Below are positions 1 through 64,000 of a stretch of 64,000 nucleotides of DNA, one piece after another. The translations under genes and the position numbers were made by a program. Source of the stretch: an uncultured delta proteobacterium (GTDB lineage: Bacteria > Desulfobacterota > Binatia > UBA9968). Every line of letters begins with the position of its first letter. The stretch's first letter is position 1. The DNA is taken from NCBI GenBank assembly GCA_963755715.1, contig CAVWLW010000059.1, forward strand, positions 64,001 through 128,000. The letters run 5' to 3'. The notes under the pieces were generated by a model that was given only the letters and a program-made list of their open reading frames with translations, was not told the origin of the DNA and did not search any database.

Positions 1-937
1 AGTCTTCGTCTTTCGCAAGCGAAGCGAATGCCTGGCGCATCGCATCAATCGCCGCGGGCGGCGAGCTCGGCGGCAGCAACGCCACCCGATTCATGTTCTG
101 GCTTGCCATATTCGCCGCTTTAAGCGCTTCGTATTTGATCCCAGACGGCGCTTTGCCGAAGATCTGCGTATAGACCTCGGTGAATGAGCTCAGCTCGGGA
201 TAATCGGGGCTTTTCCTCATGGTTCCCTCCGGGCTGATCAGATCGTGATAGTAGAGCGGCGTGACAATGCCGGTCTTGACCAGTTGCGGCTCGACGACGC
301 CGCGGTAACCGGGAATATTTTCGTCGTGATATTGAATTTCGTTGCGCTGCACGGCGAGGCGGGCATCATTGCTGCTGTTGTAACCGGTGACGTAGTCGTA
401 CTTGACGCCGAGCACGTCGAACGCCAAGCGAAAGCGCAAGTCTTTGTTGCTGTCGTAGGACAAGCCGCCGGCTCGGAAACGTTCGGCTTTGGCGATATCG
501 GTCGGCTTCTTAATGCCGGGAGGAACATCGGCGCGGATGTAACAGACCGTGACACCTTGCACCGACGCGATGAACGGGACTTTCATCAAATCGATGCGCA
601 ACGACGGGCTCTTCATCATTTGATGATTATAAGGACCGGTAAAATAACCCAGCGTAAGCGCGTCGCGCTTCGCCGCTTCGCCCAGAAAATTGATGCCCGT
701 CACGCCGCCGGCTCCCGCCATGTTCTGCACGATCACCGCCGGGTTGCCGGCAATATGTTTGGCCAAGTGCCGCGCCACGATCCGGCCTTCGATGTCGGTC
801 GGGCCGCCCGCCGCGAAGTTAATCAGGAAGATCACGTTCTTGCCCTGATAAAACGGTCTCTCCGCGGCGACCGCGCAAGTCGCCGTGACAATCACATTCG
901 AAAGGAACATTAGAAAAATCCGGCGCACCGATTTCAT
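1..937 (-). CDS. Tripartite tricarboxylate transporter substrate-binding protein (TctC/Bug-like), 3' end outside window
   Basis: Not in ORF track; read manually from ATG 937 (upstream AGGAGA): MKSVRRIFLMFLSNVIVTATCAVAAERPFYQGKNVIFLINFAAGGPTDIEGRIVARHLAKHIAGNPAVIVQNMAGAGG; signal peptide and Bug-type GGxxD and VQNMxGAGG motifs. Confidence 0.85.
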   Translation of the reverse strand, partial: MKSVRRIFLMFLSNVIVTATCAVAAERPFYQGKNVIFLINFAAGGPTDIEGRIVARHLAKHIAGNPAVIVQNMAGAGGVTGINFLGEAAKRDALTLGYFTGPYNHQMMKSPSLRIDLMKVPFIASVQGVTVCYIRADVPPGIKKPTDIAKAERFRAGGLSYDSNKDLRFRLAFDVLGVKYDYVTGYNSSNDARLAVQRNEIQYHDENIPGYRGVVEPQLVKTGIVTPLYYHDLISPEGTMRKSPDYPELSSFTEVYTQIFGKAPSGIKYEALKAANMASQNMNRVALLPPSSPPAAIDAMRQAFASLAKDED

Positions 938-1008
938 AATGAGTTCTCCTTTCCTCTGCGTTCCATACGACCGACAATGAGGGATATAACCCTCATTGAT
1001 TTTTTCTG

Positions 1009-2529
1009 TTACCCGATCTCGGCCAATATTAATTCCTTAAGCTTGACCTTATTCACTTTGCCCACTTCGGTATGCGGCAGAGAAGACCGAAACTCCACCG
1101 ACTTCGGCACCTTGTAAGCGGAAAGCCGTTCTTTACAAAATGCTAGCAACTCTTCGGCGCCGAGCGCAGCATCGGGCTTGAGAACCACGACCGCTTTCAC
1201 CGCTTCACCCCACTGCGGATCGGGAACGCCGATGACCGCCGCTTCGAGAATCGCCGGATGGCTATAGATGACGCTCTCGATCTCTAGCGGATAGATGCTG
1301 ATGCCGCCGCTTTTGACCATGTCCTTTTTGCGCCCGGCGACAAAAAGATATCCCTCCTCATCGAAGTAACCGAGATCGCCGGTGTAAAACCAGCCGTCGC
1401 GAAAAGACGCGTCGGTCGCCTCCGGGTTTTTATAATAGCCGTGCGTCGCCAGCGGGCTCTGACAGATGATCTCGCCGACCTCGCCGACTTTTACCGGCCG
1501 ATTGTCCTCATCGACGATGCGCAGATCGACGCACCAGACCGGCCGGCCGGCGGCGTTGGGCTTGCTCGCCATGTCGCCGGGTTTCGAAATCGCCATCTGG
1601 CCTGAATCCGTCGAAGCGTAGGTGCGGTAAATATTCGGCGTAATCTTCCGCTTTAAATCTTCCAGCACGCTCGGATGAACCTTGCCGCCCGTGATCGCGA
1701 GGCAGCGCAGCGAAGCGGTGTCGTAGTTTTTCGCTTCCAAAGCGTGCAGCATGCGCTCGCACATGGTCGGCACCGCGCCAATGTAGGTTACTTTCTCGCG
1801 TTCGATGGTCCGCAATACTTCCTCGGCGTCGAAACGCTCGTGCAAGATCATCGTGCCGCCAAAGTAAATGATTCCGAGCGTAAACGAGCGCCCGGCATTG
1901 AAATAGATCGGCGATGAAAGAATCGCGATATCGTGCGCGCCGAGCCCCTTCTCGATGGCGTTGTTGATGCAGTGGAAAACAAACGTCCGTTGCGTCGTCA
2001 GACAGCCTTTGGGAAATCCCGTGGTTCCCGACGTGAGCATGACCGCAAATGGATCGTCTTCGCTCACATCAACGTCGGGCTCATCCGAACTCTGGCCGGT
2101 GAGAAGCCCGCCATAAGTTCGGTCGGACGACAGCGACAGTGGTTTGAGAAAACCCAGATCCTTGAGTTCTTTGGCCTTGGCGAATTCGCCGGCACAGTCT
2201 TCCTGAAGAATGATGAATCGCGGCTCGAAGGCTGAAACCACCGACGCGAGTTCGAGCGCCTTCCATTTAACGTCGAGTGGAATCGCGAGTGCGCCGATCT
2301 TCGCGGTCGCGAAAATAATCTCCAGATGCTCGATCCGATTGCCCACCGACAACGCCACGCCGTCGCCCTTGCGCACGCCGAGCGCTAGGAGACCGTGCGC
2401 CAGCTGATTCACGCGCGCGTTTAGCTCGCCGTAAGTAATTTGCCCCGACCGATCTTTAGCCGCGATCTTGAGTGGAAATTTCCAAGCATTGCGCCGCAAG
2501 CCGTCGCCCATGAGCATCTGAGAATCCAT
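1009..2529 (-). CDS. Acyl-CoA synthetase / AMP-binding ligase
   Basis: TSGTTGFPKG AMP-binding motif, GWFYTGDLG, GRKKDM, C-terminal GKVNK lysine. Confidence 0.92.
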   Translation of the reverse strand: MDSQMLMGDGLRRNAWKFPLKIAAKDRSGQITYGELNARVNQLAHGLLALGVRKGDGVALSVGNRIEHLEIIFATAKIGALAIPLDVKWKALELASVVSAFEPRFIILQEDCAGEFAKAKELKDLGFLKPLSLSSDRTYGGLLTGQSSDEPDVDVSEDDPFAVMLTSGTTGFPKGCLTTQRTFVFHCINNAIEKGLGAHDIAILSSPIYFNAGRSFTLGIIYFGGTMILHERFDAEEVLRTIEREKVTYIGAVPTMCERMLHALEAKNYDTASLRCLAITGGKVHPSVLEDLKRKITPNIYRTYASTDSGQMAISKPGDMASKPNAAGRPVWCVDLRIVDEDNRPVKVGEVGEIICQSPLATHGYYKNPEATDASFRDGWFYTGDLGYFDEEGYLFVAGRKKDMVKSGGISIYPLEIESVIYSHPAILEAAVIGVPDPQWGEAVKAVVVLKPDAALGAEELLAFCKERLSAYKVPKSVEFRSSLPHTEVGKVNKVKLKELILAEIG

Positions 2530-2642
2530 TTTGGATTTTAGATTTTGGATTTTCGATTATAGGAGAACACCGGACACCGATTGGATTCTGACCTGCCATT
2601 CCTATGCCGACAATCCAAAATCCAAAATCGGCAATCCAAAAT
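2528..2642. repeat. Inverted array of 7-nt repeats (ATTTTGG-type left arm, CCAAAAT-type right arm)
   Basis: Left ATTTTGGATTTTAGATTTTGGATTTTCGATT 2528-2558; right AATCCAAAATCCAAAATCGGCAATCCAAAAT 2612-2642; fills the intergenic gap. Confidence 0.85.
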
Positions 2643-2644
2643 TT

Positions 2645-3460
2645 CTATCTTCCTTTCCAATCCGCCGACCGTTTTTCGACAAAGGCGCGCGGTCCCTCTT
2701 TGGCGTCTTCGGTCTGCATCACCATGCTCTGGAGATCGGACTCATACCGCAGTCCCTGTTCGAGAGTCATCTCGCTGCCTTTATAGATCGCTTCTTTTAT
2801 GTAGCGCAGCGCGAGCGGCGCGCCCTTTAAAAACGATGCCGCCATTTTCTCGCCGGCGGGAATCAATTGATCGTAGGGCACGAGTTGGTTCACCAAGCCG
2901 ATGCGATGACACTCCGCAGCGTCGTAAAGTTCGCCGGAAAGGCAAATCTCCAATGCCTTTGGAATGCCGACCAGCCGCGGCAGGCGTTGCGTTCCACCCG
3001 AACCCGCCATGAAACCAAGCCGCACTTCACTGACCCCAAGTCGTGCGCCTTCTGCCGCGATGCGGATATCGCACGCCAAACTCATCAATAAACCGGTGCC
3101 GACCGTGTAGCCGTGCAGCAGCGCAATCGTGATCTTGTTCATCGCCGCAATCGCCGGCGCCGGAGTGCCGGGAATTCCCGAGTGCTTCGCCTGCCGCTGC
3201 ACCAACGGCGATTCCGCTTGCTCGACGGCCATAGCATTCTGCCGCGCCCGATCCTTGATATCGCCGCCAACGGAAAATGCCCGCTCGCCATTGGCCTTGA
3301 ATATCACGACCTGCACCGTTGGATCTTCTTCGGCCTCGCGGCAAAATCCAACAACCGCTTTCACCATGTCGCGGTTCACCGCGTTCAACGACTCGGGACG
3401 GTTGAGCGTGATCCATGCGATCTTATCTTTGACTTCGTAGAGAACTTTTTCGTCTGCCAT
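2645..3460 (-). CDS. Enoyl-CoA hydratase/isomerase (crotonase) family protein
   Basis: ITLNRPESLNA, AFSVGGDI, ACDIRIA, SEVRLG, GGTQRLPRLVG; first catalytic Glu position reads GTGLL. Confidence 0.92.
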   Translation of the reverse strand: MADEKVLYEVKDKIAWITLNRPESLNAVNRDMVKAVVGFCREAEEDPTVQVVIFKANGERAFSVGGDIKDRARQNAMAVEQAESPLVQRQAKHSGIPGTPAPAIAAMNKITIALLHGYTVGTGLLMSLACDIRIAAEGARLGVSEVRLGFMAGSGGTQRLPRLVGIPKALEICLSGELYDAAECHRIGLVNQLVPYDQLIPAGEKMAASFLKGAPLALRYIKEAIYKGSEMTLEQGLRYESDLQSMVMQTEDAKEGPRAFVEKRSADWKGR

Positions 3461-3562
3461 TCGCTTTTCCCTGCATCTGATTTTGTGAATTATTGGATAA
3501 GAATTAGGGTCGCAATCTTGCGCGCATGAGTCTTGATTCCGATTCCGACAATTAAGGTTTCT

Positions 3563-3808
3563 TTACCCTACCTTGCGTACCTTCCGAGCTTTGATCATTC
3601 CATCAATAGAAAGATCTTCATCTAACTCCGGCCAGTGAATTCCATATCCCGACGGGGACAGCTCGAAATTTTCCTTCGTGCGCTGGTCTGCTGCCGCGAG
3701 CTTTTTGGAATGTTGCCGTAGATCAATCTCGTATTCCCGGCCGTCAACGTTAACAGAAGGTACTGATTTTCAAAGCGCACATTGTTTTACGTGATGATAT
3801 TTTTTCAT
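3563..3808 (-). pseudogene. DUF2442-family putative antitoxin, apparent compensating indels near the 5' end
   Basis: ATG overlaps upstream TGA (ATGA); C-terminal frame reads VDGREYEIDL...SGYGIHWPELDEDLSIDGM; early in-frame TGA removed by a +1/-1 correction. Confidence 0.7.
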
Positions 3809-4059
3809 CGTTTCTTCTCCGCAAATTTGTCCCACTCCCTTTCGATATATTCAAAATACTCAAAAATTATCCTTTTGACATCCCTTTTGTCCTTTCCGGT
3901 CATTCGATAACTAAAAGCCTCCTGCACATCAAAGTTTCCCCGGTCTAGCCAATATTTACATTCCTTCTCGGCTTTTCGACAATGGATATGAATCGGCTCG
4001 TTCGCCTCGTTAGCATAGAAAAAGAAGCGCCAGCCATGGATTAGAAGTATTGTTGGCAA
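3805..4059 (-). CDS. DUF4160-family putative toxin
   Basis: MPTILLIHGWRFFFYANEANEPIHIHC typical DUF4160 N-terminus; coupled to DUF2442 gene; AT-rich. Confidence 0.8.
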   Translation of the reverse strand: MPTILLIHGWRFFFYANEANEPIHIHCRKAEKECKYWLDRGNFDVQEAFSYRMTGKDKRDVKRIIFEYFEYIEREWDKFAEKKR

Positions 4060-4080
4060 AACCTTTTTCTCGCTTACAGG

Positions 4081-5077
4081 TTACTTGATCACTTTATCGG
4101 CCCGATACAGCATCGTCTGCGGAATCGTCAAGCCGATCTGCTTCGCCGTCTTGAGATTGATCACCAACTCGAATTTCGTCGGCTGCTCGACCGGAAGATC
4201 GGCCGGCTTGGCTCCCTTCAGGATTTTGTCCACGTAGATAGGCGACGCGCCGGTAGCTGTCCGCGAGGTCCGCCCCGTAGTACATGAGCCCGCCGGCATC
4301 CACAGCTTCTCTGTTGGCATACGTCGACGGTAACCGGCTCTTTAACGCAAAGCCCGCGATCCGTTTTCCGTTAGCACGCATTAGCGGGCCCCCGGCCACG
4401 TAGAGTCCATCCGGGCGCTGCTTGCTTAGCGCAGCAAATACCTTCTCGAAATCGTCCGCAGCTCGTACCTCCCAAGGCTGAATAGTCAACCCCAGCGCAC
4501 GCGCCGCGACAGGGAGAACCTCTTTCACCTCGAGTACACTGGCCGGAGTGGCCGGATCGTAGAGAACCGCGACACGGGCAAGTTTGGGAACGGCTTCTTT
4601 GAGCAGCTCCAGCCGCTTCCCGCCTAGTTCTCTGGAAAGGATTGTAAGGCCGGTGACGTTGCCGCCGGGACGGGCAAGGCTTTCAACCAGGCCTGCCTCG
4701 ACAGGATCGGCCCCACCGCCCGCCATAACGATGGGAATCGTCTTGGTCGCATTCTTGGCCGCCTGGATCTCCGATCCCCTCCTGCTACCACGATGATATC
4801 AACCTTGAGACGCACCAGCTCGGCCGCAAGCTCAGGGACCCGATCGAGCTTCCCCTCCGCATATCGGTACTCGGTGGCGATGTTCTGTCCTTCTATGTAG
4901 CCAAGCTCGCGCAGAGCCAGCCGAATTGCCTCGGAACGGGTGGACTCACCAGCTGGGTCGCGCGACGATAGATACCCTATCCGAGGGACCTTCTTCGGCT
5001 GCTGGGCCTCGGCGACGTTGAAAACACGCCAGGATACTAGAGCAGACGAGCACGACCATTTTGATTTTATTCTTCAT
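4081..5077 (-). CDS. ABC transporter substrate-binding protein (ABC_sub_bind type), frameshifted, copy 1
   Basis: Fragments give [31 protein letters not shown] and [31 protein letters not shown]; ATG 5077; at least 2 indels. Confidence 0.85.
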
Positions 5078-5149
5078 GACCGGCCGATTTGTAATCTGTT
5101 GTCCTTGCCCCGAATCCGAAAGAAGGCCGCAGCGTGCTAGCGTCCCTAC

Positions 5150-5181
5150 TAATGCCTATTGCCTGATGCCTGTTGCCTATT
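5150..5181. repeat. Single arm of 7-nt TGCCTAT-type repeats containing the crotonase stop codon
   Basis: AATGCCTATTGCCTGATGCCTGTTGCCTATT; same unit as 10835-10912. Confidence 0.75.
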
Positions 5182-5972
5182 TTCCCTTCCACACCGGCGC
5201 GCGTTTCTCGGCGAACGCGCGGGGACCTTCCTTGGCATCTTCGGTGCTGCCGATCAATGACGAGAGATCGGCTTCCAGCCGCAATCCTTCTTCGAGCGGC
5301 AGCTCGACGCCTTTCTTGATCGCTTCTTTGATAAACATCACCGACGTCGGCGCGCCCTTTAGTATGCGACCGGCCAGTTCTTCAGCAGCTTTAATCACAT
5401 CGGCCGAAGCAACGGCATTGTTCACCAGGCCCAGCGATTTTGCTTCGAGGCCGCTCACGGTGTCGCCGGTAAGGCACATTTCCATCGCCTTGGTCACGCC
5501 CACCGCGCGCGTCAAGTCGCTGCGTGCCGCCGGCGCCGGGGATGATGCCGCGCCGCACTTCGGTCAGTCCCAGTTTGGCATCTTCCGCCGCCACGCGCAG
5601 ATCGCAGGCCAGCGCGAATTCCAATCCGCCGCCAACGCAATAGCCACGGATCGCGGCGATGGTAGGCTTGGTGATCGCCGCCACCGCGCGCGCCTGGGTA
5701 TATATCTTGTTGGTCAATTTCTGCTGACGCCGCTCGATGGGCGAGAACACCGTCGCGGCCCGCTCCTTTAAGTCCATCCCGGCCGAAAATGCCTTGTCAC
5801 CCGCGCCGGTGAAGATCGCGATGCGCACATCGGCGTCCTCTTCGATCTGCCGGCAGGCTTCGATGAGATCTTGCGTCATCTGCCGGTTCATCGCATTCAT
5901 GGCTTCCGGCCTATTAAAAGTCACGAACGCAATTTGTTTGCGGACGTCAAACAGAATTGTCTGGTAATCCAT
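5177..5972 (-). CDS. Enoyl-CoA hydratase/isomerase, one frameshift near 5515
   Basis: ORF 5391-5972 (GGGLEFALACD, TEVRRG, GGTQRL) continues in ORF 5177-5515 (EMCLTG...EGPRAFAEKRAPVWKGK). Confidence 0.88.
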
Positions 5973-5999
5973 TGTCTCCTACCTCTTTGTTGGTCCCTA

Positions 6000-6167
6000 A
6001 AGTTCCAGACGTTCAAGCTGTTCAATTGCTGAGCGGACCCTGCCCTGAGCGCAGCCGAACGGGTCAAGCCCCCTCTTTGATCCTCCCCCCGCTTCCGTGG
6101 GTGAGAAAACTATACTCCGAGCCGAATGGACCGAGGAGTTGAACGATTTGAACGGCTTGAACGAGTT
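6000..6167. repeat. Mosaic palindromic element with GTTCAA/TTGAAC arms and REP-like inserts
   Basis: Left AAGTTCCAGACGTTCAAGCTGTTCAA, right TTGAACGATTTGAACGGCTTGAACG; inner CCCTGAGCGCAGCCGAACGGG. Confidence 0.7.
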
Positions 6168-6173
6168 AATCTA

Positions 6174-7167
6174 TTACCGTCCCTTAGCTTTCCTTTCCTG
6201 CGCCAGTTGCTCGAGAAAAGATAAATCTAGCAACTCGCTCGCGTTCAATTTCATCCCCGACAGGTTCTTGTCGTTTGCGATAACGTTTTCCAGCGCTTTG
6301 ACCGTAATCAGCGGCAAGCCCGGCGTCACCTGGCTGTAGGTCCGCCGGGTTTCTTCCAGCTCTTCGGCATTGTTGGATCGGTAATATTCGCCGAGAAATT
6401 TGATGACGCGGTCTTTATTTTTTTCGTCGCGGTAATAATCCATGCCGTCCGCCAGCCCGCGCATGAAGTTCATGACCGTCTCTCTCTCCGCCCGGATGAA
6501 GGACCGCATGGTGACCGGTCCGGCAACCGTGTATTCAAAATCTTCTTTGGAAAAATCGATAAACGTAGGGTAACCCGCTTTGCGCGCCTTTAAGGTGAAC
6601 GGAGATTGAAACACGCTGGCTTGAACCTGTCCGGTGGTGAGCGCGGTCCAACGGTCTCCCTGTCCGCCAATGCCGACGATCTGCACGTCTTTATCAGGAT
6701 TGAGCCCAAGCCGTCGCACCGCCACCCGCGCAATGAAATCCGTGCTCGATCCGATCTGGCTGACCCCGATTCTCTTCCCCTTGAGATCCTCCGGTCTCTT
6801 AATCGAAGGATGAGCCGCCAGAACATAATCCAGACGGTTGCCGACTGCGCCGATAAATTGAAACTCCTTGGCGCCTTGCGCCCAGGCGGCTACTACAGTG
6901 GAAGCGCCTTGCAGCTGTAAAGGCAGGTCACCGGAAAGCGCCGCTTGGATTCCCATCAGCCCGCCCCTGATGTAAATCGGTTCGAGCTTCAAGCCGTGCT
7001 TTTCAAACGAACCCGAGCGGTACGCAACCCAGAAGTAACTGGAAGAACCGCCCAGGGGGTAGCCAACTTTGATCTCGCGGAGGGGTTTGGATTGGGAAAC
7101 ACAAGCGCGGGGAGCAAACGAATTGAAAACATACAAACGTTATCAGTAGTCGGGCACTTGTTTTCAT
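6174..7167 (-). CDS. ABC transporter substrate-binding protein, NMT1/THI5/SsuA-like
   Basis: DLKGKRIGVSQIGSSTD, F.KHGL motifs; likely true ATG 7167 after AAGGAG with an indel in the signal peptide. Confidence 0.85.
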
Positions 7168-7220
7168 ACGCGAAATCTCCTTGTGACTAGAGTCCTTTGC
7201 TCGGAGTCATTCTTCTTTAA

Positions 7221-7254
7221 CCCTCGCCCTTTTAGGGAGAGGGAAGGGTGAGGG
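7221..7254. repeat. REP-like palindrome, left end of DUF559 cassette 1
   Basis: CCCTCGCCCTTTTAGGGAGAGGGAAGGGTGAGGG, identical to 8801-8834. Confidence 0.9.
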
Positions 7255-7612
7255 TTGCTCAATAGCCTGACTAATTTTGCTCTAGAACTCGCGTCCGCTA
7301 TGATGTCAGCACTTCGTGATCCCAAAAACGAACCACACGATACCCCTCTGCTTCAAGGAAACGCAGTTCTACGCTTGATCAGATTGCAGGTATGCTCCGC
7401 GTGCTGTCCGCCATCAAGCTCAATAACCAGATCCACGATCAGGACAACAGAAGTCGAGCTATGTACGGTCCAATGGGATGCTGGCGGCGAAATTTAACCC
7501 CACTAATTTGTCGACGCCCGTAAGCGCAACCAAAGTTTGGTTTCTGACGTCAGTTTGTTGCACGGCGTAATTGACGCGCTCTATCTCGCAGTTTCTGTCG
7601 TGCCAGTTCCAT
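7255..7612 (-). pseudogene. DUF559 (Vsr-like PD-(D/E)xK) endonuclease, multiply frameshifted
   Basis: ATG 7612 MELARQKLRDRARQLR; shifted frames give KFRRQHPIGPY, IELDGGQHAE, GYRVVRFWDHEV matching intact copy 2. Confidence 0.75.
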
Positions 7613-7621
7613 TGTAACTGA

Positions 7622-7657
7622 CCCTCACCCTAACCCTCTCCCGCAAGCGGGCGAGGG
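7622..7657. repeat. REP-like palindrome, right end of DUF559 cassette 1
   Basis: CCCTCACCCTAACCCTCTCCCGCAAGCGGGCGAGGG; 2 mismatches to 9177-9212. Confidence 0.9.
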
Positions 7658-7676
7658 AACTCGACAAGCGAATTTT

Positions 7677-7722
7677 TCTGACTTCCGACCTTTGATCTCT
7701 AACCTCTGATCACTGACCTCTG
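7677..7722. repeat. Degenerate 7-nt TCTGACC-type tandem array abutting a stop codon
   Basis: TCTGACTTCCGACCTTTGATCTCTAACCTCTGATCACTGACCTCTG directly after TGA at 7723. Confidence 0.7.
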
Positions 7723-8720
7723 TCATTTGATCAGCCGACTCGCCCGCGCGAGCACGTCCGGCGGAATCGTCACACCGATTTGCTTTGCCGTCTTGAGATT
7801 GATCACCAACTCAAACTTCGTCGGCTGCTCCACCGGCAGATCAGCAGGCTTGGCTCCCTTCAGGATTCTGTCCACGTAATATGCGACGCGCCGGTAGCTG
7901 TCCGATTCGTCCGCCCCGTAGTACAAGAAGCCCGCCGGCATCTAAAGTTTCCTCTGGTGTAGCACATCGACGGTAACCGGCTCTTTAACGCAAAGCTGCG
8001 ATCCGTTTTCTGGTTAGTATTCATTAGCGGGCTCCCCGAATACGAAGAGTCCATCCGGGCGCTGCTTATTTAGCGCAGCGAATACCTTGTCGAAATCGTC
8101 CGCAGCTCGTACCTCCCAAGACTGAATAGTCAACCCCAGCGCACGCGCCGCGACTGGGAGAACCTCTTTCACCTCGAGGACACTGCCCGGATTGGCCGGA
8201 TCGTAGAGAACCGCGACACGGGCAAGTTTGGGAACCGCTTCTTTGAGCAGCTCCAGCCGCTTCCCGGCTAGTTCTCTGGAAAGGTTTGTAAGGCCGGTGA
8301 CATTGCCGCCGGGACGGGCAAGGCTTTCAACCAGGCCTGCCTCGACAGGATCGGCCCCAACGCCCGCCATAACGATGGGAATCGTCTTGGTCGCATTCTT
8401 GGCCGCCCGGATCAGCCCGGTCCCCTCCTGCTGCCAGGATGATATCAACCTTGAGACGCACGAGCTCGGCGGCAAGCTCAGGGAGCCGATCGCGCTTCCC
8501 CTCCGCATATCGGTACTCGATGGCGATGTTCTGTCCTTCTATATAGCCAAGCTCGCGCAGAGCCAGCCGAATTCCCTCGGCACGGGCGGACTCACTAGCT
8601 GGCGTCGCCCGACGCTAGATACCCTATCCGCGGGACTTTCTTCGGCTGCTGCGCGGCGGCGGGAGAGCTATGAGCAAAGAGTAGAGCGCATAGAGCAAGA
8701 CCAGTGATTTTTTTGTGCAT
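7723..8720 (-). CDS. ABC transporter substrate-binding protein (ABC_sub_bind type), frameshifted, copy 2
   Basis: ATG 8720 [35 protein letters not shown]; core nearly identical to copy 1; C-terminus in ORF 7723-7941. Confidence 0.85.
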
Positions 8721-8797
8721 TGAGTTTCCGTCACTCTGACCGTCCCAGCGGGAGAGGGAATAAATCAAAAACCTGGAAGCGGTTCATTTCCCTGTCT

Positions 8798-9175
8798 TTA
8801 CCCTCGCCCTTTTAGGGAGAGGGAAGGGTGAGGGTCGACACAACACTTGCTAATCTCTTCCAACACATCGTCCAATTGCGTCATCACCTGATTATTCCAA
8901 AAGCGCAACACGCGATACCCGCGCGATTCCAGGAAATATGTTCGGATTTGATCAGCCGCGCCTTGTTCTGCGTGCTGTCCACCATCGAGTTCGACAATTA
9001 AGCGCAGAGTGGGGCAACAGAAATCGACAATATACGAACCGATCGGATGCTGACGCCGGAACTTAGCGCCAAACACTTGCCGGTCTCGTAAACGTCGCCA
9101 AAGTTTGGCTTCGACATCGGTTTGGTTACTTCGCAATTCCCGGGCGCGATTTTTCAATTCTTGCGAAACGGGCAT
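8798..9175 (-). CDS. DUF559 endonuclease domain protein
   Basis: ARELRSNQTDVEAKLWRRLR, KFRRQHPIGSYIVDF, IVELDGGQH, GYRVLRFWN; ATG 9175; C-terminal PHPSLSLKGRG is encoded by the repeat. Confidence 0.9.
   Translation of the reverse strand: MPVSQELKNRARELRSNQTDVEAKLWRRLRDRQVFGAKFRRQHPIGSYIVDFCCPTLRLIVELDGGQHAEQGAADQIRTYFLESRGYRVLRFWNNQVMTQLDDVLEEISKCCVDPHPSLSLKGRG
8801..8834. repeat. REP-like palindrome, left end of DUF559 cassette 2
   Basis: Identical to 7221-7254. Confidence 0.9.
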
Positions 9176-9176
9176 A

Positions 9177-9212
9177 CCCTCACCCTTTCCCTCTCCCGCA
9201 AGCGGGCGAGGG
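9177..9212. repeat. REP-like palindrome, right end of DUF559 cassette 2
   Basis: CCCTCACCCTTTCCCTCTCCCGCAAGCGGGCGAGGG, inverted relative to the left repeat. Confidence 0.9.
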
Positions 9213-9244
9213 AATAAGAACAAATTCAATCGCTCCCCTATACA

Positions 9245-9664
9245 TCACCCGGCCAACTCAAAGCACGGCAGTTTAATTTTTGGGTCATGCGTCTCTTGGA
9301 ACACTGCTTTGACGCGGTCGCCCATTTTTACTTTTTCTTTCGAGTCCCCGACCAACCTGCTTTCGATGATCACGCCTTCGTCTAAAATTACATTGATATA
9401 GTAAATCGGCGTCTCGTCTTTGAACGCCGGATTGCGCGGCACGCGGACCAAAGTGAAGGTGTGCACTTTGCCGGTGCCTTTGGACTCGATCCAGTCGAGC
9501 TCGCCGAAACAATCGACGCAGGCGACGCGCGGGAAAAATTGCACCTTGCCGCAGCTCTTGCACTTTTGCAGCAAAAGCTTGCCGCCGGCAGCGCCTTCCC
9601 AGAACGGTTGATCGACTTTATTGACTTTCGGAAGACTTTTCTGCGGCGTTCTTGCTTCAGCCAT
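9245..9664 (-). CDS. Zn-ribbon/OB-fold (DUF35) thiolase partner protein
   Basis: PFWEG...LLLQKCKSCG..FFPRVACVDC; TAATG coupling to thiolase gene. Confidence 0.9.
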   Translation of the reverse strand: MAEARTPQKSLPKVNKVDQPFWEGAAGGKLLLQKCKSCGKVQFFPRVACVDCFGELDWIESKGTGKVHTFTLVRVPRNPAFKDETPIYYINVILDEGVIIESRLVGDSKEKVKMGDRVKAVFQETHDPKIKLPCFELAG

Positions 9665-10815
9665 TATTTTCTCCTTTCCATGACCAGCGCCGCGGTCGTG
9701 CCGAGATTGCGGCCGTAGTTGAGCCAACCGATCCCGGTGACCAGGGCACGCTCGGCTTTGTTCACTTGATGCCCCTCCGCTTCGCCTCTCAACTGGCGCA
9801 GCGCCTCGACGATGTGGAGATAGCCGCCCGCCAAGCCCGCCTGGCCGACCGATAATTCGCCGCCGCCCGTGTTCACGGGAAAATCACCCTTATACGTCAA
9901 ATCGTGCGCGTCGACGAATTTTCCACCGTCGCCCTTTTTGCAGTAACCGAGATCTTCGATTTGGATCATCACCGCGATCGGATAGTCGTCGTAGATTTCA
10001 AACAAGTCGATGTCTTCGCGCTTGATCTCGGAAAAAATTCGCTCGCCGACAACCTTTTGGCCGAAGGTCGTTTTGTCGGGCAACATGTTGGCCACTTGAT
10101 AGTGCGAGATCTCGGCGTCGGTCACGAGGTAAACGAGCTTGTCGGTAATCTGTTTGGCTTTTTCTTCGGACGCCAGGAGAATGCACTCCGCGCCGGAGCA
10201 AGGCATCACGCAATCGAACAGGCGAATCGGGTCGGAAATCATCCGCGAGTTGAGATAATCCTGCATGCTCATGGGCTCGCGAAACAGCGCCTGTGGATTA
10301 TTGATCGCATTAAAGCGCTGCGCGATGGCGATCTTGCCGATCTGTTCGAGGGTGGTGCCGTAGTTGGCCATGTGCAATCGCTGAATCAGCGCCATTAAGG
10401 AATTCGGCCCGCCAAAGCCGAACACATCGACGAAGTTGCCGCGCTGGTATTCCAATTGCCGCTGCGTCGGCGTGCTCCGATCGAAGGAATTGCCGCCGAC
10501 CAAGACGGCCAGGTCGAGGTGGCCGCATTCGATGGCGTCCGCCGCCCGTCTGATGCTCATGACGCCGCCAGCGCCACCGTAGTCGCCATTCAATACCCAA
10601 TCGACTTCCAGGCCCAACTGTTCCGCTACATGCGGCGAGTAGTCAGGGCTCGCTTGGGTGGTAATCGAGAATCCGCGAATTTCTTTTTTGTCGAGCCCCG
10701 TCTGGCGCAGCGCGTCGCGGATCGCATCGGCGTAGTACGAAAGCGCCGACGCTTCGGACTTGCGCGAATACTCCGTCGAACCGTAGCCGACAAAACAAAC
10801 TTTCTTCCTGCGCAT
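9664..10815 (-). CDS. Thiolase-superfamily (SCP-x/Ltp2-like) protein
   Basis: RMISDPIRLFDC, EIYDDY, PVNTGGGELS, EALRQLRG; ATG 10815 after AAGGAG; no Cys at the N-terminal catalytic position (DYGGAGG). Confidence 0.88.
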   Translation of the reverse strand: MRRKKVCFVGYGSTEYSRKSEASALSYYADAIRDALRQTGLDKKEIRGFSITTQASPDYSPHVAEQLGLEVDWVLNGDYGGAGGVMSIRRAADAIECGHLDLAVLVGGNSFDRSTPTQRQLEYQRGNFVDVFGFGGPNSLMALIQRLHMANYGTTLEQIGKIAIAQRFNAINNPQALFREPMSMQDYLNSRMISDPIRLFDCVMPCSGAECILLASEEKAKQITDKLVYLVTDAEISHYQVANMLPDKTTFGQKVVGERIFSEIKREDIDLFEIYDDYPIAVMIQIEDLGYCKKGDGGKFVDAHDLTYKGDFPVNTGGGELSVGQAGLAGGYLHIVEALRQLRGEAEGHQVNKAERALVTGIGWLNYGRNLGTTAALVMERRK

Positions 10816-10834
10816 GGTTGCTCCTTTCAGTCGC

Positions 10835-10912
10835 AGGCAGTAGGCAACAGGCATTAGGCAATAGTTAAGAGCAAACTGCCGAAACTCTTACTATTGCCTG
10901 TTGCCTATTGCC
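10835..10912. repeat. Inverted array of 7-nt repeats (AGGCAAT / ATTGCCT)
   Basis: Left AGGCAGTAGGCAACAGGCATTAGGCAATAG; right CTATTGCCTGTTGCCTATTGCC containing the ACAD stop codon. Confidence 0.85.
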
Positions 10913-12028
10913 TCAAGAATTTCTCCCCCACCGCCCGATCCAATTCTTCTTCCCGGCCGTACAAGAGACGCATCAGGCGCGCCTCGCGGTAAAACCCTTC
11001 AAAGGGAAATTCCTTGCACACGCCGTAGCCGCCGTGAATTTGAATCGCCGTATCGGCGGCGTTGAATGCCATTTTGGCCGCTCGCTTCTTCGCCAGCGCA
11101 GCTTCTTCGAAATAGGTCAGCTCTTGATCACACCGCCAAGCGGCTTCGACCGTCAGCCACGTGCAAGTCCTGATCTCCAACGACAGATCCGCCAGCATCC
11201 ACTGAATCGCTTGGCGCTCGGCCAAGCGGCGGCCGAAACGTCACGCGGTTGCGCGCATGCTCGATGCTGCTGGCCAGGCAACGCATAGCAATGCCTAACG
11301 ACCGCGCCGCGATGTTCAATTGTTCGGCGGCGATGATCTCGACCGCCTTCGTATTCGTAGCCGTGTAATTGTTCATTGGGGATTTTGCACTGCTGCAGCA
11401 TGAGCCGCGCCACCGTCGCATCGGTGGTGAGCTCGACTTCATCGGCGATGGTCACTCCCGGCGTATCGCGCTCGATGACAAAGAGCCCCAAACGCTGGGT
11501 GCCTTGCTCGCGCGCCGGGAACAAGAACAAATCAGCCCGAGGTTGTGAAACAAAAATGGAAGAGTCGCGCAATATACAGCCGTCGGGCTCCTGCCGATAG
11601 AGAGTCTTGAGTCGGCTGAACTCGCCGGTCTTGTGCGCTTCTTCGAACGCCAGCGCCAGCGACATCGTGCCAGCGGCCAGTCTTTCGCCGTAATGGGTTG
11701 CGAATATGAACGCCGGAATAGAAATCGGTCGAAAGGGCAGGATGGAACGGCCAAATTCACGATGAATCAATACACGAGCGACGGCGCTGGTTGGCGATCC
11801 ACCAAAATTCTGCGGCAACTCCAATGTCCACAAGCCAACCTGGCGCGCGCGCTGCGTCAACTCTTTTTGCACCTGGGGATCAAGATCGCGTTTGGCCGGA
11901 GCACCGGGCGGAAGAAACGGCGCCTGCTGCCTCAAGTAGTCGCCTTCGCGGGCGATTAATTCCTTGTCGACAAACTGCGCCGCCGTGTCCTTAATCAGCT
12001 TCTCTTCTTCAGTGAGCTTGAGATCCAT
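10905..12028 (-). CDS. Acyl-CoA dehydrogenase family protein (degenerate subunit), frameshifted
   Basis: MDLKLTEEE start; C-terminal RQAIQWMLAD, AIQIHGGYG in another frame; indels about 11230-11350. Confidence 0.82.
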
Positions 12029-12038
12029 AGAGTTAACT

Positions 12039-12121
12039 CAGGCACGAGGCGAAAGGCGTGAGGCGTGAGAAATCCAAATTTCTTCTCCTCTCGCGCCTCA
12101 AGCCTCACGCCTCGTGCCTCA
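12039..12121. repeat. Inverted array of 7-nt repeats (AGGCGTG / CACGCCT)
   Basis: AGGCACGAGGCGAAAGGCGTGAGGCGTGAG ... CTCGCGCCTCAAGCCTCACGCCTCGTGCCTCA; last unit forms the TGA of the ACAD gene. Confidence 0.85.
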
Positions 12122-13315
12122 TTGCAGTTCCAATGACCCGACTCCTTCGCGAAAGAGCGCGCGCTGAATGATATGCCTTTGAATTTCCGAAGGCCCTTCG
12201 ACGATGCGGGTCGCCCGCGCATGACGAAAGGTTCGCGCCAGCGTGTGATTCTTGCGCAGTCCCGACGGTCCGGCGATTTCCAAAGCGAAATCCGTTATCC
12301 GGTGCAAAAGCTCCGTGGCAAATAATTTTACATTCGCCGCCTCGGCACGCACGTCCATTTTTTGATCGGCTTTCCAGGCGCCGAGATAAGTCAACGTGTG
12401 CAGCGCTTCGATTTCACCGAGAAAATGGCCGACCTTGCCGGCGATTTCCTCGGCGTCCTTGGCCTCGTGGCGCACCAACTCACGCACGACGCGAAGCACA
12501 CGCTGGCACTTGCCATGGGCGCGGATACCGACTTGAAAGCGCCGAGCGCCGAGCCATGCCTGATTGAGCGCCCAGCCGTTGCCGACTTCGCCGACCACTT
12601 GCGATTTATGCACCCGGCAATCTTCGAACACCAGTTCGCACGGCTCGGTGCCGCCGATCGTCGCAATGCTGCGCGCGATCCGGTAGCCCGGCGTTCCGGT
12701 GTCGATGAGAAAACAGGTTACGCCTTCGCGCCCCGCGGTTCCCGGCAATCGCGCAAAGAGTTGCACGAAGTCGGCGACATCGGCGAAGGTCGGAAACATC
12801 TTCGTGCCATTAATGATAAAATCATCGCCATCGGGTGTCGCCGTCGTTTGCATCATCGATGGATCCGCCCCCGAAGCCGGCTCGCTGAGGCCGAAGGCCG
12901 AGGTTTTCTCGCCGCGAATACAGGGCCAAAGATATTTATCGACCTGTTCGCTTTTGCAGTTATAAAGGATGTTCGAGACATGATTGCCGAGCTCGAAGGG
13001 AATGGCACTTTTTTCCAGCTCTTCGGTAACCGCGATCAGAGCAACGTTGCTGACTTCCAGACCGCCATATTCTTTTGGCACATCGAGGTGCCACAGCCCT
13101 TTGGCTGCAGCCTTTTTTTCAAGTTCTTCCATCATCGCGACATAACGCTGGATCTCCGCATCCTGGCTCGATTTCACCCGACTTCGCCAACGGCTGCCTT
13201 CAAAAATATCCGGCGCGTTGGCGAATTCGGACTCCAACGGAATGAGCTCCGTGACGACAAACTCATGCACGGCTTTACGGAGCCCTTCTTCTTCAGCGGA
13301 CAGACGAAAATCCAT
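12119..13315 (-). CDS. Acyl-CoA dehydrogenase
   Basis: AFGLSEPASGAD, INGTKMF, RIVEGPSEIQR catalytic Glu. Confidence 0.92.
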   Translation of the reverse strand: MDFRLSAEEEGLRKAVHEFVVTELIPLESEFANAPDIFEGSRWRSRVKSSQDAEIQRYVAMMEELEKKAAAKGLWHLDVPKEYGGLEVSNVALIAVTEELEKSAIPFELGNHVSNILYNCKSEQVDKYLWPCIRGEKTSAFGLSEPASGADPSMMQTTATPDGDDFIINGTKMFPTFADVADFVQLFARLPGTAGREGVTCFLIDTGTPGYRIARSIATIGGTEPCELVFEDCRVHKSQVVGEVGNGWALNQAWLGARRFQVGIRAHGKCQRVLRVVRELVRHEAKDAEEIAGKVGHFLGEIEALHTLTYLGAWKADQKMDVRAEAANVKLFATELLHRITDFALEIAGPSGLRKNHTLARTFRHARATRIVEGPSEIQRHIIQRALFREGVGSLELQ

Positions 13316-13598
13316 AGTCAGCAGTTCTTTAATAGTGCTAGTGAAGCAAAGCGTCTATCGGGCTCCCCTATTTCAACGACAGACTACGCCCATTTATCAC
13401 ACCTCGCGCCGGCAACGAAAGAGCAAACATTGACCGATCACGCGTCTCTGTGCTAAGCGGGAAGCCAAGTTGGAACTAACAACCGCGCCGATCAGTGCGA
13501 AGCCGCCATAGACGAATGGAAAGAACTTTGCTAGATTCCGCTGCGCCCGGAACTGGGGCCTTCAATCAACGCCAGGAAAGGTTCGGGAGGATTATCCC

Positions 13599-14087
13599 TT
13601 GAAGATTAGACCTGCGGCAATTTTTAGTTTTTGTGCGCTGATATTTTTCTGCGTCTTCGTTTACCAGGCGCGAGAGTGGCGCATGCAGGCTCGACTCTAT
13701 CCGTTCGCCATCGGCATTCCGATGATTATCTTCGCCATCATTCAAGTCATCTTCGACCTGAGAGGCATCGAAAGTAAAGCTGATGACGGCGCTGCTCCGG
13801 TAGACTTCCAAATGAGTCGAACCGTCGCGCCCGATGTCGCCTTCAAGCGCACCGTAAACATTTTTTCATGGTTCTTCGCATTTTTCTTCGGCTGTTGGTT
13901 AGTCGGTTTTACGATTACGATCCCGGTCATAGTCTTCTCGTACATGTATTTCCACGGCAAAGAAAAACTCTGGTTCTCGGCCACTCTAACGGTGGTTGCT
14001 TTTATCTTTTTTTATTCCCTGTTCGTTAGACTGCTCAACCTGCCATTTCCTGACGGCGCGATTCAGACTTGGCTAGGTTGGGTATAA
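13599..14087 (+). CDS. tctB: Tripartite tricarboxylate transporter small membrane subunit
   Basis: About 4-5 hydrophobic segments, ARLYP motif, LVGF, C-terminal LFVRLLNLPFPDG; TTG start after GGAGG; same locus as tctC/tctA. Confidence 0.85.
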   Translation: MKIRPAAIFSFCALIFFCVFVYQAREWRMQARLYPFAIGIPMIIFAIIQVIFDLRGIESKADDGAAPVDFQMSRTVAPDVAFKRTVNIFSWFFAFFFGCWLVGFTITIPVIVFSYMYFHGKEKLWFSATLTVVAFIFFYSLFVRLLNLPFPDGAIQTWLGWV

Positions 14088-14153
14088 CTTGGATCGCAGA
14101 GGTGTAACCACTTTCTGAGACCGACAAACGGCGCTTCACCTACCATCAAACCC

Positions 14154-14192
14154 GGCGGGTCCGCGCGCTTCCAAGCTCGCACCGCCTTTTTT
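14154..14192 (+). terminator. Possible intrinsic terminator between tctB and first tctC
   Basis: Imperfect GC hairpin GGCGG..GCGCGCTT/AAGCTCGC..CCGCC followed by T6. Confidence 0.4.
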
Positions 14193-14226
14193 AACACTGC
14201 CTTCCTAACCTTGTTCCGCGGAGGTC

Positions 14227-15288
14227 GTGACGATGACCCTGAGCAGGCGTCGGACGTTTAAAGCTTTTCTGATTACCGCCCTGCTATTTTTCGCTAACTC
14301 GCTTTCCCTCCGCGCCCAAAACGATTCCTTCTACAATGGCAGAACAGTTCGCATCATCGTCGGCTCGACGCCCGGCGGCTTTTACGATCGCTGGGCTCGG
14401 CTGCTTTCCCGTTACATCCCCAAATATATTGCCGGCAATCCAAACTTCGTCGTGCAGAATATGCCGGGCGCCAGCTCGGTCGTGGCCGCCAACTACGTTT
14501 ACAACTTGCCTAAGCCGGACGGGCTCACGGTGGTCATGCCCATCAATAGCTTGCATCTCGACCAGATCGTCGGCCGCCAAGAAGTAAAGTACGACATGCG
14601 CAAGTTTGAATACATCGGGAGTCAAGAAAAGACGCCGACGATGATGTACTTTCGCGCCGACAGTCCGATCAAGTCGCTCGCCGATATCATTCAAGCCAAG
14701 GAGCCGCCGAAATGCGGCTCCACTGGCACGGCCAGCACCGCGTATATCGTATCGAAACTTTTGATCGAAGCATTCAAGGCGCGGACCATCAGCGTGACCG
14801 GCTATCAAGGCGGCAGTGAGATCGACCTCGCGGTTGAACGCGGCGAGCTGGTTTGCCGCGAGATGGACGTGCCGCCGCACTTCGGCCGCGAGCCTTTCGA
14901 CGGTTGGCATAGGAAAGGCTTTGACCGGCATATTTTTCAAGGCGGACCCAAGCGCGATCCGCGCCTGGCCGACGTCCCGACCCTTTTCGAACTGTTGGAC
15001 CAACACAAATCACCGGCGATCATGCGCAATCTAACGCGTATCGTTTTAGCCAGCGGCGAGTTTGGCCGCCCGATGATGGCCGGCCCGGGCGTGCCACGGG
15101 ATCGGATCAAAACCCTGCGCGACGCCTACGGGAAAGCGATGCGCGACCCAAGCTTGATCGACGAGGCGAAAAAGGGCCAGATGGATATGGAATATACGCC
15201 CGGCGAAGAACTCCAAGCGCAGATCAAAGAGCTTTTGAATCAGCCGCACGAGGTCGTCGATCTCGTCAAGAAAATTCTCTCCGACTAG
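14227..15288 (+). CDS. tctC: TctC/Bug substrate-binding protein, array copy 1 (group A)
   Basis: Signal peptide; IIVGSTPGGFYDRWAR, VQNMPGA, PPKCG, HFGREPF. Confidence 0.88.
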   Translation: MTMTLSRRRTFKAFLITALLFFANSLSLRAQNDSFYNGRTVRIIVGSTPGGFYDRWARLLSRYIPKYIAGNPNFVVQNMPGASSVVAANYVYNLPKPDGLTVVMPINSLHLDQIVGRQEVKYDMRKFEYIGSQEKTPTMMYFRADSPIKSLADIIQAKEPPKCGSTGTASTAYIVSKLLIEAFKARTISVTGYQGGSEIDLAVERGELVCREMDVPPHFGREPFDGWHRKGFDRHIFQGGPKRDPRLADVPTLFELLDQHKSPAIMRNLTRIVLASGEFGRPMMAGPGVPRDRIKTLRDAYGKAMRDPSLIDEAKKGQMDMEYTPGEELQAQIKELLNQPHEVVDLVKKILSD

Positions 15289-15306
15289 CTTGGCATCGGA
15301 CTTAGA

Positions 15307-16377
15307 ATGGAGAAATCGAGGATGGTTAATTGCAAGATACATAGAATTTTGCCCGCTCTCCTGGTCATCGCTTGGCTGCTTTGCGCAAACTCATTGACCC
15401 AAGCCCAAAGCGAACCTTTCTACAATGGCAAGACCGTTCGCATCATCGTCGGTTTTACTCCCGGCGGCTTTTACGACCGTTGGGCGCGCTTGCTGTCACG
15501 CTACATGCCTAAATACATTCCCGGCAATCCTAATTTCATTGTGCAGAACATGCCCGGCGCCAGCTCGGTGATTGCCGCCAACTATGTTTATAATCTTGCG
15601 AAGGCCGACGGCTTAACGATCCTGGTGCCAATCAACAGTTTGTATCTGGATCAAATAGTCGGCCGCAAAGAAGTCAAGTTCGACGTGCGCAAGTTTGAAT
15701 TCATCGGCACCCAAGAAAAAGCGCCGACCCTGCTTTACTTCCGTGCCGACAGTCCGTTCAAAACCCTTGATGATATCATCAAGGCCAAGGAGCCGCCGAA
15801 GTGCGGATCGACGGGCACCGCGAGCACCGGCTATTTGCTCGCCAAAATCATGGACGAGGCGTTCAAAGCGAAACTCAACACCGTCAGTGGCTATCAGGGC
15901 GGCGCCGAAATCGATGTTGCGGTCGAGCGCGGCGAGATCATCTGCCGCGGCATGGACATCCCGCCGCACTTCGGCCGTGAGCCCTTCGACAGCTGGCACA
16001 AGAAAGGTTTCGACCGCCATATCCTTCAAAGCGGGCCAAAACGCGATCCGCGCATGGGCGATGCGCCGACATTGTTCGAGCTGATGGATCAATTCAAAAC
16101 TCCCGCGGTGATGCGCGGCGTCGCACGGGTGATTATGGCAAGCGGCGATTTTGGCCGACCCATGTTGATTGGACCCGGCAATCCACCGGATCGGGTAAAA
16201 ATACTTCGCGAAGCCTACGCCAAGGCAATGCACGACCCCGGACTAATCGACGAAGCAAAAAAAAGTCAAATGGACATGGAGCACACACCGGGTGAAGACC
16301 TTCAAACGCTGATGAAAGAGTTAATGAATCAACCGCGCGACGTCATCGACCGGGTGAAAAACGTTCTCGCCGACTAG
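15307..16377 (+). CDS. tctC: TctC/Bug substrate-binding protein, copy 2 (group A)
   Basis: IIVGFTPGGFYDRWAR, HFGREPFDSWH; start may be ATG 15322. Confidence 0.88.
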   Translation: MEKSRMVNCKIHRILPALLVIAWLLCANSLTQAQSEPFYNGKTVRIIVGFTPGGFYDRWARLLSRYMPKYIPGNPNFIVQNMPGASSVIAANYVYNLAKADGLTILVPINSLYLDQIVGRKEVKFDVRKFEFIGTQEKAPTLLYFRADSPFKTLDDIIKAKEPPKCGSTGTASTGYLLAKIMDEAFKAKLNTVSGYQGGAEIDVAVERGEIICRGMDIPPHFGREPFDSWHKKGFDRHILQSGPKRDPRMGDAPTLFELMDQFKTPAVMRGVARVIMASGDFGRPMLIGPGNPPDRVKILREAYAKAMHDPGLIDEAKKSQMDMEHTPGEDLQTLMKELMNQPRDVIDRVKNVLAD

Positions 16378-16400
16378 TCTGACAGGATAAGGAGATCTCC

Positions 16401-17453
16401 ATGATTGCGGGAAAATACGCCAAACAGATTTTTCTCTGCTGCGCTTTGACTTGGAATCTTCTCGGCGCCGGCAACGTCAAAGCGCAAAACGAACCCTTCT
16501 ACCAAGGTAAGACCGTCCGCATCGTCGTCGGCCTGACGCCGGGCGGGTTCTACGATCGCTGGGCGCGGCTCCTCGCCCGTTTCATGCCGTTATACATTCC
16601 GGGAAATCCTAACTTCATAGTGCAGAACATGGCGGGCGCGGGATCGATGATCGCGATGAACCATATTTACGGCGTCGCCAAAGCCGACGGCCTTACCCTC
16701 GGGATGCCAAACTATGGCGTCTATCTCGACCAACTCGCGGGGCGCAAAGAAGTCCGCTTCGACGTCACCAAGATGCATTACATCGGCTCGCCGGAGAAGA
16801 GCGATATCGTGCTTTACGCGCGCGCCGACGCCCCCTTCAAGACCCTCCAGGACATGAGAAAACTCTCCGAGCCGCCCAAGTGCGGTGCCAGTGGCACAGC
16901 CAGCGCCGATTACCTGATCGCCAAAGTGCTCGAAGACACCCTCGGAGTGAAAATCAATTCGGTCGTAGGATACGCCGGCGGCAGCGAAATCGACATCGCC
17001 GTGGAGAAAGGCGAAGTGCTTTGCCGCGGCATGACCATCGCTCCCCACTTTGGCCGCGAGCCCTTCGACAGTTGGCACAAGAAAAACTTCGATCGTCACA
17101 TCGTCCAAACCGCGGAGAAGCGCGATCCGCGCATCGGCGACGTGCCGACCATTTACGAGATCTTCGAAAAAGAAAATACCCCCGATGAGAGCCGCCGGGT
17201 CGCCGATGTGATTTTGCGCGGCGGCGACTTTGGCCGCCCGATGCTCGTGGGCCCGGGCACGCCGGTCGACCGGGTGAATATTCTGCGCGAGGCTTACGTC
17301 AAATCGATAAATAATCCGGAGCTCATCGCCGAAGCCAAAAAAACCCGCATGGACATGGAGCCGGTCAGCGGTGAGCAGCTGCAAGCCTTGGCAAAACGAG
17401 TGATGAATCAACCCCCTGCCGTACTCAAGCGCGTCAAGAAAATTCTTGAATAA
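16401..17453 (+). CDS. tctC: TctC/Bug substrate-binding protein, copy 3 (group A)
   Basis: AGGAG RBS; IVVGLTPGGFYDRWAR, HFGREPFDSWH. Confidence 0.88.
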   Translation: MIAGKYAKQIFLCCALTWNLLGAGNVKAQNEPFYQGKTVRIVVGLTPGGFYDRWARLLARFMPLYIPGNPNFIVQNMAGAGSMIAMNHIYGVAKADGLTLGMPNYGVYLDQLAGRKEVRFDVTKMHYIGSPEKSDIVLYARADAPFKTLQDMRKLSEPPKCGASGTASADYLIAKVLEDTLGVKINSVVGYAGGSEIDIAVEKGEVLCRGMTIAPHFGREPFDSWHKKNFDRHIVQTAEKRDPRIGDVPTIYEIFEKENTPDESRRVADVILRGGDFGRPMLVGPGTPVDRVNILREAYVKSINNPELIAEAKKTRMDMEPVSGEQLQALAKRVMNQPPAVLKRVKKILE

Positions 17454-17721
17454 GAAACTGAAATCTGCGGAACAACGGATCGTCGGCGTTCCCGGTCAAA
17501 AAGACGACAGCACATGAGGGCCGCATCCTTGCACTAAGCTATCTTGCGCATAGACCGCCCCCTCTACACGTAGACACCGAACCACGAAGGCCCAACTGAT
17601 TTTGCAGCAGCCGCTGGAAGTCTTAGCGCGAGTCCAAAAGATTCGGCAGCTAGTTGACTAAGACTTTAGTTGTGGCAGATTCATCGGGACGAATTATTAA
17701 TTTCAGGAGGTTTTTGTAGTA

Positions 17722-18753
17722 ATGACAAATCGCTGGCTTTTTCTCTTTGTTTTTCTGCTGACCGCAGCTTCGGCGCAAGCGCAGACGCCGTTCTACCAGG
17801 GCAAGACCATCACGATCATTGTCGGCACCAAAACGGGCGACGCCTACGATCTTTATCCGCGCATGCTTGCCGAGTTCATGCCAAAGTACATTCCCGGCAA
17901 TCCGAACATCATCATCCAGAACGTGCCCGGCGCCGCGTCGATGATCGCGGCCAATCAGGTTTACAGTGTGAACAAACCGGATGGATTGACGATCGGCGCC
18001 ATCTATCCGGCGCTCTACTTTGAGCAACTCACCAAAAAGCCGGAAGTGAGATTCGACTGGACAAAATTCGGCTGGGTCGGCAACCCGGTCACTTCGAACC
18101 ATTTGCTGTACATGCGTTCCGACGCTCCCTATAAATCGATGGACGACATCCGCAGCGCATCCACGGCGCCCAAGTGCGGCTCCAACGGCATTACTTCCAC
18201 CGGTTATTACTTACCCAAATTGATGGAAGAAACCCTCGGCACGAAGTTCGACATCGTCTTGGGCTATCAGTCCGGCCAAGACGTCGATCTCGCCGTCGAG
18301 CGGGGCGAAGTCGTTTGCCGCGCTTTTACCATCACGGCTTATTTCGCGCGCGAGCCCTTTATCTCTTGGCGCAAGCGAGGTTTCGTCAACGCCTTGATGC
18401 AGAGCGGCCTGAAGCGCGAGTCCAGACTGAAAGACGCGCCGACGATCTATGAGCTCATGGACAAGTACAAGACCAATGCCGCCGGCAGAAGCTTAGCGAA
18501 GGTTGTTTTAGCCGCCGGTGAGTTTGGCCGCCCGCTCGTCGTAGCTCCCGGCGTGCCCGCCGATCGCTTGAAGATCTTGCGCGACGCCTTCGACAAATCG
18601 GTGAGTGATCCAGCATTGCTGGCAACCGCCGAAAAGCGGCGCCTGGAGATGGACCCCGCTTCCGGCAGCGAACTCGAGTCGCTGGCAAAAGAGGTCATGG
18701 CCGCCACACCCGACGTAGTGCAGCGTATGGAGAAATTGCTGAGCGGCAAGTAA
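17722..18753 (+). CDS. tctC: TctC/Bug substrate-binding protein, copy 4 (group B)
   Basis: AGGAGG RBS; IIVGTKTGDAYDLYPR, CRAFTITAYFAREPF. Confidence 0.88.
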   Translation: MTNRWLFLFVFLLTAASAQAQTPFYQGKTITIIVGTKTGDAYDLYPRMLAEFMPKYIPGNPNIIIQNVPGAASMIAANQVYSVNKPDGLTIGAIYPALYFEQLTKKPEVRFDWTKFGWVGNPVTSNHLLYMRSDAPYKSMDDIRSASTAPKCGSNGITSTGYYLPKLMEETLGTKFDIVLGYQSGQDVDLAVERGEVVCRAFTITAYFAREPFISWRKRGFVNALMQSGLKRESRLKDAPTIYELMDKYKTNAAGRSLAKVVLAAGEFGRPLVVAPGVPADRLKILRDAFDKSVSDPALLATAEKRRLEMDPASGSELESLAKEVMAATPDVVQRMEKLLSGK

Positions 18754-18844
18754 ACCGCAGCACCGGTATCCCTCGAGGTTGTTGCATCACGGCAACCTTG
18801 AGGGTTATGGTTCGGGCAAATTTTCGGCGGGAAGGGGAAACACT

Positions 18845-19870
18845 ATGATTCTAATTCTCGTCTTGTTGCTTGCTTTCGGGTGGAGCTCGCGTCTATTCGC
18901 CCAAGCAAATTTCTACCAGGGCAAAACCATCACCATCGTCGTCGGCACCAAAGCCGGCGATGTTTACGATCTCTACCCGCGCCTGCTGTCGGAGTTTTGG
19001 CCGAAGCACTTTCCCGGCAGCCCGAACATCATCGTTCAAAACGTCCCCGGCGCGGGTTCGTTGATCGCCGCCAACCAGGTTTACAACGTCGCCAAGCCGG
19101 ACGGATTGACGCTCGGCGCCATTTATCCCGCGCTCTATTTCAACCAATTAATCAAGAAATCGGAAGTCAAATACGATTGGGCGAAGTTCAACTGGATCGG
19201 CAGCACGGTGACGTCGAACCAGCTTTTGTACATGCGCGCCGATACGCCGTACAAATCCATCGAAGAGGTGCGCAAAGCGAGCACCGCGCCGAAATGCGGC
19301 GCCACCGACATCAGCTCCGCGGGTTACTACATTCCCAAGATCATCGATGAAACTCTCGGGACCAAATTCGAAATCGTCTCTGGTTATCCGTCAGGTCAGG
19401 ATATCGATCTCGCGGTGGAGCGCGGCGAGCTTCAGTGCCGGGCGTTTACGATCACCGCTTATTTCGCGCGCGAGCCGTTTATCTCATGGCGCAAGCGGAA
19501 CTTCACCAGCGTCTTGATCCAGACCGGCAACAAGCGCGACGGCCGAATCAAAGACTCGCCGACGATCTACGAGTTGATGGACAAGTACAAAACCAACGAC
19601 AACGGCAGGCGGCTCGCCAAAGTCATCCTGGCAGCGGGAGACTTCGGTCGTCCGATCGTCGCCGCACCCGGCGTGCCGGCGGAACGCATGAAGATCTTGC
19701 GCGACTCTTTCGACAAGACCATCGCCGATCCCGCGTTCCTTGCGGAAGCCGAAAAGCGCCGGCTGGAAATCGATCATACAAGATGGGACGAGATGGAATC
19801 CCTGGCGAAGGACGTCATGGCGACGCCGCCGGAGATCGTCGCGCGCATGCGCAAGCTATTGGGTGAATAA
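18845..19870 (+). CDS. tctC: TctC/Bug substrate-binding protein, copy 5 (group B)
   Basis: ATG 18845 MILILVLLLAFG; GTKAGDVYDLYPR, CRAFTITAYFAREPF. Confidence 0.88.
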   Translation: MILILVLLLAFGWSSRLFAQANFYQGKTITIVVGTKAGDVYDLYPRLLSEFWPKHFPGSPNIIVQNVPGAGSLIAANQVYNVAKPDGLTLGAIYPALYFNQLIKKSEVKYDWAKFNWIGSTVTSNQLLYMRADTPYKSIEEVRKASTAPKCGATDISSAGYYIPKIIDETLGTKFEIVSGYPSGQDIDLAVERGELQCRAFTITAYFAREPFISWRKRNFTSVLIQTGNKRDGRIKDSPTIYELMDKYKTNDNGRRLAKVILAAGDFGRPIVAAPGVPAERMKILRDSFDKTIADPAFLAEAEKRRLEIDHTRWDEMESLAKDVMATPPEIVARMRKLLGE

Positions 19871-19909
19871 CAAACGCAAGCTACAAATCGCTCTAAAGAA
19901 GGAGACACC

Positions 19910-20939
19910 ATGGTGACAAGATTTTTGTTCGGACTGTTGGTTCTGTTTTGGTCTTCTACGCTCCACGCTCAAGCGCCTTTTTACCAAGGCAAGACGATCC
20001 AGATCATCGTCGGCACCAAGGCCGGGCGATGTCTATGATCTTTATCCGCGGCTCGTCGCTGAGTTTATGCCAAAGTATATTCCGGGAAATCCAAATATTA
20101 TTATTCAGAATGTCGCCGGAGCCGCCGGACTGATCGCCACCAATCAAGTTTACAACATTGCCAAGCCCGATGGCCTGACCCTAGGCGCGATTTATCCGGC
20201 GCTTTATTTCGAACAGCTCGCCAAACGTCCGGAAGCCAAGTTCGAGTGGAACAAGTTCAATTGGATCGGCAGCACAGTGAGCTCGAACAGCTTGATGTAC
20301 ATGCGGTCCGACACGCCTTATAAAACCATCGAGGATATTCGCACCGCTTCGACGCCGCCAAAGTGCGGCGCCACCGGTGTCACATCGACCGCCTATTACA
20401 TGCCCAAACTCCTGGAAGACGCCGTCGGCGCCAAGTTCGATGTCGTGCCGGGTTATGTAGCGGGCCAGGACATCGACTTAGCCGTCGAGCGCGGCGAGGT
20501 CATGTGCCGGGCGTTCACCGTTAACGCCTTTTTCGCTCGCGAGCCATTTATCACGTGGCGCAAGAAAAACTTCGTTCGCGTCCTGTATCAGACCGGGTCG
20601 AAAAGGGATGCGAGGATCAAAGACGTTCCGTTATTTAACGAGTTGATGGACAAATACAAGACGACGGAAAATGTACGACGGTTGGTGAAAGTCGTCGTCG
20701 CCGCCGATGAGTTCGGCCGTCCCATCGTCATGCCGCCAGGGGTTCCGGCCGACCGCGTCAAGATCATCCGCGATGCGTTCAATAAGGCAATCAATGACCC
20801 AGCCCTGCTGGCGGAAGCCGAGAAGCGTCGCCTCGACATCGACCCAGCCACCGGTGAGGAACTCGACTCTTTGGCGAAAGAGGTCATGACCGCGACGCCC
20901 GACGTCGTTGAAAAAGTAAAAAAGCTCATCGGCATGTGA
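19910..20939 (+). CDS. tctC: TctC/Bug substrate-binding protein, copy 6 (group B), +1 indel near 20024
   Basis: AAGGAG-ATG 19910 MVTRFLFGLLVLFWSSTLHAQAPFYQGKT; extra G in GCCGGGCGAT; rest is ORF 20067-20939. Confidence 0.85.
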
Positions 20940-20968
20940 GCCGGATCATTGCGAACGGAAAATTTCCT

Positions 20969-22027
20969 ATGTTGAGGAAACTTGAAAGAGCGAAGTTCAC
21001 CGCTTCGCTCTTTTTTTTCATCGTGATCTACTTGAGCGCGACCGCCCACGTCGACGCGCAAAGCAACTTTTACCAAGGCAAGACGATCAGGATCGTGATC
21101 GGCTCTTCCACCGGTGGCGGCTACGATCTGTGGGCGCGGGTCTTGGCCCGGCACTACGGCAAGTACATTCCGGGCAACCCGACGATCCTGGTGCAAAACA
21201 TGCCGGGCGCTGCGTCGATCGTCGCGACCAACTATCTCTCCAACGTCGCCAAACCGGACGGGCTCACCCTCGGCGCCATCCTGCCGGCGATTTATTTCGA
21301 TCAACTGGTCGGCCGGCCGGAAGTCAAATTCGATTTCGCCAAGATCGCCTGGATCGGCTCGCCGGAACAGAACGACATCATTCACTACATGCGCGCCGAT
21401 TCGCCCTATCGAAGCATCGACGATATCCGCAAGGCCAAGGAGCCGCCCCGCTGCGGTAGTTCTGGCACGGGCACGACTGGATTTTACATCCCGCGTCTCC
21501 TCGATGAGGTGTTGGGCACCAAACACACCATTGTCAGCGGCTACCCCGGCGGCTCGGAGATCGATTTGGCGGTCGAGCGCGGCGAAGTTCATTGTTGGTC
21601 GCCCTTGGTGGCGACTTTTTTCGGCCGGGAGCCGTATATTTCCTGGCAAAAAAAAGGCTTTGTCCGCGTACTCCTCCAGACCAACCGCAAACGCGATTCG
21701 CGTTTAGCGGACGTGCCAACCATCTACGAGCTGATGGATCAATACAAAACACCGGAAGCGGGCAAGCGCCTTACGCGTGTAATCTTAGTCGCCGCGACCC
21801 TCGGCCGCCCCATCGCCGTCACCCCTGGAATACCGCCGGACCGGCTCAAGCTTCTTCGCGAAGCTTATCTCAAGACGCTGAAAGACCCGGAGCTGGTCGC
21901 TGAAACCAAAAGGCAGCGGTGGGATATCGATCCGCTGACCGGCGAGGAGATGGAACAACTTGCCAAGGAAGTCATCGCGCAACCGAAGGAAGTCATCGAA
22001 CGGATGAAATGGGTGCTCGGGAATTAA
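20969..22027 (+). CDS. tctC: TctC/Bug substrate-binding protein, copy 7 (group C)
   Basis: GSSTGGGYDLWAR, CWSPL, ends ERMKWVLGN; start could be GTG 20936. Confidence 0.88.
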   Translation: MLRKLERAKFTASLFFFIVIYLSATAHVDAQSNFYQGKTIRIVIGSSTGGGYDLWARVLARHYGKYIPGNPTILVQNMPGAASIVATNYLSNVAKPDGLTLGAILPAIYFDQLVGRPEVKFDFAKIAWIGSPEQNDIIHYMRADSPYRSIDDIRKAKEPPRCGSSGTGTTGFYIPRLLDEVLGTKHTIVSGYPGGSEIDLAVERGEVHCWSPLVATFFGREPYISWQKKGFVRVLLQTNRKRDSRLADVPTIYELMDQYKTPEAGKRLTRVILVAATLGRPIAVTPGIPPDRLKLLREAYLKTLKDPELVAETKRQRWDIDPLTGEEMEQLAKEVIAQPKEVIERMKWVLGN

Positions 22028-22029
22028 CT

Positions 22030-23112
22030 ATGAAAACTCAGTTGAGAAGTTCAAAAGTTCAAGGGTTCAATGTTCTCGGACTCATCTTGGCTCTAATCCT
22101 TGAACTTTTTAACCCATTGAACCTTGAGCGGGCGTCTGCCCAGACGCCCTTCTATCAGGGCAAAACCATCACCATGGTCGTCGCTTCCACCGTCGGGGGC
22201 GGCTACGATCTCTGGGCGCGGCTCACGGCGCGTCACATCGTCAAGTATATTCCAGGGCACCCATCGATCGTCGTGCAAAACATGCCGGGAGCCGGGAACA
22301 TCATCGGCGCCAACTATGTGTACGGCGTCGCCAAGCCCGATGGCTTGACCCTCGGCGCCGTCAATCCCGCGCTTTATTTCGATCAACTGGTGGGCCGATC
22401 CGAAGTGAAATTCGACTGGGGTAAATTCAACTGGATCGGCTCGCCGGAAAAAAACGACGTCGTCTACTACATGCGCGCCGACACCCCTTTCAAGACCATC
22501 GAAGATCTGCGCAACGCCAAGGAACCAGCCAAATGCGGCAGCACCGGCACCGGCTCCACCGGCCACTATATTCCGCGGCTGCTCGAAGAAACGCTCGGCA
22601 TCAAAACCCAGATCGTCAGCGGCTACCCCGGCGCCCCCGATATCGAATTGGCCATCGAGCGCGGCGAAGTCTTTTGCTGGTCGCCGCTGCTCGCGACCTA
22701 TTTTGGCCGCGAACCTTATCGGCGTTGGCACAAGTCCGGCTACGTGCGCGTCCTGATGCAAACCGGGGCGAAGCGCGACCCGCGCCTGAAGGACACGCCA
22801 ACGCTGAACGAGCTCATGCAACAATATAAAACTTCCGAGGCGGGTCACCGACTGGCAAAAGTAATTTTAACGGCCGCCACCCTCGGGCGGCCCATCGGCG
22901 CCGCGCCGGGCACGCCCGCCGACCGCGTGAAGATTTTGCGCGATGCCTATGCCAAAGCCATCGCCGATCCGGAATTGCTCGCTGACGCCGCTAAACAGGG
23001 ATGGGAAGTCGATCCAACCAAAGGCGAAGAGCTGCAAAAGTTATCAAAGGAAGTCATCACCCAGCCGCGCGAGATCATCGAGCGCATGAAGTGGGTGCTC
23101 GGGCGGGAATAA
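22030..23112 (+). CDS. tctC: TctC/Bug substrate-binding protein, copy 8 (group C), palindrome-encoded signal peptide
   Basis: MKTQLRSSKVQGFNVLGLILALILELFNPLNLERASAQ; ASTVGGGYDLWAR, CWSPL. Confidence 0.88.
   Translation: MKTQLRSSKVQGFNVLGLILALILELFNPLNLERASAQTPFYQGKTITMVVASTVGGGYDLWARLTARHIVKYIPGHPSIVVQNMPGAGNIIGANYVYGVAKPDGLTLGAVNPALYFDQLVGRSEVKFDWGKFNWIGSPEKNDVVYYMRADTPFKTIEDLRNAKEPAKCGSTGTGSTGHYIPRLLEETLGIKTQIVSGYPGAPDIELAIERGEVFCWSPLLATYFGREPYRRWHKSGYVRVLMQTGAKRDPRLKDTPTLNELMQQYKTSEAGHRLAKVILTAATLGRPIGAAPGTPADRVKILRDAYAKAIADPELLADAAKQGWEVDPTKGEELQKLSKEVITQPREIIERMKWVLGRE
22049..22129. repeat. GTTCAA / TTGAAC inverted array inside the signal-peptide coding region
   Basis: GTTCAA at 22049, 22057, 22065; TTGAAC-like at 22100, 22108, 22117, 22124. 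Confidence 0.85.
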
Positions 23113-23115
23113 AAA

Positions 23116-24194
23116 ATGCCAAGCCGTTCAAGAGTTCAAAAGTTCAAGGGTTCAAGGTTCTCGGACTCTTCTCCGTTCTGACCCTTGAACTCTTGAACCC
23201 TTTGAACCTTGAACCGGTATTCGCGCAAGCGAATTTCTATCAAGGTAAAACCGTTAAAGTCATTGTCGGTTCGGCGCCAGGCGGCGGCTACGATCAATGG
23301 GCGCGCCTGATGGCGCAGCACATCGGCAAACATCTTCCCGGCCACCCGACGGTGATCGTGCAAAATATGCCGGGTGCGGGCGGCGTAATCGCGGCGAATT
23401 TTGTCTACGGTCTCGCCCAGCCCGATGGCTTGACTATGGGCGCTTTCAATCCCGCGGCCTACTTCGAACAGCTCGTCGGCCGCCCGGAAATCAAATTCGA
23501 TTGGAGCAAATTTACCTGGATCGGCTCGCCGGAGAAAAATGACGTCGTCCATTTCATACGCGCCGACTCGCCGTTTAAATCGATCGACGATCTGCGCAAC
23601 GCCAAGGATCCGCCCAAATGCGGCAGCACCGGCCCCGGCACCACGGCTCATTATTTTCCCCGTCTGCTCGAGGACACGCTCGGCATCAAGACGACCGTTG
23701 TCACCGGTTATCAAGGCGGCTCCGAAATTGACCTCGCCATCGAGAGAAACGAAGTGATCTGCTGGTCGCCGCTGAGCGGAACCTACTTCGGACGCGAGCC
23801 CTACAAACGCTGGCACAAGTCCGGATTCATCCGCGCCGTCGTCCAAACCGGCGCAAAACGCGATGAGCGGTTGAAGGACACGCCGACGCTAACGGAATTG
23901 ATGCAGCAGTATAAGACGCCCGAAGCGGGCCGCCGTTTGGCAAAAGTAGTCCTAACAGCGACGACTCTCGGCCGGCCCGTCGCCGCCCCGCCGCGCTTGT
24001 CGGGCGAGCGCACGAAAATTCTGCGCGATGCCTACGCCAAGACCATGAACGACCCGGAACTTCTAGCTGAGGCGGCTAAACGCGGCTGGGATGTCGATCC
24101 GCTCACTGGCGCCGAACTAGAGTCCCTCGCGAAAGATGTCATCGCCCAACCGAAAGAAGTGATCGAGCGGATGAAGTGGGTGCTCGGGAATTGA
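23116..24194 (+). CDS. tctC: TctC/Bug substrate-binding protein, copy 9 (group C), palindrome-encoded signal peptide
   Basis: KPFKSSKVQGFKVLGLFSVLTLELLNPLNLEPVFAQ; ATG 23116 is one base out of frame (probable missing base). Confidence 0.85.
23126..23214. repeat. GTTCAA x4 / TTGAAC x4 inverted array inside the signal-peptide coding region
   Basis: GTTCAA at 23126, 23134, 23142, 23150; TTGAAC at 23185, 23193, 23202, 23209. Confidence 0.9.
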
Positions 24195-24259
24195 CCGCAT
24201 TCCGAACTTTCGCTCGAATGATCTTTGACCTCTAACCTGCCAACAAAGTGAGGTGCTCC

Positions 24260-25366
24260 GTGAAGCATGATTTTCATAATGCGCTCCTCTCCCGCTTCAC
24301 AAGTTCTAAGGTTTTAAAGTTCAAGGTCCTCTCGCTAATCACATTGCTAATTTTTGAACTTTTGAACGCCTGGAACCTTGAACCATTATTCGCGCAAGGG
24401 AATTACTACCAAGGCAAAACCATCCGCGTCATCGTCGGTTATCAAGCCGGCGACTCTCACGATCAGTGGGCGCGCACCTACACCCGCTACCTGGGCAAGT
24501 ATATTCCCGGTAATCCGAACTTTCTCGTGCAGAACATGCCCGGTGCCGGCGGCATGATTGCCGCCAACTACATTTACAACATCGCCAAGCAAGACGGACT
24601 GACCATGGGCACCATTGGCGGGGCGTTGTACTTCGCCCAACTGATCGGCCGCAGCGAGGTGAAATACGATTGGAATAAATTTACCTGGATCGGCACGCCG
24701 GAGCGCAGCGGTTTTCTGCTCTTCATGCGCACGGATGCGCCGTATAAAACTCTGGACGATATCCGCAATGCCAGTGAGCCGCCGCGTTGTTCGGCGACCG
24801 GCGTTGGCAGCAGCGGATACGATATTCCGCGCGTGCTCGAAGACACTCTCGGTTTGCGCTTCAAAGTGATCAGCGGTTACCCGGGCGGCGCCGATCAAGA
24901 CCTCGCCATGGAACGGGGCGAAGTGCACTGCCGCGCTTTTACCATCGACGCCTTTTTCGGACGCGAGCCGTTTCCGACCTGGGTGAAGAAGGGTTTTGTC
25001 CGGGTCGTGATGCAGATGGAACGCAAGCGCCATCCCAAACTCGCGGATGTGCCAACTATTTGGGAATTGATGGATCAATACAAAGTGCCGGAATCCAAAC
25101 GGCGGCTTGCCACCGTCTATCTCAACAGCGGGCTGTTTGGTTCGCGTCCGATCGTTTCAACGCCGGGTCTTTCAGCGGAACAGGCGAAGATCCTACGCGA
25201 CGCCTATGTAAAGACGCTCAAAGATCCGGAGTTCTTGGACGAGATCGCCAAGCGGGGTTGGACCGTGGACCCGGTGAGCGGCGAAGACTTACAAACGTTG
25301 GCCAAAGAAGTCACCAGCCAACCGCCGGAAGTTGTCGAATGGCTAAAGAAACTATTAGCGAAATGA
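24260..25366 (+). CDS. tctC: TctC/Bug substrate-binding protein, copy 10, palindrome-encoded signal peptide
   Basis: GTG start after GAGGTG; FTSSKVLKFKVLSLITLLIFELLNAWNLEPLFAQ; GYQAGDSHDQWAR, CRAFTIDAFFGREPF; degenerate repeat 24303-24383. Confidence 0.87.
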   Translation: MKHDFHNALLSRFTSSKVLKFKVLSLITLLIFELLNAWNLEPLFAQGNYYQGKTIRVIVGYQAGDSHDQWARTYTRYLGKYIPGNPNFLVQNMPGAGGMIAANYIYNIAKQDGLTMGTIGGALYFAQLIGRSEVKYDWNKFTWIGTPERSGFLLFMRTDAPYKTLDDIRNASEPPRCSATGVGSSGYDIPRVLEDTLGLRFKVISGYPGGADQDLAMERGEVHCRAFTIDAFFGREPFPTWVKKGFVRVVMQMERKRHPKLADVPTIWELMDQYKVPESKRRLATVYLNSGLFGSRPIVSTPGLSAEQAKILRDAYVKTLKDPEFLDEIAKRGWTVDPVSGEDLQTLAKEVTSQPPEVVEWLKKLLAK

Positions 25367-25388
25367 TCAGGCAAAAGTGAGAGCTGTC

Positions 25389-25729
25389 ATGGCACAACGA
25401 TCGCGATTGGCGTGGTTAGGCTCGTTCAAATGTTCAAGCGTTCAAGATGCTCGCGCTATCCGTCTTATTTCTTCTTGAACTTTTGAACCCGTCGAACCTT
25501 GAACGGTTATTCGCGCAGTACCACACCGGGCTTGCCGGCTGAGCGAATCAAACTGCTGCGCGAGGCGCATTGGCGGATGTTCACAGATCCGGAATGTCAG
25601 GAGGACATTTTTCTAAAAAGGCTGGAATGCGCGGCCAGTCAACAGCGAGGATTCGGCGGTACTGGAAAAGAAGTCGTCAATCAATCGCCGGAGATCGCTG
25701 CGGAACTGAAACGAAATTCGCGTCAATAA
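25389..25729 (+). pseudogene. Internally deleted tctC remnant (copy 11)
   Basis: Palindromic signal region FKMLALSVLFLLELLNPSNLERLFAQ joined directly to C-terminal TPGLPAERIKLLREA..FTDPE..KEVVNQSPE. Confidence 0.75.
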
Positions 25730-25846
25730 AATACCTCAACAGGCTCAGCTGGAAATTCGAAATTCGCTGGGAATCCGTTTGACCGCAATTACAATCTGCG
25801 GTAATGAGCAGATTCCCAGATTTGAACGAGAGCAGAGGAGACACGA

Positions 25847-27364
25847 ATGTCGGAAGCGTCCTATATGCTCAATGCATTCATAAGCGGGTTTTGGCAAACC
25901 GTCGCGTGGCCCGCATTCGGCTACATGCTATTGGGCATCATCATCGGATTCTGGGTCGGCTTACTTCCGGGAATCGGCGGCCTTTCCACCCTGGCGCTCA
26001 TGTTGCCATTTTCCTACTCCATCAAAGAGCCTATCTCTGCGTTCGCGTTTCTCCTCGGCATGCTCGCCGTTACCGGAACCACAGGCGATCTCACATCCAT
26101 TCTTTTCGGAATTCCCGGCGAGGGATCTTCGGCCGCCCTCATTCTAGACGGGTATCCCATGTCTAAAAACGGTGAGGCCGGTCGGGCCCTCGGCGCTGCG
26201 ATTATGAGCTCTCTCGTCGGCTCGGTGATAGGGGCTCTTTCTCTCGCCGTGTCCATCCCGATCGTGCGCCCGCTCGTTTTACTCTTCGGCTCGCCGGAAT
26301 TATTCATCATAGCGATCATGGGCATCACGTTCATCGGTACTCTTGCCGGCCCGTCACTCATAAAGGGATTACTCGCGGGCGGTATTGGATTGATGCTCGC
26401 AGCGATCGGCGTCGATCCGCAAACCGGATCATTGCGCTACACATTCGGGAGCCTTTACCTGTGGGATCGTCTGGATCTCATACCGGTCGTCGTCGGCATG
26501 TTCGCGATACCGGAAATCGTCGATCTAGCCGTCAGAGGCACCAGCATCGCCAGCGGCAAACAGGAGAAACTCTCTGGCGTCCTAGAAGGCTGCAAGGATA
26601 CTTTTCGACACTGGTGGCTCGTCGTACGTTGCAGCCTGATCGGCGTCTACTTCGGTATTTTACCGGTGTTAGGCGCGAACGTTGCCCAGTGGATCTCTTA
26701 TGCGCACGCCGTACAGGGACTGAAGGACAAATCCCGCGCGGGTAAAGGCGCAGTGGAAGGCGTGTTAGGCCCCGGCTGCGCCAACAACGCAACACGCGGC
26801 GGAGATCTCATTCCAACTCTTGCCTTCGGTATCCCTGGCAGCGGCAGCATGGCATTACTCCTCGGCGCCATGTTGATCGTCGGACTGAACCCTGGTCCGG
26901 AAATGCTTAAATCGCGGCTCGACGTGACCTTCTCAATGGTGTGGGTGCTGATTCTATCAAACATCATCGTCGCTGGCCTTTGTTTTCTGATATTGAATCA
27001 TCTGGCCGCTCTGACTTTTGTCCGTGGCACCTTGTTGATTCCGTTTCTCCTTTTTCTCGTGTTCATCGGATCGTTTACAGCCAACAACGATCTCGCCGAC
27101 ATCGTTGTCACGCTGCTTTTCGGCTTTATCGGTTACTTCATGATCAAGTTCGGATGGCCCAGGCCGCCGCTAGTCCTCGGTCTCACTCTCGGGAAGATCG
27201 CCGAGAATTACTTGTGGATCTCGACCGCGGCCTATGGCGCGAAGTGGCTCCTCTTCCCGACGGTGTTAGGACTCATCGCAGTGACAATCTTCACCATCGC
27301 GTTTCCCACGATCAAAGAACGGATGGGCAAAGCGAAGTACGAACGTCCGGAAGACGCGATGTAA
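25847..27364 (+). CDS. tctA: Tripartite tricarboxylate transporter large membrane subunit
   Basis: GIIIGFWVGLLPGIG signature, ILFGIPG, DGYPMSKNGEAGRAL, IPTLAFGIPGS; polytopic. Confidence 0.93.
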   Translation: MSEASYMLNAFISGFWQTVAWPAFGYMLLGIIIGFWVGLLPGIGGLSTLALMLPFSYSIKEPISAFAFLLGMLAVTGTTGDLTSILFGIPGEGSSAALILDGYPMSKNGEAGRALGAAIMSSLVGSVIGALSLAVSIPIVRPLVLLFGSPELFIIAIMGITFIGTLAGPSLIKGLLAGGIGLMLAAIGVDPQTGSLRYTFGSLYLWDRLDLIPVVVGMFAIPEIVDLAVRGTSIASGKQEKLSGVLEGCKDTFRHWWLVVRCSLIGVYFGILPVLGANVAQWISYAHAVQGLKDKSRAGKGAVEGVLGPGCANNATRGGDLIPTLAFGIPGSGSMALLLGAMLIVGLNPGPEMLKSRLDVTFSMVWVLILSNIIVAGLCFLILNHLAALTFVRGTLLIPFLLFLVFIGSFTANNDLADIVVTLLFGFIGYFMIKFGWPRPPLVLGLTLGKIAENYLWISTAAYGAKWLLFPTVLGLIAVTIFTIAFPTIKERMGKAKYERPEDAM

Positions 27365-27619
27365 TCGCCGCACGGTCTCGCTGCCGGGTTTCACCTCTCG
27401 CGTCTGGCGTATTAAGAACTCTAGGGTAAACTGCGCAGCGCTTCTAGAATTCTTGCCGAGTCAATTACTTGCTCATTGCTCACCGCTGACGGTTTGCCTC
27501 GGCGTTAATAACCAGACCTTCAAACGCAAAACCTGAAACTCAGTCGTCAAGAGTTGACAGCCCCTCACTTTCGGTGGGATAAGCAATTAAGTTTGAGGTC
27601 CAAGGGAGGAAATCCAATT

Positions 27620-29287
27620 ATGGCCCACGATCTAGTGATCAAGAACGGCACCGTGGTGGACGGCACGGGCAGCGCCGGGTTTGCCGCGGACGTAGCCGTC
27701 GATGGCGATAAGATTTCGGCGATCGGAAAAAATTTAGGCTCGGGAAAAAAAGAAATCGACGCCAAGGGACATGTGGTCGCGCCGGGATTTATCGACTCGC
27801 ACACGCACATGGACGCCTTCGTTGTGCAGTATCCGAACGGCAACCCCGTGGTCAACTATGGCGTGACGAGCATCGTCATCGGCGATTGTGGCGCTTCATG
27901 CGCACCGGTGCCGCCGAAACCCGAGCCGCGCCAGGTTCTCGTGCAATATCTGCGGCGCGTCTTGGATAAATACGTCGACGATAAAGATTGGCGATGGAAC
28001 ACCTTCGGCGAATATCTGAACTATCTCGAAGGCAAAGTCGCCATCAACTGTCTGCCGCTGATGCCTCACTCGCCGGTTCGGTTGACGGTCATGGGTGAAG
28101 CCGCCTACAGCCGCGAAGCGACACCCGAAGAGCTCGACACCATGAAAAAAATGGTGCGCGAGGGCATGGAGCTCGGCGCCATCGGATTTTCCACCAGCCC
28201 GCGCGGCGGACCGGCGATCCATGCCGGCACGCCGAGCACGTTCGCCACGCACCAGGAAATCGTCGAGCTTGCCAACGTCACCGACGAATACAACGGCTGT
28301 TTCCAGTTTAACGGCTTTCAGATGCTGCTGCAGCCGGAATCCGGCGTGCCGGAGATGCTGACGAAAATCCACGGTCTGCAGATCGGCAACGAGTTTCGTG
28401 TTCGCCCCGGCGCGAAGGCCGCGGGGATGAAGTCGATCCAATATATGGAAGAGGCGCAGCAACGCGGTCAGGATATTCACGGAGTCGTGATTCCCTATCA
28501 ACATATCCGCCGCTTCGATTTCGACGACTGCTTTCTCTTCAACGGCCTGCCGACTTGGGAAGCGATCAAGAACTCCAGCGACATCAAGACCAAGCTCAAA
28601 GACAAGGAGATCCGCCGAAAAATCGAACAAGAACGTATCGCCTGCGAAGGCAAACTGGAATTTCCCGAGTGGCATGGTTGGGACCGCGTCATGTTCGAGC
28701 ATCTGGAAAAACCGGATTTGAAAAAACTCGAACAGAAAAACGTCGAAGAGATCGCCCGCCTCACGGAAAAAGCCCCGGTGGATGCCTTCTTCGACACCTG
28801 GTTGGAAGACAATTTAAGCTCGCGCATCTGCTATCATGGCTTAGCCAACGCTCACCCGGAGTTGCTCGCCGAAATGATCAAATCCAACACGAGTCTGATC
28901 GGCACCGACGTGGGCGCGCACCTGGATCGTTTCTTCTGGCATGGCGCGCCGACCAAAATCCTCGGTTACTGGCGCCGCGAAAAGAATCTGTTCAACCTCG
29001 AGGAAGCGGTGCATAAGCTCACTGGCTTTCCAGCGAAAAGATTGCGCCTCAACCGCGGCGTTTTGAAAGAAGGAATGCCGGCCGATATCACCGTGTTCGA
29101 CGCCGATAAGATCGACGATCTCGTCAGCAAAAAATTACCCGACATGGTCGACGCCCAAGAAGTGCGCCGCCATCCGCCGGGCATGAAAGCCGTCGTCGTC
29201 AACGGCGCGACGGTCGTCGAAGGCGGTCAGTGCAATGACGTCTTCCCAGGCAAAGTGCGCCGCCAGCAATTGTGCCTGCCGAATTGA
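27620..29287 (+). CDS. N-acyl-D-amino-acid deacylase-like amidohydrolase
   Basis: DLVIKNGTVVDGTG, PGFIDSHTHMD, GTDVGAH, ADITVFD; ATG 27620 after GGAGG. Confidence 0.85.
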   Translation: MAHDLVIKNGTVVDGTGSAGFAADVAVDGDKISAIGKNLGSGKKEIDAKGHVVAPGFIDSHTHMDAFVVQYPNGNPVVNYGVTSIVIGDCGASCAPVPPKPEPRQVLVQYLRRVLDKYVDDKDWRWNTFGEYLNYLEGKVAINCLPLMPHSPVRLTVMGEAAYSREATPEELDTMKKMVREGMELGAIGFSTSPRGGPAIHAGTPSTFATHQEIVELANVTDEYNGCFQFNGFQMLLQPESGVPEMLTKIHGLQIGNEFRVRPGAKAAGMKSIQYMEEAQQRGQDIHGVVIPYQHIRRFDFDDCFLFNGLPTWEAIKNSSDIKTKLKDKEIRRKIEQERIACEGKLEFPEWHGWDRVMFEHLEKPDLKKLEQKNVEEIARLTEKAPVDAFFDTWLEDNLSSRICYHGLANAHPELLAEMIKSNTSLIGTDVGAHLDRFFWHGAPTKILGYWRREKNLFNLEEAVHKLTGFPAKRLRLNRGVLKEGMPADITVFDADKIDDLVSKKLPDMVDAQEVRRHPPGMKAVVVNGATVVEGGQCNDVFPGKVRRQQLCLPN

Positions 29288-29322
29288 CGCCCAGCATCGT
29301 TTTTTCGCAATCTCCTCTCTCG

Positions 29323-29360
29323 ATCCTAGCCCTCTCCTCGCGGAGAGGGCTAGGATGAGG
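29323..29360. repeat. Stand-alone REP-like hairpin related to the DUF559-cassette repeats
   Basis: ATCCTAGCCCTCTCC-TCGC-GGAGAGGGCTAGGAT perfect stem followed by GAGG. Confidence 0.7.
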
Positions 29361-29416
29361 TGAAACTCCCACCGCATTAATAGAAAAATATTTGGAACAG
29401 AAGGAATGACACTGCC

Positions 29417-30415
29417 ATGAATACCTGTGCGATCGATATTCACCATCATTACGTGCCCAACAGTCTTTTGGAGGAAGCCAAAAAAAACGGTAAACACCTG
29501 GGCGTGGAGCTGGCCGAGAAAGACGGTCAAAAATCGCTTTCCTTCGCCGGCGGACCGCCCTTCGTGCTCCATCCCGAACTGCCCGCCATCGATGAGCGGC
29601 TCAAGATGATGGCTGACTCAAAGCTCGCCATGGCGGCGCTGGAAGCGCACACAGCGACACTCGGTTACCGGCTTACCGGCGAGCAGGGCGAAAACTGGTG
29701 CAACGTTTACAACGACGGCATCGCCGATTTGGTCAAGCGCTATCCGGACCGCTTTGTCGGCATGGCGTCCGTGCCGCTGCAAGACCCGGCGCGCGCGGCG
29801 AAAGTGTTGGAGCGCGCGGTGCGTGATTTGAACTTTCGCGGCGGCTACATCGGCACCAACGTCAACGGCAACTATTATGGCACCACCGATTTCGATCCCT
29901 TCTGGGCCAAGGCTCAGGAGCTCGACGTGATGGTGGTGATGCATCCCGAAGACGTCGCCGGCGCCGACAAGATGAACCCGTACGGACTCAAATTAATCTG
30001 CGGCAATCCCGCCGACAGCGCGCTCTGCTTCGGCTTCATGACCTACAGCGGCGTGTTCGATCGCTTTCCCAACCTGAAGCTGTGCATTCTTCACGGCGGC
30101 GGATTCTTCCCGTATCATCTCGGCCGCTTCGACCGCGGCTGGGAAGTCCGCGCCGGCGCGCGCGCGGCCAAGGCGAAAATGGCGCCGAGCGCGTATCTCA
30201 AAAACATTTACTACGACGACATGATTTATCGCCTCGACACGATCAAGTACCTGATCGGTCTCGGCGGCATCGACCACATCATGGTCGGCACCGATTACCC
30301 CTATGATCTGGGCGACTGGGAGGCGGCGAAAAAAGTCGAGCAACTGGATATTTCCGATGCCGACAAGCTTTTGCTGCTCGAAGGCAACGCCAAGCGCTTG
30401 CTGAGAATCAAGTAG
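29417..30415 (+). CDS. Amidohydrolase_2 family protein (ACMSD/LigW-like)
   Basis: IDIHHH, VMHP, HGGGFFPY, GTDYPY, NAKRLL. Confidence 0.88.
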   Translation: MNTCAIDIHHHYVPNSLLEEAKKNGKHLGVELAEKDGQKSLSFAGGPPFVLHPELPAIDERLKMMADSKLAMAALEAHTATLGYRLTGEQGENWCNVYNDGIADLVKRYPDRFVGMASVPLQDPARAAKVLERAVRDLNFRGGYIGTNVNGNYYGTTDFDPFWAKAQELDVMVVMHPEDVAGADKMNPYGLKLICGNPADSALCFGFMTYSGVFDRFPNLKLCILHGGGFFPYHLGRFDRGWEVRAGARAAKAKMAPSAYLKNIYYDDMIYRLDTIKYLIGLGGIDHIMVGTDYPYDLGDWEAAKKVEQLDISDADKLLLLEGNAKRLLRIK

Positions 30416-30439
30416 AAAGTTCTTTGCGCGAAAGATCGT

Positions 30440-30479
30440 AAAGGACAGGCGTGAGTCCCGCGCTTGTCCTTTTTATTTT
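30440..30479. terminator. Intrinsic, probably bidirectional terminator between convergent genes
   Basis: AAAGGACAGGCG / CGCTTGTCCTTT stem followed by T-tract. Confidence 0.7.
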
Positions 30480-31351
30480 GCCGGAGGTGCTTTCCAATCG
30501 CCGATCCGGGTCGCGTGCAATTTACTGTCCGTTCCCGCCGTCCTCGCGATGCCGTCGATCACTTGACCGTCAACTCGGCCGGTGAATTGGGTGTTCCTAC
30601 TATTGAAAAAGATTTCTGCGCCGCGGAGTTTCCCTGCAACCGGTGCCGACTCGCTGACGCTCTTTAGCGTCCCGGTAAATGTCTGATAAGTTTGTCGGAG
30701 CTTGAGCTCACCTTCGGCGAGCTTCCAAACGCCTTCGACTCTCGCCGGCACGAGCCACAACCGGCCCGTGCACCAGCGCTCGCAGTTATCCGGGGCCGTG
30801 AAAGTTTGATCGGCGTTCCAGTCGCCGATCGCAAAGGTATTGGCGACGATGCGTGCGCCCGGCTTAAGAGCAAGAAGCTTCGGCCGCAGACGAATGTTCA
30901 TCTCCGGCGTAAGAAACAGGACGATCACCGTCGCTTTCGAGAAGTCGCTCGCGAAAATGTCCGCCTTTTCGAAAGTCGCTTTGTCAGCGACGCCGGCTTT
31001 TGCCGCGGCGCGCTTGGAAAATTCGACTAGCTCGGCATCGTATTCGATACCGTGGGCGCGCGCGCCGCGTTTCGCCGCGGCAATGACGTTGCGCCCGTCG
31101 CCGGAACCAAGATCGATCACGTAATCGTCCCGTGTCACCCGCGCCATATCGAGCAGCTTTTCGACCATCACCGTGGGGCTGGGCACCCATACAATATCTT
31201 TGCCGGGTTGGCCTGACTTCGGCGTGTACTCGTTATGCGGCGTCTGCGCGCGGAGCGGCGCAAAGTTGACGACTGTAAACAGTACCGCGATGGCGAACGC
31301 TTGGCGTAACAAATGATTCAGTGGCGATCTACGCAAAATTTGGCGGCTCAC
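30473..31351 (-). CDS. Signal-peptide-bearing class I SAM-dependent methyltransferase, copy 1
   Basis: VWVPSP, VIDLGSGDGR, GIEYD, ARIVAN; start uncertain (GTG 31351 chosen; ORF extends to 31507). Confidence 0.82.
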   Translation of the reverse strand: MSRQILRRSPLNHLLRQAFAIAVLFTVVNFAPLRAQTPHNEYTPKSGQPGKDIVWVPSPTVMVEKLLDMARVTRDDYVIDLGSGDGRNVIAAAKRGARAHGIEYDAELVEFSKRAAAKAGVADKATFEKADIFASDFSKATVIVLFLTPEMNIRLRPKLLALKPGARIVANTFAIGDWNADQTFTAPDNCERWCTGRLWLVPARVEGVWKLAEGELKLRQTYQTFTGTLKSVSESAPVAGKLRGAEIFFNSRNTQFTGRVDGQVIDGIARTAGTDSKLHATRIGDWKAPPAK

Positions 31352-31391
31352 ACGAGCACTGGATTCCAATTTGCAGTGAAGCGGCTTGCAC

Positions 31392-32216
31392 TCATGGGCG
31401 GGCACGCGTGGCCTTCCAGTTGGCGCCACTCTTAGAAACTCCCGTGATCGTATCGCCGCTGATCCGGCCCGTGTAATCGCTTTCGCCCGCGTTGAAACTG
31501 ATCTCATCGCCGTTGAGCTTACCGTTCTTGATCACGCTCACGTTGCTGCCGGTTTTTACGGTTCCGGTGACTTGTTGGAATGTTTGCGTCAACGTGAGCT
31601 CGCCATCGGCGAGCCGCCAATGCCCTGCCACTTTCGCCGGCACGATCCACAGGAGCGCCGTGCACCAAGTGGTGCAATCCTCGGTGATCGTGAAAGTCTC
31701 GTCCGGGTTCCAGTCGCCCATCGTAAAACTGTTCGAGACAATGCGGGTCCCCGGCTTGAGATCGAGAATCTTTGGGCGCAGCTTCAGATTGATGCCCGGC
31801 AAGAGAAACATCGTGATCACCGAGGCTTGGGAAAAATCGCTCTCGTACAAATCAGCTTTGGCGAAGGTCGCCTTATCGCCGACCCCCTCTTGGGCGGCAT
31901 TGCGCTTCGAGAGCTCGACCATGTCCGGATTGTACTCGATGCCATGGGCACGCACGCCGCGTTTGGCGGCGGTGATGACCGTGCGCCCGTCACCCGAGCC
32001 CAGGTCGATCACGTAATCGCTCGGCGTCACTTTCGCCATGTCGAGCATTTTGTCGACCAGCGCTTGAGGCGTGGGCACCCAGACGACGTCCTTGCCCGCT
32101 TGGCCGACGCGTGGCTCGTAATCCGGCTTCGCCGGCTGGGCGCGCGCCGGAGACGCGAAGATTAGGGCGAGAAGCAAAGTCGACCAAAATGGTTGAATGA
32201 TGCGGACAAATTTCAT
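31392..32216 (-). CDS. Signal-peptide-bearing class I SAM-dependent methyltransferase, copy 2
   Basis: LLLALIFASPARA-Q signal; VWVPTP, DLGSGDGR, RIVSNSF. Confidence 0.88.
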   Translation of the reverse strand: MKFVRIIQPFWSTLLLALIFASPARAQPAKPDYEPRVGQAGKDVVWVPTPQALVDKMLDMAKVTPSDYVIDLGSGDGRTVITAAKRGVRAHGIEYNPDMVELSKRNAAQEGVGDKATFAKADLYESDFSQASVITMFLLPGINLKLRPKILDLKPGTRIVSNSFTMGDWNPDETFTITEDCTTWCTALLWIVPAKVAGHWRLADGELTLTQTFQQVTGTVKTGSNVSVIKNGKLNGDEISFNAGESDYTGRISGDTITGVSKSGANWKATRARP

Positions 32217-32280
32217 CGTGTTGCCTCGTTAACTGTTCGCAATCCCCAATCGCGCCATCGCGAACGGTGCTGTTTTGAAA

Positions 32281-33108
32281 CTACTTGCCGGCCCGGCTCG
32301 CTTTCCAATCGCCGCCGGAGCTGATCGTCCCTTCCATGCCATTGCTCGTTACGCGGCCCGTGTAGAGCGAGCCACCGGCGTTGAAAGTGATCTGATCGCC
32401 GTTGAGCTTGCCGTTGGCGATCTGCACGGTATTGCCGCCGCTTTTCAGCGTACCTGAAATCATCTGATAGGTTTGTTTGAGCGTGAGTTCCCCGTCGGCA
32501 AGCTGCCAGTTGCCTTCCACTTTCGCCGGCACGATCCAAAGATACGCCGTGCAGTAAGAAATACAGCCGTCCTTGGCAATCACGGTATCGTCCGAAGACC
32601 AATCGCCCATGGTAAAAGAATTCGAGACGATCCGGGTGCCCGGCTTGAGATTTAAGATTTTTGGCCGGAGCTTGAGATTGATATCGGGCAAGAGGAACAT
32701 CGTGATCACCGTCGCCTGGGAAAAATCGCTCTCGAACAGATCGGCTTTGGTAAAACTGGCTTTGTCGGTCACGCCTTCCTTGGCGGCATTGCGTTTCGAC
32801 AGCTCCACCATATCGGGATTGTATTCGATGCCGAGCGCTTTCGTGCCCCGCTTTGCCGCCGTAATCACCGTGCGGCCATCGCCGGAGCCAAGATCGATCA
32901 GGTAATCTTTCGCCGTCACCTTGCCCATATCGAGCATCTTGTCGACCAGAGACTGCGGCGTCGGCACCCAGATCACATCCTTCCCTTCCTGCCCGACCTG
33001 CGGTTGATACTCGCTCTTGCCCGACTGAGCCTGGGCGCAAGCGCTGGTGAACAAAATGGAAAGGGCGATCGCCACGAACCATTTACGCATAAACGAGATT
33101 GCCATCAT
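32281..33108 (-). CDS. Signal-peptide-bearing class I SAM-dependent methyltransferase, copy 3
   Basis: RKWFVAIALSILFTSACAQA-Q signal; AGGAGG RBS; DLGSGDGR. Confidence 0.88.
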   Translation of the reverse strand: MMAISFMRKWFVAIALSILFTSACAQAQSGKSEYQPQVGQEGKDVIWVPTPQSLVDKMLDMGKVTAKDYLIDLGSGDGRTVITAAKRGTKALGIEYNPDMVELSKRNAAKEGVTDKASFTKADLFESDFSQATVITMFLLPDINLKLRPKILNLKPGTRIVSNSFTMGDWSSDDTVIAKDGCISYCTAYLWIVPAKVEGNWQLADGELTLKQTYQMISGTLKSGGNTVQIANGKLNGDQITFNAGGSLYTGRVTSNGMEGTISSGGDWKASRAGK

Positions 33109-33312
33109 CTAAGTCCTCCTACCTCTGCAGATGAATAGCTGGAGAGTCGCACGCAGGAAAAAAAATGTCCAGGCTGGCGTCGAATTGTTTAGCCAACCGG
33201 CCGCACGGTTGCCCGCGGCGCTGCTTCGGTGATACACAAAGACAACAAACTGCATCGGCAACTCAGGCCTGTTTTTCAGTTCCAAATTGCAAATATTTCT
33301 GGAGGCAATTCA

Positions 33313-34472
33313 ATGCGGCAACGATCCGATTACCCGACTTTTTCCGACGCGGAAATCCAGAGAAGGCACAAAACCGTTTACGGTCTGATGGAGCAGGAAG
33401 GCGTCGACGCGCTGCTTTTTTACGGCAGCGGCCGTTACGCTTCGGACATTTACTGGCTGAGCGACTGGCCGAGCAGCCGGGAAGCCTACTTGCTGATGCA
33501 AGCCGGCCGCGAGCCGGTGATCTTGATGCAGCTCTTCAATCACTATCCGATGGCGCGCGTCATGTCATGGATTAAAGACGTGCGCTGGGCAGGGGCGAAT
33601 ACGACCAACAGCGTCGTAGAGCTTAGTTACGCGAGCGCGGCTTGGAATCAAAAAAGATCGGCCTGGTCGGCTCGATTTCTTTCCAGGTCTACAATAAGCT
33701 TCGGGAAACATATCCGTCGGCGTCGTTTGTCGATCTCAGCGGCAAGCTGCGCATGATGCGCACGGTAAAAAGCGCGGAGGAAATTGAGCGCATCCGCCAT
33801 CGCCTCAAAGCTCACTGACCAATCGATCCAGGCGCTGGCGGAAGAGTCTTGAGGCCGGGACTGCGCGAAGATGAAATCCCCGCGATCATCGAACCGGTCT
33901 ATCTAAAGGCCGGCGGCTACGCCGGCATACATTTTATGAGCAGCATGCCGATGCGCGAACCGGATTTTCCCGTGCCGTCGCAATTTCATTCCAAGCGAAA
34001 GCTCCAGAAAGGCGACGCTCTGATTACTGAAATCAGCGGCGCTTACTCAGGCTACAGCGGCCAGATCCATCGGACTTTCTCGATCGGTGAAGGGCCGACA
34101 GCGGAGTGGCAAAAGATGCACGCCGCGGCGCTGGAAGCGTTCGAGGTTTTATCCAAGGTGATCAAAGAGGGCGCCACGACAACCGAAGCCGAAGAGGCGG
34201 CGGAAATTATCCACGAGCGCGGCTATAGCACGTACGATGATTTGGTTCACGGCGTCAATCAGTATCCGCCGATCTTTCAGACCAAAACGCGCAAGCGGCA
34301 TGATTCCAAAGAAATGGTTTTTCACGAAAACATGGTGATCGTCATCCAACCCAATCTCATGACCCACGACGAAAAAATGGGCCTGCAGTTCGGCGAGACA
34401 CTGGTGGTGAAGAAAAATGGCTGCGAGTCGCTGAACGCCTATCCGCGCCAATGGGTGATCTGCAGCGTGTAG
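33313..34472 (+). CDS. M24 family (Xaa-Pro peptidase/creatinase-like) protein, frameshifted
   Basis: N-terminal FSDAEIQRRH..VDALL; RTVKSAEEIE; EISGAYSGYSGQIHRT pita-bread fold with atypical metal ligands; indels 33620-33850. Confidence 0.75.
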
Positions 34473-34511
34473 GGGCGTGATTCATCGCGCCCTCCGACTA
34501 GCCGCCTGCGA

Positions 34512-35517
34512 CTACTTCTCGATTTCCCGAATGATCGCGTCAGCGAATTTTTTCGTCGTCGCGGTGCCGCCGAGATCGGGGGTCAGGACCTCGCCGCGCA
34601 TGAGCACTCGCTCCAGGGCCAACGAAATCCGATTCGCCGCGGCTTTTTCGGAGAGATGGCGCAGCATCATGATCGCCGCCTGAATCATCGCCGAGGGATT
34701 GGCGATATTTTTGCCCTTGATATCCGGCGCGCTGCCATGCACCGCCTCAAAAAGCGCGTGATCATCGCCGAGATTGGCACCGGGAACGACGCCCAATCCG
34801 CCCACCAGGCCGGCGGCCAAATCCGACAGAATGTCGCCATAAAGATTTTCCATCAGCAGAACGTCGAACTGCCACGGATTGATGACTAACTGCAAACAGG
34901 CATTGTCGACGATCACGTCGCTGAAACCGATCGTCTTATAGCTGGCCGCGACCTTCCGCGCGCAGTCCAGGAAAAGCCCGTCGCTCATTTTCATGATGTT
35001 GGCCTTGTGCACCGCGGCGACTTTTTTCCGGCCGTTGCGCCGGGCGAAATCGAAAGCAAACTTGGAGATCTTCGTACAGGCCTTCTCGGTCATGATCTTC
35101 AAGCTCTCCACCACGCCGGGAATCACTTCGTGCTCGATGCCGGAGTAAAGCCCCTCCGTGTTTTCCCGAACGACGATCAGATCGATGCCCTGATAGCGCG
35201 CCTTCACGCCGGGAAGGTTCTTGATCGGACGCAGATTGGCGTAGAGATTGAACGTTTGGCGCAGCGCCACGTTGACGCTCGTGAAACCTTCGCCCACCGG
35301 CGTCGTCACCGGGCCTTTGAGCGCCACCCGGTTTTTTTCAAACGAGTCCATCAACGATTTGGGAATCGTCGAGCCGTGTTTTTTTAGCGCTTCGGCTCCC
35401 GCCAGAGTGAGTTTCCCAATCGATCTTCACTCCCGCCGCTTTGATGATTGCCAATGTCGGCTTGGTGACTTCGGGACCGATGCCGTCGCCGGGAATCAAC
35501 GTGATCTTGTGCTTCAT
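34512..35517 (-). CDS. Isocitrate/isopropylmalate dehydrogenase family (NAD-IDH-like), frameshift near 35400
   Basis: ITLIPGDGIGPEV, LKGPVTTP, RENTEG, VHKANIMK, NLYGDILSD, EAVHGSAPDI. Confidence 0.9.
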
Positions 35518-35707
35518 CGATTTTTTTTCCTCTTTCAGAGCTGTGCCACGCATATTTTTTATACACCATCGATAGGCAAATAGCAGCTTGGCGCGCATCT
35601 GGCGCGCTCACATTGACTTGAGCGACGAGTTACGGTTAGCTGCTAGTAGCTACCGAGCGCGAACGACGCCCACCGCAACTCATTGTCCGCTCCGCGAAAA
35701 TCTTTGC

Positions 35708-36223
35708 ATGGCTAGCATCCACCTTCGCTTTACTAAGAGTTTTCTTTGGAACTGGATTCCCGTCATCCTTTGGGCCTCGCTCATCTTCGTCTTTTCCACC
35801 GATACTTTTTCCTCTACCAATACCGCGGGCATCTTTGAACCGATCTTCAGCCAAATTTTTCCACAGCTGCCGGCGGGCGATATCGAGCGAATTCATGCAC
35901 TGATCCGAAAAGTCGGCCACTTTAGTGAATACTTCGTCTTGGCATTCTTGCTCATGCGCGCCTTGCGCAATGCGATGGGCGAGGAATTGTTTGGGCGACG
36001 GCTTTTTCTGAGCATACTTATTGCGACGCTCTACGCGGTCAGTGACGAGGCCCACCAATCCTTCGTTCCGAGCCGGAGCGCCAGCGCTGTCGACGTATCG
36101 ATCGACTCGATTGGCGCTATTTGTGGCACTTTATTGTCTTATCGGCGCAACCGACGCAGGCGCATGGGCCCGGAAGCGCGCTACGGCGCGACGCTGAAAG
36201 GCCGAACCTTAAAAAAAACTTGA
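35708..36223 (+). CDS. VanZ-family membrane protein
   Basis: IRKVGHFSEY, YAVSDEAHQSFVPSRSAS..DV..D. Confidence 0.85.
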   Translation: MASIHLRFTKSFLWNWIPVILWASLIFVFSTDTFSSTNTAGIFEPIFSQIFPQLPAGDIERIHALIRKVGHFSEYFVLAFLLMRALRNAMGEELFGRRLFLSILIATLYAVSDEAHQSFVPSRSASAVDVSIDSIGAICGTLLSYRRNRRRRMGPEARYGATLKGRTLKKT

Positions 36224-36248
36224 CAAGCCGAGGGCAAATCGCGAGGAT
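36220..36248 (+). promoter_or_regulatory. Possible sigma70 promoter for pal
   Basis: TTGACA-17 nt-GAGGAT with an A-tract upstream. Confidence 0.4.
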
Positions 36249-36289
36249 ATTGGGAATAAAATACGGACGTTAGCCAAGGATACAATAAA

Positions 36290-36850
36290 TTGCCCTTTAA
36301 ATCGCATTTCGCCCTGGAATTTTGTCGCGCCGCCCTTCTTATTTTACTTATTTCGGTGTTCACCGGCTGTTCGACCCCGGACGCCCAACCCAAGCTTTTC
36401 TCATCGCCGGAGTCTCTGACGAATTTAGCCAACGCTCCGGCGCGCTCGCCGTCCGCGATGGAAGCGATCAGCCGCGGCGTCGCCGCGGTGACGCCGCCGG
36501 GCGCGGCTCTCAAAGATGTCTATTATCAGTTCGACAGCGTGGAACTGGATCCCGAAGCGCAAGTCATCTTAAAAAAGAACGCGGAGTGGTTGAAGACGAA
36601 TCCGAAAGCGCGAGTCGAGGTCGAAGGCCATTGCGATGACGTCGGCTCGGCCGAATACAATCTTGCGCTCGGCGCCAAACGCGCTCAAGTCGCGAAGGAT
36701 TTCCTCATAAACCAAGGCGTCGCCACCGAGCGCCTTGTGACGATCAGCTACGGCAAGGAAGCTCCCGCCTGTTTTGAGCCCAACGAAGAATGCCGCGTGA
36801 AAAACCGCCGCGCGCGTTTTGTGATGTTCACCGAAGTGCCGACCTCGTAG
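36290..36850 (+). CDS. pal: Peptidoglycan-associated lipoprotein (OmpA-like C-terminal domain)
   Basis: Lipobox FTGC; EGHCDDVGSAEYNLALGAKRA, ISYGKEAP, NRRA. Confidence 0.85.
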   Translation: MPFKSHFALEFCRAALLILLISVFTGCSTPDAQPKLFSSPESLTNLANAPARSPSAMEAISRGVAAVTPPGAALKDVYYQFDSVELDPEAQVILKKNAEWLKTNPKARVEVEGHCDDVGSAEYNLALGAKRAQVAKDFLINQGVATERLVTISYGKEAPACFEPNEECRVKNRRARFVMFTEVPTS

Positions 36851-36880
36851 ACTAGCCCCTTGAACCAAGAGAAATTCGAT

Positions 36881-37180
36881 TTCACCACGAAGGACGCGAA
36901 GAGCACGAAGTTTGAGAATTGATGCATCAAAACCTTCGTGTACTTCGTATTACTATAGTTAAAAATTTGCGCGGCTTGCGCAAATAATCTGGAAGCTCGA
37001 AAGTACTCGGAGTAGGGATATTCCTCGCCAAGGCGCAAAGGCGCCAAGGTTATAGGGAAAGGACAAAAACTCTTATAAATGATTTTCACCCTCAATCTCC
37101 GAACTTTGCGCCCTTTGCGTCTTTGCGGGAGATACTCCGAGTTTCGGTTGCGGCTCTGCCGCGCTGGGATCTTCGTGGTC
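36881..37180. repeat. Nested palindromic (MITE-like) element between convergent genes
   Basis: Outer CACGAAG/CTTCGTG arms; inner ACTCGGAGTA 37005-37014 / TACTCCGAGT 37133-37142 enclosing CGCAAAG/CTTTGCG arrays. Confidence 0.75.
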
Positions 37181-37188
37181 AATTTCTC

Positions 37189-39771
37189 CTACTCATAGCC
37201 GATCGCCGTTACGATCGACGTTGACGCTGCCTGCTTCGCAGGGCCGTAGCCGGCCAATAGGCACAAAGCCACCGCAGCGAGCACCGAAAACAGCGCCACG
37301 CCGTAGGGATAATAAAACTGAAAGGTCCAGCCGGTAAGTTCTTTAGTGTTATAAACCACGTGGTGATACGCCATCACGCTGCCGGCGAATAACCCGAGCA
37401 GACCGCCGATCAGTCCCATCCAGCCCGCTTCCGTCACGACCATGCGCCGCACCTGCGCTTGCGTCGCGCCGATCGCGCGCAAGACGCCGATCTCCCGCGT
37501 GCGATCGAGAACCGATGCCAGCAGCGTATTAATCACGCTGAAAATTGCCACAACGATCGCGACGATTTCCACGGCGTAGTTGACGACGAAGGATTGTTCC
37601 ATGATGCGAACCACCGATTCTTTCAGCTCGCGGTGCGTGCTGATGAAGAGCTGATACGGTTCGCCGTATCGTTCTTTGATCGTTTGGATGATCACCTGCT
37701 GATCCGCGCCCGGTTCCAGCCACAGGTCAAAAGCGTCGAGCAAATCCTCCTGCCAATATTTTTTGTACAGCGCGCGATCGAGCAACACGCTGCCGGAGTC
37801 CGATGAATAGTCGATGTACACGCCGATGACTTTAAAAGCGATCAATCCCGACGGCGTGATCAACTCGACGGTGTCGTTCGCGCCTTTGCCGAACTTGCTC
37901 TGAAAGCTTTCGCTGATGATGACCCCCTTCCCTTCGCCCATTTCGCGCAAGGCTTCAGCGCTATCGCCGGCCACCATCGGCAGATTGCGCACGCTCGCGG
38001 AATCCCGCGCGGAAAAAGATTCAATGAGGATCGGCTTTCCCTGGTAGCTGGATCGGATCAAGCGATAGAGATCGATGATTTTGATTCCCGGGATTTTGCC
38101 AAACTCTGGCAGCAAATCTTCCCGAAGCGGAACGTTTCGCGGCCCGGCGGTCCGGGCACCCGAGCTGACGATTAAATCCGCCGTCACCATTTGATCGACC
38201 CAGGCAAGCAACGAGCCGCGCACGCTGTTGACGAATGCGGCGATAGTGAAAATTGCCGCGAGACTGATGACCATGGTGGCAATGGTGATGCCGGAGCGAA
38301 ACGGATTACGGCGCAAACTATCCGAAGCCAAACGCGCTTCAATCCCGTCGAACCCAGGCACGCGTGCTTTCGACTGCCAAAACCAACCCACGACGAAACT
38401 GATAATTGCCGGGCAAAAGGCAGCCAAGCCGAGGAGGAAGATCAGCATGCCGATGACGCCGACGCTGAATCGTTCGACCGAACCATCGACCGACGGCGCG
38501 ATCGCCAAAAGCATGGGAGATAGCGCCATGCAGCAAAGCCCAAGACGGTTGGCCCAGGAAGTTGGTTGCCTGCCGACCGGTCGCCACGCCGCTTGCCGCG
38601 CGTTTTCCAGGGGGCTTACGCGCATCGCCTCCCACGCCGGCTGCAGCGCCGCCAAAAGCGCCACCACAACGCCGCTGCCGAGGGCGAGCGCCAACTCGCG
38701 CAGCGTTAAGTTTCCCGCGACGAGATCGATCAGTGAAAACAAATTACCCACGGTTTCGCCGACGGCGACCAACGCAGCGCGAGAAAGAAGCCAGCCGAGA
38801 ACCGCACCGGCAATGGATCCTCCAAGCGCTAACAACAAGGCTTCGGTAAGAATAAGTCGCAGTAACTCGCTGCGCTTCATGCCGATGCAGCGCAGCACGC
38901 CGATTTCTTTTTTGCGCTGGATCACCGACACCGACACCGTGTTGTAGATCAGAAAAAAGCCGACGAAGAGCGCAATTAAACTGACAAAAAACAGTCCAAC
39001 ACGAAACGACGTCAGCAATAACTCGATCTGTTCGCCGCGTTTGCGCGGTCGCTCGATCTCGGCCGCGCCCTTCAGTCGCTCGCGCAGCCGTTGCTGCACG
39101 GCTTCGAGTTTTTCGCCTTCCTCGATCGTCAGATCGACGATATCAAGCTTGCCTTCTTTGCCAAAAGCTTTCTGCGCCACCGGCAAATCCATCAGCGCGA
39201 AGCTGCCGCCAAAAACTTTGGCCGTTCCCTGTTCCTTGAGCAACGCGCGCACCGTGAATTCACGCTTGCCCTGACTGGTCAGCAAGGTCACCTTGGCGCC
39301 CACAGGCAACTTTAGCCGGCGCGAGAAGGATTCCGTCAGTGCGATCGAATCCGGTTGAGCGATAAAATCCAGCGCCTGATCGAAGCCGAACTGGGCATCG
39401 ACGAATTGATGGTCTCGAATCGCGAAATCCGTGAGCAAATCGACGCCGTAGACATACAGCCGCTCACCCGGCACGCCCGCGACGGGCGAGAATCCTTCCA
39501 CCGCCGCCGAGGCATCGCGGACACCCGCCGTGTCGCGAATAAGCGGAAACAAAGACTCTGCGATACCGCTCTCACCGTTGGCGACCTGCAACACCGCTTT
39601 GCCGGCGATCTGATCGATGGTCGATTGAAACGAGGTGGTCAGCGAGCGATTCACCGCCGCGATCGCCACAATGACGGCAACGCCGAGGGCGATCCCAAAG
39701 AAAGTCAGCGCCGTGCGCAGCCGGTGGCGCTTCACATGGCGCCATGAGACCGTGGTCAGCAGTCGCAGCAT
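37189..39771 (-). CDS. ABC transporter permease, duplicated MacB/FtsX-like
   Basis: RTALTFFGIALGVA, QRKKEIGVLRCIG and DRTREIGVLRAIGAT FtsX motifs. Confidence 0.9.
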   Translation of the reverse strand: MLRLLTTVSWRHVKRHRLRTALTFFGIALGVAVIVAIAAVNRSLTTSFQSTIDQIAGKAVLQVANGESGIAESLFPLIRDTAGVRDASAAVEGFSPVAGVPGERLYVYGVDLLTDFAIRDHQFVDAQFGFDQALDFIAQPDSIALTESFSRRLKLPVGAKVTLLTSQGKREFTVRALLKEQGTAKVFGGSFALMDLPVAQKAFGKEGKLDIVDLTIEEGEKLEAVQQRLRERLKGAAEIERPRKRGEQIELLLTSFRVGLFFVSLIALFVGFFLIYNTVSVSVIQRKKEIGVLRCIGMKRSELLRLILTEALLLALGGSIAGAVLGWLLSRAALVAVGETVGNLFSLIDLVAGNLTLRELALALGSGVVVALLAALQPAWEAMRVSPLENARQAAWRPVGRQPTSWANRLGLCCMALSPMLLAIAPSVDGSVERFSVGVIGMLIFLLGLAAFCPAIISFVVGWFWQSKARVPGFDGIEARLASDSLRRNPFRSGITIATMVISLAAIFTIAAFVNSVRGSLLAWVDQMVTADLIVSSGARTAGPRNVPLREDLLPEFGKIPGIKIIDLYRLIRSSYQGKPILIESFSARDSASVRNLPMVAGDSAEALREMGEGKGVIISESFQSKFGKGANDTVELITPSGLIAFKVIGVYIDYSSDSGSVLLDRALYKKYWQEDLLDAFDLWLEPGADQQVIIQTIKERYGEPYQLFISTHRELKESVVRIMEQSFVVNYAVEIVAIVVAIFSVINTLLASVLDRTREIGVLRAIGATQAQVRRMVVTEAGWMGLIGGLLGLFAGSVMAYHHVVYNTKELTGWTFQFYYPYGVALFSVLAAVALCLLAGYGPAKQAASTSIVTAIGYE

Positions 39772-40445
39772 CAGGAATCAGCCGTCTCCACTCGCCCATC
39801 GCGCAGAAAAATCGTCCGGTCGCCGTAGCGCGCGGCTTCTTGACTGTGCGTCACCATGACCACAGTGCAACCGTCTTCTTGGTTGATCCGCTTGAGCAGC
39901 GCCAAGATCGCTTCGCCATTTTTGGAATCGAGATTGCCCGTCGGCTCGTCGGCGAGAAGAATCGGCGGATTGAACGCGAGCGCCCGCGCCACGGCGACGC
40001 GCTGGATCTCGCCACCCGAAAGTTCCTCCGGGAGATGGTGTTGCCGTTTTTCCAAGCCGATCTTGGTCAAAAGAATTTCCGCCTGATGATCCGCCTCGGC
40101 TTGGGATCGGCCATCGAGCACGAGAGGGAGCGCGACGTTCTCCAATGCGCTCAGGGTGGGCAGTAGATTAAAAAATTGAAACACGATGCCGATCTTTTTG
40201 CGGCGAAACAATGTCACCTGATCATCCGCCATCTGGCCGATGAGCCGGCCGTCGACCAGGAGATCGCCGCCGCTCGGCCGATCCAAGCCGCCGATCAGGT
40301 GCAGAAGCGTGCTCTTGCCCGAGCCGCTCGGCCCCATGATCACGGCAAATGAACCTTCGGGTATATCCAGAGAAATACCTGCCAACGCGGTGATTTCACT
40401 TTCACCTTGCCGGTAGGTTTTGCGAACGTCGATGCAGCGGATCAT
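39771..40445 (-). CDS. ABC transporter ATP-binding protein (LolD/MacB-like)
   Basis: GPSGSGKS, LSGGE, LADEPTGNLD. Confidence 0.93.
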   Translation of the reverse strand: MIRCIDVRKTYRQGESEITALAGISLDIPEGSFAVIMGPSGSGKSTLLHLIGGLDRPSGGDLLVDGRLIGQMADDQVTLFRRKKIGIVFQFFNLLPTLSALENVALPLVLDGRSQAEADHQAEILLTKIGLEKRQHHLPEELSGGEIQRVAVARALAFNPPILLADEPTGNLDSKNGEAILALLKRINQEDGCTVVMVTHSQEAARYGDRTIFLRDGRVETADS

Positions 40446-40457
40446 GCGGCAAGATCG

Positions 40458-40827
40458 TTAGCAAATAAAATTTATCGTCGGTGGATTCAAAGTGACATTG
40501 GCGCCGGCTTGCTGGTTGGATTCTAGCTTTGCCAGGTCGGCGTTGACGGCATGCATCAGGGATTCTACGCTGATGCCGAAATGTACCGGCGCATAAGGCG
40601 CGATCTTATCCAAGCCGGTGCGCCAGAGTTTGAGTGCCCCGGCCGGCACACCCTGCTCTAATTTGAAGTAACCCGCGGCGATCTGAATAATTCCTTGGTA
40701 GAACAAGCGGTCTTCGCCGTGCTCTTCCAACCAGATCTCTTCCAGCGTCTCGTGACACTCGAAAAAAAGCCGCTTCGTTGAATTCCTGAATGCCCTTTAA
40801 AAAACGCGGGTCGTCTTGCGGTTCCAT
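40458..40827 (-). CDS. DUF309 family protein, frameshifted
   Basis: GIQEFN..FFECHETLEEIW...YQGIIQIAAGYFK across an indel near 40770. Confidence 0.8.
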
Positions 40828-40944
40828 GGTCGAAATATTTGGTCCCAAAGATCACATGCTCACAGAGAATATCCGCCGAACCGCTCTGTATTCCATGTGT
40901 CCTTTGTGGTTAATTTTCTCCTAGCCTCAGCTTACAAAACTCGA

Positions 40945-42237
40945 ATGACCCAGACTAACGCGAAAAGCACAGCCACGCTAGAGATCGATGCTCTTTCCTA
41001 CGGTCCCTACGGCATCGGCCGGCTGGACGGCAAGGCGATAATGGTTCCCTACACGGCGCCCGGTGACACGGTGGAGGTGCGGATCACCGAAGAGAAAGAG
41101 CGCTACGCGGTCGGCGAAGCGACCCGCGTGCTCAGCACCTTCGCCGCTTCGCCAAGCGCCACCTTGCCCCTATGTCGGCGCTTGCGGGGGTTGCTCGTGG
41201 CAACACCTGCGCTACGACGCACAATTGAAAGCCAAACAACAAAGCGTCGCCGATGCCTTGCGGCGCATCGGCAAGCTGGGAGATTTCGAGCTCAAGACCG
41301 ATCATTCCATCGGCGCAAGAATATGGCTACCGGCGGCGCGTTCGCTTGCAGATCGGTCCGCAAGAAAGAACTCGGTTTTTTCGGCGCCGCTTCGCACGAG
41401 TTGGTGGAAATCGGCTCGTGCCTGATCGCCGACGATCGTTTGAACCGCGCGCTAGATTCTCTCCGCCGCTGGGTCCGCGCTCTCGCGACGCCGATCGAAT
41501 ACGTCGAGATCGTCGCCGGCGATGAGCCTGAAGAAATCGTCGTGGTCGCGCGCGCAATCGGTCCGTTCGCTCCGAATGACGAGCCGGCGTGCGCGAACTT
41601 GGCAAGCGAAGGCGAACAAATTCGCGGTTTGATAGTCGCTGGCGCCGACTGGCGCAGAGTTTGGGGCCGGCCGGCCATCAGCGTGAGTTTGTTAGCCGAC
41701 CTTTCCCTCTCCCTAGACGCGGACGTCTTTATGCAGGTCAACGCGGAAGGGAATCGACGCATTCTCAATGTGCTGCTCGCCGCCGGCGACTTTCAAAGCG
41801 GCGATCGCGTCCTCGAACTCTACTGCGGCGGCGGTAATTTCACTTTGCCGATCGCGCAGCGAACCAAAGAAATCGTCGCGGTCGAAGGTTACAGGTCGTC
41901 GATCGCCAACGGCAAGCTCAATGCGCAGAAAAATAGCATTGATAATATTCGCTGGATTTGTTCCGCCGTTCCCAAAGCCGTCACGGAGCTGAAAAGGCGG
42001 CGAGAAAACTTTACCAAGATCGTGCTCGATCCGCCCCGCGCGGGTGCCAAGGGAATCGAAACTGACTTGTCCGCGCTGGGCGCAAGTCGAATATTTTACA
42101 TCTCCTGCAACCCGACGACGTTGGCGCGCGACCTCAACGCCCTAACCAAGCACAGCTATAGGCTTCGCATGGTTCAGCCCATCGATTTTTTTCCGCAGAC
42201 ATTTCACGTCGAAACCCTCGCCGTCGTCGAGCGTTAA
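40945..42237 (+). CDS. rlmD: RNA (uracil-5)-methyltransferase RlmD/TrmA family with TRAM domain, frameshifted
   Basis: TRAM N-terminus, [14 protein letters not shown] Fe-S motif in shifted frame, [39 protein letters not shown]. Confidence 0.85.
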
Positions 42238-42288
42238 GATTAAAATGAAAGACCGAGGGCCGAAACGGCTTGAACGGTTGGAACGCTT

Positions 42289-43218
42289 TTAGATATTAAA
42301 CAGCTTCTTGGCATTCAGATAATAGATTTTCTCTTTGTCCGCCTGTGGGATATCGAGCTTGGCCATCGCGTCCAGCGTCATCGGATAGAATTGATCGTCC
42401 CGCCCCGCCCGACCGTGCGGATAATCGGCGCCGAAAAGGATTTGCTCCGCGCCTACCGTGTCATAAACGAGCTTGATGAACTCGGCGCGAATCGGCCCGG
42501 CGGTATCGTAGAAAATTTTCTTGAAGTAGATTTCCGGCTCTTGCCTGCATGCCGGATTGCCTTCGCGCCAGTTGAGCCGGTCGAGATAGAGCAAGATCAT
42601 GCCACCGAGGTGCGAACCGATCATCTTGAGCTTCGGATAACGGTCAAAGATGCCGGCGTAGACGATGCGCGCGATCGCCAGCGTGCTGTCGGTCGGCCAG
42701 AGAATCTTTTGATGCAGCGAATATTTTTCCCAATTTGATTGGCAGGGCGCGTTCGCCGGATGGAGAAAGAGCGGCTTATCTCCCGCCGCAAGCGCATCCC
42801 AAAACGGCATGAACTCAGGCTCGTCGATATATTTTCCCGCAACATTTGTCGGCATCATGATGCCGTGCATATGCAAGTCTTTGTAGCACCGCTCCAATTC
42901 CCGCACGCAATCGTCCACGTTGATCATCGGCAAGCGCGCAAACGCCAGGAAACGCTGCGGATGCTTCGCGTGCGCCTCGGCGAAGGCGTCGTTGAGGATG
43001 CGGCAAAGCTCCACGGCGCGCGCCCGGTCGCCGGCCTTTTCGATCCGTCCGCCGGTGTTGGAAAGCACGCCGATGTCGATGCCGTATTTGTCCATGACAT
43101 CGAGGTATTCGCGATGATCGAAGGCGTGAAAGCCGACGCCGCGCACATCGTTTTGCGCCTCAGGAATCAAGTCCAGAAATTTTCCGGGAAAGGCGTGAAA
43201 GTGAGTATCGATGATCAT
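42289..43218 (-). CDS. Amidohydrolase_2 family protein
   Basis: IDTHFH, LFLHP, SHLGG, FGADYP, NAKKLF. Confidence 0.88.
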   Translation of the reverse strand: MIIDTHFHAFPGKFLDLIPEAQNDVRGVGFHAFDHREYLDVMDKYGIDIGVLSNTGGRIEKAGDRARAVELCRILNDAFAEAHAKHPQRFLAFARLPMINVDDCVRELERCYKDLHMHGIMMPTNVAGKYIDEPEFMPFWDALAAGDKPLFLHPANAPCQSNWEKYSLHQKILWPTDSTLAIARIVYAGIFDRYPKLKMIGSHLGGMILLYLDRLNWREGNPACRQEPEIYFKKIFYDTAGPIRAEFIKLVYDTVGAEQILFGADYPHGRAGRDDQFYPMTLDAMAKLDIPQADKEKIYYLNAKKLFNI

Positions 43219-43386
43219 GGCTGCTCCCTCTTAAATTTTCGCTTAGGTTCACGCTGATGAGACGGCTGAGACTCACGACACCGTCAGTTTTCCATATGTC
43301 AACGCCGATAACTCGTCAAGGTGCGATCCTCGTCCCATGTTGACAGCTCCGTTCACCCTGTGTTTATTTCGCGGGGAGCATTCTCG

Positions 43387-45018
43387 ATGACTGAGTTCAT
43401 TTCATCCACGCGAGTTCCGGTTCTCATCGCCGGCGCCGGGCCGGTCGGATTATCGTTAGCGATCGAGCTCGCCTACCGCGGCATCCATTGTCTGGTCGTC
43501 GAGCAAACCGACGGCAACGTCGAGTTTCCGACGACGAATCTCGCGAATACGCGAACCGTCGAGCACCTGCGCCGCTGGGGCATCGCCGACAAAATGCGCT
43601 TCGAGTCGGGATACCCGACCGATTACCCGAGAAATTATGTTTTCATCACGCGCATGGATGGCTATGAAATCGCGCGGTTCGACCATCCCGCAAACGGCGA
43701 CCCGGGTGCCCGCTCGCCCTACAGCCCCGAAGGACGGCTTTGGATTTCCAAACCTTACTTCGACCCGGTGCTGCATAAACATGTCGCGACGCTCCCGACT
43801 GTCCAGTTGCGCTACAACACCGGCTTTCGATCGTTCGAGCAAGATGGTCAAAAAGTAAGTTGCCAGATCGTCGAGGAAAAAAGCGGCCGGCAGGAAACGG
43901 TCGAAGCGGACTACCTCGTCGGCTGCGACGGCGGCAGAAGTAACATCCGGCGCGCGCTCGGAATTCAGTACCAAGGAGTTTTTTCCCAGGGGATGAACGT
44001 CGCGGTCCTGTTTCGCTCGCCGTTTCTCAAAGCGATCAGCTACGGCCCCGCCGTCATGTACCAAATTATCAATTCACAAATTAACGGCACCATCGCCGCC
44101 GTCGACGGCAAGGACCTTTGGCGCCTGAACATTCGCAACGTCAAACAAGAACAGATCGATGCCTTGAATGCTCCGGAAAAACTGCGCCATGCTTTGGGCG
44201 AAAATATTCCGTTTGAATTGCTCGACGTGCGCCCGTGGACCGGCCACTGTGTCGTGGCGGAGAAATATCAGGAGCGCCGCATCTTTCTTGCCGGCGACGC
44301 GGCCCATCTGAACTGGCCGACGGGCGGCTTCGGTATGAACACCGGCGTCGGTGATGCCGTCGATATCGGCTGGAAGTTGGCGGCGGTACTAGAGGGTTGG
44401 GGCGGCGCGCATTTGCTTGACAGCTACACACCGGAGCGCAAGCCTATCGCCATGATCAACGTCAACGAGGCGGCGGAAATGCGCGCGAGCTACGACAACC
44501 AAACTCCCTTCTCTGTCCAGATCGAGGAAGATAGCGACGAAGGCAAACAGCTGAGCGCGAAAGCCCGCGCCGCGATCCTGCGCACTCGCGCCAAAGAATT
44601 TCAGCACGACTCCGCCGGTATCGAGCTCGGCTATCGCTACGAGGACTCGCCGATCTGCGTCGCCGACGGCACGCCCGCACCGATGCTCGACCACGGGCTT
44701 TACGTCCCGTCGACTTGGCCAGGGGCACGCGCGCCCCATGTCTGGCTCGAAGACGGTCGCTCGACGCTCGACTTGTTCGGCAAAGGTTTCACGTTACTGA
44801 ACCTGTCGGCCAAAACCACGAACACGAGCACGATCACGGCAGCCGCGCGACGAGTCGCCATGCCGTTTGAAGTTGTCGCGCTCGACGATCCGAAAGTGCG
44901 CGAGACTTACGAGCGCAAATTCGTGCTCGTCCGGCCCGACGGCCACGTCGCCTGGCGCGGCGACGCAATACCGGAAAATACCGCTGAGATCATAGACAAA
45001 GTCCGTGGCGCGGGATAA
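43387..45018 (+). CDS. FAD-dependent monooxygenase (aromatic hydroxylase, PheA/TfdB-like)
   Basis: GAGPVG, GCDGG, LAGDAAH, GGFGMNTGVGD, PGARAPH, LVRPDGHVAWR. Confidence 0.9.
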   Translation: MTEFISSTRVPVLIAGAGPVGLSLAIELAYRGIHCLVVEQTDGNVEFPTTNLANTRTVEHLRRWGIADKMRFESGYPTDYPRNYVFITRMDGYEIARFDHPANGDPGARSPYSPEGRLWISKPYFDPVLHKHVATLPTVQLRYNTGFRSFEQDGQKVSCQIVEEKSGRQETVEADYLVGCDGGRSNIRRALGIQYQGVFSQGMNVAVLFRSPFLKAISYGPAVMYQIINSQINGTIAAVDGKDLWRLNIRNVKQEQIDALNAPEKLRHALGENIPFELLDVRPWTGHCVVAEKYQERRIFLAGDAAHLNWPTGGFGMNTGVGDAVDIGWKLAAVLEGWGGAHLLDSYTPERKPIAMINVNEAAEMRASYDNQTPFSVQIEEDSDEGKQLSAKARAAILRTRAKEFQHDSAGIELGYRYEDSPICVADGTPAPMLDHGLYVPSTWPGARAPHVWLEDGRSTLDLFGKGFTLLNLSAKTTNTSTITAAARRVAMPFEVVALDDPKVRETYERKFVLVRPDGHVAWRGDAIPENTAEIIDKVRGAG

Positions 45019-45055
45019 AAGACCGCAAACCAATTATCCGCCCTGGAGTTATTTG

Positions 45056-46042
45056 ATGGCCGTTTTGATTAGCGCAATCCTTTTTTTAAGCGCACTGTCC
45101 TCGACTGCGTTCGCCGCGACCAAAGTTTCCTTTCCGTTTACGCCGATCAGCGCTGCCAGCCTGCCGTGGTGGATCGCCAAAGAATCTCGCTACTACGAAA
45201 AATATGGACTCGACGTGGATATGATTTACGTCGGCGCGTCGCCGGTCATTATCCAGGCGATGCTCGGCGGACAAGCCGGCGTTGGCGCAGGCGGCGGACC
45301 GCCTCTCGTTTCCAATATTCTGCAAGGCGGCGACGTGGTTCAGGTCGCGACAACCGTGCCCTACGCGATTCAATCTCTGATCGTGAAACCCGAAATCCGC
45401 ACTCCCGCGGACTTGTCTGGAAAGAAGATCGGCATCAGCCGGCTTGGAGCGATTCCTCACTTCACACTCCAGGCAATCGTCAAACTGCACAACGTCCAGG
45501 GCATCAATATCGTCCAAACCGGCACGACGACCCAAGCGATCACGAGTCTTTCGCAAGGTTTGGTCGACGGCATCATCACGTCCGCGCCTTTCACCTTTCG
45601 CCTGATGAAGGATGGTTATCGCGAGCTGGTGAGCCCAAAGGATTTCAAGAAAGCCGGCGTCGAATTTTTAATTCAGGGCCTGGTCGCGCGTAAATCCTAC
45701 GCCGTAAGGAATCGCGAAGTCGTCATCGGTATGATCAAGGCGACAATGGAAGGAATCAAACAGATCGTTGTCAACGAGAAGCACGCGAAAGCGATTCTGG
45801 CGAAATACACGCGCCAAACCGACCCCGAAATACTGGATCAAACCCACAAGTTCGCCCTCGATATCTTCGTCAAAGATCCCACGGTGACGCCGGCATCGAT
45901 TCAACCGATCGTGCAGCAATCGGCGCAATTCAATCTGGTCGATGCCAAGCTCGCCGGCAACACGCCGATCGGCGCTTACTATGACAACAGCTACGTCGAC
46001 GAGATCAAAAGGTCAGGGTGGTTGGCCGACCTGTGGAGGTGA
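45056..46042 (+). CDS. ABC transporter substrate-binding protein, NMT1/THI5-like
   Basis: Signal peptide; WIAKE..YYEKYGLDV, DLSGKKIGISRLG. Confidence 0.85.
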   Translation: MAVLISAILFLSALSSTAFAATKVSFPFTPISAASLPWWIAKESRYYEKYGLDVDMIYVGASPVIIQAMLGGQAGVGAGGGPPLVSNILQGGDVVQVATTVPYAIQSLIVKPEIRTPADLSGKKIGISRLGAIPHFTLQAIVKLHNVQGINIVQTGTTTQAITSLSQGLVDGIITSAPFTFRLMKDGYRELVSPKDFKKAGVEFLIQGLVARKSYAVRNREVVIGMIKATMEGIKQIVVNEKHAKAILAKYTRQTDPEILDQTHKFALDIFVKDPTVTPASIQPIVQQSAQFNLVDAKLAGNTPIGAYYDNSYVDEIKRSGWLADLWR

Positions 46043-46138
46043 TTTGTCGCGCGCTGCGCTCATTCGGTCGATTCCGCTGGAACGGCTGGAGCGTTTGTAG
46101 TAACAAACAATTATCAATCGGTAGGCCAGGAGAACGCC

Positions 46139-47260
46139 ATGAAGAACGGATTCAAAGCGATGGATTCCGACATGCATGTGATGGAGCCCTGCGATCTATG
46201 GCAGAAATACATCGACAAGAAATTCCTCGATCGCGCGCCTATCGGTCTCAACCGCCACAAGCGCGACCTCGGCGTCCAAGTCGATGGCAAGATCATGCCG
46301 CGGCCGACGCCGAAACCTATTCCCGCGCTAAGACCGATCCGCGAACGAATACTCAACGAAAAATATCCCGAGGAAGAAGCGCGCGACTTCGACAACGTGG
46401 CGCAGGTGCGCGCCATGGACAAAGAAGGTCTCGACGTGGCGATTCTCTACCCGAGCCGCGGCTTGTTTGTGCTCGCCGTCGACGGGCTCGATCCGGAATT
46501 GGCCGCTGCCATCGCCAAAGCCTACAATGATTGGATGCACGATTTTTGCAAAGTCGCCCCCAACCGCATGTACGGAGCCGGCATCGTCGCTCCACACGAC
46601 GTCTCATCGGCGGTCGAAGAAACGCGCCGCGTCGTCAAGGAGCTCGGCTTTCGCAGCGTTCTGATGCGGCCGAATCATGTCAACGGCAAGATGTGGAGCG
46701 ATCCGTATTACAATCCGTTGTGGGAAGAATGTCAGAAACTCGATATTCCCGTCGGTTTCCACGAAGCCGGCCGAGTTTTTCTGCCGCAGCCCGCGTTATC
46801 GGAATTCATCCCGAGCTTCGCCATGTTCAATACGCTTTCGTTTCCGATGGCCAACATGTTCGCCTGCGCCGACATGATCTACGGCGGCGTGATGGAGCGA
46901 TTTCCCAAACTCAAGGTCGCCTACCTCGAAGGCAACTGCGCCTGGATTCCGTGGCTGCTCTGGCGCATGGGCGAATACGCGGAGCTGACCGGCATGGCCG
47001 AGCATCCTGAAATGAAACTGGAGCCGCTGGAATATTTTCAGCGCCAGTGCTGGGGCGCGGTGGAATGCGATGAAATAGTCGCGAAGAATATCCCCGACTT
47101 CGGCTTGGAAGACAACATCGTCTTCTCGACGGACTATCCGCACTTAGATGTGAAGTTTCCCCACGCGGTGGAAACTTTTTTGAAGCTGCCGTTCAGCGAT
47201 CAAACCAAACGTAAATATCTGTGGGATAACTGCGCCCGGCTATATGGGTTCGGATATTAA
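46139..47260 (+). CDS. Amidohydrolase_2 family protein
   Basis: DSDMHVMEP, GFHE, FPKLKVAYLE, FSTDYPH, DNCARLY. Confidence 0.88.
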   Translation: MKNGFKAMDSDMHVMEPCDLWQKYIDKKFLDRAPIGLNRHKRDLGVQVDGKIMPRPTPKPIPALRPIRERILNEKYPEEEARDFDNVAQVRAMDKEGLDVAILYPSRGLFVLAVDGLDPELAAAIAKAYNDWMHDFCKVAPNRMYGAGIVAPHDVSSAVEETRRVVKELGFRSVLMRPNHVNGKMWSDPYYNPLWEECQKLDIPVGFHEAGRVFLPQPALSEFIPSFAMFNTLSFPMANMFACADMIYGGVMERFPKLKVAYLEGNCAWIPWLLWRMGEYAELTGMAEHPEMKLEPLEYFQRQCWGAVECDEIVAKNIPDFGLEDNIVFSTDYPHLDVKFPHAVETFLKLPFSDQTKRKYLWDNCARLYGFGY

Positions 47261-47280
47261 ACCTGATTCAAGATTTGAGC

Positions 47281-47351
47281 GTTCAAAAGTTCACGGGCAG
47301 AATTCAGACTACGCTTTCGTGGATTTACTTGAACTTTTGAATCTTTGAACG
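47281..47351. repeat. Free intergenic GTTCAA/TTGAAC palindrome
   Basis: GTTCAAAAGTTCA ... TTGAACTTTTGAATCTTTGAAC; same arms as the tctC signal-region element. Confidence 0.75.
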
Positions 47352-47763
47352 GATTTTACTTTCCGTACATCGGCAGCTTGCCGCCTTTAATTTTCCTCTG
47401 CGGCTCCCCGCATCTTTAACCAACGCCATGTCTTTCGGCGCAAGGTAGGTGTTAAATGTGCCATCGGCAGGACTGAAACCGATTGACACTGCGCCTGGGT
47501 CTGCGATTCGATGTTGGTAAAAAAATGAGATAAATTTTTGCGGTGGCGGAAGAGGACAAGAGAATCTTTACCTTGCCTCGACAGGCATCCAACCCTTCAA
47601 CAAATGGCCGTTTAATTTTTTCATCGCCGCGATCGTGCCTGTGAAGACGGCGCATGTGTCGGTAGAAAGAATGGCTTTGTCATGGTTGGCACGTACCTAC
47701 AATTTGATCTCAGTGCGCTACCGATCTTGACCGCCCCCCTGCGAAATAGCCTACGAGGAACTT

Positions 47764-48534
47764 ATGGACTTGCATTTGTCGAGACCGATTGTACTGAGAA
47801 CTAACCCGGGCCTCATTAGCCGTCGGCGAGCGCGGCGTCTTTTAATTCCGGAGAGATGTCTTCTCTGTCTGTCTATTTTTCTCGTGCTCATTGCGAATCA
47901 CCGGGCGTGGGGTCAGTCCAGCCAAACACTCAGGATCTATTTAGCTCGCCACGGAGAAACAGACTGGAACGTTGAACGCCGCCTGCAAGGAGGTATCGAT
48001 ACCGCGCTAAATTCGACAGGGCGGAAACAGGCCGCTAAACTTGCAGAGCGGCTCAAAGGAATTCGTCTCGATGCAGTTTACTCCAGTACTCTTAGCCGCA
48101 GCCGAGATACCGCTGAGATCGTGCGCGGTGATATCCCGCTGAAAAGCCTCGCCGGATTGAGCGAACGCAGAATCGGGAAATTTGAGGGCAAAAAGTTAGA
48201 TAAAATTAGTGATCCGGCGACGGCGCTAGAATACCCGAAACGTAGTCGCGATCCCGATGATGAACTTGATGGAGGCGAGTCTTTGAATCAATTCTATGAG
48301 CGGGTTCGCACGACCATCGAATTCATCCGGAGTCAACACAGTTCGGGAGCCATTCTCATCGTCGCCCATGCGATTACGAATCAAATGATTCTCCGAGCGA
48401 TTTTTAATCTGACCCTGCAGCAAGCCATTTCCATCAGGCAGGCCAACGACGAGCTTTACCTGATTGAACTGGATGCCGGAAATGCTCCGCGCTTGTGGAA
48501 ACTGATCACGGAAACGAATCTTGGCGATCTATGA
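47764..48534 (+). CDS. Histidine phosphatase (PGM family), probable signal peptide
   Basis: ARHGETDWN, GGES, VAH; hydrophobic N-terminus ending AWG-Q. Confidence 0.88.
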   Translation: MDLHLSRPIVLRTNPGLISRRRARRLLIPERCLLCLSIFLVLIANHRAWGQSSQTLRIYLARHGETDWNVERRLQGGIDTALNSTGRKQAAKLAERLKGIRLDAVYSSTLSRSRDTAEIVRGDIPLKSLAGLSERRIGKFEGKKLDKISDPATALEYPKRSRDPDDELDGGESLNQFYERVRTTIEFIRSQHSSGAILIVAHAITNQMILRAIFNLTLQQAISIRQANDELYLIELDAGNAPRLWKLITETNLGDL

Positions 48535-48654
48535 AGACTTAGAAGCGATCTCGGCACGACGCTTAGTTGACCGAGAGGCCAGGCTACAAGCGCCTGAAAA
48601 AAATTGATTTCGCTATTACAGTTAAATTACACCAGGGTTAGGCGCCCGGGCGAG

Positions 48655-49239
48655 TCAAATGCGCTTATCTCTCACCACCAACCTCTTGGCGAGTTGATAA
48701 AAATCTTCAACGCTCAATGGCAGCCACCAGGCTTTGTTCCTGATTTCCTCCAAATTGTCCGGATGGGATATAAGCGCGGGTTTGTGGAACGGAACCTGTC
48801 CGGGCGAAAGAGCAAGACTCAAAGGATGCTCTCCCATTCTATCTCTAATTTGAATCAATTTATCGCCTCTAAATTCCCTGCCGAAACGTTTCACGCAATT
48901 TCTAATCGCAATATCTTGTATGTGTGTTCTTACCTCGCCACGTTTCCAATAATCCAAGCCCGATTCCACATTGCTCGGATCGTCGTCATATACATTCGAC
49001 GCGATTTCCAGTAAATACTCTAAAAGCTCGGACCGCTTCTTGAAATATTCGAAATAGGCATCTTCATAGAGATGGCAGGCTTCCTCATATTCAAGATAAT
49101 TACCGCCTACGAGCCAAATAGATCGCCAATTTTCCTTGCCAAATTTAGCGTCCCGCTCCGCCCAAAGCTCATTGCGGCGCTTGCCGATGTATCCCGGCGA
49201 ATTATTGTCAAACAAAGTCCACTTGTCTTGGCTCAACAT
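48655..49239 (-). CDS. Hypothetical protein
   Basis: Intact AT-rich ORF of about 194 aa, aromatic/charged-rich (PGYIG, NWR, YEDAY, HIQDIAIRN, LSPG.VPFH, SVEDFYQ); family not recognised. Confidence 0.7.
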   Translation of the reverse strand: MLSQDKWTLFDNNSPGYIGKRRNELWAERDAKFGKENWRSIWLVGGNYLEYEEACHLYEDAYFEYFKKRSELLEYLLEIASNVYDDDPSNVESGLDYWKRGEVRTHIQDIAIRNCVKRFGREFRGDKLIQIRDRMGEHPLSLALSPGQVPFHKPALISHPDNLEEIRNKAWWLPLSVEDFYQLAKRLVVRDKRI

Positions 49240-49396
49240 GAGCGTAGCTCTCTGTAGTAACATTTTCGATCACTGCGACCGCGGCTTCTTTACCTGTCGG
49301 CATTCATACGGGGCGACTGATCGAGGCATTGGAGTTAGTTAGAGTGGAGTTTTCATTCAGACAGAAACGTGAACTAGAAACTAGAACTTACTAATC

Positions 49397-50361
49397 CTAT
49401 TGTGTCCTCGCCGCATTGAAGTAGCTCGCGTCATAGTACACCGGCAGCTTGTCGCCTTTGGGGAGCTTGAAGCCGAACTGATTTCGCAGATCCAGGACAA
49501 CCTGCAAGCCCAGCAGATTCAATACACCGGTATTCGATAATTCATCGACGCTCTCCGTCGCCTGATTTCGGATCCAGCTTCAGCTCGGCGCCGACTGTTT
49601 TGATTGCCGCATCGCGATTGGCCGGATCTTTGGCCCAGGCCATGCCTTTCAGCCACGCGCGTAAGATAGGCGAGCAGAGTGTCACGATTCTTCTGCGCCC
49701 ACGCGCGGTTCACTGCGAGCACTGTATTGGGATAATCCGGCAATACTGCTCTCGAATCGCCCATGCGCCGCATCCCCGCGGCGAGCGCCTTGCCATCGAA
49801 CGGCGGATTCAGAACGCCCGCGTAAGTTTCGCCTTTGATCATCGACTCGAGCCGGGCGCCGGTGGCGCCAAGGGCGACCAGCTCATAATCACCTTTCGTC
49901 ATATCCAAACCATTGGCCAGTAGGATGCGTCGGAGCACCAGAGCGAAAGCTGTATCCACCGCGTCGGCGGCGAGCTTTTTTCCCTTCAGGTCGCTCCAGT
50001 TCTGAATCTCCGGTCTAACAAACACCGGCAAAACCGTCTTGTCCGAGATCTGCGCGATCGCAACAATCTCGGCGTCCTCTTTACCGGACCACGCCAGCAC
50101 GTTATCGAAGGCCGTCGACACAATGTCGAACTTGCCTTGGCTCAAACCTCTCATCTGATCCGTCGAGTTCGGCGTCGGCGTCACATCGACTTCCAGTCCT
50201 TCACCAGCAAAATAGCCGTTGACCTTTGCCGCTACAGTGGCCGCGTCCACGCGAAACACGTTCAAGCGGATCTTTCGTAATTCCTTCTGCGCGTACACCG
50301 ATTGCACCGTAAGCAACAGAGCGACAACCATTCCCACTGCGATTCGACTCTTTCGTGTCAT
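49397..50361 (-). CDS. ABC transporter substrate-binding protein, NMT1/THI5-like, frameshifted 3' part
   Basis: Signal peptide, GYFAGEGLEV, DLKGKKLAAD; C-terminus ...YYDASYFNAARTQ ends TAG 49397. Confidence 0.8.
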
Positions 50362-50483
50362 GCTTCGCCTCCGCTGGAAACGAATGATGCCGCACCTTAG
50401 TTCAGTTAGGACTTACCTTCAAGGATCAAATGCAACACTAAAAGAGTCGAATGAATTGAGTATGGCGCGCCTCGAATTTCCCT

Positions 50484-51251
50484 CTAGTTTGTCAGCCGGT
50501 CACGCACGCTGCGGCGCGCCCACAGAAGCAGCAGGAGAGACATCCCCAGCGTGTAAGCCAGATCCCAAAATATGATCGCCGAAAACTCGCCGCGGAACGA
50601 TGCGCGCGCCAGGCGCACCGGGTGCAAGAGCGGAAGCGCTTCGGCGACCCAGAGCCAAGCACCGGTCAGCCTTTCCTTCAGCGGGAAAAACACGTCGGAA
50701 AACAAAAACAACGGAGTAAGGAATAGTGTGAAATAAAAGCTGAACATGTCGATATTCGGGATGCGCAGCGAGAAAACCATGCCGATCGCGGCGAAGAGCA
50801 ATCCGGTCATCGGAATCACAAAAATCACCGACAGTGACGATGGCAAAGGCGTGAGCCCGAAAAGCATCAGCACAACGAAGAAACAGCCGCCGTACACACA
50901 GGAGCGCGTCACCGCCCATAAAATTTCGCCGACCAGCACATCGTCCGGCTCGATCGGCGTCGTCAGCATGGCATCGTAGGTCTTTTCAAAAACCAGCCGC
51001 ACGTAAATATTATAAGTCACCTCAAAGCTCGCGCCGTTCATCGCCGCCACGCAGACCAGGCCCGGAGCGATAAATGCAAGATAGCTCGTGCCGCCCATCT
51101 CGGAAATGTACGCACCGACACCTAAGCCGATGGAAAAGAGATAGAAAACCGGCTCGAAGAAGTTGGGCAAGATATTCCACTTCCAGGTTTTCTTGTACAT
51201 GGCGGCATTGCGCCGCCACACCGCCAGCGCGTAGGGCAGAGAAATACTCAC
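50484..51251 (-). CDS. ABC-2 type exporter permease (NodJ-like)
   Basis: VWRRN, EPVFYL, YLAFIAPG, TYDAMLTTP, LPLLHPVRLAR. Confidence 0.88.
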   Translation of the reverse strand: MSISLPYALAVWRRNAAMYKKTWKWNILPNFFEPVFYLFSIGLGVGAYISEMGGTSYLAFIAPGLVCVAAMNGASFEVTYNIYVRLVFEKTYDAMLTTPIEPDDVLVGEILWAVTRSCVYGGCFFVVLMLFGLTPLPSSLSVIFVIPMTGLLFAAIGMVFSLRIPNIDMFSFYFTLFLTPLFLFSDVFFPLKERLTGAWLWVAEALPLLHPVRLARASFRGEFSAIIFWDLAYTLGMSLLLLLWARRSVRDRLTN

Positions 51252-52195
51252 GGGTTGGCCTCCAGGCTGGCTCCGGTGAGAGAGAGAAAGACGTCTTCGA
51301 GATTGGTGGGCCGGACGATGATTGGGCGGCGGTCTCCTTCGTCGTGGCGGCGAATTTGGTCGATTAGATTGGTGGCGTCATCGACGTAAAGCACCAGCCG
51401 CCTGCCGACGCGCAGGCGGCGGCCTGATGCGTAGCCATCGAGCAGCGCCGCTTCTTCGCTCGGCGCACAATCAAACTCCACCGCTTCCGGCGCGAGCCGT
51501 GTCGTAATGAGCTCCGCCGGGGCTCCCGAAGCAATCACTTGGCCCGCCGAAACGATGGCGACTTGATCGCACAGCCGTTGCGCTTCGTCCATATAATGAG
51601 TCGTGATCAAGACGGTAGTGCCCGCTGCGCGCAGTTCTCTGATGCGCGACCACAAAGCCAAACGCACCGCGGGGTCGAGTCCCGTGGTCGGTTCGTCAAG
51701 GATCAAAAGCTCGGGGCCATTGATCAATGAAAGCGCAATGGCCAAACGCCGCTGGAATCCGCCGGAAAGCTGGCGCACAGGAAGGTGGGCATGCGAGCGT
51801 AGCTCAAGAAAGTCGATCAATTCCTCCGCCCGCCGCGAAAGGTCCGGCTCGCGCAGCAAATGATAGCGGCCAAAAACTAAAAGGTTTTCCTTCGTCGACA
51901 ACGATTCGATCAAAACGTTCTGCTGCAAAGTCACGCCGAGCCGCGCACGCACCGCCCGCAGATGTTGACTAATGTCCATGCCGAACACGCGGATCAGGCC
52001 GCTCGTCGCTCGAGTAACGCCGTAGATCATGCGCAGTGTCGTGGTTTTCCCCGCGCCGTTGGGCCCCAGAAGCCCAAAACACACCCGCGCCGGAACCTCG
52101 AGGTCCAGGTGATCCACCGCGGTCCGCTCGCCGAATTTCTTCGAAATCCCGTGCGCTTCGACGATGGGCGGCGCAGATGAAGCTGGCTTGCTCAT
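51248..52195 (-). CDS. ABC exporter ATP-binding protein (NodI-like)
   Basis: GPNGAGKTT, LSGG, LDEPTTGLDP, TTHYMDEA. Confidence 0.92.
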   Translation of the reverse strand: MSKPASSAPPIVEAHGISKKFGERTAVDHLDLEVPARVCFGLLGPNGAGKTTTLRMIYGVTRATSGLIRVFGMDISQHLRAVRARLGVTLQQNVLIESLSTKENLLVFGRYHLLREPDLSRRAEELIDFLELRSHAHLPVRQLSGGFQRRLAIALSLINGPELLILDEPTTGLDPAVRLALWSRIRELRAAGTTVLITTHYMDEAQRLCDQVAIVSAGQVIASGAPAELITTRLAPEAVEFDCAPSEEAALLDGYASGRRLRVGRRLVLYVDDATNLIDQIRRHDEGDRRPIIVRPTNLEDVFLSLTGASLEANP

Positions 52196-52411
52196 TTAAT
52201 CTTTTGAATCCAATCGTTGATAACATCTCGTCTGACGACCATGAAAATTTGACTTATTCCAATCGCAACCGCAAGAATCGCATAGCACATTGGGGGCTCT
52301 CTTACAGAATCAAGTTTTTCTCGATGTGAGAAGCCGTTTGCAGAACCCCCGAAGCCGAAGGGGAACAGAACATCTCGCGCAACAGCGCAAACGCTATCGA
52401 ACGAATCCGTT

Positions 52412-52437
52412 TGTCATTTCGAGCGCAGCGAGAAATC
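52412..52437. repeat. REP-like palindrome (GTCA-tagged)
   Basis: TGTCATTTCGAGCGCAGCGAGAAATC. Confidence 0.5.
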
Positions 52438-52615
52438 CTTCTTCGCGGGATCAGGGTGGGAGCAGCGTTAAGAAGATTTCAAAGGATCGAAGCGCTAACC
52501 AGCGCGGGAAAAGTCGATCTGGCCGCCTTTTCTGCGGCGAGGGCGCACGCCCAATGACGTTGTTCCAAGAATCGAATTAAATAGCGTCCGAGTCGCGCGG
52601 TGAAAGCGCGCTGCG

Positions 52616-53689
52616 CTAATTTGCCGCCACCCACGCGGTGAGAATCGACGGCGTATCGGTCATCAAAGGTTCCCACGAGTCACCGCGGTCGCGGCTTGTA
52701 TAGAACGCGCCTTTGCCTTTGATACGGGCTTCAAAACCGTAACCGCGCGAGCCGTCGCCCATACCGCAGAAAAGCGAGTTCGGATCGGTCGGATGATGCA
52801 CCAGCACCCACGGCATCCAGGGGTTTTCGTTTCCCAATCCTTGCGTCGAGATGCGCCAGTTTTCACCGCCGTCATCACTCAGCAGGATACAGCCATGAGG
52901 ATGAATTTTTTCCCGGCTCCATACTCCCGGCGAGCCTTTGCCGCCGCAGAGCACCATGCGCGGTGTGTCACCGGGCAGGAAGTGCCATTCGTGCGAGTAG
53001 CTGTGCAATTCCGTATAGCCCCACGGCATGCCATTCTCGACCCGGCGCCAATGCTCGCCGGCATTGTCGCTACGGTAAAAACCGCGCGCCGAAGACACAT
53101 AGTATCGCTCTTTACTGCCGGGATAATTTTCAATGTAGTGCATGTCGACGTAATTGATTCCGATGCTGCGGTCGTACCAAGTTTTGCCGCGATCTCTACT
53201 CAACAATACACCACCATGCTCGAGCAGGACAAAGATGAGGTTCTGATCATCTGGATGAATAAAAATATGGCGCACGTGGGGAAATTCGACACCGCGCAAG
53301 CGCGGCGGCACGTCCCATTTCTTTTTTGCTTCGTCCGGAATAGCGAGCATGCCGTCCAAAGGCTCCCAGGTCTTTCCGTTATCTTCGCTGCGGAAAAGTC
53401 GGATCGGACCGATACCCATGTAGACGACGCGTTCATCGTGCGGGTCCACAGTAAATGTGCGCACGTCGCCGTCCATGATCTTGGTCCAGGACTTGCCGGC
53501 ATCTTCGCTGCGATAGCCGCCGTCAAACGCCACCGCTGCGAAAACAACTTCCGGCTTATTTTTACAGCCAATCAGATGTTCGAGGGTTTTGCCCTCGAAG
53601 AATTGACCCACCGTGTTCATGGAACCGGAACGATTTTCCAACACATTCAGCCCGCCGTTGTGAGCGATGTAGTAGCGCAGCGATTCCAT
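52616..53689 (-). CDS. BNR/Asp-box beta-propeller protein (sialidase/Ycf48-like fold)
   Basis: Repeated SxDxGxxW: SEDAGKSW, SEDNGKTW, SRDRGKTW, SDNAGEHW, SDDGGENW, SRDRGDSW; no signal peptide. Confidence 0.85.
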   Translation of the reverse strand: MESLRYYIAHNGGLNVLENRSGSMNTVGQFFEGKTLEHLIGCKNKPEVVFAAVAFDGGYRSEDAGKSWTKIMDGDVRTFTVDPHDERVVYMGIGPIRLFRSEDNGKTWEPLDGMLAIPDEAKKKWDVPPRLRGVEFPHVRHIFIHPDDQNLIFVLLEHGGVLLSRDRGKTWYDRSIGINYVDMHYIENYPGSKERYYVSSARGFYRSDNAGEHWRRVENGMPWGYTELHSYSHEWHFLPGDTPRMVLCGGKGSPGVWSREKIHPHGCILLSDDGGENWRISTQGLGNENPWMPWVLVHHPTDPNSLFCGMGDGSRGYGFEARIKGKGAFYTSRDRGDSWEPLMTDTPSILTAWVAAN

Positions 53690-53708
53690 AACGCCCTCCT
53701 GCTTAAGA

Positions 53709-53791
53709 AAGGATGAAGGTAAAGGCGGAAGGATAATTGAATTCTTCGGCCCTTCTTTTTTTATCCTTTATCCTTTTGCCCTTATCCTTTA
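53709..53791. repeat. Inverted array of 7-nt repeats (AAGGATA / TATCCTT)
   Basis: AAGGATGAAGGTAAAGGCGGAAGGATAA ... TTATCCTTTATCCTTTTGCCCTTATCCTTTA; right arm contains the stop of the Mo-enzyme gene. Confidence 0.75.
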
Positions 53792-56001
53792 CCCCTCAAC
53801 GCCCGATAGACCTTCTCCGACGTCACCGGCAAGTCCGTGATGCGCACGCCGCAAGCGTCGGCCACCGCATTCGCCACCGCCGCCGCGGTCGGCGTGTTCG
53901 CGACTTCGCCGATCGCCAGACTATTGTAGGGGCCGGGACCGTCCGGTACGTTCTCCATGACGTGAGTTTTCAGCGGCGGGATATCCGTGATGTTGGGAAT
54001 TTTGAATTCACCGAAATTCGTCGTCGTGATCCTGGCGCCGTCAAACATCACTTCTTCCGTGAGCGCGTAACCGAGACCGAATACCACGCCGCCTTCGATC
54101 TGTCCTTGATGCATCAGCGGATTGATCACTTTGCCGGTCGTGTGCGCCGAGATCATATTGCGCAAGGTGACCTTGCCGGTCTCCGGGTCGACGTGAACCT
54201 CGGCGATTTGCGCCGAGACCGAGGCGTCGTGAGATTTTTCCGTGCTTTTATAATAGCCGCGCACATAGATCGGCGCGCCTTTGAACTTTATGACATCCGC
54301 GAAGCTCATTTTGCGTTTGGAATTTTTATGCACGATCATCCCCTTGTCGAGGGCCAGTTCCTTGGGATCGACTTCGAGGGATTGCGCCGCGAAGAAAAAA
54401 AGCTCTTCGCGCGCTTTTACTCCGCCTTCGTATGACGCGTTACCGTACACGCGGGTCGCGCGGCTGCCGCCGACGCCGCCGTCGCTCGGCACGATCGTGC
54501 TGTCGACCTGCTTTAATTCAATCTCATCCGCCGGCACATTTAATTCCTCACCGACCACTTGGACGATCACGGTGAGCACGCCTGCGCCCTGGTCGACCAC
54601 CGGTGTGATAACTTTGACCTTGCCGTCGTCTTCGATGGTCACGAACACGTTGCCTTCGCCGCCGCTCGGGCTCCACTCGGAAAATGACAGACCGCGCCCG
54701 ACATTTTTCGGCTTCGCTTTGCCGTAACCGGCAAGTTGGATCGCTTTTTCCAGCGCCTCCTGGCCGCGAATGTGCGAGATATGGCCGCCGATCGGCGTCT
54801 CGTCGCCGTCGCGCAACATGTTTTTCCTTTTGAACTCCGCCGGATCCATGCCGAGCTTGCGCGCGACGATATCGAGCTGGCTTTCGTTGGCAAAGAAGCC
54901 TTGCGGATCGCCCGGCGCGCGCATGTGGCCGCAAGGAATTTTGTTCGTGTACACCATCCGCTCTTCGATCAAACAATTGGCGATCTTGTACGGTCCGGCG
55001 CAAGTCGATGCGCCGATCAGATAACCCGCCGGCTTCATCGACGCGTAAGCGCCGCTGTCGAACATAAAGTCGATATGGTGCGCGACGATCGTGCCGTTCT
55101 TTTTCACGCCGGTTTTAATTTTGATGATCGAGGCGTGGCGCGGGTTGCCGGCGGTCAATTCCTCGGTGTAGTCCATGACCATCTTGACGGCCTGGCCGCT
55201 CTTCTTCGAGAGAAAGTAGGCGACGGGGACATCCATGAACCCACCTTTGCCGCCGAAGTCTCCGCCAATATGCATCGGGTGAAAAATCAGCTTCTCTTTC
55301 GCCACGCCGGTGCAATTCGACAGTTGGCCGCGCACGGCGAACGGCGTCTTGCTGCATGACCACAGCTCCGCGCCGCCGGACGCGTCAGCCTTTACCACGC
55401 AAGCATGCGGTTCGAGATAGGATTGATGCGTCACCTGCGTCGTGAAAGTATTCTCGACGACAACATCGGCCTGTTTGAAGCCCTCCTCGATATTTCCTTT
55501 GCCCCACTTGAGATAAGCGACAACGTTGCTGACGCTTTCGAGGGGCACCGGCAGACCTTTGTAAGAAAGTAAATCGGGGTGCAGCACCGGCGCGTCGGGC
55601 TTTGCCGCCTCTACCGGGTCAAGCAGCGGTTCCAACTCTTCATATTCTACATCGATCAATTCCAGTGCCTGCTCCGCCGCAACCTTCGTCTCCGCCGCGA
55701 CCGCCGCCACCTTTTCGCCGATGAACCGAACCACGCCATCCGCCAGCACCGGCGTATCGTAGATACAGCGCCCGATACGCAATCCGGTCACGTCCTGACC
55801 GGTAATCACCGCTTTTACCCCCGGCACTTGCCAAGCTTTGCTGGTGTCGATGCGTTTGATCCGTCCGTATGGAATCGGACTGCGCAAGCATCTGCCCCAT
55901 AAAGAATCGGGTAACTGCAAATCCGCGCTGTAGAGCGCTTTACCCGTGACCTTAAGGACGCCCTCGACCCTGGGTGTAGGTTTGCCAACCACCTGCGTCA
56001 T
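53782..56001 (-). CDS. Xanthine dehydrogenase-family molybdopterin-binding subunit
   Basis: KVTGKALYSAD, GGDFGGK, HMRAPG, VDQG, GGSR, GQIEGG, AIGE. Confidence 0.92.
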   Translation of the reverse strand: MTQVVGKPTPRVEGVLKVTGKALYSADLQLPDSLWGRCLRSPIPYGRIKRIDTSKAWQVPGVKAVITGQDVTGLRIGRCIYDTPVLADGVVRFIGEKVAAVAAETKVAAEQALELIDVEYEELEPLLDPVEAAKPDAPVLHPDLLSYKGLPVPLESVSNVVAYLKWGKGNIEEGFKQADVVVENTFTTQVTHQSYLEPHACVVKADASGGAELWSCSKTPFAVRGQLSNCTGVAKEKLIFHPMHIGGDFGGKGGFMDVPVAYFLSKKSGQAVKMVMDYTEELTAGNPRHASIIKIKTGVKKNGTIVAHHIDFMFDSGAYASMKPAGYLIGASTCAGPYKIANCLIEERMVYTNKIPCGHMRAPGDPQGFFANESQLDIVARKLGMDPAEFKRKNMLRDGDETPIGGHISHIRGQEALEKAIQLAGYGKAKPKNVGRGLSFSEWSPSGGEGNVFVTIEDDGKVKVITPVVDQGAGVLTVIVQVVGEELNVPADEIELKQVDSTIVPSDGGVGGSRATRVYGNASYEGGVKAREELFFFAAQSLEVDPKELALDKGMIVHKNSKRKMSFADVIKFKGAPIYVRGYYKSTEKSHDASVSAQIAEVHVDPETGKVTLRNMISAHTTGKVINPLMHQGQIEGGVVFGLGYALTEEVMFDGARITTTNFGEFKIPNITDIPPLKTHVMENVPDGPGPYNSLAIGEVANTPTAAAVANAVADACGVRITDLPVTSEKVYRALRGKG

Positions 56002-56216
56002 CTAGTTTCCTCCCAACTGGTAAATCTAATGCGGAAGGCCGCATCGGTTACTCTTTTTTAAACCGGAACACGGCGTATTGTCCAGTGATTTGAGAACGCG
56101 TAATAACCTAGCGTCGCGAAGCTCCAACGAATGGAGAGCTAGCTTTCACGATGAAGATCCCCCTCCTTACTCCTCCTGGCAAGGTGGCTGTGTCGCAATT
56201 AAAAAACTCCCAGGTG

Positions 56217-56300
56217 TGTCATGCTGATGAGCACAGAAGCATCTCGCATTCTCAGTGACTTGCGAAGACGAGATCCTTCGGCCGTTGCCTCAGGATGACA
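56217..56300. repeat. REP-like inverted pair (TGTCAT...ATGACA)
   Basis: TGTCATGCTGA..GAAGCATCTCG ... CGAGATCCTTC..TCAGGATGACA. Confidence 0.7.
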
Positions 56301-56326
56301 TTACAACGGACCTCGAGGTCAAGGAA

Positions 56327-56388
56327 TTGAACGGCTTGAACGATTTGAACTGTTTGAACGTTGAAATTGGACCTTGAACTTTTGAACG
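56327..56388. repeat. TTGAAC tandem arm next to the metE-II stop codon
   Basis: TTGAACGGCTTGAACGATTTGAACTGTTTGAACGTTGAA..TTGAACTTTTGAAC. Confidence 0.75.
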
Positions 56389-56390
56389 AA

Positions 56391-57518
56391 TTAGGTCATG
56401 CCCACACCCGGTGCGGCGACCTTGGTGACCAACTCCAACTTGCGCCTCATATCATCCCAGGAGATCAGATTCCCCGACGCCGCAGAGGCAAAGCCGCACT
56501 GCGTGCTCAAGGCGAGGTTTTCCATCGGCACATATTTCGACGCTTGCTCGATGCGCCGCACGAGCTCATCTTCGGATTCGAGAGTCGGCTCTTTCGTCGT
56601 GATGAGTCCGAGCACCACCGTTTTGCCTTTGGGCACGAATCGCAACGGCTCGAAGCCGCCGGCGCGGTCCGTGTCGAATTCCAGTAGATAACGATCCATC
56701 TTGAGCGAGCCGAAGGCCTTCTCGGCGATCGGCTCGTAACTGCCTTCGGCGCCCCAGGCGCTGCGCTTGTTGCCGCGGCAGAAATGAATACTGAGAACGA
56801 CATCAGGATTTCGTTTGACGCCGTCGATCATTGCGTTGTCGGCGGCAATCGCCGCGTCCAATGCTTGATCCAAATTTATGCCGCTTTGTCTCAGCACTTC
56901 GCGCCGGCGTTCGTCGAAGAAGTTGGAATACGACGGCGCATCCAACTGCACGTACGACGCCCCTTCGTCGATCAGCGCCTGCACTTCCTCGCGCATGATC
57001 GCCGCCACGTCTTGCAGCATGTCGTGCACCGTCGCGTAAAACTTGTCCGTCACACCCGGCCGGTAGCGCATGATCGCATGCTGCATCGCCGCCGGCGTGC
57101 AAACTTTGAACGGCCCCGGCGCATGCTGTTTTAAAAACGGCGCTTCGTTGGGCGTGAAACGCCCTTTCCTGCGCAATTTGCCGCCGACGATATATTGCAG
57201 GTTGCCTTCTTTCGATTCCTCGGCGAGTTGTTTTCCCTTGCCGCGCCATTCGAACTTCACCACCGGTTTTCCGGGCACGAGCCCGTCCAGGGCTTTGGTG
57301 ATATCGGCGGTGAAAATATCGCGGCGATATTCGCCGTCGGTAAAAATTTGCACGCCGGCGGCCTTCTGCATTGCCAGTGCGGTGAGAATCGAGCGGTCTT
57401 CGATCTCGCGTACTTGGATCTCGTCCATGCGCCCTTCGCGCAGCGCCATCCGGGCTTGCAATAGTTCCGCCGGCCGCAACAGACTGCCGATATTATCTGC
57501 ACGAAATCTTGTCTTCAT
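56391..57518 (-). CDS. Cobalamin-independent methionine synthase II (single-barrel MetE-like) protein
   Basis: IGSLLRP, TDGEYRR, Zn ligands HFCRGN, LEFD, QCGFAS; possible indel at the extreme C-terminus. Confidence 0.88.
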   Translation of the reverse strand: MKTRFRADNIGSLLRPAELLQARMALREGRMDEIQVREIEDRSILTALAMQKAAGVQIFTDGEYRRDIFTADITKALDGLVPGKPVVKFEWRGKGKQLAEESKEGNLQYIVGGKLRRKGRFTPNEAPFLKQHAPGPFKVCTPAAMQHAIMRYRPGVTDKFYATVHDMLQDVAAIMREEVQALIDEGASYVQLDAPSYSNFFDERRREVLRQSGINLDQALDAAIAADNAMIDGVKRNPDVVLSIHFCRGNKRSAWGAEGSYEPIAEKAFGSLKMDRYLLEFDTDRAGGFEPLRFVPKGKTVVLGLITTKEPTLESEDELVRRIEQASKYVPMENLALSTQCGFASAASGNLISWDDMRRKLELVTKVAAPGVGMT

Positions 57519-57723
57519 GGATCACCCTCCATTGTGGCTAATTCTACTCACGGCAATTAGCGCCAAACCACAGTTTAGGCAAGGTCAAGCGTGCAGATAA
57601 TTTCGGCGTTGCGGCCGCAGTTTGCCATCGAAAGCCAATCACACCGACATGCCGCCGACAATAGACACGCGGGCGGCGTATTCTTGAAGCGCACGGCTCG
57701 CGGTGGACAAGGCACTGCTTTGG

Positions 57724-58602
57724 TTAGGCTGAATACACGAGAGATAAGCGCTCCAGAATCGCAAAATCTTTTTCTCGCCCCACGGGCATCAGATGGATGC
57801 CATGACAAATCTGCTTCAACCCGCTCACAATCTCCCCGGCGATTTCCGACAGTTTCGACAGGGATCCGCAGGAGCGATTCAACCGTTCAAGCAGGTCCGA
57901 CGGAACCGTGATGCCCGGCACCTTTTCATTGAGAAATTGAGCCATTTTGACCGACCGCAACGGAATGACGCCGGCAATGATATAAACCGGCATGGTTCGC
58001 GCGATCTTCATGAAACCGTCGAAAGCGCCGAGGCTGTAAATCGCCTGGGTTTGAAAAAAGCGCGCGCCGGCTTCGACTTTCTCCTCGAAGCGCCTTAACT
58101 CCGGTTCCAACGGCTCGACGCAGGGATTGACCGTAGCACCGCAGAAGAAGTTTGTGTTCCCTTCCAGCGCGGAGCCGGCTGCGTCCTTACCTGAATTCAG
58201 CTGTGCGATCATCTGCAGCAGCGCCGCCGAGCTGATATCGAAAACCGGCTTTGCCATGGGATGATCGCCAACGTCGACCGGATCGCCGGTCATGGCTAGC
58301 ACGTTGCGAATCCCCAGCACCCAAGCTGTGAGCAAATCCGACTGCAGGGCCATGCGGTTTCGATCGCGGCAGGTCAGCTGCAGGATCGGCTCGAGACCTT
58401 CGCGCGCCAGCACACTCGCCCCGCCCACGGAGCTCAAGCGCATGGTGGCGCGCTGATTATCGGTGACATTGACCGCATGGACCTTTCCCTTGAGCAACGC
58501 GGCGGTGGCCAGGAAAGTTGACAGATCCGTGCCCTTCGGCGGCTCTATTTCTGTGGTGATAACGAATTGTCCGGACTCGAGACGCTCGCGTAGAGAGCTC
58601 AT
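57724..58602 (-). CDS. metF: Methylenetetrahydrofolate reductase
   Basis: EIEPPKG, NVTDN, LTCRDRNR, LAMTGD, KVEAGARFFQTQ, GIHLM. Confidence 0.88.
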   Translation of the reverse strand: MSSLRERLESGQFVITTEIEPPKGTDLSTFLATAALLKGKVHAVNVTDNQRATMRLSSVGGASVLAREGLEPILQLTCRDRNRMALQSDLLTAWVLGIRNVLAMTGDPVDVGDHPMAKPVFDISSAALLQMIAQLNSGKDAAGSALEGNTNFFCGATVNPCVEPLEPELRRFEEKVEAGARFFQTQAIYSLGAFDGFMKIARTMPVYIIAGVIPLRSVKMAQFLNEKVPGITVPSDLLERLNRSCGSLSKLSEIAGEIVSGLKQICHGIHLMPVGREKDFAILERLSLVYSA

Positions 58603-58820
58603 GGCATGTTCCTTTGCTGGCTAAAATGGCTCTTCCCGCTAATCTTAGCTCCATGTGCGAACAATGTAAGTCGACGGTCTTTTTGTCAAATTATACGGGA
58701 GAGCAGCGAGGAGAAAAATTGACTCATGCCGCCGCGGCTAGTCTGGATGTCGTCACAGGTCAATCGTCGTTTCCTGCAACCGGGCGATCCGAGTAAGCGC
58801 TTCGAGAGCAAACGCGCCGG

Positions 58821-59984
58821 TCACGTGCTGCCCCACACTTGCCGCGCGGTCTCCACGACGACTTCCAGCTTTCTTCTCTGATCGTCTGCGCTGATGAGAT
58901 TGCCCACCACGTCCGAGGCAAAACCGCACTGCGGGCTGATCGCCAGCTGTTCCAGTGGAAGATATTTGCTCGCTCTGTCGATACGATGTTTGAGGTCGTC
59001 AACCGTTTCGAGCTCCGGAACTTTAGTGCTGACCAGCCCCAAGACGACGACCTTTCCTTTCGGGACAAAACGCAGCGGCTCGAAAGTACCGGCGCGCGGG
59101 CTGTCGTATTCAAGCAAAAACCGATGGTGTTGAAGGCCACCGAAGAGCGCCTCCGCGATCGCGTCGTAGCTTCCTTCGCGGTGCCACATGCTGCGTTGGT
59201 TGCCGCGGCACAAGTGAATGCCAAACGTGACACCGTCGAAAAGCCGCAAGATCTCATTATCCGCCTTGATCGAACGCATAAGATTTTTCATCGGATCTTC
59301 GCCGCGCTCTTTCATTTCATCCAGCGATGGAGCGTCCACATACGCCGTATAGCTCGGCGCGTCGATTTGAACGTAGCGGCAGCCGGCGTCGATCAAGCTG
59401 CGAATCATCTCGCGCTCGATGCGCACGACGTCGGCGACAAAATCTTCCGTGCTCCAATAAACCGATTTGGAATTTTGATAGTCGAAGCGCTGCGTAATCC
59501 GATCGGGACCAACCAACGTCACCTTCGCCGGCTTTTGCGCCACAGCGCTGACGAAGCGATATTCTTCCAGCGGGAGATTGCGCGTCAGGCGAAGCTTTTG
59601 CGATACCGGTCGGCGTTGCAAAATCGCGGCGCCATCCGCCACGTGATAGGGGTCCCAGCGTTGCAGCGGCTTGCCCTCGCGCGAGAGACTTTCCATGAAG
59701 GAAAGATCGACGTGCCGCGCGGCGAAGCCGCTCACCGAGGCGGCAAAGCTGTCTTGAAAATTCAACCGGCGATATTCGCCGTCCGTGATCACATCGAGCC
59801 CCAAGCTTTCTTGGAGTCGCACCGCATCACGGATCGCATCGTCTTCGATGCGGTGCAGCTCCTCTTCAGAGATTTTCCCTTCGTCGCGCTGCGCGTAGGC
59901 CTGTTTGAGATGCGCCGGACGCAACAAGCTGCCGACCACGTCGGTTCTGATGTTAGATAATGGCGTCGTCGTCGTGTTACTCAT
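58821..59984 (-). CDS. Cobalamin-independent methionine synthase II (single-barrel MetE-like) protein, second paralog
   Basis: VGSLLRP, TDGEYRR, HLCRGN, LEYD, SPQCGFAS. Confidence 0.88.
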   Translation of the reverse strand: MSNTTTTPLSNIRTDVVGSLLRPAHLKQAYAQRDEGKISEEELHRIEDDAIRDAVRLQESLGLDVITDGEYRRLNFQDSFAASVSGFAARHVDLSFMESLSREGKPLQRWDPYHVADGAAILQRRPVSQKLRLTRNLPLEEYRFVSAVAQKPAKVTLVGPDRITQRFDYQNSKSVYWSTEDFVADVVRIEREMIRSLIDAGCRYVQIDAPSYTAYVDAPSLDEMKERGEDPMKNLMRSIKADNEILRLFDGVTFGIHLCRGNQRSMWHREGSYDAIAEALFGGLQHHRFLLEYDSPRAGTFEPLRFVPKGKVVVLGLVSTKVPELETVDDLKHRIDRASKYLPLEQLAISPQCGFASDVVGNLISADDQRRKLEVVVETARQVWGST

Positions 59985-60030
59985 AAAAACCCTCGCATTC
60001 GAATAAAAATATCAGCATTGCTCCCGAGGC

Positions 60031-61478
60031 TCAGACGGATGCTCGGGCGCGCAGTGTCGCCATGGACTCCGATGCCTCGCGCACAATTTTCTCCACATCC
60101 AGGGCCGTCATCTGCCCGCCGCGCTTCAGGATGCGTCCGTCGACGACCACCGTATCGACGTTGTGCGGCTGCGCCGAGCGCACGATCGCCTGGACTGGAT
60201 CTCCCAGCGGTGCCATGTTGAGGTCGGTTGTGCGAACCAAAATCAAGTCCGCGCGTTTGCCGGGCGTGAGCGAACCTACACGGTCGGCAATGCCCAAGTC
60301 GCGCGCGCCATTGATCGTTGCCAGCTCCAGAACCTGCCGCGCCGAAATGCTCATCGGGTCTTTATAAATTACAAACTGCGTGTCGATGAGCGTATGCATG
60401 TTGGCAAACATGTCGTTGTTCCCCGAAATCGCCGCGGTATCGATCGACAGGCTCACCAGAATACCGTGCTTGAGCAGGTCGACCAGCCGGGTTGAAAGGA
60501 ACGACGAACGCATTTCAGCAAAAGGACTGAAGGACACGTGGGCTTTTGATCGAACAATTCGCGCGTAGTCGGACTCGTCGAACCCCGTGGGATTGATGAG
60601 TTGGACGTCGGGACCAAGCATGCCTTCCTTCTCGAGCAAAGCGACGCGGCCTTTTCCCCCGGCGTGTATCGTAATCGGCAGCCCGAGCTTGCGCGCTCCC
60701 GCCCAGTCGAGCCCGAGCGTGGCGACCGTTACCGCGCCGCGCGGCGAATCGCTGAGACTGCGCGCGGCCATCCCTAAGGTCAAAAGTCCGTCGCTCGACG
60801 CGCGTAAACCATTCCCGTTGTACTCGCGCCAAGTCGGCGAGATCCATCGTCTGATCGGCAGGCAGCCCGCCCTGGGGAGTACCGTAGGAGAATCGAGCGC
60901 GTATGCCGGTATCGCGCAATGCGCGTAAATCGGCGTCGGCATAAGCGGGACCACGAATATTGTGCGACCAGTCATGCACGGTGGTGATCCCGGAATAAAG
61001 CATCTCCGCCACTCCCAGGCGCACCCCGCGGTAGGTATCTTCCGGCTTATACTCTTTGCCAAGCCCGAGCGTCAGAGCGAAGTAGCCCATTTTCGGCCCC
61101 TCGTCGACCAGATTGCGTAGCGGCGTATTCCACAGATGAGAGTGCGTGTCGATCAAGCCCGGCAATGCAATCATTGCACTCCCGTCGATGATTTCGCCGC
61201 CCGAGGTTCGAAGTTCTTTCCCCACCGCGACAATCTCGCCGGCGCGCACGTGGATGTCACCGCCTGCGATATCTCCCAGCGCCGGGTCCATGGTCAAAAC
61301 ATGCGCGCCACGCACAACAAATTCGCCGCGCCCAGGCAACTTTGCCGAACTTCGATCCGGTGACAGCGACGCTCGCCCGATTCGTGGCTTGCGTGCCGCA
61401 GGCCGCGACACCGATCGACCCCAACGCTGCTATGGCACCCAGGAACCCGCGCCGACTAATTGTCTTCTTGTCGTTCAT
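60031..61478 (-). CDS. Tat-exported amidohydrolase (SsnA/MTA-SAH deaminase-like), frameshifted
   Basis: SRRGFL + VAAC; PGLIDTHSH; ATINGARDLG, GSLTPGKRADLIL in successive frames. Confidence 0.82.
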
Positions 61479-61596
61479 CGCTCTCCCTCAATCGCCGAAA
61501 TCGTCATCAGCGCTTGATCGTCAATTCAACTTCCGACGATCGGCATAGTTCGGTTTTGCCCGCTCCTCAAAAGGCCTTTATGCGATTCACCCACGC

Positions 61597-63081
61597 CTAG
61601 CGCGTAAACAATTCGTTGATCCCCTTGCCCGCGCCTTCCTTACTGGCTTCCTTGCGGGCGCGCTCGATGGTGTCGGCCGTGTCGCGCGCGAGCTGCGCCA
61701 TGTCGATGGTCGTGAGCTTGCCGTCGCGCTTGAGAAAACGGCCGTCGACGATCACGGCCTCGATGTTCGACGGCTGCGCGGCCTGCACAATCATGTTCGT
61801 CGCAATCGTGAAGGGCAGCATGTTGACGTCCGTCGTGCGCACCAGGATCAAGTCGGCGCGCTTGCCCGGAGTCAATGAGCCAATGTGATCGGCGAGACCG
61901 AGGGCGCGCGCGCCGTCGATGGTCGCCATCTCCAGCACTCTCTGCGACGAGATCCCGAACTCGCTCTTTTGCAGCCCGTTCTCGATATTCGACATCGCTT
62001 TCATGATCGCGAACATGTCCGCGTTGCCGCAGAGAATCGTGGTGTCGACGGAGAGACTGACCGGCACTCCTGCGCGCAGGAACGATCCTACCGGCGTGAT
62101 GCCGAAGCCGGTGCGCAGCTCCGTGTACGGGCTCAAGCTCACCGGCGTCTTGGTCTCGGCAAGGAGCTTGAGATCTTCCGGCGAATTGTTTGTCGCGTGG
62201 ACCAGCACCACATCGGGCCCGAGCAGCCCAAATTTCGCCAGCGCCTGCACTCCCTGGCGCTGCTTGACCCGCTCCAAGCTCGTGCCCATGTGCGTGGTGA
62301 TGGGAAGATGATGCTCACGCGCGAAGGCCCACTCTTTGCGGGCAATCTCGATGGAATTGGTTTCAGGTCCGCGCGGCGCGATGCCCAGTGTCAGCAGCGC
62401 GTCCTTGGAGTCGGCGAACCATTGCTTTTGCACGCGCGCGACGTCGGCGAGCGGTAAGGTCGCGTCGGGCGGGGTCTTGCGCGAATAACCGTAAGCGAAA
62501 CGCGCGCGTCCGCCGACCTCTTTGTGCACTTGGAGTTCTGCGTCGGCATATTCCGGCCCGAGTAGATTGTGCGACCAGTTGGTGACCGTGGTGATGCCGG
62601 AGTAAAGCGCTTCGGCAAGCGCGAGACGCACGCCTCTGGCGTTATCTTCCGGCGTGAAAAACTGACCGAGCAGGCGACTGATGTAAAAGTAACCGGTGTT
62701 TTCGGTAGGCCCGGCCATATTGCGTGCCACCGCGCCCCACATGTGCCAGTGCGTTTCGATAAAGCCGGGCAGCGCGATCATGTTGTCGGCGCGAACTATC
62801 TCAGCTTTCGGTGCGGCAAGATTTTGGCCGACGGCAATAATGACGCCATCGCGCAGGTGAATGTCGCAGCCGCTAATCTCGCCAAGCTTGGCATCCATCG
62901 TGAGAACGTGCGCGTTCTTCACGATGAACTCGCCACGTTCCGGAAGTTCGCCTGGAGATCGGCTTGCAGCCAGACTTGAAGTTGTCGCCGTTCGTGTGGC
63001 ACACCCGGCTAGCGCCATCGTTCCAAGCGCCGCAGTTGCGCTCAGGAAACCACGCCGGCTTATCTTGGGTCTGTTGCTCAT
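61597..63081 (-). CDS. Tat-exported amidohydrolase (SsnA/MTA-SAH deaminase-like)
   Basis: ATG 63081 after GGAGG; SRRGFL + LAGC; PGFIETHWH, PYTE, SVD, ATIDGARALG. Confidence 0.88.
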   Translation of the reverse strand: MSNRPKISRRGFLSATAALGTMALAGCATRTATTSSLAASRSPGELPERGEFIVKNAHVLTMDAKLGEISGCDIHLRDGVIIAVGQNLAAPKAEIVRADNMIALPGFIETHWHMWGAVARNMAGPTENTGYFYISRLLGQFFTPEDNARGVRLALAEALYSGITTVTNWSHNLLGPEYADAELQVHKEVGGRARFAYGYSRKTPPDATLPLADVARVQKQWFADSKDALLTLGIAPRGPETNSIEIARKEWAFAREHHLPITTHMGTSLERVKQRQGVQALAKFGLLGPDVVLVHATNNSPEDLKLLAETKTPVSLSPYTELRTGFGITPVGSFLRAGVPVSLSVDTTILCGNADMFAIMKAMSNIENGLQKSEFGISSQRVLEMATIDGARALGLADHIGSLTPGKRADLILVRTTDVNMLPFTIATNMIVQAAQPSNIEAVIVDGRFLKRDGKLTTIDMAQLARDTADTIERARKEASKEGAGKGINELFTR

Positions 63082-63164
63082 GGACACCTCCGCGGAACTC
63101 CCGCCTCTCTTTGCTCCTATAGTCAAAGGCAGTTGCTCCAACAAGCTGACAAATGGTAAACACT

Positions 63165-63185
63165 TTGTTGAATATCTCTAAACAA
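63165..63185. promoter_or_regulatory. LysR-type binding box
   Basis: TTGTT-N11-AACAA dyad (T-N11-A) between divergent amidohydrolase and LysR genes. Confidence 0.65.
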
Positions 63186-63197
63186 TAATGTCTAGCC

Positions 63198-64000
63198 ATG
63201 GATCGCTTTAAGACTATCGATAGCTTCGTCCGGGTGGCCATCGCGGGGAGCTTTTCCTCGGCGGCAAAGCAGCTTGGCATGTCGCGCGCGCTGGTGTCAC
63301 TCCACGTCACCGACCTGGAAAAGCGCCTGGGCGTGCGCTTGCTCAATCGGACCACGCGTAGTCTGACGTTGACGGAGGTCGGCGCAAGCTATTTGGAATA
63401 CTGCCAGCGCATGCTGGCGGAGATGAACGAGCAGGAATCCTCGATCACCCAACTGCAAAAGGAGCCCCGCGGCTCATTGAAGGTAGCGGCGCCGAAATCT
63501 TTTGGCACGCTCTATCTTTCCGACGCGGTGGTGAGTTTTTCAGCCCGCTATCCCAACATTCAGCTGAGCTTGATTCTCGAAGACTATTCTTTTCGCGCCT
63601 ACGATTTCGTCGAGCAAGGGCTCGATGTGGCCGTGCGGTTGGGCGATTTACCCGACTCAACATTGGTCGCCCGAAAGATCGCGACGCTGCAATGGATAGT
63701 ATGCGCCTCGCCCAAATACTTGGCGCACCACGGCGAACCGAAGACGCCCGCCGATCTCGGCAAACATACCTGTCTGGCGCATGTAAACCTCGATCCCAAC
63801 GACCGCTCCTGGCGCCTGCACAGTTCCGACCATGTGATCTCAGTCAAAATCAGCGGCGCCTTTTCGTCCAACAGCGCGCTGGTGTTGCGCAAGGCCGCCC
63901 TCGCCGGCCTGGGCATTGGCTATCTGCCGCTCTACTGCATCGAAGAAGATCTGAAGACCGGCGCTTTGCGTCGGTCTGCTGCCAAATTACTCGCCGCCGC
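63198..64000 (+). CDS. LysR-family transcriptional regulator (CrgA/DmlR-like), runs off window
   Basis: Not in ORF track; MDRFKTIDSFVRVAIAGSFSSAAKQLGMSRALVSLHVTDLEKRLGVRLLNRTTRSLTLTEVG. Confidence 0.92.
   Translation, partial: MDRFKTIDSFVRVAIAGSFSSAAKQLGMSRALVSLHVTDLEKRLGVRLLNRTTRSLTLTEVGASYLEYCQRMLAEMNEQESSITQLQKEPRGSLKVAAPKSFGTLYLSDAVVSFSARYPNIQLSLILEDYSFRAYDFVEQGLDVAVRLGDLPDSTLVARKIATLQWIVCASPKYLAHHGEPKTPADLGKHTCLAHVNLDPNDRSWRLHSSDHVISVKISGAFSSNSALVLRKAALAGLGIGYLPLYCIEEDLKTGALRRSAAKLLAA

Follow-up and report, generated by a model that had tools for sequence, protein, structure and literature searches.

Translated palindromic repeats are known from Rickettsia, where Rickettsia palindromic elements (RPE), reportedly described by Ogata et al. 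in 2000, are said to be inserted in frame in protein genes. Palindromic repeats also occur between cistrons as REP/BIME-type hairpins, for example between malE and malF, and such a hairpin can set differential mRNA stability. Signal peptides of the Sec (signal peptidase I) type may carry conserved motifs, such as YSIRK or ESPR, and TctC receptors belong to the exported proteins. Our literature search found no paper joining a Rickettsia palindromic element with a signal peptide. IVS elements sit in a helix of the 23S rRNA, from which RNase III cuts them out. Those with an S23p/PF05635 open reading frame, as in Coxiella, Leptospira and Xanthomonas (PMC4990558), are also relevant here.

Here, we analysed a window of 64,000 nt, i.e. 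the whole stretch of DNA, and all coordinates are positions within it. We consider it likely that a cassette derived from a family of foldback repeats is translated at the start of several TctC genes, that it is under dual constraint, and that it has been exchanged among paralogues. An 88-nt hairpin-type repeat that is usually intergenic would now code for the whole export signal of many receptor genes in uncultured soil Binatia, with its DNA letters frozen beyond the needs of the protein.

Hexamer cassettes in the TctC array

The window holds an array of ten TctC genes (PF03401), and the gene for the membrane subunit TctA of the transporter is located at 25847-27364 (+; PF01970, E 8e-120). 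According to their open reading frames and translations, copies 1-7 (14227-22027, +) have ordinary signal peptides that are mutually unlike. Inspection of the 5' end of copy 6 revealed a frameshift near 20024-20030, and the open frame of copy 7 (20936-22027, +) matches PF03401. Upstream of copies 1-5 and 7, a search for the hexamers found none. Copies 8, 9 and 10 and a dead relic start with a hexamer cassette, which consists of a GTTCAA arm, a loop of approximately 29 nt and a TTGAAC arm; the preliminary description of this DNA had reported these four elements, and all of them were found in place. Copies 7-10 reach 43-66 bits for PF03401 against a cut-off of 27, which makes them members of the family.

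Copy 9 (23091-24194, +; PF03401 match) has the canonical form of the cassette (23126-23214, +), with four exact GTTCAA at a period of 8 in the left arm (23126-23155), a 29-nt loop (23156-23184) and four exact TTGAAC with a spacing of 8/9/7 in the right arm (23185-23214). In copy 8 (22030-23112, +; PF03401, E 5e-17), the cassette at 22049-22129 (+) shows three GTTCAA (at 22049, 22057 and 22065) in its left arm (22049-22070), then the loop (22071-22099) and a right arm (22100-22129) in which two TTGAAC are exact and two further hexamers deviate at one position. The cassette of copy 10 (24260-25366, +; PF03401 match) lies at 24303-24383 (+); its left arm (24303-24324) is decayed to GTTCTA, GTTTTA and GTTCAA, and the right arm (24354-24383) reads TTGAAC, TTGAAC, TGGAAC and TTGAAC. 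The relic cassette (25424-25504, +) has arms at 25424-25445 and 25475-25504, but it is dead, because the FAQ after the cassette is followed by a stop in the frame eight codons further on, and all that is left of a TctC gene downstream is its 3' terminus, out of frame. When searched with up to one mismatch, the pattern GTTCAANNGTTCAA matched 16 times in the window, compared to a mean of 0.35 and a maximum of 2 in shuffled sequence. The translations of arms and loop up to the AQ site read as they had been given before; three of them end in SSKVQGFNVLGLILALILELFNPLNLERASAQ followed by TPFYQGK, FKSSKVQGFKVLGLFSVLTLELLNPLNLEPVFAQ followed by ANFYQGK and FTSSKVLKFKVLSLITLLIFELLNAWNLEPLFAQ followed by GNYYQGK.

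The starts of these genes lie upstream of the hairpin. Copy 8 has its ATG at 22030, preceded by GGGA, only 2 nt past the stop of copy 7 and four codons ahead of the left arm. Copy 10 starts with GTG at 24260 behind GAGG at 24250-24253, and both the start and this Shine-Dalgarno motif match a related gene (locus L069, nt 919). As assembled, copy 9 is open from GTG 23091 and its canonical ATG at 23116 is one base out of frame; however, contigs of three soil metagenomes (runs X1, X5 and X7) carry an extra base behind 23119 or 23120, the canonical ATG is in frame in related contigs, and orthologues of copy 9 read ATG, three codons and TTCAAG.

The same cassette was found in 45 of 88 TctC genes at 18 related loci from 17 Binatia genomes, but the loci were selected from the best protein matches and the genomes are kin, hence these counts do not represent independent events. 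In the 38 cassettes with both arms, an in-frame ATG is situated 2-12 codons before the left arm in 32 cases (three others have GTG, one TTG, and two are without start), 30 show an SD-like motif, and an in-frame ATG further on, past the left arm but ahead of the mature domain, exists in only three. One and the same reading frame is used in all 45 genes. In this frame, the left arm codes for F-K-x-S-K/R-V-Q-x-F-K/N, which corresponds to a basic n-region where 32 of 40 genes have Lys or Arg at the second spacer position. The loop yields 9-10 mostly uncharged, hydrophobic residues (11 charged among 345) as expected for an h-region; 35 distinct sequences exist among 36 loops, and their mean hydropathy is +2.45 in frame versus -0.20 and -0.28 for the two alternative frames. 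A long c-region with two Glu follows, and it runs to cleavage sites with small residues at -3/-1 (VFA, ASA, AAA or LFA before Q, A-x-A type), which are also present in paralogues with ordinary signals. The cassette peptide occurs on 63 metagenome proteins, 58 of which belong to PF03401 and one to PF04392, another solute-binding family, while four have no Pfam match. A search of 1.84 billion representatives returned only 16 proteins, all with TctC-type N-termini as read from their sequences, though several are short or go off frame past this N-terminus.

It could be argued that the element is a non-coding intergenic repeat with an accidental open frame and that the true starts lie downstream, which would have undermined the preliminary description. 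Stop-to-stop frames often cross intergenic arrays of the source genome (G000), and for 39 of its 141 hexamer arrays a long open frame has its 5' end close by; moreover, copy 9 as assembled lacks an in-frame upstream ATG. We give this reading almost no credence, since it is contradicted by the upstream ATG with SD motifs, the single frame of the 45 genes, loops that are hydrophobic in the coding frame only, and Leu and Pro retained at spacers with free third positions. In addition, the frame of copy 9 is restored in related contigs, and without the cassette these TctC proteins, which are exported, would lack any signal peptide. The earlier proposal that a palindromic repeat is read in frame as export signal was thus borne out at the level of sequence: the cassette is predicted to be the whole Sec-type signal peptide of TctC receptors, with n-, h- and c-region coming from left arm, loop and right arm, respectively.

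Codon choice and folding

The codons specified by the hexamers are nearly fixed, i.e. GTT in 39/39, CAA in 35/36, TCA in 36/38 and CTT in 37/37 cases, TTC in 37/37 and 36/37, GAA twice in 44/45, TTG in 42/43 and 40/42, and AAC in 38/39 and 39/40. Elsewhere in these genes, in the regions for the mature proteins, the same codons are rare (TCA 5%, GTT 12.5%, CTT 9%, TTG 23%). At the spacers, the residue is kept with varying third positions, as for Leu (CTT 19, CTC 12, CTG 6, CTA 5) and Pro (CCT 22, CCC 17, CCG 1, CCA 1). Synonymous variation is also found in the adjoining invariant FYQGKT motif of the 45 genes, with TTC 24/TTT 13, TAT 28/TAC 17, AAA 26/AAG 19 and four different codons for Thr. 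Hexamers frozen on rare codons beside free spacers and neighbours, together with loops that vary yet stay hydrophobic, imply that constraints at the protein and at the nucleotide level coexist. Protein selection acts on Lys/Arg, Leu and Pro at spacer positions and on the hydrophobic loops, and the hexamer letters themselves are constrained, as rare codons are fixed at synonymous sites.

If one clade of TctC proteins simply had its own specialised and conserved signal or sorting peptide, encoded by DNA that is palindromic by chance, this purely protein-level feature would agree with the high conservation of the peptide on the 63 proteins, its near confinement to TctC, and the existence of conserved-motif signal peptides such as YSIRK and ESPR. 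We regard this as very improbable. Fixed rare codons next to freely varying FYQGKT codons contradict it, because equally conserved residues beside the hexamers use all synonymous codons. Furthermore, the amino-acid variation falls exactly on spacer-coded positions, identical hexamer arrays are non-coding throughout the genome and the family, and spacers and loops exclude that the copies are near-identical and recent.

The folding analyses gave a less uniform picture. The hairpin of copy 9 reaches -51.8 kcal/mol (z -6.8; none of 200 shuffles folds equally well) and is the only strong one in the window, since the fold of copy 8 (-28.2 kcal/mol) has a z of -1.2, copy 10 of -1.7 and the relic of -1.8. 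The same split appeared against synonymous recodings, i.e. the codon-shuffled control suggested for the dyad symmetry: copy 9 folds better (-43.0 versus a mean of -21.3), whereas copies 8 (z -0.4) and 10 (z -1.0) do not. On average, the 38 cassettes fold at -30.2 kcal/mol, their synonymous recodings at -19.8 and 33 non-cassette paralogues at -18.8, but for 19 of the 38, copies 8 and 10 included, the best of 50 recodings folds at least as well. Compensatory changes in the arms, which had been proposed as a check, were not seen: stem cells pair in 91.8% versus 91.2% in shuffles (74/500 as high), and the covariation score is 0.050 versus 0.040 (35/500). At spacer positions, pairing is seen in no more than 7 to 14 of 23 sequences, and spacer complementarity is not raised (20/42 against 19.2 by permutation). 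Finally, seven of the 45 genes have kept the right arm alone, hence the hairpin is not indispensable.

These data bear on the possibility that an RNA hairpin is the selected unit, an intercistronic stem-loop that would set mRNA processing or stability in an RNase III-type manner and couple translation to the upstream gene. Such a role would suit the low mean energy of the cassettes relative to both controls and the z value of copy 9. It would also suit the positions of the starts of copy 8 (2 nt) and copy 9 (canonical ATG, 3 nt) past the upstream stop, both four codons before the stem. The 30-nt arms, moreover, are comparable to the RNase III stem of 28 bp in the Coxiella IVS (PMC4990558), and full-length elements carry an IVS-type PF05635 gene. 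Nevertheless, the lack of covariation and of preferential pairing at free positions, the half of the cassettes within the range of recoded controls and the seven genes with right arm only speak against the hairpin itself being selected, as do the many intergenic arrays without inverted partner (by exact match, 58 R-only and 39 F-only among 119 loci in the source genome). We see this explanation as less likely than not.

The repeat family and exchange among paralogues

The cassette belongs to a dispersed repeat family. In the source genome, the 141 hexamer arrays are spread over 119 loci, and of the 121 genomes of the order, 82 contain period-9 arrays (f1 79/87, f2 2/5, f3 0/28; a reversed-pattern control gave about 0). 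Matches number from tens to hundreds in each of the 79 positive genomes among the 87 of the family. The cassette right arm is restricted to 17 of the 121 genomes, i.e. genus g1 with 14/29 plus the source genome, g13 with 1/7 and g15 with 1/5. The far wider range of the arrays compared to the coding cassette fits a direction from repeat to signal peptide, which is suggested by the distribution of sequences, with no intermediate observed.

Non-coding arrays also exist in the window near all four positions named before, but not all of them are palindromic. A long foldback at 6011-6162 has two GTTCAA and three TTGAAC, both at period 9 and separated by about 110 nt of different sequence, and a short one with period-8 arms at 47281-47351 (-22.8 kcal/mol, z -2.7) lies, as judged from the sequence, between the ends of two genes. 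At 56327-56387, we found not a palindrome but direct arrays without inverted partner, TTGAAC four times (period 9) and then twice (period 8), and 42261-42286 is a degenerate array of a single hexamer with degenerate copies (TTGAAC, TTGGAAC). No strand is assigned to these four features.

Full-length members of the family enclose a gene. For each of 29 genus genomes, the best PF05635 locus was taken (L091-L119), and seven of these loci (L100, L104, L105, L107 from the unpublished genome G005, L110, L111 and L117) show three to four GTTCAA, a PF05635 open reading frame and three to four TTGAAC, in period-8 and period-9 forms. Inspection of the flanks placed the PF05635-bearing copies between protein genes. 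In the source genome, a PF05635 frame enclosed by the arrays is found only in one decayed copy (C25:109805-110034). The arrays around PF05635 genes and the non-coding copies have the same periods as the cassette (7-9-nt range). Thus, inverted hexamer arms, intergenic dispersal and full-length copies with PF05635 characterise the Binatia GTTCAA foldback repeat; compared with MITEs, inverted arms are present but a transposase was not found.

Within the TctC family, cassette presence changes at least 14 times on a tree of 84 mature domains, and pairs with at least 85% identity are discordant for it in 57 and concordant in 143 cases. Paralogues of one genome share the loop-length class in 38 of 47 pairs, versus 27 of 57 orthologue-like pairs between genomes. 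In the window, copy 7 is without cassette although relatives of 94% identity have one, and copy 10, from the other major clade, has it. Switches in presence and a loop type that follows the genome rather than orthology indicate exchange among paralogues, as anticipated from copies 7 and 10. The pattern shows spread and replacement of the cassette among tandem paralogues, for which recombination or gene conversion is the probable mechanism.

Gene conversion may also be invoked in another manner. The hexamers could be frozen without nucleic-acid function in a working signal peptide and be kept identical by short-tract gene conversion or recent spread, and the freezing could then stem from a biased repair or conversion process. 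Within-genome concerted evolution of the cassettes, about a hundred other arrays in the genome as conversion templates, free positions without covariation or pairing preference and the existence of right-arm-only genes are in line with this explanation. However, we find it rather doubtful: each tract of conversion would need to cover just 6 nt and leave out the next 1-3 nt, as spacers and loops differ in almost every copy with all spacer variants seen, and recent spread conflicts with the saturated synonymous variation at spacer Leu, Pro and Lys codons of the same copies.

Proposed mechanism and known systems

The full form of the element is proposed to be a pair of inverted hexamer arrays around a PF05635 gene of the 23S-rRNA-IVS type, of which the cassette would be a gene-less copy. 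Mainly in one genus, TctC genes have probably taken up such a copy in frame at their 5' end, a few codons behind an ATG with Shine-Dalgarno motif. The GTTCAA arm would then provide the basic n-region F-K-x-S-x-V-Q-x-F-K/N, the loop of 29-32 nt an h-region of 9-10 hydrophobic residues, and the TTGAAC arm the sequence L-E-L-L-N-P-L-N-L-E, running into the A-x-A cleavage site before Q that is common to all paralogues. The same 88 nt are under two constraints, on the protein and on the hexamer letters. Most likely, the cassette keeps whatever nucleic-acid role the intergenic arrays have, but the role we propose is much less certain than the core of our interpretation. Our leading guess is an interrupted stem of about 30 bp between cistrons, whose processing or protection would follow that of the RNase III stems in IVS elements, and which would make initiation dependent on the upstream ribosome. 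Alternatively, the arrays may be putative binding sites for a hexamer-reading factor.

Compared with IVS elements (PMC4990558), the foldback in the 7/29 loci is alike in that inverted repeats, about 28-30 nt in length and able to form a stem, lie at either end of a PF05635 gene. However, the Binatia elements are located between protein genes instead of within 23S rRNA, and each arm repeats a single hexamer separated by free spacers. In addition, copies lacking the gene are dispersed, one form appears to be translated, and RNase III cleavage is putative by analogy. With REP/BIME sequences, they share the dispersal of a palindromic repeat between cistrons of a binding-protein-dependent transporter operon; but REPs do not code and are associated with RAYT transposases, while the Binatia cassette lies inside the reading frame, and in the source genome arrays occur within 700 nt of only one of nine PF01797 matches to the Y1 transposase.

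YSIRK and ESPR signal peptides resemble the cassette peptide in their N-terminal n/h/c layout and an unusually conserved motif common to many proteins, but their conservation is at the protein level, whereas that of the cassette tracks DNA hexamers, synonymous sites included. PARCELs are likewise coding DNA with dyad symmetry, linked to membrane-targeted proteins and moved within genomes. Yet, they form tandem tracts of 25-residue domains within mature proteins whose function is unknown, and are neither a single N-terminal export signal nor derived from an intergenic repeat family.

The comparison with Rickettsia drawn in the preliminary description holds as an analogy, since in both cases a dispersed palindromic repeat inside open reading frames is translated as part of a protein. 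It does not extend to the range of hosts: RPEs are internal insertions in many unrelated genes and have no assigned role, whereas the in-frame copies in Binatia are confined to one gene family plus one PF04392 protein. There, the cassette would supply the receptors of a single family with their entire N-terminal signal peptide, and it is both under dual constraint and exchanged between paralogues.

The cassette and its reading frame

The window carries ten tandem genes for TctC/Bug solute receptors (PF03401; 14227-25366), followed downstream by the gene for a TctA membrane subunit (25847-27364). Copies 1-7 have ordinary, mutually unlike signal peptides, the A|Q end of which precedes the common mature start (F/Y)Y(Q/N)GKT. 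Copies 8, 9 and 10 as well as a relic (25424-25504), which keeps the cassette and has a stop in frame eight codons past FAQ, carry the element as it had been described before: GTTCAA three to four times with a period of 8, a 29-nt loop, and TTGAAC four times with spacings of 8, 9 and 7. The motif of this cassette matches 16 times in the window versus 0.35 times expected by chance. In frame, the left arm reads F-K-S-S-K-V-Q-G-F-K, the loop V-L-G-L-F-S-V-L-T and the right arm L-E-L-L-N-P-L-N-L-E, followed by P-V-F-A|Q, which bears out the mapping of arm, loop and arm to the n-, h- and c-regions of a signal peptide.

In the assembled sequence, copy 9 has a canonical ATG (23116) that is off frame by one base. 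Three soil metagenomes, each from a different study, have contigs with an extra base behind 23119 or 23120, with which copy 9 reads M-L-K-P-F or M-P-N-P-F in frame (compare the metagenome proteins P0003, P0006 and P0065). The frameshift of copy 6 sits in a G run, and in both copies (20010-20040 and 23116-23126, respectively) the single-base loss of frame falls within short homopolymer runs. These off-frame bases are either assembly indels or real lesions in decaying copies. Soil and rhizosphere metagenome contigs from several studies contain 64-75% of the sampled words of 21900-25600, hence near relatives recur in soil samples; short-read contigs of this region tend to end at the cassettes. 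Contigs of one metatranscriptome (run X15) match parts of copies 8-10 at 90-99% identity with the cassettes uncovered, and give neither ends nor strand; they speak neither for transcription or processing nor against it.

A regular expression restricted to the mature start gave 88 TctC genes from the window and 18 loci of 17 related genomes, not counting genes in which this motif is followed by fewer than 200 open codons. The right-arm peptide (at most three mismatches to LELLNPLNLE) was found in 45 of the 88 genes, the left-arm peptide in 40 and both in 38; in three further genes a complete cassette is off frame by one base, and 38 genes are without any arm. The left arm, read as the n-region in the preliminary description, has translation starts upstream of it: an in-frame ATG lies 2-12 codons ahead of the left arm in 32 of the 38 two-armed genes, most commonly at 4 codons (13 genes) or 8 codons (12 genes), and the others start with GTG (3) or TTG (1) or have no start (2). 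Thirty of the 38 have an SD-like motif ahead of the start, and only three have an ATG anywhere past the left arm and before the mature domain. The loop peptides are distinct in 35 of 36 cases, only 11 of their 345 residues are charged, and their hydropathy amounts to +2.45 in frame versus -0.20 and -0.28 in the other two frames. At the spacers, Leu is encoded by CTT (19), CTC (12), CTG (6) and CTA (5), Pro by CCT (22), CCC (17), CCG (1) and CCA (1), and Lys by both AAA and AAG, which shows that the residues set by the spacers are under classical protein-level selection with third positions free. From the upstream starts, the hydrophobic loops and the kept spacer residues it follows that the element is translated in this frame and is built like a Sec signal peptide, with n-, h- and c-regions.

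TctC receptors are exported proteins. Judged from its sequence, the cassette would act as their Sec signal peptide, and with the cassette removed the receptors would be left without any export signal. The median gap between the upstream stop and the mature motif is 141 nt in cassette genes (n=34) and 136 nt in the others (n=23), and does not tell the two groups apart.

The hairpin and the constraint on the hexamer letters

Selection on the residues is accompanied by a second constraint. The hexamer-coded codons are almost fixed, namely GTT for Val (39/39), CAA for Gln (35/36), TCA for Ser (36/38), TTC for two Phe (37/37 and 36/37), GAA for two Glu (44/45 and 44/45), TTG for two Leu (42/43 and 40/42), CTT for a further Leu (37/37) and AAC for two Asn (38/39 and 39/40). 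Some of these are minority codons where the same genes encode the mature protein, with TCA making up 5% of Ser, GTT 12.5% of Val, and CTT 9% and TTG 23% of Leu. The equally conserved FYQGKT, a few codons downstream in the same 45 genes, has mixed synonymous codons (TTC 24/TTT 13, TAT 28/TAC 17, AAA 26/AAG 19, ACC 26/ACG 12/ACT 5/ACA 2). Among 63 metagenome homologues, the residue differences are at spacer-coded positions. These data show a constraint on the letters of the cassette beyond the constraint on its residues. A purely protein-level account is ruled out by the near-fixed minority codons as compared to the free codons of FYQGKT, and recent copying as the cause of the frozen hexamers is ruled out by the divergence of spacers and loops. 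A non-functional conversion bias may keep the hexamers of the cassettes identical.

Folding was compared with 50 synonymous recodings per gene and with the corresponding 90 nt in 33 paralogues that have no cassette. The cassettes fold better than these controls on average, with a mean folding energy of -30.2 kcal/mol for 38 cassettes versus -19.8 for the recodings and -18.8 for the non-cassette paralogues, and also in copy 9 (-43.0, z -4.4 against its recodings), the only window copy to stand out. However, 19 of the 38 cassettes fold inside the range of their 50 recodings, and copies 8 and 10 differ little from theirs (z -0.4 and -1.0, respectively), with dinucleotide shuffles being concordant. 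The compensatory changes in the arms, for which the preliminary description had suggested to look, did not appear: in 23 aligned cassettes of 88 nt no stem covariation was found, the score being equalled by 35 of 500 shuffles, and pairing cells amounted to 91.8% versus 91.2% in the shuffles. The stem of this alignment depends wholly on the invariant hexamers, and pairing at the free positions is seen in 7 to 14 of the 23 cassettes. Complementarity of the innermost spacers was seen at 20 of 42 positions compared to 19.2 by permutation, and seven genes have kept the right arm alone. What the data show are conserved hexamer arrays in inverted order; the upkeep of a hairpin by compensatory change is not part of this picture. 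An Rfam search of window positions 21000-26000 gave no family at E up to 1.

Exchange among paralogues and the wider repeat family

Presence of the cassette switches among close homologues. The tree of mature domains comprised 84 domains, four genes of fewer than 300 residues being left out, and cassette presence changes at least 14 times on it; a first labelling gave 16 changes, 13 of them forced by well-supported branches. Copies 2, 3 and 7 are without a cassette and have carriers among their relatives at 90%, 86% and 94% identity, respectively, while copy 10, from the other main clade, has one, which confirms the contrast of copies 7 and 10 noted earlier. Among pairs of at least 85% identity, 57 were discordant and 143 concordant for cassette presence, counts that are not independent owing to kinship among the pairs and genomes. 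Paralogue pairs within a genome share the loop type (9 or 10 codons) in 38 of 47 cases, again kin and not independent counts, and orthologue-like pairs between genomes share it in 27 of 57, with a background of 243/457. One related genome (G018) has one type in six of six cases, another (G023) the other type in four of four, and in four further genomes of the genus (G022, G024, G008 and G013) every one of these orthologues is free of the cassette. The suggested shuffling between paralogues is in line with these changes of presence and with a loop type that tracks genome over orthology. The cassette shows concerted evolution, i.e. spread or replacement across old paralogues within lineages, and recombination between the tandem genes would be the simplest route.

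The TctC family is very largely expanded in the Binatia lineage of the main cassette genus (g1); at first look, the larger g1 genomes have 100-200 TctC candidates and the window's own genome has 109. The only non-TctC carrier seen was the metagenome protein P0032, a PF04392 ABC-type substrate-binding protein headed by the cassette peptide. Among 1.84 billion representative proteins the peptide gave 16 matches, all of them with a TctC-type N-terminus as judged from the sequences.

The cassette is a member of a larger GTTCAA foldback family. The window's own genome (G000; 7.4 Mb, 56% G+C) contains 141 arrays with at least two exact hexamers at 119 loci, with hexamer spacings of 9 nt (124), 8 nt (46) and 7 nt (31). 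Some arrays form short hairpins, some long composites, many are single, and most of those displayed sit at gene boundaries as judged by eye. Arms outside the receptor genes, also reported in the preliminary description, are found in the window as a short cassette-like hairpin (47281-47351, fold z -2.7) and a long composite (6011-6162). This composite and two others (C14:83958-84199 and C64:158087-158227) have GTTCAA/TTGAAC arrays as outer arms around cores that contain other repeats, among them a short inner hairpin rich in G+C (tcctcccccgcg…); the C14 copy adds another dispersed repeat. Sorting the 141 arrays by stop-to-stop frames is crude and merges 5' UTR with coding sequence. By eye, two arrays beside gene starts (C69:44376 and C64:51524) are located ahead of start codons with hydrophobic, signal-like N-termini behind them, and two others (C24:208757 and C59:163926) directly ahead of ATG codons.

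Across the order, 82 of 121 genomes have period-9 arrays (family f1 79/87; f2 2/5, single matches; f3 0/28; approximately zero for a reversed-pattern control), and 17 of the 121 have the cassette right arm (genus g1 14/29 plus G000, g13 1/7, g15 1/5). The arrays are thus widespread and the cassette is narrowly distributed, which argues for a direction from repeat to signal peptide. The cassette copies of the g15 genome (G082) are real TctC genes, and the copy of the g13 genome (G096) has no long frame around it. One g15 gene has two complete tandem cassettes in frame before it (L087:1400-1700; …FKSSRAKTFKVIG…ELLNALNLERASTNPFKSSKVQAFKV…ELSNPWNLELAFAQ), and the left arm is partly duplicated in the metagenome proteins P0007 and P0047.

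Moreover, a PF05635 gene lies between GTTCAA and TTGAAC arrays of three to four units each, with period-8 and period-9 arms, in 7 of 29 loci (L091-L119, the best PF05635 locus of each genus genome; L107 is from the unpublished genome G005), several of which look like one orthologous site. G000 has only a decayed copy of this build (C25:109805-110034). Its three intact PF05635 genes (C34:108530-109364, C29:15152-15986 and C14:35595-36381) are each surrounded by inverted arrays of differing short oligomers (GGGTAAG-like, TGAGT-like, TAGGCA-like), and a separate repeat motif may belong to each PF05635 protein. Ahead of TctC genes that have no cassette there is often another array of short period (TTTTGGATTTT-type; L068:3600-3800, L072 upstream of the minus-strand genes at 3609 and 4695, L075:2400-3630), the open frames of which read FWIFDFGL or LDFGL. 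This suggests that several oligomer-array families share one intercistronic position before TctC genes. Y1/RAYT transposases were rejected as mobilisers of the arrays, since only one of nine PF01797 matches in G000 has an array within 700 nt.

Possible roles and comparison with known elements

The cassette probably originated when a foldback copy between two TctC cistrons fell under an upstream start codon, and it would retain a nucleic-acid role in common with the intergenic arrays. Our preferred candidate is a site at which the polycistronic mRNA would be processed or protected and which would also hamper independent initiation. The stem begins approximately 12-24 nt past the start codon, and the distance from the upstream stop to the start is 2 nt in copy 8 and 3 nt for the canonical ATG of copy 9. 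Direct reading of the hexamers by a factor is about as likely as this mRNA role. It is conceivable, if rather doubtful, that the cassette is of dual use, its hexamers being read by the ribosome as a working signal peptide and also by a dedicated nucleic-acid reader of the roughly 100 intergenic arrays. This reader might be the ring-shaped pentameric PF05635 protein encoded inside the full-length foldback, on 3-5 hexamers spaced 8-9 nt, or RNase III on the stem. With such dual use, the export signal of every tandem TctC receptor gene would contain a processing or regulatory site for that gene, and the shared cassette would drive recombination, thereby reshuffling and expanding the receptor repertoire.

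We know of no function for the PF05635 family, hence the cassette is a useful handle on the function of short-oligomer arrays and their PF05635 genes. Rickettsia elements are known in-frame palindromic repeats. PARCELs are described as further ones (PMC2996958). PF05635 is presented as a protein family encoded in 23S rRNA intervening sequences (IVS), with a Xanthomonas member forming a homopentameric ring of four-helix bundles and with RNase III excising the Coxiella IVS at a 28-bp terminal stem (PMC4990558); a relation of the family to the Avd protein of diversity-generating retroelements is reported as well (PMC10053308). In-frame palindromic repeats and IVS-type PF05635 elements are both known kinds. 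A literature search, supplements excepted, returned no description of a repeat-encoded signal peptide, of Binatia TctC arrays, of a repeat in which arm, loop and arm equal the three regions of an export signal, or of such a repeat under dual constraint or passed among paralogues. For annotators the cassette is a warning that such a repeat at the start of a gene in a metagenome genome may be genuinely coding. Signal peptides are usually viewed as loosely constrained and fast-evolving, and intergenic palindromic repeats as junk or mRNA punctuation. The cassette would be a clean natural example of overlapping codes and would show how new export signals can originate and become distributed in a gene family: one object that is both repeat and putative export signal, its arm, loop and arm corresponding one-to-one with the n-, h- and c-regions.
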